Source: Bacteroidota bacterium (GTDB lineage: Bacteria; Bacteroidota; Bacteroidia; Bacteroidales; FEN-979). From it: a stretch of 64,000 bases of DNA. Positions 1 through 64,000 of this stretch are shown here, in pieces. Made by a program: the position numbers and the translations under genes. The notes below the pieces were generated by a model that saw only the letters and a list, made by a program, of their open reading frames with translations, was not told the origin of the DNA and did not search any database. The stretch spans positions 13,907 to 77,906 of the forward strand of contig JAPLDK010000054.1 in the NCBI GenBank assembly GCA_026391775.1, given 5' to 3'. Numbering within the stretch: position 1 is the first letter of the stretch; each line of letters starts with the position of its first letter.

Positions 1-3000
1 TATAGTGAAGGAAGACAAGTCGGGAAAGCTGATTTATATCGGGCGTAAAGACCAGCAGGTTAAAATCAGAGGGTTCCGGATCGAGCTTTCAGAAATCGAA
101 CATGCCCTCCTTTCCGTTCCTTTTATCAGGCAGGCTATTGTGAAAGTTGTTGAAGACAGGCGAAACGGTAAGAGGTTGGTTGCCTATGTGGTATATCATG
201 AGAACAATTCCAGGCCGGTTAATGAATTGCGGAAAACACTGATGCGAGCATTGGCCGATTTCATGGTTCCTGAAGTTTTTGTCACGATGGAATCTCTGCC
301 TCAACTTGCCAATGGAAAAATTGACCGTAAATCATTGCCATTGCCGGGAATTCAAAGGCCTGACCTTGGCTACCCTGTTGTACCCCCCTCAACTGAGAAT
401 GAGAAAATGATGGTCCACATATGGGAAGAGGTTTTGGGGCTTGAAGGCTTAGGCACGGAGGATAACTTTTTTGATCTTGGCGGAAATTCATTAAAAGCCA
501 ATGCTATCGTGCTGGAGGTAAATTCGAGGACCGGGCTTGCCATTCAGATCAAAAGTATATTTGACTGTCTCACGCCCGGCAATCTGGCCGGGCATCCTGC
601 CTTTGCCATGGAAAACAGGAAAAGGGATGCAGCAAGGACAACCGTGCCCGTACAAGCCGAAGAGGATTTGAATGAAGACCAGTCATCTGATGGTGAGCCG
701 CGCGATATCCTGTATTCCGGCTTGTCAGAAAACCAGAAAGCATTGTGGTTCCTTCAAGAGGCCGAGCCCGGTCTTTCGGCCTATAATATTTTTTACAGTA
801 TTGCACTAAAAGGCGCATTGGATATAAGCTGTCTTGAAAAAGCCCTTCAGGAAATTACCAACAGACATGAATCTCTGAAAACAAAGTTTCCGACCGCCAA
901 AAAACAAACGGAGGAAATTACTACGGTTACAGATTGTAAAGTTTTGGAAATATTCCATTCAGGAGCGGAGAATCTTCCTTTATCAGAAGCCGATGCTCTG
1001 GAGCATGTCCGGAAAATTGCCACAGAACCATTTGACCTTGGATCGGGGCATCCATTCCGGTTTATTCTTTTTAAACTTGGCAATAATCAGCATCTTCTGG
1101 CATTTGTTGTACATCATATTGTTTTTGACGGTTTCTCATTCGAGGTTTTTTTGCAGGAGCTTTCGGTTTCTTACGACCATGCAAAGTCCGGCCTGAAACC
1201 TGGCCGACCTGACTCTGCATCTTCGTACACTCGGTTTTGCAGGGAAGAGAAGAAATACCTTGGCGGAGCTGATTATTCAGAGGACAGGGAATATTGGCAA
1301 AAACAGCTTTTGCATGTAACAACTTTCATTGAGATCCCTACCGATTTTGTACGACCTGAAACCTTTTCGCAAGAGGGAGGGCAGGTACGCAGAAAAATAA
1401 ATTCCCGGCTTAGGTCTGGGATCAAAGCTCAGAGCGATAAACTCGGAACAAGCATGTATATGACCTGCCTGGCTGCTTTTTCAATTCTCTTATACCGTCA
1501 TACAGGCCATAATGATTTTCTTATCGGAACTCCTGTCGCTAACCGGGTAAAAAAATCGTATCTCTCTGCAATAGGATATTTCGTCAATACTATATTATTT
1601 AGGGTAAAGATCGATCCCACGCTGTCCTTCAGTGACTGGGTGGCGACGGTTAAGGAGGCTATCCTCGAAAATCTTCCCCATTCGAGGTTCCCGTTCAGTC
1701 ATATGAACGAAGTTCTTAAAACAGATAGAATTCCGGGGATCAACCCGTTTTTTCAGATCATGTTTGCTTATCATGAAAACATTTGGGATTTTTCAACCCT
1801 GTCGGGTATTACGGGCAGTGCTGAGGAACAATTTTCAGGCAATTCCAAATTCGATATTTTTACTGAGATCTTCGACAATCATGAAGATGCGGAAATTGTC
1901 TTCACATTTTCAAGGAGACTGTACCAAAAAGAAACTATTGAGATCCTGCTCGATCATTTTATTCAACTTCTGGAGAATATCTGCCTTGCTCCCCAAACAA
2001 GGCTTAATGATCTCAGCCTTCTTTCCACCAGAGAGTTTAACAAGCTTATTTTTCAATGGAACCAGACCGCTTTTTCGCTGGATCCCAAAAGAACCTTAGT
2101 TGATCTGATAAATCTTCAGATCGAAAAAACTCCTGATCTGCCTGCGCTTGTTTCAAGGCAGGAAGTGATCTCATACCGGGAGATGGGTCATAAAACAGAT
2201 ATTATCACTGCAAATCTGCGACGTGCAGGAGTATATAGAGGGGTCCCTGTAGGAATTCATCTTGAAAACTCCCCGGCCATGGTCATGTGCATTATAGCTG
2301 TTTTCAAGGCAGGCGGTATATATATTCCCCTCGACCCGTATTATCCTGAGGAACGTCTCCGCTATGTCATTGAAAAGACCAGGATACGCTTCCTTGTTGT
2401 TGACCAGGAGAGGATAAACAGGAAGCAGGAATTATCGGAACAGATCATCCCTCTCAATGACCTTCTGGATGAATCGGCATTGCTCATGCCGGCAGTAGCA
2501 GAAGAACAAAACAGTTCGACCGACCTGGCATACATCATGTTCACTTCAGGTTCAACGGGGAATCCCAAAGGCGTGATGATCCGTCACGACAGCCTGATTA
2601 ATTTTTTAATCTGGATGAAAATGGAATTGAACGTTACGGACGGAGATACTTTTTTATCCACGACCTCTATAAATTTTGATATTTCATTTTGTGAGCTTTT
2701 CACTCCACTGATTAGCGGCGCCAGGCTGGTACTTGAAAAAAGAAGGGAACTGCAGGCTCCTGAAAAAGTGGAGGCCATTTTGAATGAGATGCAGGTGAAC
2801 ACGGTACAGTTCGTCCCCTCGGGGCTCAAGGCCTTATGCGATGCCGGTGTCCTGAAACGGGCCGGTTATCTTAAAAATATTATCTCGGGAGGAGAAAAAC
2901 TTTCAAGATCGCTGCAGGAACAGATTTTCCTGGATTTTGATGGCACCTTGATAAACCTCTATGGCCCGACTGAAGCCACGGTATATATGGCTTGCTGGCA

Positions 3001-3952
3001 TTGCCGCCGTAACAGCCCCCTCAGGATGGTTCCGATTGGTTTCCCTGTTTTCAACGCGTTCATGTATATCCTGAATGAAAACCTGGAACCGGTCCCGATA
3101 GGTGTGACCGGTGAGATTTATATCGGAGGATATGTTCTTGCAGATGGTTACTTCGAAGACCCGGATCAGACAACAACGCGGTTCCTTCCCGATCCTTTCA
3201 GGAAAGATGAAGGGAGTAAAATATACAGGACCGGCGACCTGGGCAGATATTTGTTTGACGGGGCCGTCGAATTCCTTGGCAGGACCGACCATCAGGTAAA
3301 AGTGAGGGGATTCCGGATCGAACTGGGTGAAGTTGAAACGATAATTCTTCGTTTCCCGGGGATCCGAAGAGTGTTTGTTAATGCCCGGGAACAAAAGGAG
3401 GAGGATGTCCGGTTGACTGCCTTTATTGTCCCTGGACCTGAGACAAAAATACAAGAGAATGAACTCAGGGACTTTTTACGTCTTCATTTACCGGCGTACA
3501 TGATTCCGGGAAATTTCATCATAGCGCCATCCATTCCTACTCTTCCAAACGGCAAGACGGATTTTAAGGCGCTAATGAATTTACGCCCGAGTGTGCCAAA
3601 AATCCCGGAATTTTTCCAACATCGGATGAATGAGACAGAGGCCCTGCTTTCAGGGATTTGGAAAGAGATACTTGATCATGAAGCCTTCACCCTACAGGAT
3701 AATTTCTTTGAAGTGGGAGGTCACTCATTACTTCTCGTAAAGATGAAAGACCTGATTGCGGAAAAAATCAACACTGAAGTCAGCATAGTCGATCTTTTTC
3801 ATTATCCGACGCTCCGGAGCCTTGCAGCATTCCTGCGCAAGGATAAGCCGGATCATTCCTATGGAGATATCGCAAAGAGGGTTGAAATGCGGAACAAGTT
3901 TATCAGGCAACAGATCAATAAACGAATTTTTCCCGATAACAATCATTCCTAA
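1..3952 (+). CDS. Non-ribosomal peptide synthetase, 5'-truncated by the window edge: (A-domain tail)-PCP-C-A-PCP
   Basis: The track ORF 5..3952 begins inside an adenylation domain: GRKDQQVKIRGFRIELSEIE is the A8 core and LANGKIDRK is A10. First carrier motif FFDLGGNSLKA (Ser codon 488-490). Condensation motif HHIVFDG (1112-1132). Second A domain: LAYIMFTSGSTGNPKGV (A3, from 2525), YRTGDLGRY (A7), GRTDHQVKVRGFRIELGEVE (A8), LPNGKTD (A10). Second carrier motif FFEVGGHSLLLV (Ser codon 3725-3727). Confidence 0.95.
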   Translation, partial: IVKEDKSGKLIYIGRKDQQVKIRGFRIELSEIEHALLSVPFIRQAIVKVVEDRRNGKRLVAYVVYHENNSRPVNELRKTLMRALADFMVPEVFVTMESLPQLANGKIDRKSLPLPGIQRPDLGYPVVPPSTENEKMMVHIWEEVLGLEGLGTEDNFFDLGGNSLKANAIVLEVNSRTGLAIQIKSIFDCLTPGNLAGHPAFAMENRKRDAARTTVPVQAEEDLNEDQSSDGEPRDILYSGLSENQKALWFLQEAEPGLSAYNIFYSIALKGALDISCLEKALQEITNRHESLKTKFPTAKKQTEEITTVTDCKVLEIFHSGAENLPLSEADALEHVRKIATEPFDLGSGHPFRFILFKLGNNQHLLAFVVHHIVFDGFSFEVFLQELSVSYDHAKSGLKPGRPDSASSYTRFCREEKKYLGGADYSEDREYWQKQLLHVTTFIEIPTDFVRPETFSQEGGQVRRKINSRLRSGIKAQSDKLGTSMYMTCLAAFSILLYRHTGHNDFLIGTPVANRVKKSYLSAIGYFVNTILFRVKIDPTLSFSDWVATVKEAILENLPHSRFPFSHMNEVLKTDRIPGINPFFQIMFAYHENIWDFSTLSGITGSAEEQFSGNSKFDIFTEIFDNHEDAEIVFTFSRRLYQKETIEILLDHFIQLLENICLAPQTRLNDLSLLSTREFNKLIFQWNQTAFSLDPKRTLVDLINLQIEKTPDLPALVSRQEVISYREMGHKTDIITANLRRAGVYRGVPVGIHLENSPAMVMCIIAVFKAGGIYIPLDPYYPEERLRYVIEKTRIRFLVVDQERINRKQELSEQIIPLNDLLDESALLMPAVAEEQNSSTDLAYIMFTSGSTGNPKGVMIRHDSLINFLIWMKMELNVTDGDTFLSTTSINFDISFCELFTPLISGARLVLEKRRELQAPEKVEAILNEMQVNTVQFVPSGLKALCDAGVLKRAGYLKNIISGGEKLSRSLQEQIFLDFDGTLINLYGPTEATVYMACWHCRRNSPLRMVPIGFPVFNAFMYILNENLEPVPIGVTGEIYIGGYVLADGYFEDPDQTTTRFLPDPFRKDEGSKIYRTGDLGRYLFDGAVEFLGRTDHQVKVRGFRIELGEVETIILRFPGIRRVFVNAREQKEEDVRLTAFIVPGPETKIQENELRDFLRLHLPAYMIPGNFIIAPSIPTLPNGKTDFKALMNLRPSVPKIPEFFQHRMNETEALLSGIWKEILDHEAFTLQDNFFEVGGHSLLLVKMKDLIAEKINTEVSIVDLFHYPTLRSLAAFLRKDKPDHSYGDIAKRVEMRNKFIRQQINKRIFPDNNHS

Positions 3953-3963
3953 CACTATATACT

Positions 3964-6900
3964 ATGCAATCAGATGAAATTCAGAGCCTGGACGGTAAAG
4001 TTGCAATTGTCGGAATGGCCTGCCGCCTGCCCGGTGCAAAAAATATTTATGAATACTGGAAGAACCTGTTGGATGGATTGGAAACACTAAGCACTTTTAC
4101 AGATGAGGATCTGATTGCATCCGGGGTTGACCCTGGGGTTTTCAAACAACCGAATTATATCAGGAGCCGCGGTATTATTAACGGAGCGGAGTATTTCGAT
4201 GCAGAGTTCTTCGGGTACACTCCCCGGGAGGCTGAATTGATGGATCCCCAGCAGAGGATTTTTCTGGAATGTGCATGGCATGCTCTGGAAGATGCAGGAT
4301 GTGATCCCTACAATACAAAAGAACGGATTGGCGTATTTGGTGGCACAGGCACACCACTGCATCTTGTTTCGACCATGGGAAATAGCTGGGTAAGGAAAAA
4401 TGCAAGCGGAGCATCCATCGTTACCAGCAACGACAAAGACTATGTTACTACGAGAGTATCATATAAGCTTAACCTCACGGGCCCCAGTGTGAATGTCCAG
4501 TGCGCCTGTTCCACCTCAATGGTGGCCGTGGTATTGGGGATTAACAGCCTGATGAATTACCAAAGTGACCTTATCATAGCAGGGGGGGCCACTATTGAAA
4601 TCCCCGAGAAGCATGGATATATTTACCAGGCCGGAGGAATGGAATCGGCTGACGGGCATTGCCGGACGTTTGACAAGGATGCCAACGGAACTGTTTTCAG
4701 CCGGGGGTGTGGAGTTGTCATTTTGAAACGCCTGGAAGATGCCATCCGTGATCACAATACCATTTATGCCGTGATCCTAGGCGGCGCCATTAATAATGAT
4801 GGGAACAAGAAAATTGGGTTTACTGCTCCTTCGGTTGAAGGGCAGGTAGAGGTAATCACCGAAGCTATTGCCTTATCCGAAATATCCGCCGACACCATTA
4901 CGTATGTCGAGGCTCATGGAACGGCAACACCCATTGGGGATCCCATTGAGGTCACCTCGCTTTCGGAGGCATTCGGGCAGTATTCAAACCGTAAACAGTA
5001 TTGCGCAATCGGATCAGTGAAAACCAATATCGGCCATACCGACATCGCGTCGGGTGCAGCGAGTCTGATAAAAACCGCTCTCTGTCTTAAGAACAGGCAA
5101 ATCCCTGCCTCCCTGCATTTCAACGAGGCAAACCCGAAGATTGACTTTCAGAACAGCCCATTCTTTGTCAATACCCAACTCAGAAACTGGCAGCCCGAAA
5201 ATGGGATGCCTCTGCGTGCTCTTGTGAATGCTTTCGGTGTAGGCGGGACCAATGCCTGTATTATTCTTGAGGAAGCTCCGGCTGGCGGCACCGAACTTAA
5301 TAAACTTCCCTGTGACCTCATCCTGGTCTCGGGTCGCAGCCATAATGCAGTCATTGCAGCCCAGGCAGAGATCAAAGCCTTTCTCGAAGCATATCCTGAC
5401 ATTGACCCCCATGCAATAGCATTTACTTCGCGTTATGGCAGGCACCATTTCCTTAACGGGGCAGCCATACCATTCCGGAACAGGGAAGAACTGCTTTCCG
5501 GGCTTGGCACAAAGAACGCCACAACCATCAAATCAGTGGAGAAAAGACCGGTAGTTTTTATGTTCCCGGGCCAGGGAAATCAGTATATCCGTATGGGTTT
5601 GCCTTTGTATGAAACCCAGGAGGTGTTTAGAAAGACCATTGATGAATGTGCAGAGATACTGAAAGAAGAGCTGGGGTTTGACATAAGAGACATATTATTC
5701 CCTTCGGCTGCCGATGAAGAAACTGCTGCCCTGAAGATTAATGAAACATATATCACACAACCGGCGCTTTTCATGGTAAGCTATGCCCAGGCCCAGCTAC
5801 TGATTTCCCTGGGAATTAAGCCAGACATGCTTATAGGTCACAGTGTTGGTGAATATGTGGCAGCCACAATCTCAGGAGTTTTTTCTCTGAAAGATGCCCT
5901 GAAAGCTGTTGCCCGCAGGGGCCGACTTGTTCAGGATTTGCCCATAGGAGCCATGCTGGCAATACTGCTTACCGAAGAACAGCTGGGACCAATGCTTCCA
6001 AAAGGGCTTGAAATTGCAGTCCTGAACAGCCCCGGATTATGTGTTGTATCAGGCCCTGTGGAACTTATTGACAGTTTCGCAGAAGAACTGAACAAAACCA
6101 AAACCTTCAATAAAAAAATTCCGACTTCACACGCATTTCATTCGGCAATGATGGAACCTGCTTTGCCTGCTTTCGCAAAATTTTTCAAAGAAATAAACCT
6201 TTCTCCTCCGACCATTCCAATTGCCTCTACTGTAACCGGACAATGGTTAAGCCCGGAGGAATCAACCAATCCCGATTTCTGGGTAAACCATGTTCGGAAA
6301 ACCGTTCGCTTTGCAGATGCCGCCAAATTATGTCTTGATGCAGCTCCTGCCGTTTTTATAGAATCAGGCCCGGGTCAATCCCTTGAATCTGCTGTAAAAC
6401 GCCAGCTTGTAAAAGATAATCCTCATGGTGTAATCAGCACAATCCCTGTAGTGGATAGCAACACCGATCCATTAATTTACTTTTACTCCGCACTGGGTCA
6501 GATCTGGGCCAATGGCGATTATTTTAAATGGAATCTGTTTGATAAAACCAAACGAAAACTGGTCTCTTATCCGGGTTATCCCTTCGAGCGCAAACCCTAT
6601 ATCATCGATTTTTCGCATAAGGACGGGGTCAAAGCCAAATCTGAAAACAAAAAGAAATCTGATATTAACCAATGGTTCTATATACCCGGCTGGAAAAGGT
6701 CTGCTCCACCTCAGCGGATACCGGTCAATGGCATGGCTATTGCGGACCTGGCTTCGGAGATGGACTGCTGGTTGCTCTTTTCTGATGAACTGGGCCTGTG
6801 CAGGGAAATTGCCAATGAACTTAATGCTGGAGGTTTAAGCTGCTTCACTGTAAAAACAGGTCTGGACTTTGCCCGTGAGAAGGAAGGATTTACCATTGAC

Positions 6901-9546
6901 CCCGGCCGAAAGGAACATTATATTAAACTTATAAAGTCACTTAAATCTGAAAACTGGAATCCTGCCAATGTAATTTTTGCCTGGAATTACAGTAAGGCAC
7001 CGGTAACAGGCCATCTGGCACCCATTTATTCAGAGCAGCTTGCGGCAGCTCATTTTTACAGCCCTTTGTATCTTGAGCAGGCGCTCATCAGCGAAGGTTT
7101 CGTGAAAAACCAGTTCCTGCTGTTCGTGGTCAACCATCTTTTTGATGTCACTGGTGAGGAAGTTTTAGCACCTGAAAAGGCTTTGTGTGCGGGTGCGGCA
7201 CGTGTGATCGGGCAGGAACATCCGGGGATCATTTCCCGGATGGTCGATCTCCCCGCTTTTTTGGAACCCGATCAATTGAAAGAACTGGCATCTACCGTGA
7301 TCAGTGAGTGCCGGCTGGCCTCTGATGACACGATTGTTGCTTACCGTCATGGTTATCGCTGGGTTGAAGATTACACGCAGGTTTGCCCCGAAAGCGGGGG
7401 GCTTTCGGAGAAATCTTTGACTGATCATGGAGTTTACTTTATTACAGGTGGCATAAGCGGGGTTGGAATGGAACTTGCAAAATTTATAGCCCGTACGGTA
7501 AAATCCACCCTGGTGCTGACTCACAGGTCACCTCTCCCTCAACGCATCGAATGGCCTGATATTGCTAAATCGGCTGGACGTGATGACCGCGATGCCATGC
7601 GCGTACGCGATGTCATGGAGTTGGAATCGCTGGGTGCAACTGTGATCCTTGCTCAACTGGATGCCTCTGATTATGAAGGGACAAAGAACCTTGTGCATAA
7701 AATTGAAAAGGAACACGGGCCAATCAGGGGGGTACTGCATTCTGCCGGCATGCCGGGTGCAGGCGTCATTGCTTTGAAAGAAAAAGAACTGGCTGACCTT
7801 GTACTGAAGTCCAAATTCCACGGAACATTGATATTGCATGATATTTTCAGGGGACGAAAGCTGGATTTCTTCTTCCTCTTCTCCTCAGTCTCCTCCATTT
7901 TTGGTGAAGCCGCAAGGATTGATTATTGCGGATCCAATTCGTTCATGGATTCCTTTGCACAATACCGTAAAAGGCTAATGGGCGATGGCACGCTTTCCAT
8001 CAACTGGGGGCAATGGGGAGTAGTTGGAATGGCAGCCAGCTGGGAAAAAGCAAAAGCTGAAAAGAAACAGCTTTTACAATCGGGAAAGCTACTGAAACAA
8101 ACGGATATCAGGAACGGAATAAGGCTGGAATTACGATCTTCAGATAATGATCAGGATATTTATCAGGTCGACATCGATCCCGAACGTGACTGGGTGTTAA
8201 ACTCTCATCTTCTTTCGGGGAAGCCGGCTTTTCTGGGGATATCCACACTGGAGATTCTCAACCAATATGTCAACATTAAAAATCCGGCTGGTCATCTTGA
8301 AGTCCTGAACTTTTCATTCGTGACACCACTCATTTATGATGCAGGAATCAGCAGGAATATACGTTTGCTGGTAAAGCCTTCAGGCGATGCATTGTCATTC
8401 CGTATCAGCAGTAAAGAGATAAAAGGCGAATCTGCGCGGGAAGTTTGGATGGATCACGTTAAAGGGGAATTCAATATATCTTCAGGTTTGTCTTCTTTAA
8501 GCATCAACATTCAGGAACTGTCAAAGCGAATCGGAGGAACTACCGACAACATACCTCATTTCCTTGAATTACTTAACGAAGAAAACAGATCCGTTTTAAA
8601 ATATGGTAACCGTTGGGATTGCAAGAGATCCGCTCAATCAAACGGAAAGGAGTTTATCATCGAAGTCAAACTCAGGGATGAGTTTCTTGACGATCTGAAA
8701 TACTTCACCCTGCATCCGGCTATGCTTGATGTAGCTACATCAAGCTGTATTCAATATGTTGACATGAATCTGTATCTCCCGTACTCATATAAAAATGTTA
8801 AAGTTCACCTTCCTCTGCCAGCACATTTCTGGTGCCACCTTAAAATCAGCGAAGACTGGAAAGCAGAGGATGAAGAATTGAAATTTGAAGTAGAGATCGC
8901 AGATAAAGAGAACCGCCTTCTATTGAGCATTGGGCAGGTTTCCTTCCGTCGCCTGAAGCAGAATTTCGGCAGTTTTAAAAATTCGTCTTCCAAAGGTTCA
9001 TCGCCGAAACCGGTCCAGGAGACCAGCTACTTCGAAGGAAAGAACGACATACTCCCCGATGAGGGTGTTGAAGTGTTTAAGCGCCTTCTCAACTTTAAGC
9101 AGTTCCCACAACTTGTGATCAGTACAACCAACCTGAACCAGGACATTCTTGAGGAAAGGCCTTCGTACAAAAAATGGGAAAAACAGGAAAAAGAAGAAGA
9201 TAAGCAAGAAAGTGCCTCCACCTATGAGCGGCCCCAGCTATCGACTCCTTTTGAGGCTCCGTCCAACGAAATCGAAAATGCGGTAGCTGGTATTTGGAAA
9301 GGTATACTTGGGATCGAAAAAATAGGGGTAAATGACACGTTTATGGAACTTGGAGGGAATTCACTCCTTGCAATTCAAACTATCTCTAATATTGCAGATG
9401 AGTTTGATCTGGAACTCCAGCCGAATGTATTTTTTGAGAACCCTACAATTAAAGGATTATCGGATCGGATTGTGGAAATGATCATTGCAATGAAAGGATC
9501 CGAAAATATTGAAGCCATGCTGAAGGAGATGGAAAATGAACAATGA
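3964..9546 (+). CDS. Type I polyketide synthase module, motif order KS-AT-(psiKR)KR-DH-ACP
   Basis: KS: DPQQR, VQCACSTSMVAV (Cys codon about 4507), EAHGTATPIGDPIE, GSVKTNIGHTDIASG. AT: GHSVGEYVAA (Ser codon 5842-5844) and HAFHS. Post-AT linker YPGYPFERKPY. KR: YFITGGISGVGMELA (from about 7444) and SSVSS...YCGSN. DH-like double hotdog after the KR: NSHLLSGKPAFLG (His codon about 8206) and LHPAMLDVATS. ACP: FMELGGNSLLAIQ (Ser codon 9361-9363). Confidence 0.95.
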   Translation: MQSDEIQSLDGKVAIVGMACRLPGAKNIYEYWKNLLDGLETLSTFTDEDLIASGVDPGVFKQPNYIRSRGIINGAEYFDAEFFGYTPREAELMDPQQRIFLECAWHALEDAGCDPYNTKERIGVFGGTGTPLHLVSTMGNSWVRKNASGASIVTSNDKDYVTTRVSYKLNLTGPSVNVQCACSTSMVAVVLGINSLMNYQSDLIIAGGATIEIPEKHGYIYQAGGMESADGHCRTFDKDANGTVFSRGCGVVILKRLEDAIRDHNTIYAVILGGAINNDGNKKIGFTAPSVEGQVEVITEAIALSEISADTITYVEAHGTATPIGDPIEVTSLSEAFGQYSNRKQYCAIGSVKTNIGHTDIASGAASLIKTALCLKNRQIPASLHFNEANPKIDFQNSPFFVNTQLRNWQPENGMPLRALVNAFGVGGTNACIILEEAPAGGTELNKLPCDLILVSGRSHNAVIAAQAEIKAFLEAYPDIDPHAIAFTSRYGRHHFLNGAAIPFRNREELLSGLGTKNATTIKSVEKRPVVFMFPGQGNQYIRMGLPLYETQEVFRKTIDECAEILKEELGFDIRDILFPSAADEETAALKINETYITQPALFMVSYAQAQLLISLGIKPDMLIGHSVGEYVAATISGVFSLKDALKAVARRGRLVQDLPIGAMLAILLTEEQLGPMLPKGLEIAVLNSPGLCVVSGPVELIDSFAEELNKTKTFNKKIPTSHAFHSAMMEPALPAFAKFFKEINLSPPTIPIASTVTGQWLSPEESTNPDFWVNHVRKTVRFADAAKLCLDAAPAVFIESGPGQSLESAVKRQLVKDNPHGVISTIPVVDSNTDPLIYFYSALGQIWANGDYFKWNLFDKTKRKLVSYPGYPFERKPYIIDFSHKDGVKAKSENKKKSDINQWFYIPGWKRSAPPQRIPVNGMAIADLASEMDCWLLFSDELGLCREIANELNAGGLSCFTVKTGLDFAREKEGFTIDPGRKEHYIKLIKSLKSENWNPANVIFAWNYSKAPVTGHLAPIYSEQLAAAHFYSPLYLEQALISEGFVKNQFLLFVVNHLFDVTGEEVLAPEKALCAGAARVIGQEHPGIISRMVDLPAFLEPDQLKELASTVISECRLASDDTIVAYRHGYRWVEDYTQVCPESGGLSEKSLTDHGVYFITGGISGVGMELAKFIARTVKSTLVLTHRSPLPQRIEWPDIAKSAGRDDRDAMRVRDVMELESLGATVILAQLDASDYEGTKNLVHKIEKEHGPIRGVLHSAGMPGAGVIALKEKELADLVLKSKFHGTLILHDIFRGRKLDFFFLFSSVSSIFGEAARIDYCGSNSFMDSFAQYRKRLMGDGTLSINWGQWGVVGMAASWEKAKAEKKQLLQSGKLLKQTDIRNGIRLELRSSDNDQDIYQVDIDPERDWVLNSHLLSGKPAFLGISTLEILNQYVNIKNPAGHLEVLNFSFVTPLIYDAGISRNIRLLVKPSGDALSFRISSKEIKGESAREVWMDHVKGEFNISSGLSSLSINIQELSKRIGGTTDNIPHFLELLNEENRSVLKYGNRWDCKRSAQSNGKEFIIEVKLRDEFLDDLKYFTLHPAMLDVATSSCIQYVDMNLYLPYSYKNVKVHLPLPAHFWCHLKISEDWKAEDEELKFEVEIADKENRLLLSIGQVSFRRLKQNFGSFKNSSSKGSSPKPVQETSYFEGKNDILPDEGVEVFKRLLNFKQFPQLVISTTNLNQDILEERPSYKKWEKQEKEEDKQESASTYERPQLSTPFEAPSNEIENAVAGIWKGILGIEKIGVNDTFMELGGNSLLAIQTISNIADEFDLELQPNVFFENPTIKGLSDRIVEMIIAMKGSENIEAMLKEMENEQ

Positions 9547-10681
9547 TGAACTGTTAAAAAAAATCGCAGGCCTCAGTCCCGAAAAAAAGGAAGCCTTGCT
9601 GAGACGGCTTGGCTATTCTTCAGGAAAAAGTGTGGAAGATGTTAGCAAAACTTTACTGAACAAACAGCCGGTGTATGACTGTTTCAACTGCGATCCTGGT
9701 AATCCAGGCTCATTGAATTTTAGTTTCAGAGAGGCCGTTGCTGCAGATCCTCCCGCCGGTTACATACAGGTTAGGGCAAAAGCTGCCGGCCTTAATTACC
9801 GGGATCTGATGATCGCTATGGGACAATATCCTGAAGCTCCCGGTGTGCCTTCAAATATGGGTTCCGATTATTCCGGGGTCGTCACCCGCGTTGGACCTGG
9901 TGTGAAAGAGATCAGTGAAGGAGATGAAGTGATTGCTTTGTCGGCCGGAACTTTCATTGACGGGAAAGTACAGCCGGTAAGCCATTTTATCAATCTTTTC
10001 AATTTGTCGGAACTCCAGGTTGTTCCTAAACCGCCTTTTCTGAGCTTTGCGGAAGCAGCTGCGCTGCCAACTGTGTTTTTAACAGCTTTTTCGGGATTAA
10101 TAAGGCTTGCTAACCTTACCGGGGGCGAATCGGTGTTGATCCATACTGCGACCGGTGGTGTAGGGCTTGCTGCACTGGAAATTGCAGGCTGGAAGAAAGC
10201 AAAAATATATGCTACAGCAGGATCGCCTGAGAAAAGGGAATTTCTGAAGCAAAAGGGCGTCCTCCATCCCATGGATTCGAGATCAACTGCCTTCGGCGAT
10301 GAAATCATGGAGCTAACAAAAGGCAGGGGAGTCGATGTTGTTTTAAATACACTTTCGGGAAATGCGATGATGAAAGGGATAGAAATACTTTCACCATTCG
10401 GCCGCTTTATTCAGATCGATAAAAAGGATATTGCGAGAAACACCCCTTTGCCGATGAAATTGCTCCGGAATGGGATCACTTTTGCGGTACTGGATATTTC
10501 ATTATACCTGATCCAACCGCGAAAATTAAAGGAACAACTCCTGGCGATCGCAGCACTTTTCAATGCCGGGGTTTTTAAACCTATCCCTTGTGTGACTTTC
10601 CCGGTAGGACAGGTAAAAGAAGCGCTGAATGCCTTATCCCGCTCAAAACATATCGGAAAACTTGTGCTGACATATCCCTGA
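9536..10681 (+). CDS. Stand-alone enoyl reductase (MDR / quinone-oxidoreductase-like PKS_ER) with a short N-terminal docking-like extension
   Basis: It overlaps the PKS stop by 11 nt. MDR motifs: AAGLNYRDLMIAMGQYP, SDYSGVVTRVGPGV, GESVLIHTATGGVGLAALEIA (nucleotide-binding glycine motif), GRGVDVVLNTLSG. The first ~35 aa (MNNDELLKKIAGLSPEKKEALLRRLG) are not part of the MDR fold. Confidence 0.85.
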   Translation: MNNDELLKKIAGLSPEKKEALLRRLGYSSGKSVEDVSKTLLNKQPVYDCFNCDPGNPGSLNFSFREAVAADPPAGYIQVRAKAAGLNYRDLMIAMGQYPEAPGVPSNMGSDYSGVVTRVGPGVKEISEGDEVIALSAGTFIDGKVQPVSHFINLFNLSELQVVPKPPFLSFAEAAALPTVFLTAFSGLIRLANLTGGESVLIHTATGGVGLAALEIAGWKKAKIYATAGSPEKREFLKQKGVLHPMDSRSTAFGDEIMELTKGRGVDVVLNTLSGNAMMKGIEILSPFGRFIQIDKKDIARNTPLPMKLLRNGITFAVLDISLYLIQPRKLKEQLLAIAALFNAGVFKPIPCVTFPVGQVKEALNALSRSKHIGKLVLTYP

Positions 10682-10693
10682 TGGTTTAAAATA

Positions 10694-13600
10694 ATGGCAA
10701 AGGAGGAAAAATCATTAAATGAACGTCTTGCGGGATTAAGCCCCGGTCAGCTGAAAGCCATGCTGCACAAGGGGAGGGATGAGTCAACCCCCAGGATAGG
10801 AAAACCTCCTAAAATGGAACGGAATTCCGAAGGGATCTATCCCTTGTCAAAGGCACAGGAAAGGATGTGGTTCCTGCACAACCTCTCCGAGGGGGAAGCA
10901 ATTTATAACAACCCTGTTGCCCTGAGGATATCTGCCGTATTTCCCCTGAATATCGATATTCTTATTAAGAGCCTCGAAATCCTTACTGAACGGCATGAGA
11001 TACTTCGCACAACCTTCTTTGTGAAGGAAGGGAAGCCGGTTCAGCAGGTCCATCTTTCGGGAAAAACCGGGATTCGCTATGAGGATCTCCGGCATCTGCC
11101 ATTAAACGAAAGGGAAATCAGAGCCATGGAGGAAGCCCTGCAACACGGGAAAACTGCCATTCAACTTGACAAGCTTCCGTTGCTCAGGTTCAAAGTGCTC
11201 CATCTGCGCGATCTGGAATACATATTGCTGATCAATCCGCACCATATTATTTCCGATGGCTGGTCAAATGCACTGTTTGCGAAGGAACTATCGATGACTT
11301 ATGCCGCCCTTGAAAGTAAAGAACCTTCCCCTTTCCATGTTCCGGAGTACCAGTATATCGATTTTGTGAATTGGGAGAAGGAATGGATGGGCTCCCCTGC
11401 TTGCAAGGAACAACTTGAATTCTGGAAAGGTCAGCTGGCGGATTTACCGGAACCTCTTCGTCTCCCCCTTGACTTTCCAAGGCCCGCAATCATGTCGCAT
11501 ATAGGAAGAAAGGAGGTTAACTCCATTCATGCAACAGAGACAGAAAAGATCAGGCAATTCTGTAAACATGAAAATCTTACGCTGTTTCAAATGCTCTTTG
11601 GTGCTTTCGGACTGCTGATGTCGAAATACAGCGGTCAGCAGGAGATCATGATCGGTGTCCCTGTTGCCCGGCGCAACCAGCTTTCGTTCCAGCAAACCAT
11701 GGGGTTATTTATCAATACATTGCCGCTGAGAGTGAAAGTAAATGAAAAAGAAACTGCTATCGCATTTCTGAAGCAGATAAAAACATATTGCCAGCAGGCA
11801 TTCATGCGCCAGGAACTTCCGTTTGAGAAACTGATCGAAGAGGTTAATCCCGACCGGAGCCTGAGTACAAACCCTGTTTTCCAGGTTCATTTTGTTCATC
11901 AGAACATCCCGTCGCTTTACAGCGTGAAAGGCTTATCGGTTAAACCCGAGAACATTGATTATTCATTTTCCAAATTCGATTTGAATTTCTGGGTTGAGGA
12001 GGCGAACCAGGAACTTATCATTTCGGTAACCTTTCCCAGCGATCTCTTCCTTCAACAGACGATTCAGAAGCTTCTAGTCAATTACAAGATTTTACTGACT
12101 TCTCTTATCAGCCATCCAGAAGAACAATGCAGCAGGCTGGTATATTTCCCCGAGAACGAAGGTTCGCAACGGACAGGTAGCACGATCGTTTATTCTGAGC
12201 CCGGCACTACTTTGCCTGCAACCTGGTTGGGTGAATTCAAGGCCCAGGTCAGGTTAACCCCTGGTAACATGGCGGTGCGTGACATTCATCATCAAATCAC
12301 CTACCGGGATCTCGAAATAAGTTCTGATCACCTTGCAAATTTGCTTGCCAAACATGGTGTTGTGAAGAGAAACCTGGTGGGTTTGCTTCTTCCCCGCAAT
12401 GCATCACTCATCATATCGATACTTGGAATATTCAAAGCAGGTGCTGCCTATGTTCCCCTGGATATGAATATCCCTGAGGAGCGAATGAACTTTATCGTGG
12501 GAGATTCCGGTCTGAAACTGATTATCAGTACGGAGGAGCTTTCTCCGGCAGCAGCAAAGACAGGAATTCCGGTTCTTTTGTTCAGTGGGATGATGACTGC
12601 ACAGGAGGGTATCGGGCATATGAAAGAGGCAGATTCATCCGGATCGTTCCCTGGGCAGGAACTCCCCGGTCCCGATGACCTGGCCTATGTTATCTATACT
12701 TCAGGTACCACCGGAACTCCCAAAGGGGTTTGCATTGCATCGAACCAGCTTCTTAATTATTCTAAAGCCATTTGGCAACGGATAAATATGAAGGCAGGCG
12801 ATTCCTTTGCTACCATTTCATCCATCACGGCCGACCTGGGAAATACCATGATATTCCCGCCACTGATCCATGGAGGTGAAGTCGTGATTATTCCCGAAAA
12901 CCATACCACCGATGCATCTCTGCTGGCCGACTGGGTTGGTCATTGGCCAGTCGATTGCCTTAAAATTGTTCCTTCCCACCTTGTAAGTTTGCTCCATTCA
13001 TCCAGGGCCGAAAACATATTGCCCATGAAACTACTCATGCTTGGAGGTGAAAAATGCACTCCTGAGATTGTCAGGCGAGTAAGGGACATCGCTCCGGCAC
13101 TCAGGATCATCAACCATTATGGCCCAACTGAAGCAACGATCGGTGCATTGACACTTGAAATTCCTTTTGATATTACAGGCGGGAATTTCGTGATTCCGAT
13201 CGGGTTCCCATTGAATAATACATCGGTTTATATCCTCGATCAGAACCGTCGTCTGCTCCCGAAAGGTATTCCCGGAGAAATCGTTCTCAGCGGAAAGAAT
13301 ATTGCCAAGGGATACCTGAACCAGCCACAACTGAGCAGTGAAAAGTTCGCTGATGACCCTTTCAGGGCAGGTGAACGGATATACTGTACCGGCGACCTTG
13401 GAAAGATGAACGAAGATGGAGCGGTGGTTTTCCTGGGGCGCAGCGACCACCAGGTGAAAATCAGGGGCTACCGGGTTGAATCCAGGGAAATTGAATATGT
13501 ACTGAACAGTTTTCCTTCCATTGAACAGGCTGCCGTACTTGTTCCTGAAAATGTTTCTTCGGTAAATTCAGTGCATGCTGTCATTCGTTTGAAACAGGGC

Positions 13601-14860
13601 ATTGCTTATGATGAAAATGCACTCAGGACATGGCTTTCACTTCATCTTCCTGCTTACATGATCCCCTCGGCTTTGCATATCGTGGAGCGATTTCCACTCA
13701 CTTCCAACGGAAAAACAGATTTAAAGGAATTGCACCGGATGATCGGAAACATCGGGGATGTAAAGAAATTACCTGCCCCACCCCGCGACCTCACCGAACT
13801 CAGGCTTGTCAATATTTTCAGGGAGATACTGAAACAGGAAGAGGTAGGGATCTGTGATGGTTTTTTTGATCTGGGCGGACATTCTCTTCTTGCCATCCAA
13901 TTGTTTGCCGCAATTGAGTTGGAATTTCATATTCACCTCGCGCTGGCTACCTTGTTTGAGCGGGGGAGCGTAGTATTGCTGGCTGATCTTATCCGCAAAT
14001 CAATCGGAATGGAGCAGCCCACTTCCCTGGTTTCTATCCGGCCCGGGTCAGGAAAAAAACAAGTGTACCTTGTACATCCCGCCGGTGGTAATGTGCTATG
14101 CTATTTTGAACTTGCCAGGGAACTTGGGAAAGAGTATTCTGTTTATGGGTTGCAAGCGACCGGCTTGTATGGGAAAAAGGTTGATACCGTAGGCGACATG
14201 GCTTGTTTCTACCTGGAAGAGATCAGTTTGCCTGACTGTAAAGATGATGTGATTTTTGCAGGATGGTCGATGGGAGCCCTGATCGCCTTTGAGATGGCCA
14301 GGCAAGTGGGGGAAAGATCAGGAGAGAATCCCAGGCTGATGATCATTGATCAGCTCGCTCCATTTGAAGAATCCGGCGGTAGGGAAAATAAACAAATTGA
14401 TCCCGTTGACCGGATGCTGATTTTTGCCGGTAAAGTGGCACATCTGACCGGGCGTTCGCTTGTGATCAGCGCTGACAACCTGAGAGGGAAAACTTCGGAA
14501 GAACAATCCGAAGTCTTTCTTAATGAGTTTAAGTCGGTTAATCTGGTCCCATCTGATATGAGAATCACTGATTTTCACGGATATCTGGAACTGATGATCC
14601 ATCATAATGAGATCACTTCTGCCTGTAGTCCGGGCTCCTTCGATGGAAAAACATTGCTAATCCGGGCCATGGATGCTTTGCTCCCTCACGATGGCCAAAG
14701 CGAAATTTCAGTCCGAACGGCTGATCTGGACTGGGGCCGTTGGATCAAAAAAAATCTTGAGATTGCAAATATTCCGGGCAATCATGTTTCCATTATAGCT
14801 CAACCCTGCGTTAAAGAGATTGCGCTTGCCTTAATGCAATGGGTGAACCCCGGTTTATAA
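10694..14860 (+). CDS. Terminal NRPS module C-A-PCP-TE
   Basis: C domain HHIISDGWS (from 11240). A domain: LAYVIYTSGTTGTPKGV, NHYGPTEATIGA, YCTGDLGKM, GRSDHQVKIRGYRVESREIE, TSNGKTD. PCP: FFDLGGHSLLAIQ. Thioesterase: VYLVHPAGGNV and the GWSMGALIA nucleophile elbow. Confidence 0.95.
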   Translation: MAKEEKSLNERLAGLSPGQLKAMLHKGRDESTPRIGKPPKMERNSEGIYPLSKAQERMWFLHNLSEGEAIYNNPVALRISAVFPLNIDILIKSLEILTERHEILRTTFFVKEGKPVQQVHLSGKTGIRYEDLRHLPLNEREIRAMEEALQHGKTAIQLDKLPLLRFKVLHLRDLEYILLINPHHIISDGWSNALFAKELSMTYAALESKEPSPFHVPEYQYIDFVNWEKEWMGSPACKEQLEFWKGQLADLPEPLRLPLDFPRPAIMSHIGRKEVNSIHATETEKIRQFCKHENLTLFQMLFGAFGLLMSKYSGQQEIMIGVPVARRNQLSFQQTMGLFINTLPLRVKVNEKETAIAFLKQIKTYCQQAFMRQELPFEKLIEEVNPDRSLSTNPVFQVHFVHQNIPSLYSVKGLSVKPENIDYSFSKFDLNFWVEEANQELIISVTFPSDLFLQQTIQKLLVNYKILLTSLISHPEEQCSRLVYFPENEGSQRTGSTIVYSEPGTTLPATWLGEFKAQVRLTPGNMAVRDIHHQITYRDLEISSDHLANLLAKHGVVKRNLVGLLLPRNASLIISILGIFKAGAAYVPLDMNIPEERMNFIVGDSGLKLIISTEELSPAAAKTGIPVLLFSGMMTAQEGIGHMKEADSSGSFPGQELPGPDDLAYVIYTSGTTGTPKGVCIASNQLLNYSKAIWQRINMKAGDSFATISSITADLGNTMIFPPLIHGGEVVIIPENHTTDASLLADWVGHWPVDCLKIVPSHLVSLLHSSRAENILPMKLLMLGGEKCTPEIVRRVRDIAPALRIINHYGPTEATIGALTLEIPFDITGGNFVIPIGFPLNNTSVYILDQNRRLLPKGIPGEIVLSGKNIAKGYLNQPQLSSEKFADDPFRAGERIYCTGDLGKMNEDGAVVFLGRSDHQVKIRGYRVESREIEYVLNSFPSIEQAAVLVPENVSSVNSVHAVIRLKQGIAYDENALRTWLSLHLPAYMIPSALHIVERFPLTSNGKTDLKELHRMIGNIGDVKKLPAPPRDLTELRLVNIFREILKQEEVGICDGFFDLGGHSLLAIQLFAAIELEFHIHLALATLFERGSVVLLADLIRKSIGMEQPTSLVSIRPGSGKKQVYLVHPAGGNVLCYFELARELGKEYSVYGLQATGLYGKKVDTVGDMACFYLEEISLPDCKDDVIFAGWSMGALIAFEMARQVGERSGENPRLMIIDQLAPFEESGGRENKQIDPVDRMLIFAGKVAHLTGRSLVISADNLRGKTSEEQSEVFLNEFKSVNLVPSDMRITDFHGYLELMIHHNEITSACSPGSFDGKTLLIRAMDALLPHDGQSEISVRTADLDWGRWIKKNLEIANIPGNHVSIIAQPCVKEIALALMQWVNPGL

Positions 14861-15636
14861 AAGGAGATCATATCAAAGAGGACCTTGTGGAAAAACTAAA
14901 AGAAATTTTTCAATCATTAATCCGCTTTTCATCAGGAAATGATGAATTGGCGGCAGGCCTGGTCCTTTGTCCCTCACTCAGCAACGAAGAACTTAACGTC
15001 AGAACCCGCATGCTGCTTCATCAGGAAGAAATTAATACCGGTGGCGGTTATACTTCAGATATCCGCAGAAGATCATTTCTGAACGGAAGGATAGCCGGAA
15101 AGATGGCTATTAATACAGTCTTCCCGGATATTCCATCAGCAACCTGCCGGATCATTACCGGTTCCATCGGGAAACCAGTAATAGGTGATCTTCCACGGCC
15201 TTACGGCATCTCCATTGCCCATAATGAATCATGGAATGCAGGTTTATGTTTTCCCTTATCCGTTCCAATGGGCATAGATGTAGAAACCATCACAGAGAAA
15301 AACCGAACCATCATAGCCTCCATACTTAGCTCTCGTGAAAAGGATCTATGCAGCAGTGAAGGAGATCCTCTTGAGCTTACTCACCTCCTCTGGACCGCGA
15401 AGGAGGCCGCAGGAAAAGCCATCGGCCTCGGATTTCGCGTGCCAACGGCATGGTATGAGATTGATTTTGTTGAAACCCTGAAAACAGAACCGCAACGGAT
15501 ACACCAATGCCGTTTTAAAAACCTATTGGTGTTTACGGCACTTTCGGTTGAAACTCCCGGGGGGATGCTTTCAATCGCATTCCCGGCAGAAAATAATCTT
15601 AGTCAAACGATGATCCGTTTATTGCAATTAACATGA
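14839..15636 (+). CDS. 4'-phosphopantetheinyl transferase, Sfp type
   Basis: It overlaps the NRPS stop by 22 nt. PPTase motifs: GKPVIGD, ISIAHNES, GIDVE, and WTAKEAAGKAIG (the W/F-x-x-KE-A/S-x-x-K motif). The start codon is not certain. Confidence 0.8.
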   Translation: MGEPRFIKGDHIKEDLVEKLKEIFQSLIRFSSGNDELAAGLVLCPSLSNEELNVRTRMLLHQEEINTGGGYTSDIRRRSFLNGRIAGKMAINTVFPDIPSATCRIITGSIGKPVIGDLPRPYGISIAHNESWNAGLCFPLSVPMGIDVETITEKNRTIIASILSSREKDLCSSEGDPLELTHLLWTAKEAAGKAIGLGFRVPTAWYEIDFVETLKTEPQRIHQCRFKNLLVFTALSVETPGGMLSIAFPAENNLSQTMIRLLQLT

Positions 15637-15708
15637 ACCGTATAAACAACCCTGACAAATTCAATCTGGATCCATTCAAAGATGGAATTAAACTTAAAAT
15701 AAAAAATC

Positions 15709-16791
15709 ATGAAAAATCAATTTGACGAAAGAATGTCATTAATAACAGATGAACAATTATATGAAACAACGGAGAAGTTAGTTGAAGATATTATTGATCC
15801 AAGCCAGGATGTATTTATAAGAGTTCAACCAGAGAAACTTTTTGAAAGCCCGGTAAATTTAAAAATTGCAAACTACAGATATCCTGATTACAAGAAATAT
15901 GTTCTTACAGATTGCCATAATTTACCCAATCGAATATCGGATTTGGGGAAAATTATATTTTCACTTGATGAAATACCCATTGAAGAAATCCCCAATTCTC
16001 TGATATTTATTTTTTATACTTGCGATAGTGACGCATTGCCTGTTTTAAAAAAGATCAAAGAGCATGGAGGGAAGTACATGCCTCATCAGGATTCCTCTAA
16101 AACGGATTATCGATTTGTTAACAGATCAGCATTCAATGCGATTCGAAAAACATGGGAAAAAGCTGACCGTATTTCTCATATGACAATGATTGTTCACGAA
16201 AATTTATGCGAAGCGCTCGAATTAACTAAAAACATTCCCGGAGATTTTGTTGAGATCGGAGTCTTTCTTGGTGGATCATCATTGACCGCTCTTAATTTCT
16301 TGCATGAACAATCGCAAGTAAGCAAAGTTCCATCACGAAAGGCATGGCTTATGGATACTTTTGACGGATTCAATTATAAAGAGGCAAAAAATAGTCAGGA
16401 CATTATATGGCAAGGTACCCATAAATTATTCGGCATCGGTGAGACAAAGAAATATATTACTGATACCCTGAAAGATACTGGAGCTCCTTTTGAACTTATT
16501 GAAGGGAATATTTGCTCAGATGAATTACCGGAAGCAATAGATAGAATTTCGGTTGCAAATATTGATGTTGACATGTATGACCCAACGCTCTCTGCTTTAA
16601 ATAAATGCGCTGTAAGATTAGCTGAAGGTGGTATTATTATTGCAGAAGACCCGACTTCGACACCTCAGTTATATGGTGCCTATTTGGCAATGAATGAATT
16701 TTTAGAAAGTTCGCTTGGAAAATCCTTTACCCCAATATTTAAGAAAGGTCAATATTTCTTATTAAAAAACAATAAACCGACACATGATTGA
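15709..16791 (+). CDS. TylF/MycF-like SAM-dependent (macrocin-type) O-methyltransferase family protein
   Basis: The C-terminal half carries GDFVEIGVFLGGSS (SAM glycine motif), DTFDGF, and ANIDVDMYDPTLSALNKCAVRLAEGGIIIAED, which fits the TylF family pattern. The N-terminal ~170 aa are unassigned. The gene lies in a clearly AT-rich segment. Confidence 0.7.
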   Translation: MKNQFDERMSLITDEQLYETTEKLVEDIIDPSQDVFIRVQPEKLFESPVNLKIANYRYPDYKKYVLTDCHNLPNRISDLGKIIFSLDEIPIEEIPNSLIFIFYTCDSDALPVLKKIKEHGGKYMPHQDSSKTDYRFVNRSAFNAIRKTWEKADRISHMTMIVHENLCEALELTKNIPGDFVEIGVFLGGSSLTALNFLHEQSQVSKVPSRKAWLMDTFDGFNYKEAKNSQDIIWQGTHKLFGIGETKKYITDTLKDTGAPFELIEGNICSDELPEAIDRISVANIDVDMYDPTLSALNKCAVRLAEGGIIIAEDPTSTPQLYGAYLAMNEFLESSLGKSFTPIFKKGQYFLLKNNKPTHD

Positions 16792-18049
16792 ATCAAAATC
16801 TAACCACATTTTACACGCTAATCTCAGCATCGACATTGCTGAAATCGTCAATAAATTCTCAACACCACTAATTATCTATAGCGTCATTGAACTAAATAAT
16901 AGAATAGTTGAACTTCAGGCAGCCCTGCCAGTTGAGTCACGTTTATTATATTCGGTAAAAGCTAATCCTAATCCATTTGTCTTAAATCTATTTAATCAAG
17001 CAGGTTTTGGTTTTGAAGTAGCATCTGTTGGCGAATTACAACACCTTATTAAATCAAAAATTAATTCTGATAGAATTGTGTTAGGAGGTCCAATAAAAAG
17101 TAAAGAAGCAATATTATCAGGTATACAGAACCATATCCTATCTTACAATGTCGAATCTGAACAAGATTTACAAAACATTGCAAGTGCATCAAATCAACGA
17201 TTAAATATATCCCTAAGGATTAATCCGGATTTCTCTAATCGTAATTCTTTGTTAAAAATGGGGGGTGTTTCTTCTCAATTTGGTATAGACGAAAATAATG
17301 TAATACCCTTAATCAGAAAATACAAGAATGAAGTAAATATTAATGGACTTTTTATGTTTAATGGTTCGCAGTTTTTTGATGCTCAGGATATTATACAAAA
17401 CACCTCATTTTTGATAGAATTTGCGGAAAAAAATAAAGACGAATTCAATCAATTGGATTTCCTGGATTTCGGAGGAGGATTTGGAGTAGCAGAAACAGCA
17501 GACCAATCAGGATTAAACATGAATATATTAAAAACCGGTTTAGCTGATTTGTTTAAAAGTAAAAAACAATTCCTCGATAGAGTTAAATATAAATTCTTTG
17601 AAAGTGGTAGATATTTAACTGCAACATCAGCTATTTTAGTAAGTAAGGTCTTAGATATTAAATACTCAAAAGGTAAAAAATATATAATTTTAGATACTGG
17701 CATTAATCATCTTGGAATAAGACAGTTACATTATAGGACACAACGATCATTCATAAGTACTTTAAAAGAAAACGAACATTATTCACCAGCAATTCTTACA
17801 GGTGCAACATGTACACCGATAGATATAATTCTAAACGAAGTTGACTTCCCGAATGTTTCAGTTGACGATTTAATTCTGATACATAATGTTGGCGCATACA
17901 CGTCTACACTTTCGCCTTATAATTTTTGTGGATTTACTTACCCCGCTGAGGTTGCAGTCGATACAAACGGATATGTTTTACTGATCAGGGAGCGGGGTGA
18001 TATTGAAAACTCTTGTGGATTAGGATATAAAGTATACGGAGAAGAGTAG
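16784..18049 (+). CDS. Fold-type III PLP-dependent decarboxylase (Orn/DAP/Arg decarboxylase family)
   Basis: LLYSVKANPNP (PLP-lysine motif), FEVASVGEL, DFLDFGGGFG (phosphate-binding glycines), and HNVGAYTSTLSPYNF near the C-terminus. It overlaps the methyltransferase stop by 8 nt (ATGATTGA). Confidence 0.85.
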   Translation: MIESKSNHILHANLSIDIAEIVNKFSTPLIIYSVIELNNRIVELQAALPVESRLLYSVKANPNPFVLNLFNQAGFGFEVASVGELQHLIKSKINSDRIVLGGPIKSKEAILSGIQNHILSYNVESEQDLQNIASASNQRLNISLRINPDFSNRNSLLKMGGVSSQFGIDENNVIPLIRKYKNEVNINGLFMFNGSQFFDAQDIIQNTSFLIEFAEKNKDEFNQLDFLDFGGGFGVAETADQSGLNMNILKTGLADLFKSKKQFLDRVKYKFFESGRYLTATSAILVSKVLDIKYSKGKKYIILDTGINHLGIRQLHYRTQRSFISTLKENEHYSPAILTGATCTPIDIILNEVDFPNVSVDDLILIHNVGAYTSTLSPYNFCGFTYPAEVAVDTNGYVLLIRERGDIENSCGLGYKVYGEE

Positions 18050-18065
18050 CTCCTGTTTTAATATC

Positions 18066-18284
18066 TTATCCCTGGCGCCCACGCATGCTGTACCTCAGCC
18101 TGATCTCAGCTTCTTTGCTTTTATCTGAGATAAATATCACGGTTCTTCCACCGTCAAGCACGATAGGGAATTTATCAAGGACTGACCCGGTTGCCAGTTT
18201 GACATGGGGTACATTGAGCCGATGGTTTGCCAAATTCATTCGGTTTGCCAAGACATCGTTTTTCCTGTTTCGGTTGTTTTTCAA
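18066..18284 (-). CDS. Small hypothetical protein (72 aa)
   Basis: This is the only non-nested ORF between the decarboxylase and the csp terminator. I recognise no motif and found no clear promoter box. The competing + strand ORF 18085..18366 looks like low-complexity hydrophobic sequence. Confidence 0.3.
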   Translation of the reverse strand: MKNNRNRKNDVLANRMNLANHRLNVPHVKLATGSVLDKFPIVLDGGRTVIFISDKSKEAEIRLRYSMRGRQG

Positions 18285-18391
18285 TGTAAATTTTTTAATA
18301 TTCGGTACAAGATACGGATTTCTTGCAACAATTGCTCTGTTTTTAGGATTTATTTTTGATTGTTGATGGCAATGACAACTCTGGTATCAAC

Positions 18392-18431
18392 CAGAAAAGA
18401 AAGAGGCCGTCCCTTTTTCGAGACAGCCTCA
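18392..18431 (-). terminator. Rho-independent terminator of the cold-shock gene
   Basis: The minus-strand RNA GAGGCUGUC-UCGAAAAAGG-GACGGCCUC gives a 9-bp stem with one G-U pair (18404-18431). It is followed immediately by UUUCUUUUC (18392-18403), about 30 nt downstream of the csp stop codon. Confidence 0.6.
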
Positions 18432-18460
18432 AGATCTGTAAATCTAGTAAACTAACTTAG

Positions 18461-18652
18461 CTAAGCTATTTTGACGTTTACTGCATTTAATCCTTTTTTT
18501 CCTTCCTGAAGAGTGAAAGTAACTTCATCGTTTTCTCTGATTTCATCAATAAGGCCTGATGCATGCACAAAATACTCTTTGTTTGACTCTTCGTCTTTGA
18601 TAAATCCAAATCCTTTACTATTGTTAAAGAATTTGACAACACCTTTGTTCAT
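18461..18652 (-). CDS. cspA: Cold-shock protein, CspA family (63 aa)
   Basis: MNKGVVKFFNNSKGFGFI (RNP1-like KGFGFI) and VHASGL (RNP2-like), at the typical single cold-shock-domain length. Confidence 0.9.
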   Translation of the reverse strand: MNKGVVKFFNNSKGFGFIKDEESNKEYFVHASGLIDEIRENDEVTFTLQEGKKGLNAVNVKIA

Positions 18653-18678
18653 AATACTATAATTTTTAATAATTTGTG

Positions 18679-18686
18679 CAAAGATA
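18679..18686 (-). promoter_or_regulatory. Bacteroidota -7 promoter box TATCTTTG (TAnnTTTG) upstream of csp
   Basis: The plus strand reads caaagata, so the minus strand reads TATCTTTG. It lies 27 nt upstream of the ATG at 18652. Confidence 0.4.
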
Positions 18687-18772
18687 CGACATTATTCCGG
18701 ATAATCACTAATTTATTATATATTTATTACTTCAGATGAGTTTTTACTTCCAAATTCATTACACGTCTCATA

Positions 18773-21013
18773 TTACTTTACTTCAATATGGGTAGTTAGC
18801 AAAGGGGTTGCCGAATCCGGGCCAATCAGTAAATCGTATCCTCCCGGTTCAACGTAATAATCCTGGATGGCCGGGTCAAATATGCGCAAGTCATTTACCG
18901 CAACCGGCAGAACAAACAGTTCAGTTGCTGAGTTCCGTATGTTTTTTCGCTGAAAACTGCATAGAGTTTTTAACGGCCTGTCAAAACGGGAATCTTTCTT
19001 GCGGAAATAAATCTGCACCACTTCGTCCCCATCGAAAGGCCCATCGTTCCTCACTTTTACTTTAAGTTTTACGGTGTCTGCGGATGAGTATCCTCCTTTA
19101 TCCATACCGGTTTCCAGGTAGGCGAATTTCGAATAGCTGAGCCCGAAACCAAAAGGATACTGAGGTTCCCCGGCAAAATATTTGTACGTCCTGTCTTTCA
19201 TTGAATAATCGGTAAACGGGGGAAGCTCATCCGCAGACTTATAAAAAGTTACAGGCAAACGGCCTGCGGGGTTATACTTGCCAAACAGCACTTCGGCAAC
19301 AGCTTTGCCTCCCTGCTGGCCGGGATACCAGGCTTCGAGAATAGCCGGGATCTGTTCAGTCTCACGTTTAAATGCAAGTGCGCTGCCATTCGTCAGGATA
19401 AGGACGAGGGGTTTGCCCAGCCAGGCAAGTTTCTTTAACAGGTTTGTCTGGTTTGCCGGTAAATCAAGGCTTGTCCTGTCGCCTCCACTGAACCCGGGGA
19501 TGTTCACATCCATTTCCTCACCTTCAAGATATGGAGAAATGCCTCCCACAAAAACAATGGCGTCGGCCTTCCCGGCAACCTGCAAAGCTGAAGTTTCCAG
19601 TTCTGCAGCGGTTGGTTCAGGAGAGGGACTGACCGGATTTTCCCGAGGTTTGATGGCAGCATCTTCAAGGCCGTCAACGCCTTTGGCATAAAGCACCTCC
19701 GTTCTGTTTCCCGCGATTTCCCTGATTCCGCTGAGTATAGTCACGGGAGCCGAGGGTTTCCCGCAATAATTGCCAAGAAGGACGGAAAGCCGGTCTGCAT
19801 AGGGCCCTATGACTGCAATCTTTTTGACCGATTTCCGGAAGGGCAGCGTATGATTGTCATTCTTCAGGAGTACCAGACTTTCCTCCGCCACTTTCAGGGC
19901 AAGCCGGTCGTGCTCCGGGGTATTATTTTCGGCAGGTTTGATCCCGGCATATGGGACAAGAGAATCGGGATCAAACAGCCCCAGGCGGAATCTCGCGATA
20001 AACAGGCGTTTCACCGAAACGTCGATCTCCGTTTCGCTGATAAATCCTTTGGCAACAGCATGTACCAGGCTGCCGTATTCATCCCCGCAGGTTAGGTCGC
20101 AGCCTGCTTTTACTCCCAGTACCGAAGCCCTTACAGAATCGGGCTGAAGCTTATGCCCGTTATAGATATCCCAGATCGCCCCGCAGTCGGAGGTCACATA
20201 ACCACCGAATCCCCATTTTTTCCTGAGGATCTTATCCAGTAATAGGTCGCTTGCAGTGCAGGGTTCATTCCAAAAACGGTTATAGGCTCCCATTACCGAA
20301 TACGCTTTCCCGTAACGAATGAGTGCTTCGAAAGCGGGGAGGTAGGTCTCATAAAGGTCCCTTTCGCTGCACCAGGTGTCAAAGCTGTGCCTGTTTGGCT
20401 CGGGGCCACTGTGAACGGCATAATGTTTGGCTGTGGCTATGACCTTGAAATACTTCGGGTCATTGCCCTGCAGGCCTTTCACAAAGGCAATTCCGATGCG
20501 GCCTGTCAGAAAAGGGTCTTCACCGTAGGTTTCCTGCCCGCGACCCCAGCGGGGATCCCTGAAAATATTGATATTTGGCGACCAGAAAGTCAGCCCCTGG
20601 TAGATGCCGCGTTTCCCCTGGGCAACACATTCGTAGTATTTCGCCCGGGCTTCGGTAGAAATCACATCAGCTTCCTGATGGATAAGCTCAGGGTTCCAGG
20701 TCGCTGCCATTCCGATAGCCTGGGGGAAAACCGTGGCAATGCCATTCCTGGCAACACCGTGAAGGCATTCGCTCCACCAATTGTATGGGGGTATTCCAAG
20801 CCTGCCAATTGCAGGGGCATCATTCTGCATCTGCAGGACTTTTTCTTTTAAACTGAGCCTTGAAACCAGGTCGTTTACCCTTTCTTCAACTGAAAGCCTT
20901 GGATCCTGAAATTTCATTGGCCCGGAAGCTGCCGGTTCCTGGGCCTTCAGGAATAAACTGAAAAGGATGAACATGCAAATGCTCATCCCTGAATTCCTAA
21001 ACAATGCTTTCAT
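18773..21013 (-). CDS. Glycoside hydrolase family 3 (beta-glucosidase/beta-xylosidase type), secreted
   Basis: Typical GH3 N-terminal and C-terminal domain sequence is present: SECLHGV, FPQAIGMAATWN, GYVTSDCGAI, KHYAVHSGPE, VLLKNDNHTLP, the EGEEMD region, and PFGFGLSY, with a fibronectin-like tail. The track start at 21022 is TTG. The ATG at 21013 gives MKALFRNSGMSICMFILFSLFLKAQ, a clean signal peptide. Confidence 0.9.
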   Translation of the reverse strand: MKALFRNSGMSICMFILFSLFLKAQEPAASGPMKFQDPRLSVEERVNDLVSRLSLKEKVLQMQNDAPAIGRLGIPPYNWWSECLHGVARNGIATVFPQAIGMAATWNPELIHQEADVISTEARAKYYECVAQGKRGIYQGLTFWSPNINIFRDPRWGRGQETYGEDPFLTGRIGIAFVKGLQGNDPKYFKVIATAKHYAVHSGPEPNRHSFDTWCSERDLYETYLPAFEALIRYGKAYSVMGAYNRFWNEPCTASDLLLDKILRKKWGFGGYVTSDCGAIWDIYNGHKLQPDSVRASVLGVKAGCDLTCGDEYGSLVHAVAKGFISETEIDVSVKRLFIARFRLGLFDPDSLVPYAGIKPAENNTPEHDRLALKVAEESLVLLKNDNHTLPFRKSVKKIAVIGPYADRLSVLLGNYCGKPSAPVTILSGIREIAGNRTEVLYAKGVDGLEDAAIKPRENPVSPSPEPTAAELETSALQVAGKADAIVFVGGISPYLEGEEMDVNIPGFSGGDRTSLDLPANQTNLLKKLAWLGKPLVLILTNGSALAFKRETEQIPAILEAWYPGQQGGKAVAEVLFGKYNPAGRLPVTFYKSADELPPFTDYSMKDRTYKYFAGEPQYPFGFGLSYSKFAYLETGMDKGGYSSADTVKLKVKVRNDGPFDGDEVVQIYFRKKDSRFDRPLKTLCSFQRKNIRNSATELFVLPVAVNDLRIFDPAIQDYYVEPGGYDLLIGPDSATPLLTTHIEVK

Positions 21014-21035
21014 AAGCTTCAAATGGAAGAATTCT

Positions 21036-21043
21036 CAAAGATA
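21036..21043 (-). promoter_or_regulatory. -7 promoter box TATCTTTG upstream of the GH3 gene
   Basis: The plus strand reads caaagata. It lies 23 nt upstream of the ATG at 21013 and is the same octamer as the box upstream of csp. Confidence 0.35.
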
Positions 21044-21083
21044 CGAAGACTGGTTAACATTCACGGATCACAGATCACGGGTC

Positions 21084-22895
21084 TCAGACCTTTTTCTGGC
21101 TCCGCTTCCGTTCATTCTCGTCGAGGATGATCTTTCGGATCCTGATGGATTTCGGGGTGACTTCAGTATATTCGTCGCCCTGGATGTATTCCATGGCTTC
21201 CTCCAGGGAGAACTTAATGGCCGGGACAATCACGGCTTTGTCATCAGTACCTGAAGCGCGGACATTAGTGAGTTTTTTTGTTTTGATCACATTGATGAGA
21301 ATGTCGTTTCCTCTGGTATGCTCGCCGAGCACCTGTCCGGCGTAAATCTCATCACCCGGTTCAATAAAGAACTTTCCCCTGTCCTGCAGTTTGTCGATGG
21401 AATAGGTGATGGCCTGGCCGGTCTCCATTGCAATGAGTGAACCGTTTATCCGACTCAGCATTTCCCCTTTCCAGGGTTCAAAACCTTTTAAACGGTGCCC
21501 GATGATGGCTTCACCTTCGGTAGCTGTGAGTATAGGATTTCTGATTCCAATGAGGCCTCTTGCAGGAATATTGAACTCCACTGTGATACGGTCACGTTTT
21601 GGCTCGATGTTAACTATCTCGCCTTTGCGTTTGGTAACTATCTCAATGACTTTTCCCGAGAAATTTTCAGGGACCTGGATCTTGAGGTTTTCGATAGGCT
21701 CATGAAGGACTCCATCGATCTGCCTTGTGATCACTTTGGGCTGCCCCAGCTGGAACTCATAGCCTTCGCGCCGCATGGTCTCGACCAGGATGGCAAGGTG
21801 CAGTATTCCCCTGCCGTAAACATTGAACGTGTCAGGCGAACCTGTTTCTTCCACCCTCAGAGCCAGATTTTTTTCTGTTTCGTGAAAAAGCCTGTCCCTT
21901 AAATGACGCGATGTTACATAGGTACCTTCCCTTCCGGCAAAGGGAGAATTATTGATAGTGAACACCATGCTCATAGTGGGTTCGTCCACGCTGATGCGCT
22001 TTAGCCCTTCCGGGTTTTCCGAATCGGCAATGGTATCGCCGATGTCGAAGTTCTCGGGTCCCAGAACTGCACAAATCTCCCCGGCTCCGACCTCGTATTT
22101 AACTTTTTCCTTGCTGAGGCCTTCAAAAAGGTATAATTCCTTAACAACCGATTTCAGTATTGTCCCGTCATTCTTTACTAGAGAAACCGGCATTCCCGCC
22201 TTAACCGATCCGCGGGAAATCCTGCCTACAGCAATCCGCCCCACATACGAAGAATAATCGAGCGAGCTGATCTGCAGCTGCAGTGTCCCGGGAGTTTTAG
22301 CAGGGGGAGGGATATGGGATATAATAGTATCCAGTAAATAGGAAATGTCGGTGGATGGCTTTCTCCAGTCGGGCGACATCCATCCCTGTTTCGAGGAGCC
22401 ATATACAGTAGGGAAATTCAGCTGGGCTTCACTGGCATCCAGGCTGAACATCAGTTCAAACACGGCTTCATGAACCTCGTCGGGGGAACAGTTTGGTTTG
22501 TCAACCTTGTTGATTACGACAATGGGGATCTTCCCAAGTTCCAGGGCTTTGTCAAGAACAAACCTGGTCTGGGGCATAGGACCCTCAAATGCATCCACGA
22601 GAAGCAAAACCCCGTCGGCCATGTTGAGCACCCTTTCCACTTCACCCCCGAAGTCGGAGTGGCCCGGTGTATCAATGATATTAATCTTTACTCCTTTATA
22701 TCTTACCGAAACGTTCTTTGACAGGATAGTGATCCCTCTTTCCCTCTCCAGGTCATTGGAATCGAGAATAAGGTCGCCCATCTGCTGGTTGGCCCTGAAG
22801 AGGTGAACCTGATACAGGATACGGTCGACCAGGGTGGTTTTACCATGGTCAACATGGGCAATAATTGCAATATTTCTGATATCTGGCATATTCAT
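21084..22895 (-). CDS. typA: Translational GTPase TypA/BipA
   Basis: IRNIAIIAHVDHGKTTLVD (G1), DTPGHSDFGGEVER (G3), NKVDK (G4). The 603-aa length and EF-G-like domain layout fit TypA. Confidence 0.95.
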   Translation of the reverse strand: MNMPDIRNIAIIAHVDHGKTTLVDRILYQVHLFRANQQMGDLILDSNDLERERGITILSKNVSVRYKGVKINIIDTPGHSDFGGEVERVLNMADGVLLLVDAFEGPMPQTRFVLDKALELGKIPIVVINKVDKPNCSPDEVHEAVFELMFSLDASEAQLNFPTVYGSSKQGWMSPDWRKPSTDISYLLDTIISHIPPPAKTPGTLQLQISSLDYSSYVGRIAVGRISRGSVKAGMPVSLVKNDGTILKSVVKELYLFEGLSKEKVKYEVGAGEICAVLGPENFDIGDTIADSENPEGLKRISVDEPTMSMVFTINNSPFAGREGTYVTSRHLRDRLFHETEKNLALRVEETGSPDTFNVYGRGILHLAILVETMRREGYEFQLGQPKVITRQIDGVLHEPIENLKIQVPENFSGKVIEIVTKRKGEIVNIEPKRDRITVEFNIPARGLIGIRNPILTATEGEAIIGHRLKGFEPWKGEMLSRINGSLIAMETGQAITYSIDKLQDRGKFFIEPGDEIYAGQVLGEHTRGNDILINVIKTKKLTNVRASGTDDKAVIVPAIKFSLEEAMEYIQGDEYTEVTPKSIRIRKIILDENERKRSQKKV

Positions 22896-22992
22896 TTGAT
22901 CTGATCAACCACAGATGATAAATAAAAGATCCCGACAAAGAATGACAAACCATCCTTGCGGGATCAGGACTTTGGTTTTAAGTTTGGGGGTG

Positions 22993-23000
22993 CAAAGGTA
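22993..23000 (-). promoter_or_regulatory. -7 promoter box TACCTTTG upstream of typA
   Basis: The plus strand reads caaaggta. It lies about 98 nt upstream of the typA ATG at 22895. Confidence 0.3.
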
Positions 23001-23128
23001 CAAATTTTTTAAAGACCATTAGAAAGGTTGTGAGGAAGACCTTAAGGAAGGGTGTCATGGTAAACAGGCAGCAACGGGATTTTACTGAACATCCAATTTC
23101 TATTTGTTAAGCATCGCATTAATTTTCA

Positions 23129-23136
23129 TAATTTTG
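23129..23136 (+). promoter_or_regulatory. -7 promoter box TAATTTTG upstream of the hybrid kinase
   Basis: It matches TAnnTTTG and lies 50 nt upstream of the ATG at 23186. Confidence 0.35.
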
Positions 23137-23185
23137 ATTTCAGATAAAGGGTCTGTTTTAACCGGGAATCGTTTAAAGGGAAGTT

Positions 23186-25501
23186 ATGGACTATAACCTT
23201 CAGGATATTGAATCGCAAAAAGCCATAATAAGCAGCGAAGCCAAATACCGTTCGTTGGTGAATAACCTTATAGAAGGGCTTGTAATCCTTGATTTCAGCG
23301 GGAGGATTCTTTTTTCAAATCCTGCAGCCGCCCGTATTTTTGGGTATACCGACAAGGAAAACAAGCTTTTTACCGGCATGAATATAACGGAACTCCTGCA
23401 TCCCGATTCCATTCCGGATGCAATGCATGACCTTTCAAAAGTGTACCAGGGTGAAACTGCGCTGATTGAATACAAGATACTCTTAAAGGATGGAAGCACA
23501 GGATGGATAGAAGCACGGGGTACGAAGATCGATTATGAAGGGTTTGAGGCTGATATGGTAATATGTCACGATACAACCAATCAGAAGCTGGCAAAAGAAA
23601 AAATTCTCGAGAGCGAGGAAAAATTCTCAGCTATTTTTCACAGTAGCCCGGTGTCGATGACACTTACTTCAGTGGTTGATGGTATATACCAGGATGTAAA
23701 TGAGATCTTCCTGAGAGATTCAGGATTTAAACGCGAAGAAGTAATAGGGCATACATCTGCCGAACTCGATATATTCGCGAATCCAGAGGAAAGGGATAAA
23801 CTGATACAAGAACTGATGAAGGACGGGCAGGTTTACGGCATGCCTGTTTTCGCCCGGATGAAGAACGGACAACTGCGTAATGCCCTTATTTCAACAAACA
23901 TCATTTCGGTAGGGGGAAAGAAATGTTTCCTTTCCTCGATAATGGATATTTCTGAACTGAAGAAAACAGGGGATGCATTAAAGGAAAGTGAACTGCGTTT
24001 AAATAAAGCCCAGGAAATAGCCCATGTGGGTAACTGGGAAATTGATCTCAGGACAAAGAATGTATGGGCTTCGGAAGAGGCATTCAGGATATATGGCCTC
24101 GAGTATAAATCACCTGAATTGCCGCTGCAGACCATTCAGTCGCAGGTCCTCCCAGAGTACCGTACTGAATTGGATAATGCACTAAGGAAGCTTCTTACAG
24201 GAGCAGGTGATTACAAGGTGGAATTTCAGATTTACCGGGCTAACGATGGAGAGATCAGGGATATTTATTCAAAAGCTGAATTGGTCAGGGATAATAAAGG
24301 CCAGGCTGTAAAAGTGTCGGGTGTATTACATGATATCACTGTAAGCAAGATTGCGGAAGCGGAGCTCATCAGGGCAAAGGAGAAGGCTGAGGAGAGTGAT
24401 CGCCTGAAATCATCATTTCTTGCCAATATGTCCCATGAGATCCGCACTCCAATGAACGGGATCATAGGATTTGCAAGCCTCCTGGATGATCCGGATACGA
24501 GTATCGGGGAGAGGCAAAAATTTTCCCGGGTGATCAATGATAACTGTGATCAGCTTCTCCACATCATTAATGACCTTATCGATATTTCAAAGATCGAAGC
24601 AGGGCAGATCGATCTTATCAGTACAGAGTTTGACCTTAATACAATGATGGGTTCCATCTACAGGACATACCTGCCAAAGGCAGTCAAAAAGGGGCTTGAG
24701 TTCACAGTTGATATGGAACCAGGAGAAACAATTAATCTGATTAATGCCGATCAGACAAAACTCAGGCAGATACTCGATAACCTGGTCAGCAATGCATTGA
24801 AATTTACAAATAAGGGATATGTGAAGTTTGGATACCGTAAAACCGGCAGCATCCTGCAGTTCTTTATTCAGGACAGTGGTATTGGTATTGAGCCCGGTCA
24901 CCATGATATGATCTTTGACAGATTCCGGCAGCTGGATCAATCTGTTTCTTACAATGTAGGCGGTAACGGCCTTGGATTATCCATCACCAGGGCTTATGTA
25001 GAGGCAATGGGAGGCCATATCTGGCTTGAATCAGAACCGGGTAAAGGCAGTATATTCTTCTTTACTATTCCGCTGGGCCTTGCAGCTGAGAAGAATGAAA
25101 AAACGATCCCTGTAAAACTTCCGGTGTTTAAGGTTGACAACGTTCCTACGGTATTGGTAGTTGAGGACCAGTCAGAGAATTTCGAATTTATCAAGGTTTT
25201 GCTTTCCAGGTCCTCTATCCTGGTTTTGCATGCCTGGAACGGGAAAGAAGCACTTGAGCTTTTTACCATGCACCCTGAAATTAATCTTGTTATGCTTGAC
25301 ATCAAACTTCCAGATATCAGCGGGTATGAGGTAGCAAAAATGATCAGAGGCACTAACCAAAACATCCCAATCATAGCCCAAACGGCTTATGCCATGTCGG
25401 AGGATCGTGAAAAATCTTTTGACTCAGGCTGTACAGATTATATTTCAAAACCTATGCGAAAGGAAGATATTCTCAGGATTATCAGTAAGTATTTATCCTG
25501 A
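23186..25501 (+). CDS. PAS-domain hybrid sensor histidine kinase with C-terminal receiver
   Basis: There are three PAS-like segments. H-box FLANMSHEIRTPMNGI. HATPase N/G boxes: LVSNALKFT, DSGIGI, GGNGLGLSI. Receiver domain: VLVVEDQSENFE ... MLDIKLPDISG ... AQTAYA. Confidence 0.9.
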   Translation: MDYNLQDIESQKAIISSEAKYRSLVNNLIEGLVILDFSGRILFSNPAAARIFGYTDKENKLFTGMNITELLHPDSIPDAMHDLSKVYQGETALIEYKILLKDGSTGWIEARGTKIDYEGFEADMVICHDTTNQKLAKEKILESEEKFSAIFHSSPVSMTLTSVVDGIYQDVNEIFLRDSGFKREEVIGHTSAELDIFANPEERDKLIQELMKDGQVYGMPVFARMKNGQLRNALISTNIISVGGKKCFLSSIMDISELKKTGDALKESELRLNKAQEIAHVGNWEIDLRTKNVWASEEAFRIYGLEYKSPELPLQTIQSQVLPEYRTELDNALRKLLTGAGDYKVEFQIYRANDGEIRDIYSKAELVRDNKGQAVKVSGVLHDITVSKIAEAELIRAKEKAEESDRLKSSFLANMSHEIRTPMNGIIGFASLLDDPDTSIGERQKFSRVINDNCDQLLHIINDLIDISKIEAGQIDLISTEFDLNTMMGSIYRTYLPKAVKKGLEFTVDMEPGETINLINADQTKLRQILDNLVSNALKFTNKGYVKFGYRKTGSILQFFIQDSGIGIEPGHHDMIFDRFRQLDQSVSYNVGGNGLGLSITRAYVEAMGGHIWLESEPGKGSIFFFTIPLGLAAEKNEKTIPVKLPVFKVDNVPTVLVVEDQSENFEFIKVLLSRSSILVLHAWNGKEALELFTMHPEINLVMLDIKLPDISGYEVAKMIRGTNQNIPIIAQTAYAMSEDREKSFDSGCTDYISKPMRKEDILRIISKYLS

Positions 25502-25556
25502 CCAAAGAACCGCTAATCCTTACTTAACGGGAGATCTGAGTGTAGGGCCAAACACA

Positions 25557-28500
25557 TTATATCGCCAGTCCCTTAAACAAAGTGTCGTTACGCCAATTTC
25601 CAAGGATTGCCTTGGCGGGCAGCCACACCCAAAGTATACCATTCAGAAGAAAAACCGATCCCAGCAGCGTTAAAAACAGCCCCGGGGTCTTATAGGCAGG
25701 TGAGAGGAGTGAAGGAAGGATACCGGTAAAGGCGGAAATTATGCCCAGGCATGTTCCGGCAAGCAGGATCATCAGGTGTTCGGCAAACACCAGCTTCAGA
25801 ATATATTTCCGTTTATATCCCAAAGCTATGTATAGCATGAGTTCATTCTTTCTCTCGAGCATATTCCTGAGAAGAACCAGCCCAAGTCCGAATGTGCCTA
25901 TGATCATCCCGAGCCCACCAAGCAGCATGAAGACCGAAAGGTAAGTATTCTCCACCGCGTTAAACGAAGCAAGTTTCACCGGTGCAGGCATGACACTTAT
26001 GCCATAATCCCTGAAGGCAGATTCCAGGGCTTCACGGATGCTGTCCCCGGAGGATGAGGAGCCGTCGAGAAGAAAGTTTTTAAAACCTGCCACGGAGGGA
26101 AAATGGATGCGGAAAAGGCTGTCGGAGATCAGCAGATATCCCTGGAACACCGAATTATCAAGGCCTCCCATGAGTTTTAACCCGATTTTTCCCCCGTTTT
26201 CCCCCAAGTAAAACAAGGTATCCCCGATTTTTTTCTGAAGCCCCCAGGTGATCACGGTCTGATCGGCAAAAGCTGGAATAATCTCCGGTCCCATGGATTT
26301 TTGGAGAGCCAGCCAGGGGTGGTTTTCGTCAATTCCCTTATGAAGGGCAAGAAAACTGAAGGCTCCTATACGGTTAAATGCTTCCGGGGGGATGCCGAGG
26401 ACGGAAGGCAGTGCAGCCTTGTTTAGATTGAGGCAACTGGCATCGTCACCTTCAAGCCTCTGCATTGCAACCAGACCGGCATTCCTGAAGCAGGATTCGT
26501 CCTGAAGGGCATATTCCTTTTTGCCCATGGGAGAGTCCGGATCATAACGAAGGGGTATGCTTGTCTCAGCCCAGAACCCGAAACCGCCTGTCCCGGATCG
26601 GGCATCATTCTCCGATCCATAGAAAGTCTTTTTGTTTGCTGCAGTTATGAAAATGCTGAAGGTTCCCATTGCAAGCAGGATAATAACTGTCATGGTACGG
26701 CTTCTTTTCAGGCCGGCATTCTTCAATGAAAGTGAAACGAAGCTGAAGAAAAGTTCATTGTGCGTTATCGATCTGCTGATAAGTAGGGAATTAAAAGCAA
26801 AACCTCCTCCGGCAAGCATCAGGGCCCCGGCTACCAGGGATAGGGATGAATGAATTCCCTTTAAGTCAAGCAGAAGAAATGCAGTGAACAGTATGGACCC
26901 AGAAACGAGCAGGAAGGCAAAAAGCCTGTTGAGAAAGAGTTCCCGATTTTGTTCAGCCCTGTTGTCAGAATCTATGGCAGAAGCCCTCAGCCAGGCTGGT
27001 TTCCTTAGGTTCCTGCAGAGAACGATGAGCATGAACGGAAAGGCCGTGAAAGTTCCTGCCATGGCCCCGAGGATCAGGGTTAGCGGTCTTATTTTCATTT
27101 CCAGCCCGGAGATCCCGACGGCATCCTGCCAGATAGTGTTCAGGCCAAAAAGCATAAGGCGGTTATAGAGAAGGCCGGCCAGTGCGCCCAGGATCCCTCC
27201 CGCCACAGAGAGAACAAGGCCTTCGGTGATCAGGATCCGGAAGATCTGCTGCTTTCTGAAGCCGATGGCTGACAATACTCCCGATTCTTTTATCCTGGTC
27301 TGGATATGCAGCGAAAACAACAGGGTAACCAAAAGGAGGGCCGAGAGTATTATAAAGAAACTAAGGCTTAAAAAAAGGCCGGCAAAATCCGTTGAATTGG
27401 ATGCTGAGCTTAGCCCTTCATCATAAACCGGTTTGAATACCAGCCCCTGCTGACGTGGGTTGAGTTTCTTCAGGATTGCCGGGCCGATTGTATCAAGTTT
27501 TTTTGAACTGGCGGTAAACCGGATGGATGTGAGGCTGCCGAAGGGGTTTGTCCAGAGTTTCTGACCGGCAACAATCGAGATAAAGGCTTTAGGTGTGCCA
27601 CGGTAGGCATTCCAGTAGTCCTCATCTTTTTGTCTTATCTTTTTCAGGTCTACAGGCGTACCGGTTTCCCAGTCACGGCAGTTCCCGGCTTCCGACATGC
27701 CGGGAAAGCCTGGCATCAGCGAAGGATCCCAGATAGGATCCTGCATAGGCCTGATCTGGCGGACCACAAATACCGAGCTGTCTTCACTGAGATGGCGGTG
27801 GGGGCCCATTATAAAATACTTCAGTCCCATGGAATCACCCTGCTTAATTCCCAGGTCTGCCGCCAGCCATGAATTAATAATAATTCCATCACCGCCGGGG
27901 TCTGTTCCAAGGAAATCCGGCGAAGCCCCAGTGACAAAAGAATATGGTGTTGACCTGCCGTTAAACGAAAATGAATTTACGAGGTAGGTCAGAAAAGGAT
28001 GGCTGTCAGGCAGTGTAGCCTCTACAGCTGCAGCTGTTTGATCATCGATAAAAATACGCCCCGATGTCAATTCACAGCTGGTACCCTGCTTTAGGTGTTG
28101 AATTTTCAGCCCTGCATCTTCGGGCCTCCACACCAGGCGGAGCAGGCTGTCGGGACGAAGAGCATCTGCTTTTTCAGTTTCAGCAATCAGCAGTAAGTTC
28201 GCCAGTCCTTTCAAGTCAAGAATCCCGGCCATTTTATCCAGGGAGATGAAAACCGTATAGGGGGCGGCCTGGTTATTATTCAGGCTGAACCGCCCCATCT
28301 GTTCGTCCTCCGCTATGGACTTAACCCTGAATCTTAAGCCAACCATAGCTGATTTTTCAGCAACAAACGGAGCATTGGCTGGAGCAAGACCCTGTTTGGA
28401 AACCCTGAGAAGAAAATAATCTCCGGGCTGTAAGTCAAGTTTTTCAGCTGTATTCCTGCTGATGACAGCCGTGGTTGCATCCGGGCAGGTCGCTGCCTTC

Positions 28501-28859
28501 TCCCACAGCTTTGTAAAACGCCCGTCGATCCCCAAAATCTGAACACGGTTGATCCTTCTATTGTTTTCAGGATTTACTGTTATGCCTTCGGATAGCATTG
28601 CCGGTGCTACTATGCTGCCGGTCTTAAGGCTCATATCACCGGCCAGTCCCTGGCGAAAATACCGCAGGTCGGGATGCAATGCATAGCGTATTTTCCCAAG
28701 ACGTACACTGCTGATGTGTTGAAGGCTGTACTTCACCGAATCGCCAAGTATCAAGGCGCCCGTAAGGACGGCTGTGCTGACAAGCGTCCCGGCAAGAATG
28801 GCCAGGAATACTTTCCTGTAATAACGGAAATCGAGGAGTATCAGGCGGGTGAAGTTCAT
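25557..28859 (-). CDS. Large FtsX-family ABC permease (two FtsX modules, 1100 aa)
   Basis: It has an N-terminal TM helix, then a long extracytoplasmic region, then a TM cluster, and this pattern repeats twice. The FtsX-like helices (for example LSAIGFRKQQIFRILITEGLVL and YIALGYKRKYILKLVFAEHLMIL) fit MacB/LolE/YbbP-like permeases. Its start overlaps the ATPase stop by 4 nt. Confidence 0.8.
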   Translation of the reverse strand: MNFTRLILLDFRYYRKVFLAILAGTLVSTAVLTGALILGDSVKYSLQHISSVRLGKIRYALHPDLRYFRQGLAGDMSLKTGSIVAPAMLSEGITVNPENNRRINRVQILGIDGRFTKLWEKAATCPDATTAVISRNTAEKLDLQPGDYFLLRVSKQGLAPANAPFVAEKSAMVGLRFRVKSIAEDEQMGRFSLNNNQAAPYTVFISLDKMAGILDLKGLANLLLIAETEKADALRPDSLLRLVWRPEDAGLKIQHLKQGTSCELTSGRIFIDDQTAAAVEATLPDSHPFLTYLVNSFSFNGRSTPYSFVTGASPDFLGTDPGGDGIIINSWLAADLGIKQGDSMGLKYFIMGPHRHLSEDSSVFVVRQIRPMQDPIWDPSLMPGFPGMSEAGNCRDWETGTPVDLKKIRQKDEDYWNAYRGTPKAFISIVAGQKLWTNPFGSLTSIRFTASSKKLDTIGPAILKKLNPRQQGLVFKPVYDEGLSSASNSTDFAGLFLSLSFFIILSALLLVTLLFSLHIQTRIKESGVLSAIGFRKQQIFRILITEGLVLSVAGGILGALAGLLYNRLMLFGLNTIWQDAVGISGLEMKIRPLTLILGAMAGTFTAFPFMLIVLCRNLRKPAWLRASAIDSDNRAEQNRELFLNRLFAFLLVSGSILFTAFLLLDLKGIHSSLSLVAGALMLAGGGFAFNSLLISRSITHNELFFSFVSLSLKNAGLKRSRTMTVIILLAMGTFSIFITAANKKTFYGSENDARSGTGGFGFWAETSIPLRYDPDSPMGKKEYALQDESCFRNAGLVAMQRLEGDDASCLNLNKAALPSVLGIPPEAFNRIGAFSFLALHKGIDENHPWLALQKSMGPEIIPAFADQTVITWGLQKKIGDTLFYLGENGGKIGLKLMGGLDNSVFQGYLLISDSLFRIHFPSVAGFKNFLLDGSSSSGDSIREALESAFRDYGISVMPAPVKLASFNAVENTYLSVFMLLGGLGMIIGTFGLGLVLLRNMLERKNELMLYIALGYKRKYILKLVFAEHLMILLAGTCLGIISAFTGILPSLLSPAYKTPGLFLTLLGSVFLLNGILWVWLPAKAILGNWRNDTLFKGLAI

Positions 28860-29554
28860 CCTTTTGAAATTGGCAGAAGCTTTCCGGAACCCAGTTTGTA
28901 TATCTTGTCCATCTGGCCTGCAAGTTCAGGTGAATGTGTCACAACCACAAGTGAAAGAGCTTCTTCCCGTTTCAGTGAGGCCAATAGAAGGCCGAGGCGG
29001 GCGGCAGTTTCAGCATCCAGTGAACCCGTCGGTTCGTCGGCAAGCAGCAACCTGGGCTTGTTCACAAGAGCCCTTACAACTGCCGCCCTTTGACACTCCC
29101 CCACCGAAAGCCGGGAAGGTCTCTGATGGATCAGGTCCTGCAGCCCCATGCTCTCGATAAGCCTGATAGCCCTTTCACGCCCTGCCTTGCGTGCCGCCTT
29201 GTCCTTCAGAGGCAAAACGGGAAGCAGCACGTTTTCAAGCAGGCTGAGCTGGGGCAGCAGAAAATGAAGCTGGAACACAAACCCGATGAACCCATTCCTC
29301 AGGTCTGCAAGTTCAGTCTCCTTCATGTCACTGACGTTCATCCCGTTAAGTATTACCAGGCCTGAATCAGGCCTGTCGAGGGTTCCCAGTATATTCAGCA
29401 GGGTGGTTTTTCCTGAACCGGACGGACCCGTGATAGCGATGGATTCGTTATCACCGATCTGCAGGGAGACCCCCTCGAGGACAGGCTTTTGCCGGACCGT
29501 AAGAGCCTGGTTATAGTGTTTCGTGATATCCTGAAGTTCTGCAAGCATTAACAT
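28856..29554 (-). CDS. ABC transporter ATP-binding protein (LolD/MacB-ATPase type)
   Basis: Walker A GPSGSGKTTLLN, Q-loop, signature LSVGECQRAAVVRAL, Walker B LLLADEPTGSLD, and H-loop VTHS. Confidence 0.9.
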   Translation of the reverse strand: MLMLAELQDITKHYNQALTVRQKPVLEGVSLQIGDNESIAITGPSGSGKTTLLNILGTLDRPDSGLVILNGMNVSDMKETELADLRNGFIGFVFQLHFLLPQLSLLENVLLPVLPLKDKAARKAGRERAIRLIESMGLQDLIHQRPSRLSVGECQRAAVVRALVNKPRLLLADEPTGSLDAETAARLGLLLASLKREEALSLVVVTHSPELAGQMDKIYKLGSGKLLPISKG

Positions 29555-30828
29555 ATCTTTTTATATACATCCAGTATTTTCGCCGTAAGCGAAACACAAT
29601 CAAATTTTTCTTCGACCGCTTTGCGGCCCCTGGCACTAAGTTGCATCAGCCTTTCCCGGTCATGCAGCAAAGAGGCAAGGCCGGAGGCAAGGGTTTCAGG
29701 GGTGTTAGGATGATACAGCAGCCCTCCTCCCGTTTCTTCTATTATCTCGGGAAAAGCTCCCAGGGCAGGCTGAACCAGTGGGACTCCCGATGCCAGGGCT
29801 TCCAGCTGGTACATGCCGAATGCCTCACCCTTTAAGACCGGAACTGAAAGCACAGAAACAGACTTAAAGAAATTGCCCAGGTTTTCCGGCCTGAAATCTT
29901 CAAATACCAGAATATCCTTCCCAAGCCCTGCTTTCTGCAGTTTTTTCATCTGCCGGTTAAAAAAAGGTTTATCGTCGCCGGTCATGCCGCCAGTAACATG
30001 CAGCCTGATACTTTCAAACCCCGGTTCCGATTTTAATAGTACAAATGCATCGACAAGAATTCCAAATCCGTTTTCTTCGTATATCCTGGATAAATAACCG
30101 ATTGCCAGGGGCTCCGGAGGCTCCGTATGAAATTCGTACAGGGCCGGGTTTATGCCAATGTGAACGACATTCACCTTGTCGTCGGGCAGGTGCATCTTGC
30201 TCTTCATCACGCCTGCAAAATACCGGCTTACTGCGATAAATGCATTTACGTCCACGGCCTTTTCGGCCAGCAAAGCCCAGATCTTCTCACGGTGTGGTTC
30301 ATTCATTGCATCCACCCAAACATCTTCATCCTGCAGGGAGCACACAATGGGCACCCCAACTTCCTCCTTTATCTGCAGGGCCATCCCAAGCAATAGTGCA
30401 TTTGAAAAGTGCACAACGTCGGGCTTCTCATGGTGTTTTAGAAAATGAATCAGCTGTTCCAGCTCCTTTACCTGGTGCCCATGCTTTCCCATCAGCATCG
30501 ATTCGGTTAGTTCTTCGAGCCCGTGTGCCCTGGTGGAACCCGCTTTGCCTGCAGCGAGTTTCAGCACAGGGGCGGAATTCAGCAAATGTTCCATCCAGGC
30601 TGGCATATGGCGAAGAAGAGGGAAGATCTGTTTAAGGTAGATGTTCACAGCCCCGTAAAATACAGTTGCGTCCTGCGTATCCCCGTTGATCGTCAGGGGA
30701 AGGTAAACGGGAAGTGTCATGGCATCATGGCCGGCCTTGCGAAGTGCGTTCACAAAACCCGAATCGCGCAGGCAGTTCCCGCAATAAAAGGTTCCTCCGA
30801 AGCCGGGGACTATGTTGACAATTTTCAT
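29548..30828 (-). CDS. Glycosyltransferase, GT-B fold (GT4-like)
   Basis: The C-terminal half has the GT4/GT1 signature EAFGMYQLEALASGVPLVQPALGAFPEII (E-x7-E region). The N-terminus MKIVNIVPGFGGTFYCGNCLRD is typical of a GT-B N-domain. It overlaps both neighbours, by 7 nt and by 4 nt. Confidence 0.75.
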   Translation of the reverse strand: MKIVNIVPGFGGTFYCGNCLRDSGFVNALRKAGHDAMTLPVYLPLTINGDTQDATVFYGAVNIYLKQIFPLLRHMPAWMEHLLNSAPVLKLAAGKAGSTRAHGLEELTESMLMGKHGHQVKELEQLIHFLKHHEKPDVVHFSNALLLGMALQIKEEVGVPIVCSLQDEDVWVDAMNEPHREKIWALLAEKAVDVNAFIAVSRYFAGVMKSKMHLPDDKVNVVHIGINPALYEFHTEPPEPLAIGYLSRIYEENGFGILVDAFVLLKSEPGFESIRLHVTGGMTGDDKPFFNRQMKKLQKAGLGKDILVFEDFRPENLGNFFKSVSVLSVPVLKGEAFGMYQLEALASGVPLVQPALGAFPEIIEETGGGLLYHPNTPETLASGLASLLHDRERLMQLSARGRKAVEEKFDCVSLTAKILDVYKKIC

Positions 30829-31967
30829 TTCTTCGTTTCTTTTAAAATGCCTCCAGGGCCAAAGGCATAAATGGTACCGTCTTCGGCACCCACCACAACG
30901 AGGTCACTTGTAACAGCAGGGGTACCGCTGAGCGGGCTGCCTATCTCATAAGTCCATCGTTCTGCACCGGTGCCCAGGTCGAGCAGGCGCAAACGGCCGT
31001 CGGAAGAAGCAATGACCACAAAATCTCCCGCAACAACAGGAGATGCGTCAACCTTCCCTCCGGCTTTGAATTTCCAAAGGATATCTCCATTCAGGGCATC
31101 AAAACAGATCACATTTTTATTCTGTGTCGCACTCACGACTTTCCCGTTCGAAATGGCAGGTGATGCAACGAAGGTCCCGCCAATTTCTTTTTTCCATACT
31201 TCTTTCCTTGTTTTCAGGTCCACGCAAAAGAATGCCCCGTCATAATTGCCTAAATACGCCTTATCCCCGCTGATGGCGGCAGAGGCAGGTATGTAGGTGA
31301 CCATATTTATCTTTTCGACCAGTTGGCCGCTTGCCGTATTTACGAGATGAAGAAAGCCGTCGCAACCTCCTGTCACGGCCAGGTTTCCGGCAATGGAGGG
31401 GGTCCCGTTGATGTAATTCCCCGAAGCATATTTCCAGATACCTTTACCGGTTAAGGCATCAATGCAGTGCAGGTTGAAGTCGTAGCTCCCGGCAATGATG
31501 CGCAGCTGCTTCCTGTCGGGTCCAAAAGTCCAGTTGCATGAACCTGACACCTGGCCATCGGTTATATATTTCCATTTTAAGGCCCCGCTGCCGGCGTCCA
31601 ACGCATAAATTACACCTTCCAGTGAACCGGCATAAACGGTTGAGTTCAACAGAAGGGGAGGGGCTTCAATTGTTGTGCCTGCCTTGAACTTCCACAGTAA
31701 TTTACCTTTCACCGTTATGGCATACAGATAGCCGTCATCGCAACCGATATAAATAGCACCGTTGCAGATCACGGCTGAGGATTTAATGGCATCGGTGGTT
31801 TTAAATGTCCATAAAAGTTTTAATGGTGGGTGGATGACAGCCCCGGCAAGGCCTGTAAGCTGTGCATCACCCCTGTAGGAAGGCCAGCAAGAGGATGATT
31901 TCACCTGGGCACAAACGGTGAAACAGCATACACACAGCAATAAACTAAGAATCCCGCCTTTTTTCAT
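30825..31967 (-). CDS. Secreted PQQ-like (BamB-like) beta-propeller repeat protein
   Basis: It has a signal peptide (MKKGGILSLLLCVCCFTVCAQ) and then WPSYRGD. Blade motifs of the form G-x-x-x-W-K/T recur: GKLLWKF, GALKWKY, GKGIWKY, KEVWKK, GDILWKF, GAERWTY. There is no CxxCH motif. Confidence 0.75.
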   Translation of the reverse strand: MKKGGILSLLLCVCCFTVCAQVKSSSCWPSYRGDAQLTGLAGAVIHPPLKLLWTFKTTDAIKSSAVICNGAIYIGCDDGYLYAITVKGKLLWKFKAGTTIEAPPLLLNSTVYAGSLEGVIYALDAGSGALKWKYITDGQVSGSCNWTFGPDRKQLRIIAGSYDFNLHCIDALTGKGIWKYASGNYINGTPSIAGNLAVTGGCDGFLHLVNTASGQLVEKINMVTYIPASAAISGDKAYLGNYDGAFFCVDLKTRKEVWKKEIGGTFVASPAISNGKVVSATQNKNVICFDALNGDILWKFKAGGKVDASPVVAGDFVVIASSDGRLRLLDLGTGAERWTYEIGSPLSGTPAVTSDLVVVGAEDGTIYAFGPGGILKETKK

Positions 31968-33588
31968 TGTGATTTATCTTATAAGCCAATGCCCCCGTAG
32001 GACAGGCTTCAACAACTTTCTCCCCCGTTCTGATCAATGCTTCCTTCAGCGACCCGCCAAGAGGAACACTGATACGAACGTCAAATCCCCTGCCTACGTA
32101 TGTCAATCCCTGCAATTCGCCTTCGGCCCGGGTGATTTCAACGCAGATCCCGCATTTGATGCACTTTTCAGGTTCGTAGATTACGAATTCGTGCTGAACC
32201 GATTTTATGATCTTTTTACGTTCGGGCCCTGTAAACTTTTTTTGGTACGCCTGGTATTCATTTGCATAGATCCGGAGTTTGCAGCTCACCGGTTTGCGGC
32301 AGTCGCAGTTCATGCAGCGGGCTGCTTCCTTCATCGCCTCGGCCTCCGTGAATCCCCCAATAAACCCCTTTTCCGGCTCAAGCCTGGAAAGAGAAGGGCT
32401 TTCTTTCAGGTATTCATCAAACTCGGCTTCCTTCAACCGGCCGAAGGATGAGTTGAATAACTGATGAACGCCACCGGGTTTGCCGGTTTTAAGAAAATGA
32501 TCGGCCGATAATGCTGCGGCTTTTCCCTGGGCAACCGAACGCACCGCCATCTGATGTTTGCGGATAATGTTCCCGCAGGCAAAGATCCCCCGTTGCTGAT
32601 GCGTAAGCGAATGATCATCACGTCCATCACGATCATCACTCTCATCCCGGGTTTTCGCTTCGAGCGTCGTCCTGCTTATCTTAAGGCCATACTCATCCGG
32701 TTCCAGGCCAAAGTCGTCGCTGATCTGTTTTTCTTCCCGTCCGCTGGCAATGATCACCGCATCAAATTCACGGAGCAGGACAGTGTCAAACAGTTCCTTT
32801 GTGACGAGTGTGCTCAACCTGAATTCAGCGCCCATCAATCTGACCACCTCAATCTCGGAATCCAGGACCTGCCTGGGAAGTTCATCTTCTGTGATATGGT
32901 AGCGAAGCAATCCGCCTGCTTCCTTATGCTGGTCAAAGAGGACCGCATGGTGACCGCAGCGCAGAACATAAAATGCTGCAGAAAGCCCTGCAGGACCGGT
33001 CCCGATGATGGCCACTTTTTTACCACTCTTTTCAACAGCGGGTGCAAGACCGGAATAAAGCCGGGATCCCTCATCCGCAGTACTTCTTTTTAAAAGGCAG
33101 ATCGAAACAGAACCATCTATAGATGCTCTGTGACAGGCCTTTTCGCAAGGAGCAGGACAAATATATCCGAGTGTCAATGGCAAGGCGATCTCCTCCCTTA
33201 CCACTTTCAAAGCTTCTTTGAAGCGCCCGGCGGCAATGAGCCTGTTCATTTCGGGTATGTCCATGAAAGCCGGGCAGGACCTGCGGCAGGGGGCTTCGCA
33301 GTCGCCCACATGGTCGCTGAGCAACAGCTCCAAGGCTTCGCGCCTGGCTTCATGTATCTCATGGGAATGGGTCTGTATATTCATTCCGTCCAGCACAGGA
33401 TACGCGCAGGATGGCAGGAGACGGCCGCTGTCAAGGTCTTTGACAAGGCAGACCATGCAGGAAGGATGGTGGGCTATCCCTTCACGGAAGCAAAGAGCTG
33501 GAATGGAAATGCCCAAAGAAGCAGCTGCCTGCATCAGGGTCATGCCTTCTTTTACCTCAAAGCTCTTATGGTCTATGGTTATCTGCAT
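31945..33588 (-). CDS. Fe-S flavoprotein: N-terminal [2Fe-2S] NuoG/HydA-N-like domain fused to a GltD-like NAD(P)H-binding oxidoreductase with a C-terminal ferredoxin domain
   Basis: N-terminus MQITIDHKSFEVKEGMTLMQAA...IPALCF...HPSCMVC (plant-type 2Fe-2S as in NuoG/HydA N-termini). DHVGDCEAPC and CPAPCEKAC (GltD-type clusters). KKVAIIGTGPAGLSAAFY and a second dinucleotide region. C-terminal CMNCDC... and CIKCGICVE. No H-cluster motifs (TSCCP, MPCxxK) are present. Confidence 0.8.
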   Translation of the reverse strand: MQITIDHKSFEVKEGMTLMQAAASLGISIPALCFREGIAHHPSCMVCLVKDLDSGRLLPSCAYPVLDGMNIQTHSHEIHEARREALELLLSDHVGDCEAPCRRSCPAFMDIPEMNRLIAAGRFKEALKVVREEIALPLTLGYICPAPCEKACHRASIDGSVSICLLKRSTADEGSRLYSGLAPAVEKSGKKVAIIGTGPAGLSAAFYVLRCGHHAVLFDQHKEAGGLLRYHITEDELPRQVLDSEIEVVRLMGAEFRLSTLVTKELFDTVLLREFDAVIIASGREEKQISDDFGLEPDEYGLKISRTTLEAKTRDESDDRDGRDDHSLTHQQRGIFACGNIIRKHQMAVRSVAQGKAAALSADHFLKTGKPGGVHQLFNSSFGRLKEAEFDEYLKESPSLSRLEPEKGFIGGFTEAEAMKEAARCMNCDCRKPVSCKLRIYANEYQAYQKKFTGPERKKIIKSVQHEFVIYEPEKCIKCGICVEITRAEGELQGLTYVGRGFDVRISVPLGGSLKEALIRTGEKVVEACPTGALAYKINHNEKRRDS

Positions 33589-33591
33589 GGA

Positions 33592-35946
33592 TTAGCTTAT
33601 GATGACTGCATTGACCGGGCAAACCTGCCGGCAGATATCGCATTTGATGCATTTCTCCTGATCTATGCTGTGAATCTCATAGGGTTTAAAGGCAATGGCA
33701 TCGGAGGGACAGCGCTGGGCGCATTTTGTACAGCCTATGCATTCCTCAGTGATTGAATAACTGATGATGGGCGCGCATTTTCCTGCAGGGCAATGCCCTT
33801 TAATATGGGCTTCATATTCATCACGGAAATAACGCAGGGTTGATAAAACAGGATTTGGTGCGGTTTTCCCAAGCCCGCAGAGGCTGCCTGCATGAGTGCT
33901 GTTTGCAAGATGTTCCAGCTTTTCCAGGTCTTCCGTCACACCATCACCGTTTCGTATTTTCTCAAGCAGTTCAAGCATCCTGCGGGTGCCTATGCGACAG
34001 AATGTACATTGCCCGCAGCTCTGGTTCTGGGTAAACGAAAGGAAGTAATGGGCAATATCGACCATGCAGTCATTCTCATCCAGGACGATCAGCCCACCGG
34101 ATCCCATCATGGCCCCGGCTTCCGAGAGGGCCTCGAAATCTATGGTCAGGTCTGCCATTGAAGCCGGGATACACCCGCCCGATGGGCCTCCGATCTGCAC
34201 CGCCTTAAATTGTTTGTCATTCGCAATGCCGCCTCCTATCTCTTCCACAATCTTTCGTATGCTGATGCCCATGGGGACTTCTATAAGTCCGCCCCGCTTT
34301 ACTTTCCCTGCCAGCGCAAACACCTTGGTTCCCTTGCTCCTGCCGGATCCTATACAGGCAAATGCCCCAGAACCTTTGCGGATGATCCATGAAACCAGGG
34401 AGAAGGTTTCGGTATTATTGATAAGGGTAGGTTTTCCATAGATCCCCTGAACGGCTGGATAAGGCGGGCGTAAACGGGGAATCCCCCTGTTGCCTTCAAT
34501 GGAAGCTATAAGGGCGGTTTCTTCGCCGCAAACAAAAGCGCCGGCTCCTTCGAATATTTTTATGTCAAACGAAAAACCATTGCCCATTATATTCTCCCCG
34601 AGTATTCCTTCGTTCTGGCAAACCTGCAGGGCTTCGCTTATCCTTTGCACGGCAAGGGGATATTCGGCGCGGATGTAAAACAGGCCATTGTGAGCCCCCG
34701 TTGCATAAGCCGAGATAAGCATGCCTTCTATGATGCGGTAAGGATACGATTCGAGCAGCATGCGGTCCATGAAGGCCCCGGGATCACCCTCGTCCCCATT
34801 GCAGATAATATATTTTTCAGCTGCTGCCTGGTCGTGAACCAGCTGCCATTTACGGCCTGTGGGGAATCCCGCCCCGCCGCGCCCGCGAAGGCCGCTGGCT
34901 TTAATTTCATCGATGACATCCTGGGGGCTCAAAGAGTTCAGGCATTTCTTCAGGGCTTCAAAACCCCCTGCCTTCCTGTATTCGCTGATATCGCAAGGCC
35001 TTATGATACCCCGGTTTTCTGTGGCAATATTGACCTGCGGCCCCAGGAATTCCGAGAGCGGGGTATCCCTCTGTTCGAACATATACTTCCGAAACGAGCG
35101 AGGCGCCTCATCCGCCATCATATTCTCAAACATATTCACCACCCTCGATTTAAACCTGCGATAGTTGCCTTCAGGCTTAAAATGGCTGAGTACAACCTGC
35201 TTCACTTCCTCAGGTTTGATGCGTGCATAGAATGCAGTATTTTCGCCGGGTTTGACGATCTCAAGAATAGGTACCTGGTTGCAGATGCCCACGCAGCCAA
35301 CCTGTTTTACGTCGACCAGAATCCCTGCCTCCGCCACGGTCTTTTCCAGTTCTGTTTTCACATCCTGGCTGCCGCTGGCGATACAGCAGGAGCCCAGGCC
35401 AATCCGTATTTCTCCTTTTACTGCGGATGTGGGAGCGGCGGCTAAACCGACCTTCACCAATTGTTTTCCCCGCTTCAGGAAGTCAGCCAGGATTTCCCCG
35501 GCATTTTCAGGCATCACATGGCCGTATGTAACCTGGTCAATCCGTACAACCGGGGCGAGGGTGCAGCAACCGAGGCAGGCCACCTTATCTATAGTAAAAA
35601 CCCCGGCAGCATCGGTGTTCTCGTTTTGGTTCAGCTTCATTTCCCTGCGGATTGCTTCGTAAACCAGGAGTGAACCTTTCACATGGCAGGCAGTGCCTGT
35701 ACAAACACTGATGATATGCTCACCGGTCACCTGCCTGCGGAACTGCGAATAAAAGGAAGCCACACCTTCTATGCGGGCCTGTGTAATATCAGTTACTTCA
35801 CAAGTATACCTGAGGGCTTCTTCAGGCAGATGGCTGAACTCATGCTGGATGTCCTGCAATATTGGAATGACGGCTGTAACCGGGGTGCCCCGGCTTGCGA
35901 CGATGTTGTCAACCGCCTTGTGTATAGTTTCAATATACTCTTTCAC
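33592..35946 (-). CDS. NuoE+NuoF-like fused flavoprotein (HydB/HndC/HoxF type: 2Fe-2S thioredoxin-like domains, FMN/NADH site, 4Fe-4S, C-terminal 2x[4Fe-4S] ferredoxin)
   Basis: NuoE-like region: IPILQDIQHEF...ASFYSQF...CTGTACHVKGS. Extra 2Fe-2S-like region: IRIGLGSCCIASG. NuoF signatures: GLRGRGGAGFPTGRKW, ICNGDEGDPGAFMDR, SCGQCTFCRIG. C-terminus: CIGCTKCAQRCPSDAI and CIKCDICRQVCPVNA. Confidence 0.9.
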   Translation of the reverse strand: MKEYIETIHKAVDNIVASRGTPVTAVIPILQDIQHEFSHLPEEALRYTCEVTDITQARIEGVASFYSQFRRQVTGEHIISVCTGTACHVKGSLLVYEAIRREMKLNQNENTDAAGVFTIDKVACLGCCTLAPVVRIDQVTYGHVMPENAGEILADFLKRGKQLVKVGLAAAPTSAVKGEIRIGLGSCCIASGSQDVKTELEKTVAEAGILVDVKQVGCVGICNQVPILEIVKPGENTAFYARIKPEEVKQVVLSHFKPEGNYRRFKSRVVNMFENMMADEAPRSFRKYMFEQRDTPLSEFLGPQVNIATENRGIIRPCDISEYRKAGGFEALKKCLNSLSPQDVIDEIKASGLRGRGGAGFPTGRKWQLVHDQAAAEKYIICNGDEGDPGAFMDRMLLESYPYRIIEGMLISAYATGAHNGLFYIRAEYPLAVQRISEALQVCQNEGILGENIMGNGFSFDIKIFEGAGAFVCGEETALIASIEGNRGIPRLRPPYPAVQGIYGKPTLINNTETFSLVSWIIRKGSGAFACIGSGRSKGTKVFALAGKVKRGGLIEVPMGISIRKIVEEIGGGIANDKQFKAVQIGGPSGGCIPASMADLTIDFEALSEAGAMMGSGGLIVLDENDCMVDIAHYFLSFTQNQSCGQCTFCRIGTRRMLELLEKIRNGDGVTEDLEKLEHLANSTHAGSLCGLGKTAPNPVLSTLRYFRDEYEAHIKGHCPAGKCAPIISYSITEECIGCTKCAQRCPSDAIAFKPYEIHSIDQEKCIKCDICRQVCPVNAVIIS

Positions 35947-37757
35947 TTCCCTATGCAGTATAAGTTTTTATCACCCCTGAGGAAAATATGGCCGGTCGTG
36001 AAAGCCGGGGTGCAGAATGATCCTTCTCCCAGGGGGCATTCGCTTACAGGCGAAAATTCTTTACCCGCTTTAAAAATGAACATCATTCCCTTTTTATCCA
36101 TAAGATAGATCCTTCCCTCGGCCAGCATGGGGGAGGAGTAAACGGGGTTCCCGAAATCGTGCTCCCAGTATTTGGTTCCGGAAACAGCATCATAGCATAC
36201 CGCTGTACCGTAGGAAGTGACAAGGAAAAGATATTTGTCTGTTGCCACAGGGCTTGGCACATCCGAAAGGAATTCGTTGTTTTCCCAGAGGACTTTAGGT
36301 GTTTCGCCTATCCTGACCGCCGAAAGAGTTGAATATTCGTTTACCGAAAACACGATACCATTCGCATAAGCGAGCGAAGGCCCTACTTCTCCCGATATGC
36401 AGTCGAGCTTCCAGAGTTCCTTACCGCTAAGCGGGTCGTAGGCGGCCACGCAGGGTTCGGCTGAAAGGACCAGTTCCATTCTGTTGCCAGTATTGATGAG
36501 CGATGGAGAAGCCCATGAAATTTTGACATTCCTGGAGGTTTTCCAAACCTGCTCCCCGGTCTTCCCTGAAAGACCCATCACTGCTGCGCCTCCGCGCTGG
36601 TCAAACTGAATGATGAGGACATCCCGGTACATGATGAGTGAAGAGGAATGACCGTAATGATTTGCCGGAACACCAAGATTTTTAGACCATACGGGCTTCC
36701 CGTCCATATCCAGGGCAATGAGGTCACCATTGGCAAAGATGGCGTAAACCCTGCGGCCATCGGTAGTAAGGCTGGGCGCTGCCTGACCTGTTTCCTTGCT
36801 AACCCCGGGTGCTTGTGAGGGCGAGCCCGGGATTTTTTCAACCGGAGTTTTCCAGAGCATCTTTCCTGTCACGGCATCGAGGCAGTATACTTCCCGTTTT
36901 GTTTCACTGGCCCCACTCAGGAATATCCTGTCGTTCCATATCACAGGCGAATTATAGCCGGGCAGAGGAATGTAAGTCTTCCATTTAACGTTCTTTCCGC
37001 TCCTGGCGTCCCAGCTCGTGGGAATGCTGTTGCGTTCGGTAATACCAATTCCTCCCGGGCCCCTGAAAGAAGGAAAGTTGCTCCTGATCTCCTGCCAGGA
37101 AGGATAGCTGGATGCCGGACTCTGGATGCCGGATGCAGAATCGCGTATCACGGTTGCCGAATCACGGATACCGGATGCTGGATGTGGGATGCTGGATTCA
37201 GGATGCGGGTTGGGCGATCCTGCATCCTGAATCCTGGATCCTGTTAAAGGGCTCATAGCAAACTGAAGGTCCTTTCCCATTTCGTTATGGGTGAGCCAGG
37301 CAAGAAGCAGGGTCAGAACAACCATGCCGGCCCCTGAATACATCAGCCATTTCCGTTTGTGTATCCGGATTTCCCAGAACATAACTGGTTTCCCCTGTGG
37401 TTCCTCGGGTAATTTAATCCGGATGAGCTCTATTATCTTGATACTGGATATTAGGATTAGGATGGATATGAAAAGAAGATAACCTCCGGTTCTCACCTGC
37501 CATTGTGTCGTGAAAAATGCTTTCCTGGCAAGCAGGTCCAGGGTGCGAATCTCCTGCCTTACCTGCCCGTTCTCCGGATTGTTCTGAAGCTTCTCAACCA
37601 GGGCTGTCATAGTCGTTGTATTCAGCGGATCGGCCCGTTTGATCTGGATGAAATTAACAATGATGAGAACACAGAGGACCAAGGCAAAGACCCCACTTCC
37701 GAATGAGATATTCTCAAGCAGCCTGATGGTGTTATAAGGTGATTTACCGGTCTTCAT
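35943..37757 (-). CDS. Membrane-anchored PQQ-like beta-propeller repeat protein with a low-complexity linker
   Basis: The N-terminal region has predicted TM helices (FGSGVFALVLCVLIIVNFI, GGYLLFISILILISSIKII, WLMYSGAGMVVLTLLLAWL). A Ser/Pro/Gly-rich linker follows (SPNPHPESSIPHPASGIRDSATVIRDSASGIQSPASS). Then come the propeller blades: FPSFRGPGG, GKMLWKT, GKPVWSK, GEQVWKT, GKELWKL, PKVLWEN, GTKYWEH. Confidence 0.75.
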   Translation of the reverse strand: MKTGKSPYNTIRLLENISFGSGVFALVLCVLIIVNFIQIKRADPLNTTTMTALVEKLQNNPENGQVRQEIRTLDLLARKAFFTTQWQVRTGGYLLFISILILISSIKIIELIRIKLPEEPQGKPVMFWEIRIHKRKWLMYSGAGMVVLTLLLAWLTHNEMGKDLQFAMSPLTGSRIQDAGSPNPHPESSIPHPASGIRDSATVIRDSASGIQSPASSYPSWQEIRSNFPSFRGPGGIGITERNSIPTSWDARSGKNVKWKTYIPLPGYNSPVIWNDRIFLSGASETKREVYCLDAVTGKMLWKTPVEKIPGSPSQAPGVSKETGQAAPSLTTDGRRVYAIFANGDLIALDMDGKPVWSKNLGVPANHYGHSSSLIMYRDVLIIQFDQRGGAAVMGLSGKTGEQVWKTSRNVKISWASPSLINTGNRMELVLSAEPCVAAYDPLSGKELWKLDCISGEVGPSLAYANGIVFSVNEYSTLSAVRIGETPKVLWENNEFLSDVPSPVATDKYLFLVTSYGTAVCYDAVSGTKYWEHDFGNPVYSSPMLAEGRIYLMDKKGMMFIFKAGKEFSPVSECPLGEGSFCTPAFTTGHIFLRGDKNLYCIGK

Positions 37758-37775
37758 TTTCTTCGTTTAGCAGCC

Positions 37776-39692
37776 TCAGGATTTCACAGGACAATAATCA
37801 ACGCATCTGGCGCAGCTGAAGCAGCGTCCTTTGTTGGTAACATAATCGGTACGGTAAACCGGCATCATGCGGCCTGCTGTCATCATCCCGAACACAAGGC
37901 CGATAAAGCCGCCGAAAAGCCATCCGCCAACATAAAATTTCTTTAATACCATGGAAGCCTCTTCATACACCTGGGCCTCAGTCTTGCCCGAGGATTTGTA
38001 TGCTTTAATCTCATATGACTCCTCTGCAACTGCAGAGTTACTGTTTGCCCCTGTTTTTTTTTCTTTAAGGTCGCTGCTTTTTGAAATTGCCAGCACCTCC
38101 TTCGCCAGCTTCACCCTGGAGTCAACGCCGGCAAGGGTTTCATGCAGCCTTGAGCCCGTGTAGCCAAACGCAAGGACCAGGAATGGGATGAGAACAGTAA
38201 GTATCATCATCTTTTTAACCATGGCCGGCCGGCTTTCAGGGCTTTTGGTTGTGACAGGGATATCGATGGCATCATAGGGACATGAATTCTCGCAGAGCCT
38301 GCATTGTATGCATTCCGAGGGGGTTATGCTGAGATGTTTCCTCGAAAAACGGCTTGTCCAGTTGAGCAGCACTCCGTATGGGCAGAGAAAGCGGCAGTAA
38401 GGCCGGGCAATGAAAACGCCGGAGAGCAGGAGGATGCCGCTGAACAGGAACATGCTGAAGGATGCGTTAAAACGGAATATTCCCACAAAAGGATCATAAC
38501 GGCAGATGATGAAATCGGTGCCGGTGGCCGCAAAAAGTACGGCAAGGCCCAGGTAAAGATAAGGGATGATGCCCAGGACAGTGTTCAGTCGTGGACCCAG
38601 CGCTTGTGGCTTGAATGCAAAGAAGTCCTGCATGGCTCCGAAAGGGCATACTGCCGCGCAAAAAGTACGGCCGAAGAAGAGCGTAAATACGAGAGGAAGG
38701 GCGAAAAAAAGAACGACACTGAGGGGTAGTATAAAAGTATTGTCGAACAGGGCCAGGCTTACATTCTGGATAGCCCCGATGGAACATACACAGCCTTCAC
38801 GGTAAAACCCGAAATATACAAGGGAGAATACACTCATGGCGAATACCCATAGCCTGGACCGTTTTTTAAGTACCAGCCAGGTGACCACTGAAAGCAAAAC
38901 GAAAAGTACAATTACATCCAGGCAGGCAAGGAATTCTCCCCGGGGAAGGGGTATCTGGGTCTGTGGCTGGGTGTATGCAGATTCGAATTCTGGCTTTGGG
39001 AAACGCTGTATCGCCATGGCGGCGGTGGAGAGCAGGGCAGCTACGCCGGTGAGGATGGCGGTCTTAGCGTTCCCGAAGCTTTTCAGCAATGAGGGTTTGT
39101 TGGCCGGTACCCGTGTAAAGGCCTGGGACGGGCAGTTCCTGGCAATGGAACATTCGTTGCAGTTCTTGCAGCAGTCGTGGCGCACCTGCAGCTGAAGGGA
39201 ACCGTTGCCGAAAGCGCCGCAGCCTTTCACGCATTTCCCGCAGCCTATGCAGAGTTCCTCGTTAACTGTATATTCGAAAAAAGGGTCTTCAATGAATTTC
39301 CGTTTAAGTGCATTGGTAGGGCAGAGCTGGTGTTCGGCTGCAGTGTCAAGGGTTTTGGTCCCCGGCTTGAAATAACCCCCGCAAAGGTCGCAATAGCCGC
39401 ACATGGCGAAGGCATGGGTGCATTTCACGGCCGAAGGGCTCATCACGCAATTGGTTGCACAGCGGCCGCATTGTATGCATCTGGCCGGATCAAGCTGCCA
39501 TACCATCTGCCTGGCTCCCATAGCAGCGGGAAGCATGCAGCTTTTTGACCTGCTGCAGCTGCTACAGTCAAAGCCGGATGAACAGGAATTTTTATCGCGT
39601 GAACGGAACAACAGTGACCCGCTGAGGAGCCCCAGGGCAGCGAGAATTCCTCCCCGCATCAAAGTATTTAAAAATTCACGCCTGTTTGGCAT
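37776..39692 (-). CDS. Tat-signal polyferredoxin membrane protein (NapG-like periplasmic ferredoxin domain fused to a NapH/NosH-like membrane core with cytoplasmic 4Fe-4S domains)
   Basis: Twin-arginine N-terminus MPNRREFLNTLMRGGILAALGLL. Ferredoxin motifs CIQCGRCATNC, CDLCGG, CIGCGKCVKGC, CKNCNEC lie before the first TM block. The membrane core has NapH-type motifs: REGCVCS, FCAAVCPFG, YCRFLCPYG. Then CIQCRLCENSCPYDAI, two further TM helices, and a terminal CFSCARCVDYCP. Confidence 0.8.
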   Translation of the reverse strand: MPNRREFLNTLMRGGILAALGLLSGSLLFRSRDKNSCSSGFDCSSCSRSKSCMLPAAMGARQMVWQLDPARCIQCGRCATNCVMSPSAVKCTHAFAMCGYCDLCGGYFKPGTKTLDTAAEHQLCPTNALKRKFIEDPFFEYTVNEELCIGCGKCVKGCGAFGNGSLQLQVRHDCCKNCNECSIARNCPSQAFTRVPANKPSLLKSFGNAKTAILTGVAALLSTAAMAIQRFPKPEFESAYTQPQTQIPLPRGEFLACLDVIVLFVLLSVVTWLVLKKRSRLWVFAMSVFSLVYFGFYREGCVCSIGAIQNVSLALFDNTFILPLSVVLFFALPLVFTLFFGRTFCAAVCPFGAMQDFFAFKPQALGPRLNTVLGIIPYLYLGLAVLFAATGTDFIICRYDPFVGIFRFNASFSMFLFSGILLLSGVFIARPYCRFLCPYGVLLNWTSRFSRKHLSITPSECIQCRLCENSCPYDAIDIPVTTKSPESRPAMVKKMMILTVLIPFLVLAFGYTGSRLHETLAGVDSRVKLAKEVLAISKSSDLKEKKTGANSNSAVAEESYEIKAYKSSGKTEAQVYEEASMVLKKFYVGGWLFGGFIGLVFGMMTAGRMMPVYRTDYVTNKGRCFSCARCVDYCPVKS

Positions 39693-39696
39693 TGTT

Positions 39697-40659
39697 TTAT
39701 TTTTTTACAAAGATCCTCACAAGGTTCTTTTCAGGATCCAGCACTATGATCCTGTCCTCCGAGTCTACGGCCAGGTCCAGTCCCCGCGTGCCTTCAATGA
39801 ACGCTGAGGGTGGGGCAACAATACATTTAAACACTCCCTGCGGCGAAAATACCTTTACCCGTTCAATCCCTTTCTCGCTTGTCACAAAAGAACCGTCGGA
39901 GAGGAAAGCAAAATGCGACGGGTTACAGCATCCGCAGAAACCGTCGACAGCCATGGATGCCTCTCCCCAGGCTGAGTTCAGGCTGCCGTCATTACTGAAT
40001 TGTTCGAGGGAATGCCTGCCTGTATTAGCGACCCAGAGTTCCCCTTTCGTTCCAAGAGCCAGGTCGAAATACGGGCTGGGGACAATAAAACCCGGAATGT
40101 TTTTCTGAGGGTCCTTTTCGCCTATGCGGTTTATGAGACGGCCGCTATGGTCATAGCGGTAAACAATCTTCTTGCCCGCATCGGCAAGAAAAACAAAGGA
40201 ATCGGACACGGCTATGCCTGTAAGTACAGATTCACCGGAAATGCTTTTCCATTTTTTCAGAGGTCTTCCAATCTGATCAAAAACCTCCACATGCTCCTGT
40301 ATGCCTATAAAGATGTCTCCTTTTTTATCAAGGGCCAGGCAGCTCGCAACGCCTTCAAACCTGAAATTCCCGTCGGGTTTACCATCCATATTGTATACCT
40401 CCAGGCCGTTTTTTCCTGCCACATAAATACGGTCCCCGGGCCCGCAGGCTATAGCATGTATTTCTTCCAGCTCCGGTTTGATTATGAGCTGTTCGGAATA
40501 TGCATTGAGGCTGCTGTCGGTCTTTTTCAGCTCTCCCAGCTTATAGTCGTAGGGATTTGCCTGATCTGCTTTCTTCGAAGAAAACAGGTCGGCCAGCATG
40601 ATAGCGATCACTGCAACAAGCAGTATCAGCCCTGAGATTATAAAGATCTTCTGTTTCAT
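39697..40659 (-). CDS. N-terminally anchored NHL-repeat six-bladed beta-propeller protein
   Basis: TM/signal anchor MKQKIFIISGLILLVAVIAIML. Six repeats of the NHL pattern end in x-V-x-x-F/Y-x-x-x-G: LEVYNMDGK, VEVFDQIGR, IVYRYDHSGR, SLEQFSNDGS, RVKVFSPQG, LVRIFVK. An unusual cysteine cluster, FCGCCNPSH, lies between blades 4 and 5. Confidence 0.7.
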   Translation of the reverse strand: MKQKIFIISGLILLVAVIAIMLADLFSSKKADQANPYDYKLGELKKTDSSLNAYSEQLIIKPELEEIHAIACGPGDRIYVAGKNGLEVYNMDGKPDGNFRFEGVASCLALDKKGDIFIGIQEHVEVFDQIGRPLKKWKSISGESVLTGIAVSDSFVFLADAGKKIVYRYDHSGRLINRIGEKDPQKNIPGFIVPSPYFDLALGTKGELWVANTGRHSLEQFSNDGSLNSAWGEASMAVDGFCGCCNPSHFAFLSDGSFVTSEKGIERVKVFSPQGVFKCIVAPPSAFIEGTRGLDLAVDSEDRIIVLDPEKNLVRIFVKK

Positions 40660-40664
40660 TTTTA

Positions 40665-42092
40665 TTACTGTTTGGCCCTGATATCGAGACAGACGAGGGT
40701 TTTTGAATCCCTCATCAGAAGGTAACCTCCGGTTATTGCTATAGGTCCCCAGGAATCCTGGCCGTCGATGATCCTGGCTTTGTCGAGGACTGTAAATCCT
40801 GCAGGTGAAGCCTTTGCAATGGTCATTTCGCCATCATCATTCAGAATAAAAAATTTTCCGTCGGCAAGTATATAAGGCCCTAAGCCGAACCTGTCAGTCT
40901 TGCCGCTGCTCATCACTATATTGCTGCAGTCGTTACCCCTGCAACAGACAAAATGGTTCCGCAGCCCCCCGGCATCTTTCGGGAGAATACCATAAAGATA
41001 ACCACCGTAGTATACCGGGGTTTGCTGTTCCGATGCCAGCCCTTCCTGGGGCTTCAGCTTTTGCAACAGTTTCACCGAATATACCCCATTGTTTTCATTT
41101 ACCTGCAGCAGGGCAGAGCCGGCACCATAACCTGCGCTTACAAAGATACGCCCTTCATCCATTACAACCGGGCTGGGTGCAACCACAGAAGGAGCGAAAG
41201 CAGTGGTTTCCCATAAGACCCTGCCACGATCCGGGCCTTCGGCTGCGATGCCACAGACACCGCCTATAGCGCAGTAAACGTACATTTTCCTGCCGTTCAG
41301 GGTCATCGGCATCAGGGAAGAATGAGACATTTTCCAGTTGTGGGGATTTGGAGTTTCCCAGGTTTTCCTGCCGGTTTTACAATCCACGGCGATCAGCAGC
41401 GATTTTCCTCCAACAGCAATAATAGCGGTATCGTGATCAATAAGGGGGCACTGCCCTGTATACCAGAACGGCACCTCGGCCTGGAATTCCCTCCCCAGGT
41501 CGAAACCCCAGAGCAGTTCCCCGCTGATGCGGTCACAGCACATCACCTGGCAGCGGGGCCCGATAGTCACTACATAGTTTTTTGAAACTGCAGGAATAGT
41601 GCGGGAAAGACCGTGGTTTCGTTTCAGGTGAACATGGTATCCTCTTCGCCATAGTTCCTCGCCTGTTGGTAATGAGAAACATCGTAAGGCGTCTTCTTTT
41701 TTTGACTCGTCGTAATCAAGCAGGTACACACGGCCGTCGTACACAGCCGCCGCCGCATGCCCCTCACCCAGGTTTAGCTTCCAAAGAATATGCGGGCCTG
41801 ACTTGCCCCATTTGGATATCAGCCGTACATTCTCCTTATTGATATTGTCAAACTCCTCTCCCCTGAAACGTGGCCAGCTGACACCCGGCATGCCGGCGAA
41901 GGATTTATAGAAGACAAAGTTTTCGCCAATGTTGACTTTCTCACCGGAGGCCGCATGACCTTTCTTCCTGTTATCCATACCGGGAACGGATAATTTAAAA
42001 GAAGAAGCAGGATCATGGAAAAACCAGGCAGCCATCAGGCCAATGCCAAGTACTACAAGGAAAGGCAGGATATATCTGGAAAATTTCTTCAC
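40665..42092 (-). CDS. Secreted or anchored PQQ-like beta-propeller repeat protein
   Basis: N-terminal hydrophobic segment ILPFLVVLGIGLMAAWF, then WPRFRGEEFDN. Blade motifs: GEELWRR, GELLWGF, GRKTWET, GRVLWET, and EGHAAAAVYDGRVY. Confidence 0.75.
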   Translation of the reverse strand: MKKFSRYILPFLVVLGIGLMAAWFFHDPASSFKLSVPGMDNRKKGHAASGEKVNIGENFVFYKSFAGMPGVSWPRFRGEEFDNINKENVRLISKWGKSGPHILWKLNLGEGHAAAAVYDGRVYLLDYDESKKEDALRCFSLPTGEELWRRGYHVHLKRNHGLSRTIPAVSKNYVVTIGPRCQVMCCDRISGELLWGFDLGREFQAEVPFWYTGQCPLIDHDTAIIAVGGKSLLIAVDCKTGRKTWETPNPHNWKMSHSSLMPMTLNGRKMYVYCAIGGVCGIAAEGPDRGRVLWETTAFAPSVVAPSPVVMDEGRIFVSAGYGAGSALLQVNENNGVYSVKLLQKLKPQEGLASEQQTPVYYGGYLYGILPKDAGGLRNHFVCCRGNDCSNIVMSSGKTDRFGLGPYILADGKFFILNDDGEMTIAKASPAGFTVLDKARIIDGQDSWGPIAITGGYLLMRDSKTLVCLDIRAKQ

Positions 42093-42093
42093 C

Positions 42094-43311
42094 TCATTTT
42101 TTCCTGATGTCGAAGGCCATCAGGGAATTGCCATGCCTGACATACAGACGGCCATTCTTGATGACCAGGTGCGCCCAGTGCTGGGCTGTTCCGAAAGGCA
42201 CCTTGAATGTGCTGACCTTGCCGAAACCGGTGGGAGTGGGCTGTGCAAGCACGACCTCGCCATTATCCCCGTAGAGATACAACAAACCTTCTGCAGAAAT
42301 AATGTTCCCCTTGCCGGTAACCTTTTCATGGTACATATCAGTCCCTGTCTTCCAGTCGGTACAATACCAGGCTTTGCCGGAATCATCCGATCCTAAGATC
42401 TTACCGTTAATAACCACAAAACCTCCCATCCTGTTGCTGATGGAAGGACTTCTCCACGTCTCACTCACACTGCTCCCGTCGGAACTCAGTTTCAGCATTA
42501 CCCCGCCTTTGTCATACCCTGAAACACAATACACCGAGCCGTCAATATATACAGGTGTGTTTGCGTGTACCGACCATGTATTGGGCTGATCAACGCTCCA
42601 GAGAAATTTTCCGTTTTCCGCGTCAATTCCGATAATAGAGCCAGCAGTATGGGTGACAAGTATCTTCCGGTTGTTATGCGAGAAAAGGGCAGGGGAACAG
42701 TAAGCGCTGGCTTCGCCTTTGGCTGCGCATTTCCATACAAGCTTGCCGGTATTGCGGTCAATGGCCACGACATTGGCCTCGGGCCCTCCCGGTGTGCAAA
42801 ACAGCTTATTGCCATCGATCAGGAGGTTCTCGGTAATACCCCATTTTATATTCGGGGCATTGAAATCTTTCAGAATATCTATGGTCCAGATGAGATCCCC
42901 GTTATCTGCCTTTCGGCAAACAAGTTTGCCGAAACCACTCATCAGGTAAATCTTCCCATCGTAAATCAGCGGGGTGCTGCGGACACCCTGCCAGCTTTCG
43001 GTCCATTCTTCTCCATAAGGAATTTTCCAGAGCAGTTTGCCGCTCAGGTCAAATGAAAAAATATAGCCGATCCCGTTGATCTCACCGTTGGTGTAAATAC
43101 GGTCATTGGTGACAGCAGCCGAAGAATGTCCCTCCCCGATCTCATCATAATGCCAGAGCAGGACCGGGCCGGTTTCGGGCCATGATTTCAAAAGGCCGCT
43201 TTCTTGATAGATGCCGTCGCGGTTTGGACCTCTCCATTGCGCAATATCCTGGGAATAAGATGAATAAACCAACAGGTTCATCAGGCAGAAAAGAAAAATA
43301 ATTCGATTCAT
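42094..43311 (-). CDS. Secreted PQQ-like beta-propeller repeat protein (first gene of the minus-strand cluster)
   Basis: The track start at 43347 is TTG and overlaps a -7 promoter box. The ATG at 43311 gives MNRIIFLFCLMNLLVYSSYSQ, a clean signal peptide, followed by WRGPNRDG. Blade motifs: GKLLWKI, GDLIWTI, GKLVWKC, GKFLWSV. Its stop lies 1 nt from the next start. Confidence 0.75.
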   Translation of the reverse strand: MNRIIFLFCLMNLLVYSSYSQDIAQWRGPNRDGIYQESGLLKSWPETGPVLLWHYDEIGEGHSSAAVTNDRIYTNGEINGIGYIFSFDLSGKLLWKIPYGEEWTESWQGVRSTPLIYDGKIYLMSGFGKLVCRKADNGDLIWTIDILKDFNAPNIKWGITENLLIDGNKLFCTPGGPEANVVAIDRNTGKLVWKCAAKGEASAYCSPALFSHNNRKILVTHTAGSIIGIDAENGKFLWSVDQPNTWSVHANTPVYIDGSVYCVSGYDKGGVMLKLSSDGSSVSETWRSPSISNRMGGFVVINGKILGSDDSGKAWYCTDWKTGTDMYHEKVTGKGNIISAEGLLYLYGDNGEVVLAQPTPTGFGKVSTFKVPFGTAQHWAHLVIKNGRLYVRHGNSLMAFDIRKK

Positions 43312-43344
43312 AAAAACAGCAGTTTGAATAGGTGGATTGTTCTT

Positions 43345-43352
43345 CAAAATTA
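43345..43352 (-). promoter_or_regulatory. -7 promoter box TAATTTTG for the 11-gene minus-strand cluster
   Basis: The plus strand reads caaaatta. It lies 34 nt upstream of the ATG at 43311 and would fall inside the coding region if the TTG at 43347 were the true start. Confidence 0.35.
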
Positions 43353-43387
43353 CAATTATTTTTCATTCGGAGAACCTTAATGCCTTG

Positions 43388-43401
43388 TTTATCAATATCA
43401 A
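43388..43401. promoter_or_regulatory. FNR/CRP-like palindrome TTTAT-N4-ATCAA in the divergent intergenic region
   Basis: The sequence tttatcaatatcaa has one mismatch to TTGAT-N4-ATCAA. It lies 77 nt upstream of the cluster ATG (43311) and 10 nt upstream of the deaD -7 box. Confidence 0.25.
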
Positions 43402-43410
43402 AAAAATTCG

Positions 43411-43418
43411 TACCTTTG
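43411..43418 (+). promoter_or_regulatory. -7 promoter box TACCTTTG upstream of the DEAD-box helicase
   Basis: It matches TAnnTTTG about 100 nt upstream of the ATG at 43519. That implies a long leader, which is common for cold-shock helicase genes. Confidence 0.35.
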
Positions 43419-43518
43419 CGCCCTTATTAATCCGTGTTCCCGGTCAATTTATTTTTCCCACCTTAAGAGATTCACACCAAGGACCCGAAAATCCGCTAGC
43501 ACATAAATTTTATTTATC

Positions 43519-45234
43519 ATGTTTACATTTGAAGAATTAGGCATTTCCCAGCAATATGTCAGGGCCATAGTAGAACTTGGCTTTGAAGCTGCAATGCCTG
43601 TTCAGGAAAAAGTCATCCCGCTTGTCCTGAATGAAAACCAGGATATGATCGTTCTGGCCCAGACAGGGACGGGAAAAACGGCTGCATATGGCCTCCCTCT
43701 TATCCAGATGATAGCCCCGGAAGTCAACAATCCGCAGGTACTGGTCCTTTGCCCGACCAGGGAACTTTGCATGCAGATCGCAGATGACCTTAACGACTTT
43801 GCAAAATTTAATAATGATCTCACTACCCTGCCTGTATTCGGGGGCAGCAGCATAGATGTTCAGATAAAAGCCCTCAGGAAGGGGATACAGATCGTTGTGG
43901 CTACGCCAGGGAGGCTCCTCGACCTCATCCGCCGTAAGGCGATAAAATTAAACCAGATCAGAACAGTTGTTTTGGATGAAGCAGATGAGATGCTGAACAT
44001 GGGTTTCAGCGAAGACCTCAGGGACATCCTTGAAACTGTTCCTCCCCAGAGGAGGGCTCTGTTGTTTTCAGCAACAATGCCTTCTGAAGTTGCCTCAATT
44101 GCCCGGAAATACATGAAAGATCCGATCGAGGTTACTATAGGCACCAAAAATGCGGGCGCCGAAAATATCAAGCATGTTTATTATACCGTTCATGCAAAAG
44201 ACAAATACCCTGCATTAAAACGTATCGTGGATTTTTATCCTTCGGTTTACGGTATCGTTTTTTGCCGTACCCGTAAGGAAACCCAGGAAATTGCCGATAA
44301 ACTGATTCAGGATGGTTACAATGCCGAATCCCTTCATGGCGATTTATCGCAGATCCAGAGAGACACAGTGATGAACAAGTTCAGGATTGGCCATATACGC
44401 CTGCTGGTTGCCACCGATGTGGCTGCACGTGGCCTGGATGTGGAAAACCTCACGCATATCATCAATTATAACCTTCCCGAAGACCTTGATTCATATACCC
44501 ACAGGAGCGGCAGAACCGGCAGGGCAGGCAGGTTTGGAACCTCTATCATTTTGCTGAACCTGAAAGAAAAATACCTGATCAAGAAAATTGAGAAGAAGAT
44601 CAATAAAACCTTTACTTCTTCAACCGTTCCGACGGGACGGCAGATCTGTGAAAAACAACTTTTCAGCATGGTCGATAAAATGGAGAAGGTCGATATAGAC
44701 AATGAAGAGATCGATACTTACCTGCCCCAGATCTACCGTAAGCTTGAGTGGCTTGACAAGGAAGAGATCATTAAGCGGTTTGTAGCCCTTGAATTCAACC
44801 GATTCATTGAGTATTACAAGAATGCTCAGGATCTGAATGTCCCGGAAGATAATTTTAAAGGAAACAGGGGCGAGAAATTCGGTAAGAAGGACTGGAAAGA
44901 CAGAAGTCATGGCAATGATGATGGGAAACCCGACTGGAAGGAGAGAAATCAGGGCGGTGAAGCCGGATTTACAAAGCTTATCATCAACAAGGGCAGACAA
45001 GACGGTATGTTTGCAGCCGAGCTGATGGAATTGATCAACAGGAACACTCACGGTAAAAAAATCAGGCTTGGGAAAATTGAACTGACAAAAAAAGCCGCGA
45101 TTTTTGAAGTTCCGGGTTCAGAGGTTGGCCAACTGATGAAGTCACTGAAAAACGCACGTTTCGGCGATGCTGCTGTAAAGGTGGATTTTCTTAATGAAAA
45201 AAAGAGTCCGAATAAAAAGTTCTTCAGGGGCTGA
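43519..45234 (+). CDS. deaD: DEAD-box ATP-dependent RNA helicase (DeaD/CsdA-like, with C-terminal RNA-binding extension)
   Basis: F-x-x-x-x-PVQ Q-motif region, AQTGTGKT, PTRELC, DEADEM, SAT, HRSGRTGRAG. The C-terminus is basic with a DbpA-like domain. Confidence 0.9.
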   Translation: MFTFEELGISQQYVRAIVELGFEAAMPVQEKVIPLVLNENQDMIVLAQTGTGKTAAYGLPLIQMIAPEVNNPQVLVLCPTRELCMQIADDLNDFAKFNNDLTTLPVFGGSSIDVQIKALRKGIQIVVATPGRLLDLIRRKAIKLNQIRTVVLDEADEMLNMGFSEDLRDILETVPPQRRALLFSATMPSEVASIARKYMKDPIEVTIGTKNAGAENIKHVYYTVHAKDKYPALKRIVDFYPSVYGIVFCRTRKETQEIADKLIQDGYNAESLHGDLSQIQRDTVMNKFRIGHIRLLVATDVAARGLDVENLTHIINYNLPEDLDSYTHRSGRTGRAGRFGTSIILLNLKEKYLIKKIEKKINKTFTSSTVPTGRQICEKQLFSMVDKMEKVDIDNEEIDTYLPQIYRKLEWLDKEEIIKRFVALEFNRFIEYYKNAQDLNVPEDNFKGNRGEKFGKKDWKDRSHGNDDGKPDWKERNQGGEAGFTKLIINKGRQDGMFAAELMELINRNTHGKKIRLGKIELTKKAAIFEVPGSEVGQLMKSLKNARFGDAAVKVDFLNEKKSPNKKFFRG

Positions 45235-45649
45235 TCTTTGACCTCTGTTCCTTCTTTTCTGCCTTAATCCGTTTAGCCTCCAGCCTTTTTTCCCTTGCTG
45301 CTGCGGATGGCCTTGTTGGTTTTCTCTTTTTCCTTGGAGTTAAAGCCTTGGTGAGCAGGGCATAGAATTTCTCAATTACTGCTTCTTTATTTTTCAACTG
45401 GGTCCTTTCACTCTGAGAGACCAGGACAAGTTCTCCTTCTTTGTTTATCCTTGAACCCAGCTTTTCTATCAGGCATATTTTTTCATCCTGGGCGAGCAGG
45501 GCAGAATTCATCACATGAAAACGCAGTTCCATTTTCGTGCTGACCTTGTTAACATTTTGCCCGCCAGGGCCGCTGCTGCGGGATGCTGAAAAAACAAGTT
45601 CCGGGGAGAAGTCCCGGCCAGTTAATGAGAAACTGCTCATGTACTCCAC
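45224..45649 (-). CDS. arfB: Alternative ribosome-rescue factor ArfB (peptidyl-tRNA hydrolase, YaeJ family)
   Basis: It has the SGPGGQNVNKV GGQ motif, is about 140 aa long, and has a Lys/Arg-rich C-terminal tail (KKRKPTRPSAAAREKRLEAKRIKAEKKEQRSK). Confidence 0.85.
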   Translation of the reverse strand: MEYMSSFSLTGRDFSPELVFSASRSSGPGGQNVNKVSTKMELRFHVMNSALLAQDEKICLIEKLGSRINKEGELVLVSQSERTQLKNKEAVIEKFYALLTKALTPRKKRKPTRPSAAAREKRLEAKRIKAEKKEQRSKISP

Positions 45650-45667
45650 TTTCCGGCAAAAATATTA

Positions 45668-45675
45668 TATATTTG
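45668..45675 (+). promoter_or_regulatory. -7 promoter box TATATTTG upstream of the M28 peptidase
   Basis: It matches TAnnTTTG and lies 18 nt upstream of the ATG at 45693. Confidence 0.4.
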
Positions 45676-45692
45676 TTGAAACCCGTACAGGT

Positions 45693-47444
45693 ATGAAAAA
45701 ACTGTTTCTTGTAATGTTGCTGGGGATGATTTCAGCAGCAGTGGCAGCGCAGATCAATATGACCGTGTCGGATCCCCTGGTACTTCCGGTACTGCTCGGA
45801 AACTACAATCCTGCCCTGTATACCCCTCCCGACATTATCAATAACCCGGATTCAATCCTTCATGGCATTGTAAACAGGTGCTCAAAAGATACCCTCGTTA
45901 AATACCTGAGCAAGATAGACACTTACCATAACAGGAATTCAGGATCCGATACTGTCTCCTCAACCAAAGGAATTGGAGCGGTGAGGCGGTGGATTTACCA
46001 GAAATTCCAGGAATACCAGGCGGCATGCAATAACAGGCTCCTGGTTTCATATATGGACTGGGATGGTACGGTCTGCGGGCAATATCATCACCGAAATGTG
46101 TTTGGGGTTCTGCCCGGACTGGATACAACAAACAAAGAGGTCGTTTTTCTTATGGCCCATTTCGACACCCGCTGCGAAGGTGTATGCGATACAGCCTGTT
46201 ATTCTCCAGGAATGGAGGATAATGGTTCGGGGACCGTCCTGGTGATGGAGCTTGCAAGGATCATGACAAAGTATGCTTTCAACCATACCATCGTGTTTGC
46301 CCTTGTAACTGCCGAGGATCAGGGCTTGTATGGGGCAAAGGCATTTTCTCAATGGATTAAAGACAACAATATCAAGCTAAGGGCTGTCCTGAACAATGAT
46401 GTCATAGGCGGATTTATTTGCGGGCAAACCTCTTCCCCTCCCGGCTGTCCGGGACTTAATTCGATCGACAGCACACATGTAAGGGTATTTTCCTATTCCA
46501 CTTCAAATGATTCTACGGCTGTCTCACCCTGCAAACAACTTGCACGGTATATCCGCCTTCACCAGGAAGAACAGATCAACCCCCTGCTTGCTACGCCGAT
46601 GACAATAGATATCATTATCACTGAAGATAGGGGAGGGAGAAGCGGGGACCATGTCCCTTTCCGCCAGAAGGGATATAATGCCATCAGGTTCACTTCCAGG
46701 AACGAGCATGGAAACGGAACCGGCACACCTCCCGATCGCCAGCATTCGGTCAGGGATATTCTTGGGCTTGACCTAAGTGTTCCTCCCGATGGTATCGTCG
46801 ACAGCTTTTTCGTTGACCCCGGCTACCTTAAGAGAAACCTTATTATGAACGGGGTCAATCTGGGATGGTTGGCTATTGCCCCTCCAAAGCCCCAACCTGA
46901 CTGGATACCCGTTTTGGGGGGCATAGAGATCCGCCTTCACGGGGCCGATTCGGTATACCAGCATTACCGGGTTGGCCTTCGTATAAAACGATCGGGAACG
47001 CTGTATTTTGATACGGTTTACACATTTTATTCAAACCATATCACCATCAGTGGCCTTGATCCCGATAAAACCTGTTTTTTCAGTGTTGCCAATGTTAAGA
47101 ACGGTGTGGAAAGCCTGTTTTGCGATGAATATTCGGTCCTTGCAGTCGGACTTGGCCCCCAGCTTGAAAAGGATTGGGGAATCAGGCTATTGCCGAACAG
47201 CCCAAACCCTTTTTCCGAGCGGACAAACCTGATTGTTGAAGCAGGAATAAATGTTCAAATGAAAAAGGCGTCATTCATCATTCGCGACATCATGGGAAGG
47301 CAGGTACAATCTATTCCGGTGTGCATAAACCCCGGGCTGAACCACCTTGACTTTTCAAATTCAAAAGGCCTGAAAGGGATATACACCTATACTTTGTTCG
47401 ATTCGGGACGCGACATTTGTTCCGGCAAAATGGCCATTTACTGA
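45693..47444 (+). CDS. Secreted M28-family aminopeptidase with T9SS C-terminal sorting domain
   Basis: The track ORF starts at 45537, inside arfB. The ATG at 45693 gives MKKLFLVMLLGMISAAVAAQ (signal peptide). M28 metal-ligand regions: MAHFDTR, PGMEDNGSG, AEDQGLYGA, GDHVPF. The C-terminus LLPNSPNPFSERTNLIVEA...GIYTYTLF...KMAIY matches the Por/T9SS tail pattern. Confidence 0.85.
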   Translation: MKKLFLVMLLGMISAAVAAQINMTVSDPLVLPVLLGNYNPALYTPPDIINNPDSILHGIVNRCSKDTLVKYLSKIDTYHNRNSGSDTVSSTKGIGAVRRWIYQKFQEYQAACNNRLLVSYMDWDGTVCGQYHHRNVFGVLPGLDTTNKEVVFLMAHFDTRCEGVCDTACYSPGMEDNGSGTVLVMELARIMTKYAFNHTIVFALVTAEDQGLYGAKAFSQWIKDNNIKLRAVLNNDVIGGFICGQTSSPPGCPGLNSIDSTHVRVFSYSTSNDSTAVSPCKQLARYIRLHQEEQINPLLATPMTIDIIITEDRGGRSGDHVPFRQKGYNAIRFTSRNEHGNGTGTPPDRQHSVRDILGLDLSVPPDGIVDSFFVDPGYLKRNLIMNGVNLGWLAIAPPKPQPDWIPVLGGIEIRLHGADSVYQHYRVGLRIKRSGTLYFDTVYTFYSNHITISGLDPDKTCFFSVANVKNGVESLFCDEYSVLAVGLGPQLEKDWGIRLLPNSPNPFSERTNLIVEAGINVQMKKASFIIRDIMGRQVQSIPVCINPGLNHLDFSNSKGLKGIYTYTLFDSGRDICSGKMAIY

Positions 47445-47475
47445 AACCAATCAGAAGATTTAAAATAATAGCCAA

Positions 47476-49737
47476 ATGACAGACAATCAGAAACTGACAG
47501 AGGCAATAATAAGATGGTCTCTCACAGGGAAAAGCCTGGCCTTGCTCTGCATGATGCTCATTATGCACGAATCGGTTTGCGCTCAAACGGTGACCATCAC
47601 CTCCAAACGGCCTTCGGTGGGACTTGTGCTCAGCGGGGGCGGAGCCAAGGGCTTTGCATATGTAGGACTTCTCAGGGTAATACAGGAAGCCGGACTTCCG
47701 ATCGACTATATAGGCGGTTCAAGTATTGGAAGCATTATCGGCGGGTTGTATGCGATAGGATACCATCCCGACTCCATTGCCAAAATGATCAGGTCCCAGG
47801 ACTGGAACGACCTCCTGAAAGATAATGTTGACCGTAGGTACGTCGCTTTCGATGAGAAGGAGTACGGTGAAAAAACCATCGTAAGGCTCCCTATCCGAAA
47901 TAAAAAACTGGGACTTGGATCTTCGATGTACCAGGGGCAGGAAATCAACCTTCTCCTGAACAAGTATTTCTCTCCCGCCTATAAAACCTATGATTTTACT
48001 CAACTTCAAACACCTTTTCTCTGCATTGGCACCGATCTTCTCAACGGGACAGGGGTGATCCTGAACAAGGGATATCTTCCCATGGCAATCAGGGCAAGCA
48101 TGTCGATCCCCGGCTATTTCTCACCCACCGATTATATGGGATTATATCTTGTGGATGGCGGGGTCGTGAATAATTACCCGGTTAAAGAAGTCAAGGATAT
48201 GGGGGCAAAGATCATTGTAGGAGGAGATGTCCAATCGGGCTTGTACAAACGCGATCAGCTCAATTCAATTACGGCTATTGCCGACCAGATCACATCGTTT
48301 GCTCGCATGGAAGCCAACAGGGTAGGAGACAGCCTCACCGACCTGAAAGTCAGGTTCAAAATGGAATACGGCATGATGGATTTTGAAAAATATGATTCCA
48401 TTATTGCCTTTGGAGAAAGGGTCGCCCGCTCCCATTTTAAAGAGATAAAAGCCCTTGCCGATTCCCTGAATGCCATTGAATACAAACCTTTGAAAACATA
48501 TCAGACCAAACCACTGGATTCAGTGCGGGTCGACAGTATCATCATCAGGGGAAACAAAAATCTGCATAATTATTATTTCACCAGTCTTTTCAGAAAAAGC
48601 AGGAAAAATAATAAAATGGCGATCAAAGACCTGCAGAATAACATCCGCAAATTATACGGATCGGGGTATTTTGAGCATGTATTTTACTCATTTGAGCAAA
48701 TAAACGGCAAATCCGATCTCGTAATCGAAGCCTATGAAAGTGGCCCCGGATCCCTGGCTGCAGGCCTCCATTTCGATAACGACTACAATGTAGGGCTTAT
48801 CCTCAGTGGCGCTTTCAGGAATGTACTGGGAAGGAATTCCAAGCTTTTTGCCGACCTGAACATTGGACCGGACCCCCGCGTGCGTATTGTGTATTTGCTG
48901 GGCTTTGGTGGAAAAGCAGCCGTCGGTCTCAGTGCCGACTTTTATTCATTCAATTTCGGTGATTACGATAAAAATGTAAGGATCAACCAGCTCAATTTTA
49001 CCAATAACAAAGGCAGTTTCTTTTTTCAGTATACCTTTAAAAATATGCTTAACCTGAAAGCCGGGTTCGATTACGAATACTTCAGGTTTCAGCAGGATGT
49101 TGATGTAGATACAAGCCTTTATCCCTATGAACATTTCTCAAGTTATGGAACTGTCTTCCTTTCACTGAATGCCGATTCCCGTGACCGGCCGTATTTTGCG
49201 AGGAATGGGGCTACCGTAACGCTCAGAGGAGAATATGTAATGCCGCTTTCAGACAACTGGTCACAGGAAATCTTCGCTAATGCCGGGGTTTTTTACCTGA
49301 AATATGATCATTATATACCTTTGTCGCGGAAATTAGTTTTGAGTCCGGGATTGTTTGCGGGAGGTGCAATATGGGAAGACAATCAGCCCCCCTTGCAACA
49401 TATTTTTGGAGTCGGGGGATTATGTTCCCGCAATTACATTGACCAGTATGTAAGTTTTACCGGCGTGCAATTCATTCAGCAATTCGGCTATTATTCGGCC
49501 ATTGCCAGGCTAAAGCTGCAGTATAACGTTTACAAGAATTTATTCGTCACCGCCAGGGCAGATTTCGGAAGTGATGAGAAAGAATTCTCAGAGGTTTTCA
49601 AGTCAAGAAACCTGATGTGTGGTTATGGTCTCACTGCCAGCTATAACAGTTTTATCGGCCCGGTTGAATTAACCCTGATGGGCTCAAACGTGAACCCGGG
49701 ACCCATGATATTCGTGAACATAGGATACAGCTTTTAA
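47476..49737 (+). CDS. Patatin-like phospholipase fused to a BamA/surface-antigen-like beta-barrel
   Basis: GLVLSGGGAKGFAYVGLL (oxyanion glycines), GGSSIGSIIG (G-x-S-x-G), and LVDGGVVNNYP (Asp of the catalytic dyad). A POTRA-like segment and a long beta-rich C-terminus follow, ending in GYSF (terminal aromatic residue, as in outer-membrane barrels). Confidence 0.85.
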   Translation: MTDNQKLTEAIIRWSLTGKSLALLCMMLIMHESVCAQTVTITSKRPSVGLVLSGGGAKGFAYVGLLRVIQEAGLPIDYIGGSSIGSIIGGLYAIGYHPDSIAKMIRSQDWNDLLKDNVDRRYVAFDEKEYGEKTIVRLPIRNKKLGLGSSMYQGQEINLLLNKYFSPAYKTYDFTQLQTPFLCIGTDLLNGTGVILNKGYLPMAIRASMSIPGYFSPTDYMGLYLVDGGVVNNYPVKEVKDMGAKIIVGGDVQSGLYKRDQLNSITAIADQITSFARMEANRVGDSLTDLKVRFKMEYGMMDFEKYDSIIAFGERVARSHFKEIKALADSLNAIEYKPLKTYQTKPLDSVRVDSIIIRGNKNLHNYYFTSLFRKSRKNNKMAIKDLQNNIRKLYGSGYFEHVFYSFEQINGKSDLVIEAYESGPGSLAAGLHFDNDYNVGLILSGAFRNVLGRNSKLFADLNIGPDPRVRIVYLLGFGGKAAVGLSADFYSFNFGDYDKNVRINQLNFTNNKGSFFFQYTFKNMLNLKAGFDYEYFRFQQDVDVDTSLYPYEHFSSYGTVFLSLNADSRDRPYFARNGATVTLRGEYVMPLSDNWSQEIFANAGVFYLKYDHYIPLSRKLVLSPGLFAGGAIWEDNQPPLQHIFGVGGLCSRNYIDQYVSFTGVQFIQQFGYYSAIARLKLQYNVYKNLFVTARADFGSDEKEFSEVFKSRNLMCGYGLTASYNSFIGPVELTLMGSNVNPGPMIFVNIGYSF

Positions 49738-49750
49738 AAAGAAAATTGAA

Positions 49751-51628
49751 ATGCCCACCCTGCTGCAGGTTGAAAATCTTACGCGTCATTTCGGTGAGAA
49801 AATACTGTTTGAAAATATCAGCTTCTCCATCAACCAATATCAGAAAGTTGCGTTGATAGCAGGTAATGGTGCAGGCAAAACCTCCCTTCTCAGCATCATT
49901 AACGGCAGCGAGCCTTCCGACGGAGGCACTGTCACTCTCTTCAACCAGGCCAGCATGGCTTACCTCAGGCAGGAACCGGTTCTTAATGAGAGCCTGACAG
50001 TTTTTGACGAGGTATATGCAACCTCCAACGACACACTTAAAACCATTCATGATTATGAGGAAGCCCTCGAATTGCCCGACAGGAACCTGCTGTCGAAGGC
50101 AATGGAAAGGATGGACGCAATAAACGGATGGGATTATGAGAACCGGATCAAACAAATCCTTACCCGTCTTAGCCTGACCAACCTTCACCAAGCTGTATCG
50201 GCATTGTCGGGGGGGCAGAAGAAACGCCTGGCCCTTGCCAAAACCCTGATCACCGAACCCGATTTTCTGATCCTGGATGAGCCTACCAATCATCTTGACA
50301 TCGATATGATAGAATGGCTTGAGGAATATCTTACACGCAACCAGGTGACCCTGCTGATGGTAACTCATGACCGCTACTTCCTTAACAGGGTTTGCGACGA
50401 AATTCTGGAGATGGAAAACGGCCGGCTGTTCAGGCATAAGGGCAATTACGAGTATTTCCTTGAGAAATCCCAGGAGCGTAAGGAAAACGAAACCCAGGAG
50501 ACCGAAAAAGCAAGAAACATACTTCGGACGGAAGCTGAATGGATGAGACGCATGCCGAAAGCCCGGACTACCAAATCGAAGGCCCGTATTGACTCATTTT
50601 ACGAACTGAAGGAAAAGGCTGCAAATAAAACCTGGGAGCGTAACATGACTCTGGGCATGGAAGGTGAGCGCATGGGGAAGAAGATACTTGAAATTCATGA
50701 TGTCAGTTTTTCCTGGGGTGATTTGCCTATTCTTGAGCACTTCGGATATATTTTCAAGCGTCGCGAAAAGATAGGCATCATCGGCAAGAACGGTTCGGGG
50801 AAATCAACCTTCCTCGACATAGTCACTTCAAGGATACACCCTCAGAAAGGAACGGTTGAAACCGGAGGCACTATTAAATTCGGGCACTACAGGCAGGACG
50901 GGATTGTGTTTGATGAGCAGACAAGGATGATCGACGTGGTGAAAGAAATAGCCGACGTAGTTCAGCTCAGTAATGGTGATAAAGTCTCGGCAGCCCATTT
51001 CCTTAACTATTTCATGTTCCCCTATCCCATGCACTATCAGTTCGTGTATAAGCTCAGCGGGGGTGAAAAGAGAAGGCTTTACCTGGTAACCGTCTTGATG
51101 CGGAACCCAAACTTCCTTATCCTGGACGAACCTACCAATGACCTCGATATACTCACACTGAATATTCTTGAGGATTACCTGGCTTCCTTCCAGGGATGCG
51201 TGCTGGTTGTTACCCATGACCGCTTTTTCCTGGATAAGATAGTTGACCATCTCTTCGTATTTGAAGGCAATGCGGTTCTGAAGGATTTTCCCGGGAACTA
51301 CAGCCAGTACAGGGAATGGGCCGATCAGAAAAAACGACAGGCAGCACTTGCCAGGGTGGGCGCCGCAAAGGAACCCGCTCCCTCATCCGCTATGACCAGG
51401 CCAAAAAAACCAGGCCTGAGCTATAAAGAAAATGTTGAGTTCGAAACCCTTGAAAAAGAGATCCATGATCTTGAAGTGGAGAAGCAATTCCTTGAAACTG
51501 CCCTGGGTTCGGGAATATTGGACCAGCAGGAACTGATGGAAAAATCGCAGCGCTTTTCGTCTGTAATTTCCGGGATCGACAGCAAAACAGAACGCTGGAT
51601 GGAGCTTAGCGAGAAAAACCTGGAATAA
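49751..51628 (+). CDS. ABC-F family ATPase (two ABC domains, no TM; Uup/YbiT-like)
   Basis: Walker A GNGAGKTSLL and GKNGSGKSTFL. Signatures LSGGQKKRLALA and LSGGEKRRLYL. Walker B ILDEPTNHLD and ILDEPTNDLD. A charged linker and a C-terminal coiled coil are present. Confidence 0.9.
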   Translation: MPTLLQVENLTRHFGEKILFENISFSINQYQKVALIAGNGAGKTSLLSIINGSEPSDGGTVTLFNQASMAYLRQEPVLNESLTVFDEVYATSNDTLKTIHDYEEALELPDRNLLSKAMERMDAINGWDYENRIKQILTRLSLTNLHQAVSALSGGQKKRLALAKTLITEPDFLILDEPTNHLDIDMIEWLEEYLTRNQVTLLMVTHDRYFLNRVCDEILEMENGRLFRHKGNYEYFLEKSQERKENETQETEKARNILRTEAEWMRRMPKARTTKSKARIDSFYELKEKAANKTWERNMTLGMEGERMGKKILEIHDVSFSWGDLPILEHFGYIFKRREKIGIIGKNGSGKSTFLDIVTSRIHPQKGTVETGGTIKFGHYRQDGIVFDEQTRMIDVVKEIADVVQLSNGDKVSAAHFLNYFMFPYPMHYQFVYKLSGGEKRRLYLVTVLMRNPNFLILDEPTNDLDILTLNILEDYLASFQGCVLVVTHDRFFLDKIVDHLFVFEGNAVLKDFPGNYSQYREWADQKKRQAALARVGAAKEPAPSSAMTRPKKPGLSYKENVEFETLEKEIHDLEVEKQFLETALGSGILDQQELMEKSQRFSSVISGIDSKTERWMELSEKNLE

Positions 51629-51641
51629 AATTAAAGCTTCT

Positions 51642-53306
51642 TTATTCTTCCGATGCCTGTGTTTTCTTTTTCCTCAGGAATTTTGTGAAATACAATGAAG
51701 TCCCGAAAAGTACGACAGCAAGGAACAGAAAAGCGATTACCCGGTAGCCGACTTCCATATGCGCCAGGTCCACCACAAACAGGTATACTGCGGTGATGAG
51801 GAGCATTGCAATTGCCATCCAGCGGTACTTTCTGTTTTTAAGAACAAGGCTGAGGATAAAATACAGTATGGCTGCCCCTGTCCATGACGGGGTCACATAT
51901 TGTGAAGGCACAACTTTATATAATGCAAAAGCAAAAGTGAAAAACAGGCAGAACAGGTAGATCGTCCGGAAATTCTCGGTTTTCAGTTCAAGGCGCATTT
52001 TCTGCCAGTTGATGATTCTTGCCGTCAGGAAAGCTGAAAGTGCGAAAGTGAAATTCACTGTATCAAGATATGTACCTGATATCATATATACCAGGAGCAT
52101 TCCGACAAACAGGATGGTATTGACCACGACAATGAACTGGCTGCGGAACCAGAGTGCCCAGGATACGACCAGAACACTCTGCAGGGAAAGGAAGAAATAC
52201 GCTCCGGGCAAACCGGTATATCCGTATACGGCGGCACTCAGGGCCAGGAAACTGAAGATCGCATAGAATGCAGAATCAAAAACCCTTTCGGTCCGGAATT
52301 TCAGGAAAATGGAATATGCAAGACAGGCTATGAAAACACCTGCAAAGATCCCGCTATAACTTTTCATATAGAATAACAGCACATCCAGCATGAGGACCAG
52401 GAAGAAAAAGATCCCGTTAACCAGGACAGATGAACTGTAAACATTTGCTTTGAACCGTTCATCCTGTTTTACAAGCGGTGTCAGGGAAAATATCATACCG
52501 TAAGAGAAAAGGTATATCAGGTTGAACTGGGTTGCCTGGATACCACCTATGGGATGTCCCATTACAGGGTTACCCATCAGCCATAGGATATGTGATAAAT
52601 AAACTGCTATGATTGAAAATATCATCTGCCTCCACCATCCGTAACGGTAGAATAGCCAGAAGGAAGTTGCAGCCGCGATAGTCAGCATGGGCAGGGATTC
52701 ATGGGTTGTGTCGCAGAAAACCGATGTAGCCAGGATCAGGAAAACTGCGATTGATGCTAAAAGTTCAGATTTCAGCAGGGTCGACCTGTATAGCTGGAAC
52801 CCAATAACAATCAAAAGCAGAAATACCACTGCTTCTTTAAAAGGAATTACCTGAGGGCTGCTGAAAAAATACAGGCGCATGGTAACAAAAAACAATAAGA
52901 GATGGGTGCCGATATTGAGCATATAGGCAAGATGCTCGTGGGAATTTTTGAGATATCGTGAAAGGGTATAAACCCCTGCGACAGCAATATAACCGATGAA
53001 GCTTGAAAAGTAGCTGCCCATTTGCTTTTGGATGAACATCATCAAGAAGCCGATCCCGAATAAAAGGACCACGATACCGATCCACGACAGGCCATATTCA
53101 AGGATATTTGATTCGATCGTAGTTTCGTCAACAGAAACAGTTTCACCACCGGAAAACCCCGCATCCTCAATGCTCTTCATTAACGATTGTTGTCGGGAAC
53201 CTGAAAGGACTTTGTCTTCCAGGGCAGAAAGCCGTTCTTCAAGTCGGGCTAATTTCTCAGAAATTTTTCCAAACTCCTGATTATCTGCTGTTTCAGTCTG
53301 TGGCAT
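51642..53306 (-). CDS. Polytopic membrane protein with N-terminal coiled coil (DUF2339-like)
   Basis: The N-terminus contains LARLEERLSALEDKV, followed by about 16 hydrophobic helices. No catalytic motif is recognisable. It starts 30 nt after the cytochrome c stop on the same strand. Confidence 0.6.
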   Translation of the reverse strand: MPQTETADNQEFGKISEKLARLEERLSALEDKVLSGSRQQSLMKSIEDAGFSGGETVSVDETTIESNILEYGLSWIGIVVLLFGIGFLMMFIQKQMGSYFSSFIGYIAVAGVYTLSRYLKNSHEHLAYMLNIGTHLLLFFVTMRLYFFSSPQVIPFKEAVVFLLLIVIGFQLYRSTLLKSELLASIAVFLILATSVFCDTTHESLPMLTIAAATSFWLFYRYGWWRQMIFSIIAVYLSHILWLMGNPVMGHPIGGIQATQFNLIYLFSYGMIFSLTPLVKQDERFKANVYSSSVLVNGIFFFLVLMLDVLLFYMKSYSGIFAGVFIACLAYSIFLKFRTERVFDSAFYAIFSFLALSAAVYGYTGLPGAYFFLSLQSVLVVSWALWFRSQFIVVVNTILFVGMLLVYMISGTYLDTVNFTFALSAFLTARIINWQKMRLELKTENFRTIYLFCLFFTFAFALYKVVPSQYVTPSWTGAAILYFILSLVLKNRKYRWMAIAMLLITAVYLFVVDLAHMEVGYRVIAFLFLAVVLFGTSLYFTKFLRKKKTQASEE

Positions 53307-53336
53307 AAGTCTATCTCCTTTCAGGTTCCCGGCAGC

Positions 53337-53735
53337 TTATTTAAGTTTCCTGAGATAATCAACAAGAGCCCAGCGTTCATTATCTTCTGTGATGGTTTTG
53401 CCGAAAGCGGGCATCTTTTCTCTGCCTGTTGTGATTTTATAAAAAATCTCCCCATCGGCCTGTGACTGGAATTCTTTTGCTGTAAAGTCGCCGCATGATG
53501 TGCCGAGAGTTGCAGCTTTCGGGCCATCTCCCAGGCCATCCTTTCCATGACAGGATCTGCAATGCTTGGCATACAGGTCTTTGCCTGTGCTTACATCCCC
53601 GGCATTGGTATTTTTCATTGTTTTGTATTTATCCGGTGCAACCCATTTTGCCGGTTTCTGTGCAAAGCCAATAAGGCAAATAGCGTTCAGCATTAGAAAT
53701 ATTGCAAGTAAACGGCTTACGTTCTTCATTTTCAT
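53337..53735 (-). CDS. Monoheme class I c-type cytochrome, secreted
   Basis: Signal peptide MKMKNVSRLLAIFLMLNAICLIGFAQ, a single CRSCHG (CxxCH) motif, and a distal Met region EKMPAFG. Confidence 0.8.
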   Translation of the reverse strand: MKMKNVSRLLAIFLMLNAICLIGFAQKPAKWVAPDKYKTMKNTNAGDVSTGKDLYAKHCRSCHGKDGLGDGPKAATLGTSCGDFTAKEFQSQADGEIFYKITTGREKMPAFGKTITEDNERWALVDYLRKLK

Positions 53736-53780
53736 AAGTACCTCCTGATTTAAATTAATTTGTTAATATTTGATTGTTGT

Positions 53781-56036
53781 TTATTTGGATCCAATTTGAG
53801 CCTGTTCTTCTTTTAATGCCTTGTTCCCGAGCCACCTTATCCTGAAAATAGTAATGATGGCATAAGTAAAATGAAACCAGACAAGTGACAGCAGTACAAT
53901 TAGGGTATATACCATCCAGAGTGGAGCATTGGTGTCGCCAAGACCGCGTTTAATGATCACATCGGGGGGAAGTGGTTTGCCCCAGGCCATGGTTGCACTC
54001 ACTTCGGCACTGCCGTAATTATCATTATCTTCGAATTTGGCTACAACCGGCAGGTTCCCTGCAGAATCTCCCGGAAGTGTGACCGGGAAATCAAGGTCGG
54101 CATGCCCGCTTTTAACCGCTTGCTCACCTATTTTCAAGGATGAAAAAGTCCTTGGCACATAAAATATTACCGTGGATCCTTCAATGGGAATGGAATCACC
54201 TTTCTGGTTGATCTCAACTGCAAACAGGTTAATCAGCTTCGAGCTGTCTTTTTGCGAAAATGTGATCTTCATGAACACATCACGGATTTCTGTGGAAGAT
54301 TCCGATGGCTGAAACTCCTTACTTCCTTCATAGGTTGCCGAATAGCTGTATTTCCCTTCTTTGTTCCTGGGAACATCGAGTTTGCCGGGCAGGGTGAACG
54401 TTGCCTTTCCTGCTTCGTCGGTTGATTCTTTTCCGAGCAATACCTTGTCCTTCTCACCCTGAATAAAAAAACTTACCTGCATGCCCTGGAGGGGGATGGT
54501 CTGGTCATCCTTTTTACTGGTGAGTTTAGTCGTCAGCATGCGGGTTCCGGATTTATTAAGGAATTCAAGTTTCAGCCTCGATTTCACCGGATCCTGAGCC
54601 CGGCATACAAGTGAAGAGGAAAGTATCATCAGAATGACAATGCCCACGACTACATTCTTTTCCTTTCTTGTCTTGCTGATCAGCCGGCGAAGAATACGTT
54701 CCCTGGCGAGTTTTCTCAGTTTAAAATAATCTCTTTCTTCGGATACCGGTACCCTTACTACAGGTACAATGGGCAGGAATTTCGAAAAGAGAAAGAATAA
54801 GAGTAACCAAATAGCGATTCCCATCGCCGTGAGCGACCATTCAACCCAGCTGGGTGAATAACTTGCAAATTCCGGCCTCAGATCATGGAGTGGAAGCAGA
54901 GGTGTTTCAAGGGTAGGTATGATGATGAGGTAACGCTTGACCCAGAGGGCGGTTACAGCGATCAAAGCGGCAAATACAATGGTATTGATATTCCTTAAAC
55001 GCGGCATTGCGATCAGGCCGATGGGTAGCAGGACTCCAATAAAAGCTGAGAAAAAGAACCACCACCAATAGGTTGATGCATCAAAGAGGCGGTACAGGAC
55101 TTCCATGTCCCATTTCACACTGCCGTACCAGTTGGTCAGATATTCACTGAAAGTAAAATAACCATACAGGGCTCCAAGGATCATAAGCAGAATGCCCAGG
55201 TAATTAAAATGATTCTTGGTGATAACGGCTTCGAGATGATATATCTTACGGAACACGAACATGACTAAGATCAGAACTCCGGTGCCCGAGTATACTGCAG
55301 CAAGAACAAAGTACGGGGCGAAAATGGTGCTGTGCCAGCCCGGACGGAGTGTCATGCCGAAAATCCAGGCAAGGACGGAGTGGACCAGGATAGCCAGGGG
55401 GATGATCACGATGGAGATCAGGTCGATAAGCTGGTTTAAGAGTTCACGCTGCTTTGGGGTATCGCGGTAGTTGGCCGACATGAATTTATAGATGCGGTTG
55501 CGCCATCTTCCAATGCCTATGGGGTGATCCCTCATAAAGGCAAGGTCACGTACGCAGGCCAGGTACAGGAAGATAAAACTGCCGATGAGATAGGTTGATA
55601 TGGCAATCACATCCCAGACAATAGGCGATTGTATCCTGCCGTATACAAATAGATGCCATACCCTTTCGAGCCGTCCCATACTGAGGAAAATATAACTGGG
55701 CCCGATCAAAGTTGAAATAACCGTGATAGTCTCAGCCATCCGCAAAATAGGATGCCTCCATTCAACCCTGAGCAGATGCAGAATACCTGAGATCAGGGCG
55801 CCAGCGTAACTTATCCCGATGAAGAAAATGAAGTTGGCATCATATATGCCCCAGATCACGTAATCGCGCATTCCGGTAACAACCTGGCCTTTCGATAACT
55901 GTGTATATAAAGCATAAGTCCCCCAGGCGATTATCATGACCATGGCAGTGATGAAAAAATACCCGTACCTGCCTATGGATTCAAGCTGAGGCTTAAACGT
56001 CTCGTAGTTTTTATATGTTTTGCTGTTGTATTCCAT
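53781..56036 (-). CDS. NrfD/PsrC-family quinone-interacting membrane subunit with a ~320-aa C-terminal extension
   Basis: aa 1-425 show the NrfD-family helix pattern (TGMRDYVIWGIYDANFIFFIGISYAGALISG, RPGWHSTIFAPYFVLAAVYSG). Next comes a basic linker, one TM helix (VVVGIVILMILSSSLV), about 225 aa of beta-rich sequence with two similar repeats, and a final TM hairpin (LWMVYTLIVLLSLVWFHFTYAIITIF). Confidence 0.8.
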   Translation of the reverse strand: MEYNSKTYKNYETFKPQLESIGRYGYFFITAMVMIIAWGTYALYTQLSKGQVVTGMRDYVIWGIYDANFIFFIGISYAGALISGILHLLRVEWRHPILRMAETITVISTLIGPSYIFLSMGRLERVWHLFVYGRIQSPIVWDVIAISTYLIGSFIFLYLACVRDLAFMRDHPIGIGRWRNRIYKFMSANYRDTPKQRELLNQLIDLISIVIIPLAILVHSVLAWIFGMTLRPGWHSTIFAPYFVLAAVYSGTGVLILVMFVFRKIYHLEAVITKNHFNYLGILLMILGALYGYFTFSEYLTNWYGSVKWDMEVLYRLFDASTYWWWFFFSAFIGVLLPIGLIAMPRLRNINTIVFAALIAVTALWVKRYLIIIPTLETPLLPLHDLRPEFASYSPSWVEWSLTAMGIAIWLLLFFLFSKFLPIVPVVRVPVSEERDYFKLRKLARERILRRLISKTRKEKNVVVGIVILMILSSSLVCRAQDPVKSRLKLEFLNKSGTRMLTTKLTSKKDDQTIPLQGMQVSFFIQGEKDKVLLGKESTDEAGKATFTLPGKLDVPRNKEGKYSYSATYEGSKEFQPSESSTEIRDVFMKITFSQKDSSKLINLFAVEINQKGDSIPIEGSTVIFYVPRTFSSLKIGEQAVKSGHADLDFPVTLPGDSAGNLPVVAKFEDNDNYGSAEVSATMAWGKPLPPDVIIKRGLGDTNAPLWMVYTLIVLLSLVWFHFTYAIITIFRIRWLGNKALKEEQAQIGSK

Positions 56037-56047
56037 GCTGTGAAATA

Positions 56048-57019
56048 TTATTCGGATAAGTTGGCTTCTTTCTTATATAATTGAATTTCCTCAGGTTTCA
56101 GGTCCTGGAACCCTACTTTATAATCGAAAAGACGGTTGACCGGAGGCAGGTAGTAAACTCCGGGCTCGGTGCCAAGTTCTTCCATGTAGCGGTATGCTGC
56201 CCTTTGCTGGACTATCTCGCTGAACCTTACCGTTTCAGTGCCATTGGTCACAGTGTCTTCATTTTTATCACCATAGAAATAAACTCCATTGGGGCATGAG
56301 GTAACACAGGACGGCAGTTTGCCCTGCCTCACCATATCGGGACAGAAGTCACATTTGCCCACTGTACCAACCTTTTGAGGCCAGCTTGTTTCGGGGGAAT
56401 ATTTTTTATCAGCAGGAAGGGGTTCCTGGTCGGGAGACCCCCAGTTAAACACCCTGGAAGAATAAGGACATGCGGCCATGCAAAACTTGCATCCAATGCA
56501 GCGGTCATTGTCGATCAGCACAATTCCGTCGGTCCGTTTGAACGTAGCTCCGACCGGGCAAACCTTGACACAGGGAGGATTGTTGCACTGGAAGCAGGGC
56601 TTAGGGAACCAATACGGGGAAGTATCCTTGCTGTCCCTCAGAAGGAAAAATTTAATCCACTCTATTTTCGGGGGGAGATGGTGCATACTCTGGCATCCCT
56701 CCAGGCATTTCCTTGCATTCCGGCATCGGGCCAGGTCAATAACCATCACCATTTTCTTGTTGGGAATACCCTGACGGGCTTCCTTTCCGGTTGCAGGGCA
56801 GGCATGGCAATGGCCCTTGTCAACTTCAACGAGTGTGCCATCGGGCGACAGCAGTTTGACTTTCTCACCCGTTTCACCGGAGGCCTGCCCAGGGTTGGAA
56901 ACCGCAGATAAAACTTTTCCGCCTCCTCCAATAAGCGCTGTAGCGCCGGCTGCCAGGCCAAGTTTCAGAAACTTTCTTCTTGAGGAATTGTTGTCCTTCA
57001 TATTGGTGTTTTTTTCCAT
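56048..57019 (-). CDS. Tat-exported four-cluster Fe-S subunit (NrfC/PsrB/HybA-like)
   Basis: Tat motif SRRKFLKLGLAAGATALIGG. Cys groups: CRNARKCLEGC, CFQCNNPPCVKVCP, CIGCKFCMAACPY, CDFCPDMVRQGKLPSCVTSCP. The start may instead be the ATG at 57001 (MKDNNSSRRKFL), because a -7 box sits 3 nt from the ATG at 57019. Confidence 0.85.
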   Translation of the reverse strand: MEKNTNMKDNNSSRRKFLKLGLAAGATALIGGGGKVLSAVSNPGQASGETGEKVKLLSPDGTLVEVDKGHCHACPATGKEARQGIPNKKMVMVIDLARCRNARKCLEGCQSMHHLPPKIEWIKFFLLRDSKDTSPYWFPKPCFQCNNPPCVKVCPVGATFKRTDGIVLIDNDRCIGCKFCMAACPYSSRVFNWGSPDQEPLPADKKYSPETSWPQKVGTVGKCDFCPDMVRQGKLPSCVTSCPNGVYFYGDKNEDTVTNGTETVRFSEIVQQRAAYRYMEELGTEPGVYYLPPVNRLFDYKVGFQDLKPEEIQLYKKEANLSE

Positions 57020-57021
57020 TG

Positions 57022-57029
57022 CAAAGCTA
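57022..57029 (-). promoter_or_regulatory. -7 promoter box TAGCTTTG for the nrfC-like operon
   Basis: The plus strand reads caaagcta. It is adjacent to the first ATG (57019) and 21 nt upstream of the second in-frame ATG (57001). Confidence 0.3.
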
Positions 57030-57128
57030 CCTGTACATTCAATTGCATCTTCCGGTTAATGACCGATATGTTATTCGATAATTTTGGATTCTTTTCTTTG
57101 CAAATCGCGCAAAAAAACCTGTATCTGA

Positions 57129-57142
57129 TTGACATATATCAA
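57129..57142. promoter_or_regulatory. FNR/CRP-type palindrome TTGAC-ATAT-ATCAA
   Basis: The sequence ttgacatatatcaa has one mismatch to the TTGAT-N4-ATCAA consensus. It lies in the divergent intergenic region between the nrfC-like operon and the crp/fnr gene, 7 nt upstream of the -7 box at 57150. Confidence 0.45.
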
Positions 57143-57149
57143 TATTTAT

Positions 57150-57157
57150 TACTTTTG
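57150..57157 (+). promoter_or_regulatory. -7 promoter box TACTTTTG upstream of the crp/fnr gene
   Basis: It matches TAnnTTTG and ends 5 nt before the ATG at 57162, which implies a leaderless or very short-leader mRNA. Confidence 0.3.
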
Positions 57158-57161
57158 CCTT

Positions 57162-57863
57162 ATGTTGGAATATCTTGAAAAAACCACGAGGAGTTGCGTA
57201 AACTGTTCATGCAAATCAGCTCTTTTCTGTTTTTTAACCCATGAAGAACTTGAAATGGTTGAAAAGAACAAGCTGAATGTGATTTTCAAGCCGGGTGAAA
57301 CCATCCGCAAACAAGGCACACAGATGACCCATGTGATCTCAGTGAACTCCGGGATGGCCAAGCTGTATCTTGAAGGCATTGAAAGCAGGAATGCCATTCT
57401 ACGAATTGTAAGGCCGACAAACTTTATTGGTGGACCCGGCATTTACCTCGACCAGATGCACCATTATACCGTTATGGCTATCATGGAATCATCGGTTTGC
57501 TTCATCGAACTCAACGTTATCAAGGAAATTATCCGGAGAAACAGTCGTTTTGCCGAGGAGTTCATGAAAGACTTCAGCCGGAATACCCTGAATGTGTATA
57601 ACCGTTTGATCTATCTGACCCAAAAACAAATGCCCGGAAGGATGGCCGATTCCCTCTTGTACCTTTTCGAGGAGATCTTTGAATCGGATCATTTTCCCAT
57701 GCTTCTGAACAAACAGGACCTGGCCGATCTTTCAGCCATGTCGCGCGACAGCGCAGTAAAGATCTTAAGGTCTTTCCAGCATGAGGGCCTTATTAGGTTT
57801 GATGAAAAAGAATTACGGCTTCTTGACCATGAATCACTGAAGAAGATCAGCCGTATCGGGTAA
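57162..57863 (+). CDS. Crp/Fnr-family transcription regulator with an FNR-like N-terminal cysteine cluster
   Basis: The track start at 57129 is TTG; the ATG at 57162 gives MLEYLEKTTRSCVNCSCKSALFCFL. The C-x2-C-x-C-x5-C cluster is followed by THEELEMV, which resembles the E. coli FNR C-x3-C-x2-C-x5-C N-terminus. A further Cys sits in the beta-roll (SSVCFIE). cNMP-like fold: FKPGETIRKQG. C-terminal HTH: DLADLSAMSRDSAVKILRSFQHEGLI. Confidence 0.85.
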   Translation: MLEYLEKTTRSCVNCSCKSALFCFLTHEELEMVEKNKLNVIFKPGETIRKQGTQMTHVISVNSGMAKLYLEGIESRNAILRIVRPTNFIGGPGIYLDQMHHYTVMAIMESSVCFIELNVIKEIIRRNSRFAEEFMKDFSRNTLNVYNRLIYLTQKQMPGRMADSLLYLFEEIFESDHFPMLLNKQDLADLSAMSRDSAVKILRSFQHEGLIRFDEKELRLLDHESLKKISRIG

Positions 57864-57892
57864 TCCGGAATTTCGTATGTTTGGCTCCGGAA

Positions 57893-59833
57893 ATGAGGGC
57901 TCCCGCAAATATCCATATTGACCACCTTTTGATTTTCCTGATCATAGCCATCGGAGCTGTTCTCAGGTTTTACAACTATGGCTCCATCCCTTTCACTCAC
58001 GACGAATTCAGCGCCATTTTCCGGACACAATTCAGCAGTTTCCATGACCTGATTGCCAACGGTGTGGTGGTTGACACCCATCCCGCAGGGGTCCAGGTGT
58101 TCCTTTATTATTGGGTAAAGCTTTTTGGCGTATCCGAACCCCTGGTAAAACTGCCGTTTACGATTTTCAGCCTGCTCTCGGTTTACCTGATCTATTCCAT
58201 CGGCAGGCAGTGGTTCAGCTCCACATCAGGCCTGATTGCGGCGTCGTTTCTCTCATTTCTCCAATACCCCCTGATGTACGGGCAGATCGCCAGGCCATAC
58301 GCCAGCGGTTTGTTTCTCGTGCTGTTGATGGTATATTTCTGGACCAGGATCATGCTTTACCCCGATAAACGATACTCCCTGAACCTAGCAGGGTATATCC
58401 TGGCTTCGGCCTTTTGCGCCTACAACCACCATTTTTCATTGCTTTTTTGCGGGATTGCAGGCCTTACCGGCATTTTCATCATTTCAAGGCAGCACCGTAT
58501 TTCCTATATCATCTCATGGTTTGTGATTTTTCTGCTTTATATCCCGCATCTTTCAATCTTCTTCGGCCAGCTTAAGCAGGGTGGGATAGGGGGATGGCTC
58601 AGCAAACCCCGGCCCGACTTTATTCTGGATTACCTGAGCTATGCTTTCCAGTTCTCATGTTATGTAGCTGCACTGTTGCTGCTGCTTGTCGTGCTTTCCC
58701 TGCTATGGAAAGCCAAAAGGAAACACACGAATTACCGACTGTTGCTGGTTTCCTTTTTATGGTTTTTAATTCCCCTTCTGACCGGATTTCTTTACTCCGT
58801 TTATATAAACCCTGTCCTGCAATATTCCGTACTTATCTTCTCCTTTCCTTTCTTGTTACTGCTGATGTTCTTTTATGCGGATGCAAAACATCCCTGGCAA
58901 AAATTCATACTTGTGGCTGCCTGCGCAATGGTGATCATTCCTTCACTGATATCCGAAAGGAAACATTACAGGCTGTTTTACAATTCCCCTTACAGGGAGA
59001 TCATTATTGAGGCGAAGCAAGCCGCCGATTCCCTGGGCAGATCCAACTGTTTTATCCTGCTTGATTCTCACAAACGCTTTACCGATTATTACCTCGAAAA
59101 GCCCGGCATGGAAAATTTTCATCTCAACTTCTTCCATGATATATTTGAGCCCCCCGTCATCAGCGGTATTATAGATACCTGCACGGCCCGGTACTTCGTT
59201 TACGGCTGCATCTCGAATTCAAGATGGGAGGACTATCCTGTTATCCAGGCAAAATATCCTTACATCCTGGTTCATAAAAGGCTTAATGAGGGCGACTTTT
59301 ATGTGTTTGCAAAGGACAGAGTTCCCGGCCTCAATGAATATTATTTTTCTTCGTATGCTGATTTCGTTTCGAACAGATCAGGCTGGGTTAACTTCATGCC
59401 GGCCAATGTCCGGTTTTCGGGCATGGACCTGGAAACCCCCGTCTACTGCCTGGACAGCAACTTGCAATTCAGTCCGATTTTCAGAGGATCCCTCAGGGAC
59501 ATCAGCCGTAATAAAAATGATATTATTGATCTCTGTGCTGATGTTGAAACCCCTGAAGGATTCTCGGAAGCTTATCTGCAGCTAGGCATATATCAAAAAG
59601 AAAAGCTTCTTTCATTTCAGTCTGCGACTATAGCAGGCAGAAACTCCATGGAATTCCGCCGGATTTATTGCTCCTGCCGCCTTTCCGATATTGAATGGAG
59701 GCATCATTCCCTCTACGTCCAGGGGTTTATCTGGAATCCTAAAAAACAGGATCTGGTGATCAGGGGGATGTCGTTCCGGATAAGGCATGGCAACCCGTTT
59801 CTGTACGGGCTTTACAGAAAAATTGAAAATTGA
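57893..59833 (+). CDS. Polytopic membrane glycosyltransferase, GT39/ArnT-like (GT-C fold)
   Basis: The N-terminal loop FTHDEFSAIF...DTHPAGVQVFLYYW is followed by about 10 TM helices and a soluble C-terminal domain of about 270 aa. The track start at 57881 is TTG; the first ATG is at 57893. Confidence 0.65.
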   Translation: MRAPANIHIDHLLIFLIIAIGAVLRFYNYGSIPFTHDEFSAIFRTQFSSFHDLIANGVVVDTHPAGVQVFLYYWVKLFGVSEPLVKLPFTIFSLLSVYLIYSIGRQWFSSTSGLIAASFLSFLQYPLMYGQIARPYASGLFLVLLMVYFWTRIMLYPDKRYSLNLAGYILASAFCAYNHHFSLLFCGIAGLTGIFIISRQHRISYIISWFVIFLLYIPHLSIFFGQLKQGGIGGWLSKPRPDFILDYLSYAFQFSCYVAALLLLLVVLSLLWKAKRKHTNYRLLLVSFLWFLIPLLTGFLYSVYINPVLQYSVLIFSFPFLLLLMFFYADAKHPWQKFILVAACAMVIIPSLISERKHYRLFYNSPYREIIIEAKQAADSLGRSNCFILLDSHKRFTDYYLEKPGMENFHLNFFHDIFEPPVISGIIDTCTARYFVYGCISNSRWEDYPVIQAKYPYILVHKRLNEGDFYVFAKDRVPGLNEYYFSSYADFVSNRSGWVNFMPANVRFSGMDLETPVYCLDSNLQFSPIFRGSLRDISRNKNDIIDLCADVETPEGFSEAYLQLGIYQKEKLLSFQSATIAGRNSMEFRRIYCSCRLSDIEWRHHSLYVQGFIWNPKKQDLVIRGMSFRIRHGNPFLYGLYRKIEN

Positions 59834-59838
59834 GACAG

Positions 59839-60432
59839 ATGCCGGCAAAGAAGAAAGCAGCGCAGCTAAAAAAGACGATCCATGTTAAAAACATGGTTTG
59901 TAACTGCTGTATCCGCCTGCTCAGGAAGGAACTTGCGATCGATGGCATCACATTACACAACATTAAACTTGGGACCATTGAGCTTTCCCACGATCCGAAG
60001 AAAGTCACTTTAAAAACGATCCATGGGATGCTTGAAGAGTTCGGCTTTGAGATCATCATCGACAAGGAGAAAATTCTTATAGAGCAGATCAAGCAGGCTA
60101 TGATCGAGCTGATCCATAACTCGACGTATAATTCCATGGTGCGAAACTCCGACTACCTGGTAGAACGTTTTGAAATGTCTTATCCCTATATTTCTTCCCT
60201 TTTTTCAAAGCACGAGAACATCACGCTTGAAAAATTCACTATCCTTCATAAGATCGAAAAGGTGAAGGAACTTATCCAATACGGGGACCTTACCCTGAGC
60301 GAAATCGCCTATATCATGGGTTACAGCAGTGTACAATACCTCAGCACCCAGTTCAAATCGGTTACCGGGGTTTCCGTAACCGATTACAAGGCTAATCCTG
60401 TACTTGAAAGGAAAGCTCTGGATAATCTTTAG
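59839..60432 (+). CDS. AraC-family regulator with an N-terminal HMA-like (ferredoxin-fold, CxxC) domain
   Basis: The N-terminus KTIHVKNMVCNCCIRLLRKELAIDGITLHNIKLGTIELSHDP resembles the GMxCxxC heavy-metal-associated fold. The C-terminus is an AraC HTH: LSEIAYIMGYSSVQYLSTQFKSVTGVSVTDYK. The track start at 59830 is TTG; the ATG is at 59839. Confidence 0.75.
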   Translation: MPAKKKAAQLKKTIHVKNMVCNCCIRLLRKELAIDGITLHNIKLGTIELSHDPKKVTLKTIHGMLEEFGFEIIIDKEKILIEQIKQAMIELIHNSTYNSMVRNSDYLVERFEMSYPYISSLFSKHENITLEKFTILHKIEKVKELIQYGDLTLSEIAYIMGYSSVQYLSTQFKSVTGVSVTDYKANPVLERKALDNL

Positions 60433-60456
60433 CCTTTAAAAGTCCGCTTTAAAGGC
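60432..60456 (+). terminator. AT-rich stem-loop overlapping the araC-type gene stop (weak terminator candidate)
   Basis: GCCTTTAAA-agtccgc-TTTAAAGGC gives a 9-bp perfect stem with a 7-nt loop. No U-tract follows. Confidence 0.25.
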
Positions 60457-60548
60457 CTTCCATAAAATCTTATACAACATAGTTAAAATTTCGTAACAAC
60501 CGGGTCGCGGTGGCAAGCTAATATTGCATCGTGTTAAAACCCTCTGTT

Positions 60549-60809
60549 ATGAAACTTAAAAAAAATATTGCCGTAAGCGAGGCGGGCTTGCTCTTTAACC
60601 CGGTAACCGGCGAATCCTTCTCAGTAAACCCGATCGGTACCGAGATCCTGAATCTCTTGCGCGAGGAGAAGACCGATGAACAGATCCGTTCAGCCATTCT
60701 GGCTAAATACAGTACCGATAACCCCACTTTCGAAAAGGACTACCAGGATTTTATCGGTATACTTTCACACAATAATCTCCTCGAAAACCATGAAGAAACC
60801 AAAGCTTAA
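60549..60809 (+). CDS. PqqD-family small protein (RiPP-recognition-element-like peptide/protein chaperone)
   Basis: AGLLFNPVTGESFSVNPIGTEILNLLREEKTDEQIRSAILAKYSTDNPTFEKDYQDFIGILSHNNLLE follows the PqqD pattern (tG-x-x-x-x-lN-x-x-g-x-x-iw-x-ll, then t-x-e-x-i, Y, D-x-x-x-F-l-x-x-L-x-x-x-x-Ll). The track start at 60531 is GTG; the ATG is at 60549. Confidence 0.7.
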   Translation: MKLKKNIAVSEAGLLFNPVTGESFSVNPIGTEILNLLREEKTDEQIRSAILAKYSTDNPTFEKDYQDFIGILSHNNLLENHEETKA

Positions 60810-61836
60810 TATTGCTGTCACAGGCCTCAACGCCATCGACAGCCCTGGTCCGGGAGTGTCGGTGATAAGGGCTCTGAGAGAGGCAACTTCATTCGATACC
60901 CGTATCATCGGACTATCCTATGAATCGCTGGAGCCCGGTATTTATATGCACGACCTGGTCGACCGCACTTATTCGATCCCTTATCCTACAGCAGGGACCG
61001 ATACCCTGCTCGAAAGGTTTGAGTATATCCAGGAGCGGGAAAAACTAGATGTGATCATTCCCAACTTCGATGCGGAACTTTATCCTTTTATCAAGCTCGA
61101 GAACAAGCTCAAAGAGATGGGCATACACATGTTCCTGCCCACCATGCACCAGTTTGAGGAGCGTCATAAAGTCAACCTGAATGAATTCGGAAAGAAATAT
61201 GGAGTTCATGTGCCGAAAAGCAAGGTAATCTACGACCTCAATACCGCTCACAGCCTTGTGTCGGAATTCTCTTTCCCTATGATCGTGAAAGGCAAGTTCT
61301 ATGACGCTTCGATCGCATACAGTATTGAACAGGTAAAGAGCTGCTTCAACAAGATTAGCGCCAAGTGGGGACTTCCCATCATCATCCAGGAGTTCATCCA
61401 TGGAACAGAGTTCAATGTAACCGGTCTTGGCGACGGTAAAGGTAAAACCATTGCTGCGGTGCCAATGCGTAAGCAGTATATCACCGACAAAGGCAAGGCT
61501 TGGGGAGGGATCAGCATTTCCGATGAAAAGATGCTGGAGATGACCCGGAAATTCCTCAGGACCACCAAGTGGAGGGGAGGGTTTGAGTTGGAGCTGATGA
61601 AGAACAAAGATGGAGAGTTGTATCTGCTTGAGATCAACCCGCGTTTGCCGGCCTGGATTTATCTTGCCGTTGGAGTAGGACAGAACATTCCCGAAGCCCT
61701 GGTCAACCTGGCAATGGGCCGCACGGTTAAACCATTTACCGATTATGCAGTGGGAAAGATGTTCGTGCGTTATTCCTGGGACATGATTGTCGACAGGGAG
61801 GAGTTTGAACAGATATCAATATATGGTGAACTATGA
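60790..61836 (+). CDS. ATP-grasp ligase (carboxylate-amine/thiol ligase superfamily)
   Basis: The ATG at 60790 (MKKPKLNIAVTGLN) overlaps the PqqD-like stop by 20 nt. The track start at 60676 lies inside the previous gene. ATP-grasp features: a pre-ATP-grasp Rossmann-like N-terminus, FPMIVKGKFYDA, IIIQEFIHGTEFNV, and ELYLLEINPRLPAW (Mg-ATP binding E-x-N). Confidence 0.8.
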   Translation: MKKPKLNIAVTGLNAIDSPGPGVSVIRALREATSFDTRIIGLSYESLEPGIYMHDLVDRTYSIPYPTAGTDTLLERFEYIQEREKLDVIIPNFDAELYPFIKLENKLKEMGIHMFLPTMHQFEERHKVNLNEFGKKYGVHVPKSKVIYDLNTAHSLVSEFSFPMIVKGKFYDASIAYSIEQVKSCFNKISAKWGLPIIIQEFIHGTEFNVTGLGDGKGKTIAAVPMRKQYITDKGKAWGGISISDEKMLEMTRKFLRTTKWRGGFELELMKNKDGELYLLEINPRLPAWIYLAVGVGQNIPEALVNLAMGRTVKPFTDYAVGKMFVRYSWDMIVDREEFEQISIYGEL

Positions 61837-61842
61837 ACCGGA

Positions 61843-61875
61843 AACCGCGAACCGTTTCATTCACGGTTCGCGGTT
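61843..61875 (+). other. Perfect 13-bp stem-loop between the ATP-grasp and decarboxylase genes
   Basis: AACCGCGAACCGT (61843-61855), loop ttcattc, ACGGTTCGCGGTT (61863-61875). It is preceded by the direct repeats tGAACCG-GAAACCG-CGAACCG. No U-tract follows. Confidence 0.6.
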
Positions 61876-61917
61876 CATGAGTCACGAAAACATTAATGAT
61901 TGAAAATAAACGAAACT

Positions 61918-63276
61918 ATGAGTAAACAAAGATATGAGCGCCCGGTTATAAAGAAGCTTGAAACCGGAATGCCGAACAAATTCGGAACAAGAACCGAATA
62001 CCAGCCCATGACCCATATTGACGGGTTAGCGGTTGAGAAGCTGATGAAAGACTACGGGTCACCATTGTTTGTGATCTCCGAAAAGACCATCCGCAAGACC
62101 ATACAGAAAGCAAAAAAGGATTTCAGGACGAGGTACCCGAGGGTGCAGTTTGCCTGGTCCTATAAAACAAATTACCTGAATGCCATATGCAGCATATTCC
62201 ACCAGGAGGGCTCCTGGGCCGAGGTTGTTTCGGGTTTTGAATACGACAAGGCTATCAGCCTGGGTGTGGATGGCAAAAAGATCATCTTCAACGGGCCTGA
62301 GAAAAGCGAGGAAGACCTCACCAAAGCGATCAGGAACGACTCCCTGATCCATATCGATCACCTGGATGAGCTTTATACTATCTCGGAACTGGCCGAAAAA
62401 CACAAAGCCCGCCCGAGGGTGGCTATCAGGGTAAACATGGATACCGGTGTATATCCTATATGGGACCGCTTCGGATTCAACTATGAAAACGGCCAGGCCT
62501 GGGATGCCATTAACAAGATCATGCATTCCGATACTCTGGAACTTGTGGGATTACATTGCCACATCGGTACCTTTATGCTTGCGCCTTCTGCCTATGGCAT
62601 TGCTGCATCAAAACTTGCTGAACTTGCACTCTCGGTGGAAAAGAAATTCAAACACGAAATAAAATATATCGACCTTGGCGGGGGGTTTGCTTCAAAAAAC
62701 ACCCTGAAAGGGTCATACTTGCCGGGTTCTGATACCAACCCTACCTTCGATGATTTTGCCGAAGCCATTTCCAGCTCCCTGCTCAACAGCAATTTCAAAC
62801 AGGAAAAACTGCCCCTGCTTATCCTGGAAACCGGGCGCGCATTGATTGACGAAGCGGGTTACCTGCTTGGATCGGTTATTTCGAATAAACGCTCGAGTAC
62901 CGGCCGCCGCAATACGATCCTTGATATAGGCGTTAATATCCTGTTCACCTCATTCTGGTACGATCACAAGATCACACCCGCCCAGGCCTTTACCCATTAT
63001 TCGGAGGACACTTGCATTTATGGCCCCCTGTGCATGAATATTGATGTGATCCGCGAAAGCGTCAGCCTGCCTTTGCTCAACAAGGACGATCATGTGGTGA
63101 TACACCATGTTGGCGCTTATAACATGACCCAATGGATGCAGTTTATCGCCCTCCGGCCCAACGTTGTTCTTATCGATATGGATGAAAAACCCCATGTGAT
63201 ACGCCTTCGCGAAACCCTGGATAATATGAACAGCATGGAGAAGGTACCGGCCCATCTGAAAAAATTTAATGTATAG
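61918..63276 (+). CDS. Fold-type III PLP-dependent decarboxylase (DAP/Orn decarboxylase family), second paralogue in the window
   Basis: PLFVISEKTIRK, FAWSYKTNYLNAI (PLP-lysine region), HCHIGT, YIDLGGGFA, ILETGRAL, HHVGAYNMTQW. The track start at 61900 is TTG; the ATG is at 61918. Confidence 0.85.
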   Translation: MSKQRYERPVIKKLETGMPNKFGTRTEYQPMTHIDGLAVEKLMKDYGSPLFVISEKTIRKTIQKAKKDFRTRYPRVQFAWSYKTNYLNAICSIFHQEGSWAEVVSGFEYDKAISLGVDGKKIIFNGPEKSEEDLTKAIRNDSLIHIDHLDELYTISELAEKHKARPRVAIRVNMDTGVYPIWDRFGFNYENGQAWDAINKIMHSDTLELVGLHCHIGTFMLAPSAYGIAASKLAELALSVEKKFKHEIKYIDLGGGFASKNTLKGSYLPGSDTNPTFDDFAEAISSSLLNSNFKQEKLPLLILETGRALIDEAGYLLGSVISNKRSSTGRRNTILDIGVNILFTSFWYDHKITPAQAFTHYSEDTCIYGPLCMNIDVIRESVSLPLLNKDDHVVIHHVGAYNMTQWMQFIALRPNVVLIDMDEKPHVIRLRETLDNMNSMEKVPAHLKKFNV

Positions 63277-63305
63277 TTTTAAGAATTGTTAAATAAAGTT
63301 TGAAT

Positions 63306-64000
63306 GTGCAAAAGCTGAGATCCACCTTTCCATCGTTTCTGACGAGCATAGTCAACAGCTATACCCAGATCTTCTTCTCAAACAACAGGATCTTCGCGCT
63401 GATATTGATAGCGGTCACTTTTTTTGATGTGTGGGCCGGCCTGAGCGGTATCATTGCCGTAATGGTTTCCAATATCCTGGCATACCTCATCGGGTTCAAC
63501 CGTATCAATATCAAAAAGGGGTATTACGGGTTCAACAGCCTGCTTGTCGGCCTGGGGCTCGGAGTCTATTATCAGCCCGGCCTGCAGTTTTTCATCATCC
63601 TGCTGTTTGCGTCCTTACTCACACTTTTCCTCACGCTCTGGGTTGAAGGAGTGGTAGGCAAGTACGGGCTTCCCTTTCTAAGCCTCTCGTTTTTAATCGG
63701 GACATGGGGGGTTAGCCTGGCAGCAAGGCAGTTTACAGCTCTGCATGTGAGCGAGAGGGGCATCTTCATGACCAACGAGATGTTCAGCATGGGCGGCCAC
63801 AGCATGGTTAACTCTTACAACTGGCTTACCAACCTGGGGATCCATGATTCGATAAGGCTTTATTTCACCTCCCTCGGCGCAATCTTCTTCCAGTATCACC
63901 TTTTTGCAGGTATCCTGGTTGCCATCGGGCTGATCATCTATTCGCGCATAGCATTCGTACTTTCACTTCTGGGCTTCTTTTCAGCCTATGCCTATTACAA
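63306..64000 (+). CDS. Urea-transporter (UT/SLC14-like) family membrane protein, 3'-truncated by the window edge
   Basis: This ORF is not in the supplied track. My own translation from the GTG at 63306 is open to the last base: VQKLRSTFPSFLTSIVNSYTQIFFSNNRIFALILIAVTFFDVWAGLSGIIAVMVSNILAYLIGFN...GYYGFNSLLVGLGLGVYY...LPFLSLSFLIGTWGV... The SYxQIFF and GFNSLLVGLGLG segments and the helix pattern resemble UT-family proteins. It starts 29 nt after the decarboxylase stop. Confidence 0.6.
   Translation, partial: MQKLRSTFPSFLTSIVNSYTQIFFSNNRIFALILIAVTFFDVWAGLSGIIAVMVSNILAYLIGFNRINIKKGYYGFNSLLVGLGLGVYYQPGLQFFIILLFASLLTLFLTLWVEGVVGKYGLPFLSLSFLIGTWGVSLAARQFTALHVSERGIFMTNEMFSMGGHSMVNSYNWLTNLGIHDSIRLYFTSLGAIFFQYHLFAGILVAIGLIIYSRIAFVLSLLGFFSAYAYY

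Follow-up and report, generated by a model that had tools for sequence, protein, structure and literature searches.

The gene at 37776..39692 on the minus strand of the window (the 64,000-nucleotide stretch of contig JAPLDK010000054.1, assembly GCA_026391775.1 of a Bacteroidota bacterium, that was analyzed here) raises the question of whether a Tat-exported ferredoxin and a NapH-type membrane protein have become one working polypeptide, and what such a chain would do.

Motifs and domain layout of the open reading frame

The gene consists of a single open reading frame (ORF) of 638 amino acids (aa) with an ATG start, in which we confirmed all the motifs that a sequence-only reading had listed for one polypeptide (Table 1). 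The twin-arginine motif NRREFL occupies residues 3 to 8 and is followed by a weakly hydrophobic h-region; the pattern RRxF[LIV] was present in all 73 parsed loci, and the genome encodes TatC. Pfam detected two Fer4_5 domains (NapH-type repeats) and Fer4 domains in the ORF, the Cx3CP motifs lie at residues 345 (FCAAVCPFG) and 433 (YCRFLCPYG), and the motifs CIQCRLCENSCP and CFSCARCVDYCP lie at residues 461 and 624, respectively. The four ferredoxin Cys groups counted in that reading were found, but five groups precede the membrane part (C37/43/46/52; C72/75/78/82; C98/101/104 plus C124-P; C148/151/154/158; and C175/178/181/187-P), the first of which is that of an ancestral mini-protein. Likewise, the further ferredoxin domain, the two transmembrane (TM) helices, and the terminal motif are all present, but not as separate elements: motifs 461 and 624 together make up one 2x[4Fe-4S] domain, which a TM hairpin divides, and this holds family-wide, the hairpin insert being common to all ~420-aa family members.

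The NapH-like core comprises the periplasmic segment QRFPKPEFE, five TM helices, GC301xC303, C397, the two Cx3CP motifs, and the first CxxCxxCxxxCP motif (461 to 472). QRFPKPEF, GCxC, both Cx3CP motifs, C397, and the two CxxCxxCxxxCP motifs split by the TM hairpin were invariant in comparison with family members. Eleven Cys residues of the core were at least 99% conserved among 187 family members, the conservation of the two Cx3CP motifs in the family alignment being 100% and that of the Cys residues of the second CxxCxxCxxxCP motif, which has a K/R-rich flank, 96 to 97%. The conserved Cys residues number 17 in the ferredoxin and 15 in the membrane protein. The ferredoxin Cys columns were invariant (alignment A6), and the ferredoxin core is predicted to bind four [4Fe-4S] clusters and to be functionally NapG-like. 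A 91-sequence mixed alignment (A2), which placed the stand-alone ferredoxins on the C-terminal ferredoxin motifs, was discarded; the smaller interleaved alignments A3 and A4 were correct.

Table 1. Parts of the fused ORF and neighboring operon genes, with positions in the window
Feature	Residues	Position (nt)	Strand	Basis or remark
Tat signal MPNRREFLNTLMRGGILAALGLLSGSLLF	1-30	39603..39692	-	R4 and R5 invariant in 72 aligned ferredoxins
Cys4 segment	31-60	39513..39602	-	C37 x5 C43 x2 C46 x5 C52
Ferredoxin core	61-200	39093..39512	-	Four Cys groups, 17 conserved Cys
Fusion junction	201-228	39009..39092	-	Scar at about codons 208/209 (nt ~39067)
Former signal peptide of the NapH-like gene, AKTAILTGVAALLSTAAMAI	Within 201-228			3' of the scar
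NapH-like core	229-480	38253..39008	-	Pfam Fer4_5 x2
TM6, outer helical segment, and TM7	481-610	37863..38252	-	Helix prediction, homologues
Second CxxCxxCxxxCP (C624-C634-P), cytoplasmic	611-638 + stop	37776..37862	-
NHL propeller, signal-anchored, CGCCNP motif, upstream		39697..40659	-	Pfam NHL
PQQ-like beta-propeller, 604 aa, 3-TM anchor, downstream		35943..37757	-	Pfam PQQ_2
Cytoplasmic NAD(P)H module		31945..35946	-	PDB sequence search, Pfam

A fusion of genes that are split in nearly all relatives

In the unfused loci, a gene for a Tat-signal ferredoxin of 185 to 250 aa lies directly upstream of a NapH-like gene of ~420 aa. This split arrangement was seen in 77 of the 80 species-representative loci, with one locus fused and the ORF motif not found in two, and in 9 of the 11 species of the window's genus, where only G000 and G001 were fused. 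In L001 and L003, for example, a 212- to 222-aa Tat ferredoxin gene adjoins, on the upstream side, a NapH-like gene of 422 to 435 aa, and the stand-alone ferredoxin of L003 (P0121) showed ~89% identity to query residues 1 to 205. Alignment of the DNA with three split loci of the same genus (L018, L022, and L028) revealed that ~94 nt are absent here. The last fusion step was a ~94-nt deletion that took with it the tail and stop codon of the ferredoxin as well as, from the NapH-like gene, the overlapping start codon and the charged beginning of its signal peptide. Since the gene pair is split in nearly all relatives and the deletion is visible in the DNA, the fusion is established, as is the earlier claim that a Tat ferredoxin and a NapH-type membrane protein, normally encoded by adjacent genes, share one chain.

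The ORF is a triple fusion of a Tat-Cys4 mini-protein (residues 1 to 60), the ferredoxin (61 to 205), and the NapH-like protein (229 to 638). A separate upstream mini-ORF with a Tat signal and the four Cys residues was present in at least 28 of the 73 loci, and it was already joined to the ferredoxin in 16 of the 73. The stand-alone mini-protein of the relatives has 65 to 80 aa (for example, P0405 in L002), and short ORFs matching residues 1 to 61 were found in G013, G016, G024, G032, and G039.

The gene does not define a family of its own but is a rare allele in which the two genes of a widespread pair are fused. As separate genes, the system occurs in thousands of related bacteria, in anaerobic Bacteroidota and other phyla; the fused form was represented by only 13 clusters in a collection of 5.8 billion proteins. 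These clusters bore at most the names "4Fe-4S binding protein," "ferredoxin," "polyferredoxin," or "NosR/NirI family regulator," and the fusion is thus not a common, already annotated family. The fused architecture recurred, with 86% identity and no stop, in G001, another species of the genus, and in the independent metagenome clusters P0002, P0003, and P0004; ferredoxin-NapH-like fusions occur in at least two lineages and probably in four. In a clean-fusion clade, the ferredoxin is joined straight to the periplasmic NRFPKPDFE segment, the former signal peptide is gone, and the RR motif is degenerate in four of the seven sequences. A 386-aa sequence combining the ferredoxin with OmpA (P0396) seems to represent a chimeric contig of low quality and was left out of the fusion count.

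Selection, topology, and the retained signal peptide

The dN/dS ratios were computed among three fused genes (dS about 1.2). They fell between 0.02 and 0.06 across the Tat signal (0.06), the ferredoxin core (0.02 to 0.05, the most constrained part), and the NapH-like core, and rose to 0.33 to 0.60 in the junction segment, which evolves fast while keeping its hydrophobicity. Strong purifying selection thus acts on the Tat signal as well as on both halves, and, with no second copy of either the ferredoxin or the NapH-like half in the genome, this indicates that function has been retained. These data also bear on whether the single ORF could be an artefact of sequencing or assembly or else a pseudogene in decay, a concern that arises as the genome containing the window is a draft in 80 contigs. 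We consider this exceedingly improbable: G001 and the clusters P0002 (12 member sequences, 3 contigs, three sources) and P0003 (21 members) have a junction of identical length, the reading frame is intact, its overall dN/dS is 0.07, and every neighboring operon gene is intact as well.

The positive-inside charge pattern assigned the Cx3CP motifs and both CxxCxxCxxxCP motifs to the cytoplasmic side, with the Cx3CP pairs at the inner and GC301xC303 and C397 at the outer side of the membrane. Which protein ends share a membrane side also follows from recurrent fusions, namely, an NHL-ferredoxin fusion (P0402) and NapH-like proteins fused to a propeller (P0250 and P0289, ~1000 aa), in which three TM helices and then the periplasmic propeller come after the NapH-like C terminus. 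This arrangement supports the proposal that Fe-S sites lie on both membrane faces. The structure prediction suggested together with that proposal was only partly informative: the AF2 model of the whole protein was good for the membrane core (pLDDT mostly 80 to 95 over the TM helices; 76 to 98 for helices 488-515, 525-546, 560-568, and 572-609; about 65 to 75 for the ferredoxin motif at 451-480) but poor for the ferredoxin part (35 to 60), and residues 1 to 205 modeled alone with 72 homologues gave a pLDDT of 51. In a Foldseek comparison of the whole model with the PDB, no match had an E value under 0.7, searching the PDB with sequences and profiles returned generic ferredoxin motifs only (best whole-domain match, 9mqx_E, E = 7e-5), and no NapH-type protein with a solved structure was found in the PDB searches.

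The signal peptide of the second gene has been kept as an internal hydrophobic segment, and the topology is therefore less simple than had been proposed from the sequence: residues 209 to 228 cannot form a single membrane span if both ends are periplasmic. The segment is as hydrophobic as the signal peptides of unfused relatives, and all fused forms keeping it have Lys/Arg, a hydrophobic core, and a small-x-small motif (AMA, AMA, ALA, ASA, FGV, AQA, and AQA) ahead of QRFP. These properties and its fast evolution under preserved hydrophobicity, together with the fact that C-tail-anchored Tat substrates are established (reviewed in PMC5449189), speak for a biogenesis variant of the main explanation given below, in which the fused chain is processed back to two subunits. 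The internal signal peptide would insert N-in/C-out via Sec and be cut by signal peptidase I after AxA (AMA/IQRF), giving a normal NapH-like protein and a Tat-exported ferredoxin anchored by its hydrophobic C-terminal tail. However, the ferredoxin tail would have to reorient once cleaved, and the clade that has lost the segment and joins the domains directly indicates that a covalent link is tolerated; such processing is possible, although it is not the outcome we expect.

The Lys ahead of the segment, the hydrophobicity typical of a working signal peptide, and the degenerate RR motif in part of the clean-fusion clade could also mean that the former signal peptide serves as the first TM helix (N-in/C-out), the RR motif is unused, and the ferredoxin domain of the fused form stays cytoplasmic, the system having been rewired or disabled by the fusion. 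Against this stand the low dN/dS of the Tat signal, the even stronger constraint on the ferredoxin core, the linkage of the ferredoxin in the clean-fusion clade to a segment placed outside by the positive-inside rule, and the NHL-ferredoxin fusion, which puts the ferredoxin with an exported propeller. We regard a cytoplasmic ferredoxin as highly unlikely.

A single-chain NapH-NapG fusion, PFD of the MLMS-1 delta proteobacterium (Q1NSB0), has already been described and tested (Tooke, Babot, Chandra, Buchanan and Palmer 2017, eLife, PMC5449189). PFD, too, carries a NapH-type membrane part and a NapG-type ferredoxin on one polypeptide; its NapH part is Sec inserted and has cytoplasmic [4Fe-4S] clusters, its NapG part is a Tat-exported, four-cluster periplasmic domain, and both Sec and Tat are required (PMC5449189). 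In PFD, however, the NapH part comes first and an internal twin-arginine motif precedes the fifth and last TM helix (PMC5449189), whereas here, comparing by description, the RR pair is at residues 4 and 5, the ferredoxin at 61 to 205, and the membrane domain at 229 to 638. The N-terminal Cys4 module, the relic signal peptide, and the TM hairpin in the cytoplasmic ferredoxin domain are further differences. Because the order is reversed, the published hand-over (Sec first, Tat last) is inapplicable as described, and the question of how Tat and Sec cooperate is raised anew. We tentatively suggest, with more doubt than conviction, an undescribed assembly route in which a Tat-exported, cofactor-loaded N-terminal domain is followed on the same chain by a Sec-inserted polytopic domain. 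The relic signal peptide would then be either pulled from the membrane by Tat or cut by signal peptidase, resplitting the fusion. If true, this would reverse the known Sec-then-Tat dual targeting, and the alleles with the relic peptide (as in the window) and without it (in the Lentimicrobiaceae-like clade) would constitute a natural test set.

The operon, known systems, and a proposed electron route

The NHL propeller encoded upstream probably acts as a periplasmic partner; it showed 30% identity to P0402, with the GCCNP motif aligned. The PQQ-like propeller encoded downstream corresponds to the one joined to the NapH-like C terminus in P0250 and P0289. No recognized redox cofactor was found in the propellers. 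In the NAD(P)H module, NuoE and NuoF are fused in the 784-aa protein, as in NfnB/StnB (700 bits against 9bov_B and 695 bits against 9n5u_B), and the 547-aa protein has 2Fe-2S and GltD-like domains and resembles the N-terminal third of NfnA/StnA (290 bits against 9bov_A across residues 2 to 284). The gene order was the same in L001, L002, L003, L089, and L090, and the NfnB/StnB-like and NfnA-like genes are kept in the operon across genera. Our literature search found nothing on a NapH, propeller, and NuoF operon in Bacteroidota. The recurrent fusions (mini-protein-ferredoxin, NHL-ferredoxin, ferredoxin-NapH-like, and NapH-like-propeller) speak for a single complex built from the products of four consecutive genes.

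We consider it likely that the gene is a functional in-frame fusion of three adjacent genes from a conserved envelope redox operon and acts as a one-chain electron relay, doing what separate subunits do in relatives. The probable role of this uncharacterized system is to move electrons from cytoplasmic NAD(P)H to the propellers outside the inner membrane. Electrons would be delivered to the cytoplasmic split ferredoxin domain by the NfnB/NfnA-like NAD(P)H flavoprotein module encoded in the same operon, cross the membrane through Cys-ligated centers (from the two inner Cx3CP pairs to the outer CxC and C397), and be handed over to the Tat-exported four-cluster periplasmic ferredoxin, which would serve the co-encoded NHL and PQQ-like propeller proteins. 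A role as transmembrane Fe-S electron relays has been suggested for NapH-like proteins (PMC8238504), and the conservation of the cytoplasmic 2x[4Fe-4S] domain (at least 96%) suggests a cytoplasmic partner. The fusion itself adds little chemistry; it matters mainly as Rosetta-stone evidence on what the surrounding uncharacterized system consists of and how its parts are placed relative to the membrane. The fused allele would also offer a one-chain version of an all-iron-sulfur membrane relay, a simpler target for spectroscopy or cryo-EM.

Neither half belongs to NapG, NapH, NosG, NosH, or NosR by curated models. The MauM/NapG model TIGR00397 gave 10.5 bits over residues 1 to 210 (cut-off, 178.85; E = 0.31), with the ferredoxin part showing traits of that type (a twin-arginine signal and four Cys groups); the NapH models NF007013 and TIGR02163 gave 42.2 bits over residues 333 to 476 (cut-off, 234) and 40.6 bits (cut-off, 213); and the NosR model NF046105 gave 40 bits (cut-off, 1000). 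FMN_bind had no Pfam match in the ORF. The initial assignment as NapG-NapH (NosG-NosH) therefore describes the architecture but not the family membership. NapG/NapH of E. coli and Wolinella succinogenes, NosG/NosH, and MauM/MauN similarly pair a Tat-exported four-cluster ferredoxin with a membrane protein having two Cx3CP motifs and cytoplasmic CxxCxxCxxxCP motifs, and in the relatives of our gene the two proteins have adjacent genes. Unlike NapH, however, the membrane part has seven TM helices (five in the core plus the two-helix hairpin) instead of four, and a ~130-residue hairpin separates motifs 461 and 624, which form a contiguous C-terminal CxxCxxCxxxCP pair in NapH; the operon partners are propellers and an NfnB/NfnA-like module rather than a molybdoenzyme or cytochromes.

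NapH is still the closest named family (42 bits over a region containing both Cx3CP motifs), and the role of NapGH as a quinol dehydrogenase is established (Brondijk 2004; Kern and Simon 2008, as cited in PMC5449189). By analogy, the membrane domain could oxidize menaquinol and pass electrons to the periplasmic ferredoxin only, leaving the cytoplasmic clusters and the NAD(P)H module to another role, e.g., redox balancing. We find this unlikely, because the scores are far under the family cut-offs, no NapA above the cut-off was found in the 91%-complete genome (best score, 41 bits versus 930), the NfnB/NfnA-like genes stay in the same operon across genera, and the strongly conserved cytoplasmic domain points to a partner on that side. 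A search for NosZ via PF18764 gave no match in this genome or in the control genomes and so lacked discriminating power.

The relay that we favor also resembles the NosR/NirI/PceC-type proteins, which have been proposed to form a modular device that transfers electrons across the membrane for periplasmic oxidoreductases, propeller enzymes among them (Meheust et al. 2021, eLife, PMC8238504), in that a periplasmic redox domain lies N-terminal to a NapH-like core and a cytoplasmic ferredoxin domain is present. In NosR/PceC, the periplasmic domain is Sec exported, flavinylated by ApbE, and FMN binding, whereas here it is a Tat-signal 4x[4Fe-4S] ferredoxin. The likeness to the Bfu-type NfnABC/StnABC complexes (PDB 9bov, 9n5u, and 8oh5) concerns the neighbors only: the 784-aa protein corresponds to chain B (about 700 bits), and the 547-aa protein matches chain A over the first ~285 residues only. 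Unlike in those complexes, the A-like subunit lacks the large C-terminal part, and the module sits with a membrane Fe-S relay, on which it would act instead of on soluble ferredoxin.

Origin and constraint of the fused gene

The ORF under study forms one reading frame containing all the motifs named in the sequence-only reading, in the order given there (ORF call and motif positions), so that observation was confirmed. Pfam matched it to the NapH-type repeat Fer4_5 twice and to Fer4 several times. When 5.8 billion proteins were searched, thousands of relatives were returned, with full-length coverage in three clusters only: P0002 and P0003 (83 to 86% identity) and P0004 (60% to the query). The remaining relatives, ~420 aa long, have an N-terminal Sec-type signal peptide and then QRFPKPEFE, the equivalent of query residue 229. 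At split loci such as L001 and L003, a gene for a 185- to 250-aa twin-arginine ferredoxin lies directly upstream of the NapH-like gene, and the L003 ferredoxin is ~89% identical to query residues 1 to 205. The two halves are normally separate proteins, as the sequence-only reading had supposed of NapG and NapH: of 80 species-representative genome loci, 77 turned out to be split and one (L007) fused, and the other two gave no match to the ORF motif. In the genus of the window, the single ORF occurs only in the window genome and one relative (G001), and nine other species carry two genes.

DNA alignment with the split same-genus loci showed that ~94 nt are absent from the window. The lost segment spans the last ferredoxin codons with their TAA stop, the ATG that overlaps it, and the charged beginning of the signal peptide of the NapH-like protein. 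At split loci the reading frames of the two genes differ, and the deletion brings them into one. A further component is a 65- to 80-aa mini-protein with a Tat signal and Cx5-6Cx2Cx5C, encoded in at least 28 of 73 loci by a separate gene upstream of a ferredoxin with its own Tat signal. In 16 of the 73, the window's lineage among them, it stands in place of the ferredoxin's signal. Since residues 1 to 60 are a separate gene in relatives, the window ORF is a triple fusion. The Cx5Cx2Cx5C motif is conserved across loci and is a candidate for a fifth cluster or for a metal or disulfide site.

Positions of the features discussed (window coordinates unless a locus or residue is named)
Feature	Position	Strand	Remark
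Fused ORF	37776-39692	-	one 638-aa reading frame
Mini-protein region	39513-39692	-	residues 1-60; Tat signal and Cx5Cx2Cx5C
Twin-arginine motif NRREFL	residues 3-8		fused ORF
Cys groups	residues 37-52, 72-82, 98-104 (plus C124-P), 148-158, 175-187		fused ORF
Cx3CP motifs	residues 345 and 433		fused ORF
CIQCRLCENSCP	residue 461		fused ORF
Two additional hydrophobic helices	between CIQCRLCENSCP and CFSCARCVDYCP		fused ORF
TM hairpin and outer helical segment	37863-38252	-	~130 residues; between halves of 2x[4Fe-4S] domain
CFSCARCVDYCP	residue 624		fused ORF
NHL propeller with GCCNP motif	39697-40659		window homologue of NHL part of P0402
3-TM-anchored PQQ-like propeller	35943-37757		next gene after fused ORF
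NfnB/StnB-like and NfnA/StnA-like genes	31945-35946	-	
Stand-alone mini-protein gene	L002:3161-3400		

The dN/dS values, determined from three genus-level fused genes with saturated synonymous sites (dS about 1.2), were 0.02 to 0.05 for the ferredoxin core, 0.06 for the Tat signal, 0.05 for the NapH-like core, and 0.33 to 0.60 for the junction. TatC is present in the window genome, and no second copy of either half was found there. The strong constraint, TatC, and the lack of a second copy led us to conclude that the fused gene is the working copy, with its Tat signal still required.

Recurrence of the fusion

A census using residues 1 to 205 as the query and covering proteins of 350 to 1,116 aa yielded 16 clusters, 13 of them ferredoxin-NapH-like fusions. 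The fused groups are the window's genus (three clusters), P0004 with L007, a GC-rich group (P0393, P0397, and P0400), and a Lentimicrobiaceae-like group of seven (P0394, P0395, P0398, P0399, P0401, P0403, and P0404; locus L089). In trees, the first two fall on different well-supported branches, and AU tests did not reject a single origin inside each. The junction is a deletion in the window's genus; in P0004 and L007 it probably arose when an in-frame stop codon was simply lost, while in the Lentimicrobiaceae-like group the signal peptide is wholly gone and the ferredoxin abuts NRFPKPDFE. These "clean" fusions have a far more hydrophobic N-terminal h-region. Four of the seven have a degenerate twin-arginine motif (QR, LR, RK, KK), an odd feature if the domain, as expected, brings Fe-S clusters through the membrane. 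Overall, the membrane core of a widespread uncharacterized system exists here as a rare, recurrent, and functional fused variant.

The 150 best representatives at 50% identity include no ferredoxin-NapH-like fusion, and in about ten of them (P0250, P0289, and about eight more; ~1,000 aa) the NapH-like C-terminus is joined to the downstream 3-TM-anchored PQQ-like propeller. P0250 is 35% identical to the window propeller gene over the gene's full length. A third Rosetta-stone link within the operon is P0402 (468 aa, ENA metagenome), an NHL protein with a GCCNP motif fused N-terminally to the ferredoxin core. Natural fusions connect the NHL protein, the ferredoxin, the NapH-like protein, and the anchored propeller, and their main value lies in the clues they give to complex composition and topology. 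P0396 (386 aa) was not counted as a fusion: on its 1.3-kb contig, the ferredoxin core is flanked by low-complexity strings and by an OmpA domain, and the assembly is probably chimeric or in error.

Topology and relation to known systems

Membrane sides were assigned from the Lys/Arg distribution, which placed QRFPKPEFE, the GCxC loop, and the C397 loop outside and KKRSR, both Cx3CP loops, and both CxxCxxCxxxCP motifs inside. This agrees with the published NapH topology (cited in PMC5449189) and is consistent with the NapH-like-propeller fusions, which have three TM helices between the NapH-like C-terminus and the exported propeller. Taken together, these observations indicate that both CxxCxxCxxxCP motifs form one cytoplasmic 2x[4Fe-4S] domain. 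A TM hairpin (residues 481 to 610, high AF2 confidence) interrupts this domain; it is kept throughout the family of NapH-like relatives but is not seen in NapH and NosR. The 15 Cys of the membrane protein were at least 96% conserved (187 members). No solved structure of any NapH-type protein was found by PDB sequence search and Foldseek.

The former signal peptide (residues 209 to 228) retains its Lys and AxA motif, and its core matches the signal peptides of unfused relatives in hydrophobicity. Both its ends should be periplasmic, so a single helix there cannot fit. The remaining options are that the segment is extracted from the membrane or bound at its surface, that it is cut by signal peptidase, or that the ferredoxin of the fused form is cytoplasmic.

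The interpretation as a NapG-NapH (NosG-NosH) fusion was partly supported: the ORF is a ferredoxin/NapH-like fusion, but neither half reaches the curated NapG, NapH, or NosR cut-offs. These misses, and the absence of NapA from a search of the window genome, place the protein outside those families, and by analogy its mode of action would broadly resemble that of NapGH or NosR. Fusion of NapG with NapH has a precedent in Tooke et al. 2017 (PMC5449189), where a "polytopic polyferredoxin," described as NapH fused to NapG with a twin-arginine motif before the fifth TM helix, was shown by experiment to require both Sec and Tat. The window ORF has the reverse order, ferredoxin first and NapH-like part second, and the Tat/Sec biogenesis question that this poses is also of interest. 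NosR/PceC-type proteins (PMC8238504) likewise run from a periplasmic redox domain through a NapH-like core to a cytoplasmic ferredoxin domain, but their periplasmic domain is a flavinylated FMN domain.

Operon partners and proposed electron route

The NHL-propeller gene lies 4 nt upstream of the fused ORF and the membrane-anchored PQQ-like propeller gene 18 nt downstream, followed by a NuoE-NuoF fusion, a 2Fe-2S/GltD-like gene, a further propeller, a GT4 glycosyltransferase, and an ABC/FtsX pair. The same operon surrounds the fused clusters P0395 and P0397. A 784-aa neighbor matched NfnB/StnB of Bfu-type transhydrogenases at ~700 bits, and a 547-aa neighbor matched the N-terminal ~285 residues of NfnA/StnA. 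NuoE is joined to the N-terminus of the NfnB/StnB-like protein, whose partner is the first third of NfnA/StnA only. Alongside this module there is neither a hydrogenase or formate dehydrogenase nor a complete NfnA domain.

Beyond the domain composition, conserved Cys sites, and operon partners established here, NAD(P)H electrons would enter the cytoplasmic split ferredoxin domain, cross the membrane via centers whose ligands are the Cx3CP pairs and CxC with C397, and arrive at the periplasmic four-cluster ferredoxin, perhaps also at a Cys4 center. The propeller proteins would be served from there.

Just past the ABC/FtsX end, a convergent gene (23186-25501, +) encodes a hybrid PAS-PAS histidine kinase with a receiver domain, a possible regulator. 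Upstream of the operon on the Lentimicrobiaceae-like contig (L089:1-5827) is a >2,000-aa protein with SpvB, TcdB_toxin_midN, and RHS/YD-repeat domains, unrelated to the fusion. The operon of some relatives is broken by inserted genes (L001:5799-6435, L001:11384-11737, and L089:11876-13015). These encode a toxin-antitoxin pair of HepT/nucleotidyltransferase type, a "23S rRNA intervening sequence protein," and an AAA_14/DUF4143 ATPase, the last lying between the NapH-like gene and the propeller gene.

Follow-up and report, generated by a model that had tools for sequence, protein, structure and literature searches.

Near the end of the window, the whole 64,000-nt stretch of DNA analysed here, four genes stand in close succession and encode a PqqD-like protein, an ATP-grasp ligase, a PLP decarboxylase and a UT-family protein (Table 1). 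The gene order and spacings given in the earlier note are all reproduced. On rechecking of the window coordinates the PqqD-like stop overlaps the ATP-grasp start by exactly 20 nt, a spacer with a perfect hairpin follows the ligase gene, and the UT-family ORF starts with GTG at 63306, 29 nt after the decarboxylase stop. A gap of 116 nt separates the PqqD-like gene from an AraC-type gene ending at 60432.

Table 1. Genes and sequence features of the locus, in window positions.
Feature	Positions	Strand	Basis or remark
AraC-family regulator with N-terminal HMA/CopZ-like domain	59830..60432	+	Pfam on L004 orthologue; NCBIfam
PqqD-like RRE, 86 aa, predicted discrete lasso-B1 type	60549..60809	+	ATG to TAA; Pfam PqqD; PDB match TbiB1
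ATP-grasp amide ligase, 348 aa	60790..61836	+	ATG start; Pfam, NCBIfam, AF2 model, Foldseek
Spacer, 81 nt	61837-61917		Between ATP-grasp and decarboxylase genes
13-bp perfect hairpin	61843..61875	+	Inside the 81-nt spacer; lineage-specific
Alanine-racemase-fold PLP decarboxylase, 452 aa, closest to FigC/FslC	61918..63276	+	ATG start; Pfam, NCBIfam, 7kh2
YERPVI, leader-like Y-x-x-P-x-[I/L] motif in decarboxylase N-terminal tail	61933..61950	+	Proposed RRE docking site
UT-family ORF, first 231 aa of a 734-aa protein	63306..64000	+	Pfam UT; ends at window edge

Conservation of the gene set

A comparison of 80 Bacteroidota species loci, with counts hand-corrected for three script-excluded loci whose genes abut or overlap, shows an arrangement far beyond chance. 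The PqqD/ATP-grasp/decarboxylase trio is contiguous in 69 of the 70 loci with enough flank, a UT::M23 gene comes next in 55 of 59, and genes for a 498-aa secreted protein and a TPR protein lie downstream in 51 of 51. Identity of the ligase and the decarboxylase across species is 72-96%. Four Bacteroidota loci and L086 have no adjacent UT fusion, so the channel may be accessory. The quartet recurs in Myxococcales (L092), in Methylomirabilota and Nitrospinota MAGs and in two further high-GC lineages, one of them L095 with 63% GC. The Methylomirabilota and Nitrospinota loci carry a tandem ATP-grasp and UT::SIR2, and the other high-GC lineage has the quartet with UT::SIR2::GNAT. The cassette is also present in the complete genomes OY759717.1 and OY820914.1. 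Start/stop overlaps of neighbouring cassette genes are observed in several lineages. Furthermore, natural fusions exist for PqqD::ATP-grasp (P0222) and for ATP-grasp::decarboxylase (P0161 and L086).

That the four genes form a functional unit, as the earlier note had it, is borne out by the cross-phylum synteny and by these Rosetta-stone fusions, which join its parts. Two points had been set beforehand on which the idea could fail, namely co-occurrence in other genomes and recognition of the small protein as PqqD/RRE; the genes are syntenic in other genomes, and the small protein is recognised by the PqqD/RRE models. No description of the operon was found in the literature searched. Several bacterial phyla share this conserved, uncharacterised and probably biosynthetic cassette.

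The encoded proteins and the search for a precursor

The 86-aa protein scores 43.2 bits against Pfam PqqD (cutoff 23.4). Its sole PDB match is TbiB1 (5v1u/5v1v, E = 9e-12, 71 residues aligned), whose structures were crystallised with lasso leader peptides. The conserved core consists of FNPxxGESFxxNPxG and Asp64 in a D-x-x-x-F motif, and the Asp before the C-terminal helix is kept as in the discrete lasso RREs TbiB1 and FusB1/TfuB1. Judged by sequence, the protein is probably a peptide-binding module of the lasso-B1 type. Its C-termini differ among lineages (...HEETKA, ...HDDE, ...NGLVG, ...IALPR and ...SVDG), and no invariant Lys, Glu, Asp, Cys or Ser beyond the fold-defining residues is found across the lineages compared. 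Because it has no conserved acceptor residue, the protein is unlikely to be a covalent carrier, and the option that it is itself the carrier found no support. To our knowledge, every characterised PqqD-like RRE binds a separate substrate peptide, thus an unlinked precursor is still a natural expectation.

The ATP-grasp protein, of which P0001 is an exact copy, scores over the Pfam cutoff with both ATPgrasp_Ter (44.7 bits) and ATP-grasp_3 (30.6 bits). Its AF2 model has a pLDDT of 93.3. Foldseek neighbours of the model are 2pn1, CPS, biotin carboxylase, PurD/PurK and L-amino-acid ligases, and LysX/RimK-type ligases are absent from the top 50. In the alignment neither the E281-x-N283-x-R285 motif nor the conserved lysines vary. 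There are 6867 homologues at E < 1e-10, and no close characterised relative was found.

The decarboxylase matches Orn_Arg_deC_N (109 bits) and Orn_DAP_Arg_deC (46.8 bits) in Pfam. Against solved relatives it scores 210 bits with FigC (N-citrylornithine decarboxylase, 7kh2), 137 with DAPDC and 79 with BtrK, while the NCBIfam models FslC (244.6, cutoff 500) and lysA (219.4, cutoff 297.9) both stay below cutoff. The catalytic set is retained (Lys83, the GGG loop, ETGR and the Cys in GPLCM), and the GPxCMxxD loop is of the FigC type. The specificity-helix Arg and the CES-motif Glu of DAPDC are replaced (NILFTSFWY, CMNID), and the citrate-contacting H357 and R387 of FigC are Ile and Gln. With both DAP-binding and citrate-binding residues missing, the enzyme is neither LysA nor FslC. 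FigC, SbnH, BtrK and MccE of microcin C are alanine-racemase-fold decarboxylases of conjugated, not free, amino acids (PMC7857480). By its sequence our enzyme belongs to this branch, in agreement with the earlier proposal of a DAP-type decarboxylase that works on a tethered substrate.

A 29-aa N-terminal tail of the decarboxylase (MSKQR-YERPVI-KK...) is absent from all solved relatives. Its Y-x-x-P-x-[I/L] motif is invariant in Bacteroidota, Myxococcales, L095 and L090/91, and it also occurs in the linker of both ligase::decarboxylase fusions. The tails of Methylomirabilota and Nitrospinota carry a one-residue-shifted YEPMxL (Y-x-P-x-x-L), whose inclusion depends on start-codon choice. As background, the motif occurs within the first 20 residues in only 1 of the 771 other ORFs with 200 aa or more that the fetched DNA contains. 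Discrete lasso RREs bind [Y/W]xxPx[L/V/I/F/A] (PMC13381572). The motif resembles the YxxPxL leaders of lasso systems but is located at an enzyme N-terminus or in a fused-enzyme linker, not on a short substrate peptide. The locus also differs from lasso systems in lacking a B2 protease, an Asn-synthetase-like lasso cyclase and a precursor gene.

The earlier observation of no visible precursor stands. More than 60 loci contain no conserved small ORF outside known genes in a BLAST-based search, which has little power for peptides of about 20 aa; the 64-kb window has no short intergenic ORF with the leader motif; and no precursor gene adjoins the cassette in any of at least six divergent lineages. 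The suggestion that the substrate is encoded elsewhere now has a rival: the 'missing' precursor may be the leader-like tail on the decarboxylase, which the PqqD-like protein would bind. Alternatively, the tail could serve this decarboxylase subfamily in its structure or oligomerisation.

Pfam UT matches the window ORF with 135 bits at profile positions 2-207 of 292. The ORF is identical in 231 of 231 residues to the N-terminus of P0388, a 734-aa UT + Peptidase_M23 protein composed of a UT-family 10-TM channel domain, a divergent M23 metallopeptidase and a beta-rich C-terminal domain with weak LolA-like matches. This architecture has been listed, without a function (PMC12998343). The UT domain is full-length as in dvUT, Yut and UT-B, and the paired pore residues of dvUT (Q, F, F/L) are largely retained. 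It differs from these channels by Thr to Ser at both mid-pore positions, by Glu187 to Ala, and by its constant C-terminal fusion to M23 or, in other phyla, to a sirtuin that is sometimes followed by GNAT. It scores below the Yut equivalog cutoff and has no urease context. Of the UT-like product channel proposed before, the UT domain was thus found, and these fusions speak against a plain transporter. The sirtuin versions carry GAG..GIPD(Y/V)R and QNVDGLH motifs and the catalytic His. Since sirtuins require NAD+, these domains must be cytoplasmic. Sirtuin and M23 share the same C-terminal position with no extra TM segment between; the periplasm is the usual location of M23 and LolA-like domains. 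In the M23 domain the first zinc motif is HxxD, not HxxxD, and the domain is a predicted hydrolase only.

A possible pathway and its rivals

Our preferred reading, which we hold tentatively and at somewhat less than an even chance, is that the RRE docks the decarboxylase on the ligase for the synthesis of an amine or amide derived from a conjugated amino acid, with a UT-like channel and an amide hydrolase at the end. The ATP-grasp enzyme would join a carboxylate by an amide bond to an amino acid whose free alpha-amino acid end is kept. The FigC-like decarboxylase would then strip the alpha-carboxylate of the conjugated amino acid to give an N-acyl-diamine or amino-acid-derived amide. The decarboxylase's own tail would serve as the 'leader peptide' of the RRE without a separate precursor, and the RRE would bring the decarboxylase onto the ligase, so that the intermediate is passed directly. 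At the inner membrane the product, as such or in protected form, may undergo processing and transport by the UT-like channel, whose presumed cytoplasmic C-terminus would be an amide-bond hydrolase, a divergent M23 here and a CobB-type sirtuin with or without GNAT elsewhere. We infer an outward route, completed by the secreted TPR proteins, to which Bacteroidota and Myxococcales add a putative outer-membrane barrel. The sirtuin, GNAT and M23 domains of the fusions could also be regulators instead of pathway enzymes. Of the carrier- or peptide-tethered ligation and decarboxylation put forward in the earlier note, the unit, the RRE and a conjugated-substrate decarboxylase stand, and the PqqD-like carrier is not supported.

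The same ligate-then-decarboxylate logic is used on a conjugated amino acid by FigA/FigC (FslA/FslC) in rhizoferrin synthesis and by BtrJ/BtrK in butirosin synthesis. FigC is the closest solved relative of our decarboxylase, but it has no RRE partner, and the FigA pathway uses an NIS synthetase where the cassette has an ATP-grasp ligase. MccE also carries a GNAT domain, and its joining of a decarboxylase to GNAT is echoed by the decarboxylase plus UT::SIR2::GNAT of the cassette. Rhizoferrin is exported by MFS pumps (PMC7857480), in contrast to the UT fusion here. BtrI/BtrJ/BtrK resemble the cassette in that a small protein, an ATP-grasp enzyme and an alanine-racemase-fold decarboxylase are encoded together, and LysW/LysX in the pairing of small protein and ATP-grasp. 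Both analogies, drawn in the earlier note, proved loose, the small protein being neither an ACP nor of LysW type and BtrK a distant relative (79 bits versus 210 for FigC).

These analogies would be closest if the amino acid were ligated onto the PqqD-like protein, decarboxylated while tethered and then freed. In favour of this, the PqqD-like protein is small and acidic and its translation is coupled to that of the ligase, BtrK is homologous to the decarboxylase, and the cassette has a predicted hydrolase that could free the product, as LysK does. We nevertheless consider this carrier function highly improbable: the protein has a PqqD/RRE fold and not that of an ACP or a LysW zinc ribbon, no attachment-type residue is invariant besides the fold-defining ones, its variable C-terminus is joined to the ligase in P0222, and LysX/RimK-type ligases are not among the near structural neighbours of the ligase. 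A RiPP or scaffold-peptide pathway with its precursor elsewhere in the genome is a stronger candidate, although we still regard it as rather unlikely. There the RRE would present a YxxP-leader peptide to the ATP-grasp enzyme, which would add an amino acid to the peptide carboxylate or amine; the decarboxylase would trim it, and M23 or sirtuin would free product or leader at the channel. This follows the logic of pearlin/3-thiaglutamate or fosfazinomycin, in which RiPP machinery builds a small molecule. The RRE is a bona fide lasso-B1 relative, RiPP clusters have peptidase-containing exporters which the peptidase-channel fusion resembles, and peptide binding is typical of TPR proteins. Some small molecules are made by scaffold-peptide routes, whose 21-22-aa precursors were overlooked for a decade (fosfazinomycin preprint). 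The cassette differs from them by ATP-grasp ligation, which is not tRNA-dependent or Asn-synthetase-like, and by the lack of a scaffold peptide gene, neither beside it, where RiPP precursors usually cluster, nor as a motif-bearing short ORF in the window. Moreover, the motif expected for RRE binding is already on the decarboxylase, and the high ligase and decarboxylase identity is unusual for specialised-metabolite clusters.

A role in the cell envelope, with the cassette modifying or recycling a peptidoglycan-type peptide (e.g. a meso-DAP stem peptide) or another envelope component, appears improbable to us. M23 would cleave muropeptides as an endopeptidase, with the TPR and outer-membrane proteins as envelope partners. 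The M23 domain does score against MepM, ShyA and Pgp3-type peptidoglycan peptidases, but its zinc motif is atypical, and the NAD-dependent sirtuin at the same position in other phyla points to a cytoplasmic, non-muralytic role. DAP decarboxylase, a homologue of our enzyme, works on the free D-centre of DAP, yet the DAP-binding Arg and Glu are lost here. Peptidoglycan synthesis uses ATP-grasp enzymes such as D-Asp ligase and Ddl, and in Bacteroidota and Myxococcales secreted TPR and barrel-like proteins are never missing. Upstream of the cassette L004 has PBP2 and RodA, a neighbourhood that is not kept; the window has Crp and PMT_2 genes there. Finally, public annotations read 'carbamoyl-phosphate synthase large subunit' and 'urea transporter', and with the high sequence conservation these would fit primary metabolism, that is, a LysA or polyamine decarboxylase, a housekeeping ligase and a urea channel clustered incidentally. 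We give this almost no credence. A known primary-metabolic route had been named as what could overturn the proposal, but the NCBIfam equivalogs are all sub-cutoff (lysA 219 versus 298, urea_trans_yut 115 versus 275, PRK12767 93 versus 390), the DAP-binding residues are lost, the inspected loci have no urease or polyamine context, and synteny and fusions are too consistent for chance clustering.

The upstream regulator gene and the spacer hairpin

The AraC-family protein is a probable local regulator. Pfam HTH_18 and HTH_AraC are found on the L004 orthologue, where HMA scores a sub-threshold 20.1 bits (cutoff 24.8). NCBIfam CopZ gives 29 bits on the window protein, also below cutoff, with a CxxC in 'MVCNCC'. 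Of 68 Bacteroidota loci, 44 have an AraC-family gene at most 3.5 kb upstream; it is not conserved at the cassette loci examined outside this phylum.

The spacer hairpin has a 13-bp perfect stem and a 7-nt loop, with a predicted energy of -25 kcal/mol (z = -2.8 versus shuffles). No T-run lies 3' of it, thus it is not a canonical terminator. The same spacer is hypervariable in relatives and rich in repeats and palindromes; on sequence comparison the hairpin is a lineage-specific rather than a conserved element.

Layout and conservation of the cassette

The four cassette genes are arranged on the plus strand as listed below. The spacings described in the earlier note are all borne out by the ORF list and the raw sequence, and its domain calls hold as well, since all four proteins score over their Pfam gathering thresholds for PqqD, ATP-grasp, decarboxylase and UT. 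An NCBIfam equivalog cutoff is reached by none of the four. The UT ORF is identical in 231/231 residues to the N-terminus of P0388, a 734-aa protein composed of UT and Peptidase_M23 domains. The genes past the window end were read from L004, a 91%-identical relative locus, and from 80 species loci.

Features of the cassette and of its upstream flank in the window
Feature	Position	Strand	Details
NrfD-type membrane subunit (fused Ig-like repeats) and TAT-signal 4Fe-4S subunit	53781-57019	-	few kb upstream of cassette
Crp/Fnr-type regulator	57129-57863	+
PMT_2 (ArnT-like) membrane glycosyltransferase	57881-59833	+	650 aa
AraC-type regulator	59830-60432		upstream of PqqD-like gene; CopZ/HMA-like N-terminal domain with CxxC motif
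PqqD-like ORF	60549-60809	+	ATG to TAA, 86 aa; Pfam PqqD 43.2 bits (cutoff 23.4)
ATP-grasp ORF	60790-61836	+	ATG start; 20-nt overlap with PqqD-like ORF; ATPgrasp_Ter 45 bits
Spacer	61837-61917		81 nt, between ATP-grasp and decarboxylase
Perfect hairpin	61843-61875		13-bp stem, 7-nt loop; -25 kcal/mol, z = -2.8
PLP decarboxylase	61918-63276	+	ATG start; Orn_Arg_deC_N 109 bits, Orn_DAP_Arg_deC 47 bits
UT-family ORF	63306 to window end (cut)	+	GTG start, 29 nt past decarboxylase; Pfam UT 135 bits on this partial ORF

Homologues of the ligase number 6867 at E < 1e-10, of which the top 120 all come from Bacteroidota MAGs and share 83% identity or more, and a genome scan finds relatives in more than 569 species genomes. 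Synteny was counted in the best 80 loci from these genomes, with loci having enough flank as denominators; in three of the counts, loci of abutting or overlapping genes were included by hand correction. The PqqD, ligase and decarboxylase genes are adjacent in 69/70 Bacteroidota loci. UT::M23 comes next in 55/59, a 498-aa secreted protein without a Pfam match and then a 223-aa TPR protein follow in 51/51, and an AraC gene is found within 3.5 kb upstream in 44/68. Similar orders are observed in distant phyla, where the TPR proteins are homologous to those of Bacteroidota (E = 2.6e-25 for Bacteroidota against Myxococcales). The quartet is a real unit, and neighbourhood co-occurrence upholds the proposal of the earlier note that it functions as one. 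Since the UT fusion is not adjacent in four Bacteroidota loci and in L086, a locus with a ligase::decarboxylase fusion, the first three genes form the core and the UT fusion is a very frequent fourth member. Rosetta-stone fusions are found for PqqD::ATP-grasp (protein P0222) and for ATP-grasp::decarboxylase (protein P0161 and L086). Median identity to the query is highest for the ligase (84%) and the decarboxylase (82%), followed by PqqD and UT::M23 (67-68%) and the 498-aa protein (52%); by this measure, ligase and decarboxylase are the cassette members under the strongest constraint.

Gene order and decarboxylase tail motif in lineages outside Bacteroidota and in fusion proteins
Lineage or protein	Gene order	Tail motif
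Myxococcales (L092)	PqqD, ligase, decarboxylase, UT::M23, TPR-barrel, TPR	YERPVI
63% GC lineage (L095)	two secreted proteins, PqqD, ligase, decarboxylase, UT::M23	YEKPVL
Methylomirabilota (L093) and Nitrospinota (L094)	TPR, PqqD, double ligase, decarboxylase, UT::SIR2	RPYEPMxL, one-residue shift
High-GC loci (L090/L091)	TPR, PqqD(-fused) ligase, second ligase-like protein, decarboxylase, UT::SIR2::GNAT	YQPPLI / YESPLI
Ligase::decarboxylase fusions (L086 and P0161)		YQRPSI / YVRPSI, in inter-domain linker

A search of 1.8 billion cluster representatives returns 242 clusters at E < 1e-30, including tandem double ATP-grasp proteins of ~710 aa. Outside Bacteroidota and Myxococcales, the ligase either has this double form (L093 9001-11136; L094 9001-11139) or has next to it, on the downstream side, a 293-aa ATP-grasp-like protein that is truncated and encoded separately (L091 4229-5110). 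The double or extra ATP-grasp hints at two ligation steps or at a pseudo-enzyme partner. In one relative, L068 (12771-14518), the UT::M23, 498-aa and TPR genes are missing after the decarboxylase, and candidate cas2 and cas1 ORFs, named by sequence appearance alone, lie a few kb downstream. Locus L047 (SACF01000015.1) is labelled 'Alphaproteobacteria bacterium' and carries the cassette with 83% ligase identity to the window and the full Bacteroidota gene order; the label is probably a MAG binning or labelling error.

The spacer between ligase and decarboxylase was compared in ten relatives (L006, L007, L010, L015, L016, L020, L026, L037, L044 and L045). Its length ranges from 11 to 266 nt, and it is occupied by differing short tandem repeats, such as (GTGAACC)x10 in L006, CACCCTGTY 8-mers in L044 and GCGATTT in L045, or by long perfect palindromes. 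A regulatory element is rejected because the hairpin is not conserved, lacks a T-tract after it in the window and lies in a hypervariable spacer. We regard it as one of the forms that a repeat-prone spacer takes, outside the mechanism. The spacer may be a hotspot of slippage or phase variation for the downstream genes.

The ligase, the decarboxylase and the UT fusion protein

The AF2 model of the ATP-grasp protein has a pLDDT of 93. Its Foldseek neighbours are the uncharacterised 2pn1, carbamoyl-phosphate synthetase, biotin carboxylases, PurD, PurK and the L-amino-acid ligases RizA and BL00235; these are generic and do not indicate the substrate. The top 50 matches include no LysX, RimK or graspetide ligase, and rimK_fam gives 22 bits where its cutoff is 143. 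Neither the Mg/ATP motif E-x-N-x-R nor the conserved lysines vary, and the protein looks like an active, putative amide ligase.

The best solved relative of the decarboxylase is the N-citrylornithine decarboxylase FigC/FslC (7kh2, 210 bits). The DAP decarboxylases come next (at most 137 bits), and BtrK, though homologous, is much more distant than FigC (7ru7/2j66, 79 bits). The window enzyme keeps the PLP lysine (Lys83), the GGG loop, ETGR and the catalytic Cys. In the alignment to 1twi, Thr stands in place of the specificity-helix Arg (NILFTSFWY) and Met in place of the CES Glu (CMN, CMNID); in DAPDC, we take this Arg and this Glu to contact the distal amino-acid end of DAP. Where FigC contacts citrate through H357 and R387, the window enzyme has Ile and Gln. 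LysA is rejected because TIGR01048 scores 219.4 under its cutoff of 297.9 and both DAP-end residues are replaced. FslC/FigC is rejected because NF041039 scores 244.6 under its cutoff of 500, both citrate ligands are changed and no NIS synthetase, the partner in that system, is found at the locus. FigC has been grouped with SbnH, AcsE, MccE, BtrK and DAPDC in a clade described as unrelated to polyamine synthesis, of which several members use amino acids conjugated at the far end (PMC7857480). These comparisons place the window decarboxylase in that clade, yet as neither LysA nor FslC.

The UT domain is of full length, with a Pfam UT score of 198.6 bits on the complete L004 orthologue. Compared with dvUT, most paired pore residues are kept, and each half contains Q-x-x-F and G-F-N-x-x-L; Ser replaces the mid-pore Thr of either half, and Ala replaces Glu187. 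The UT fold and most pore-lining residues are shared with urea transporters. The Yut urea transporter is rejected, as TIGR03441 scores 115.4, below its cutoff of 274.6, no urease genes are found in any locus inspected, and the domain is always fused to M23 or SIR2. In the M23 part (Pfam M23 58 bits), HxH (PHIHF) and the His of SHL are invariant. Its first motif is H-A-W-D, thus HxxD and not HxxxD, followed by an insertion of ~20 aa, and L095 has Glu for that His. The canonical motifs are present in the sirtuin versions, whose match to CobB-type deacylases reaches ~200 bits. Sirtuin activity requires NAD+, both types of fusion are without a further membrane segment after the UT domain, and the post-UT linker is rich in Lys/Arg; from these features we infer that the fused domains, M23 included, are cytoplasmic.

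The full-length UT::M23 model is poor (pLDDT 49, shallow alignment) and confident only in the C-terminal 220 residues. There, a beta-rich domain is found after M23 (P0388 residues ~514-734, L004 13990-14646, pLDDT 80-90), with weak Foldseek matches to lipid-binding half-barrels of the LolA/LprF/RseB type (TM 0.3-0.4). Such a likeness is surprising for a domain placed in the cytoplasm, and the matches are only a hint. The UT-M23 architecture has been catalogued without a function (PMC12998343), and this listing is all that full-text searches of openly available papers brought up; no description of the operon was found in them.

The PqqD-like protein and a motif on the decarboxylase

Among solved structures, the sole match of the PqqD-like protein is TbiB1 (E = 9e-12), a discrete RiPP recognition element (RRE) with a crystal structure in complex with lasso leader peptides. 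Together with the Pfam PqqD match, this marks the protein as a PqqD-like RRE, one of the components expected of an RRE-dependent RiPP pathway. Discrete lasso RREs bind [Y/W]xxPx[L/V/I/F/A] (PMC13381572), and a recent preprint also highlights this YxxP motif and shows that short partners are readily missed. The earlier note had seen no precursor, which holds at all loci searched: a conserved small ORF is found in or around the cassette in none of more than 60 Bacteroidota loci and 6 distant loci. For this hunt, all 18-130-aa ORFs from 60+ loci were clustered by BLAST, a procedure weak for peptides of ~20 aa, and the only clusters are frame shadows of real genes. A scan of the 64-kb window for the YxxP motif gives no intergenic short ORF. 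The gaps between decarboxylase and UT genes hold insertions only, such as a 191-aa ORF in L079 and L083.

After the TbiB1 match and the RRE leader motif, the N-terminus of the decarboxylase was inspected. It begins with a 29-residue tail that is absent from all solved relatives and reads YERPVI at residues 6-11 (within MSKQRYERPVIKKLETGMPNKFG, with Y6, P9 and I11). All Bacteroidota loci carry Y-E-R-P-x-[I/L]-x-[K/R], in which Y-x-x-P-x-[I/L] is invariant, and related motifs are observed in the distant lineages. Of the 771 other ORFs with 200 aa or more in the whole of the fetched DNA, only 1 has Y..P.[IL] within its first 20 residues. The tail looks like a putative docking peptide. A covalent scaffold is rejected for it because none of its nucleophilic or acidic residues is invariant and because it lies inside the chain of the fusion proteins.

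Proposed pathway, alternatives and neighbouring genes

The cassette lacks defining features of the lasso, graspetide, Btr, LysW/LysX, LysA, FslC and Yut systems. In lasso pathways, a B2 leader protease and an Asn-synthetase-like C cyclase stand beside the B1 RRE, while the cassette has neither and only the ATP-grasp, PLP decarboxylase and UT fusion genes are next to the RRE. Microviridin-type graspetides combine an MdnB/C-type ATP-grasp macrocyclase with a clustered precursor, neither of which is found here; no graspetide-type family is found among its Pfam or NCBIfam matches. The tether of BtrI/J/K is a phosphopantetheinylated ACP, in contrast to the PqqD fold with no ACP family match found here, and both the carrier with a conserved C-terminal Glu and the LysX/RimK-type ligase of LysW/LysX are absent. 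A defence system is rejected, as PADLOC anti-phage models give no match for the cassette proteins and only marginal ones for the sirtuin variant. We rate the cassette, by analogy, as an RRE-associated ligate-and-decarboxylate biosynthesis: its chemical logic would work like that of FigA/FigC or BtrJ/BtrK, with a lasso-B1-type RRE as the small protein.

As the most likely mechanism we tentatively favour docking of the RRE to the tail, ligation followed by decarboxylation, and hydrolysis and passage coupled to the UT channel. The RRE would bind the leader-like tail of the decarboxylase and, being translationally coupled and occasionally fused to the ligase, would bring both enzymes into one complex. 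The ligase would couple a carboxylate to an amino acid via the far end of the latter. This could be the distal amine if a diamino acid is used, as FigA/FigC do, or a Glu/Asp side-chain carboxylate in the manner of BtrJ/BtrK. Removal of the alpha-carboxylate by the decarboxylase would unmask an amine; a second, rhizoferrin-like ligation would be compatible with the tandem ligases of some phyla. Where the UT-like pore opens to the cytoplasm, M23 or sirtuin may then cut the product, or a protected form that precedes it, with passage through the pore. Further outward, secreted TPR proteins would take part, plus a putative barrel in Bacteroidota and Myxococcales.

The likeliest of the alternatives, though itself unlikely, is a true RiPP or scaffold-peptide route whose precursor gene is unlinked. 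The RRE is of the kind such pathways use, which speaks for it; against it, no precursor is found at the loci searched, and the leader-like motif sits on an enzyme. An envelope- or peptidoglycan-related system is improbable. The earlier note had also considered the PqqD-like protein as a covalent carrier in the manner of BtrI or LysW. This is not borne out and is now very improbable, because no reactive residue, Ser included, is invariant across lineages and the C-terminus varies (...HEETKA, ...HDDE, ...NGLVG, ...IALPR). Ordinary lysine, polyamine or urea metabolism is hardly credible; the families are shared with LysA and urea transporters, and both assignments are rejected by score and by residues or context.

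In the favoured docking mechanism, two further claims are made with more reserve. That an RRE has been turned from substrate recognition to ligase-decarboxylase assembly, by binding a leader motif at the decarboxylase N-terminus or in the linker of the fusions, with a small amine or amide leaving via a UT channel that has its own cytoplasmic hydrolase (M23 or sirtuin), is less likely than not; still, RRE-to-enzyme docking and a UT-coupled release step have a realistic chance of being new principles. If true, this would be the first RRE whose ligand is an enzyme, an extra way to assemble enzyme complexes, and the first non-urea biosynthetic role of a UT channel, in a pathway of at least 5 phylum-level lineages. 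PqqD-like RREs serve as a class-independent flag of RiPP clusters; with a widespread RRE that has no precursor gene and a motif on its partner enzyme, such matches would be read differently. The cassette is common (thousands of homologues, several phyla), yet every protein is annotated generically. Its solution would give a function to a large unannotated gene block and probably a new small metabolite. UT-family channels, known for urea only, would gain a second physiological role, and the UT-M23 and UT-sirtuin fusions, so far only catalogued, would be explained.

In the upstream flank, the NrfD and 4Fe-4S genes of the window resemble polysulfide or thiosulfate reductase. In Myxococcales, a molybdopterin/Fer4/NrfD cluster with sulfur-transport and rhodanese genes lies immediately upstream of the cassette (L092 1-2472), and multihaem cytochromes are found close to it in L095. 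The nearness of reductase genes may be a coincidence or a tie to anaerobic or sulfur physiology. The PMT_2 and Crp/Fnr genes are placed between the reductase genes and the AraC gene; this position is not kept in relatives, and L004 has PBP2 and RodA there instead.
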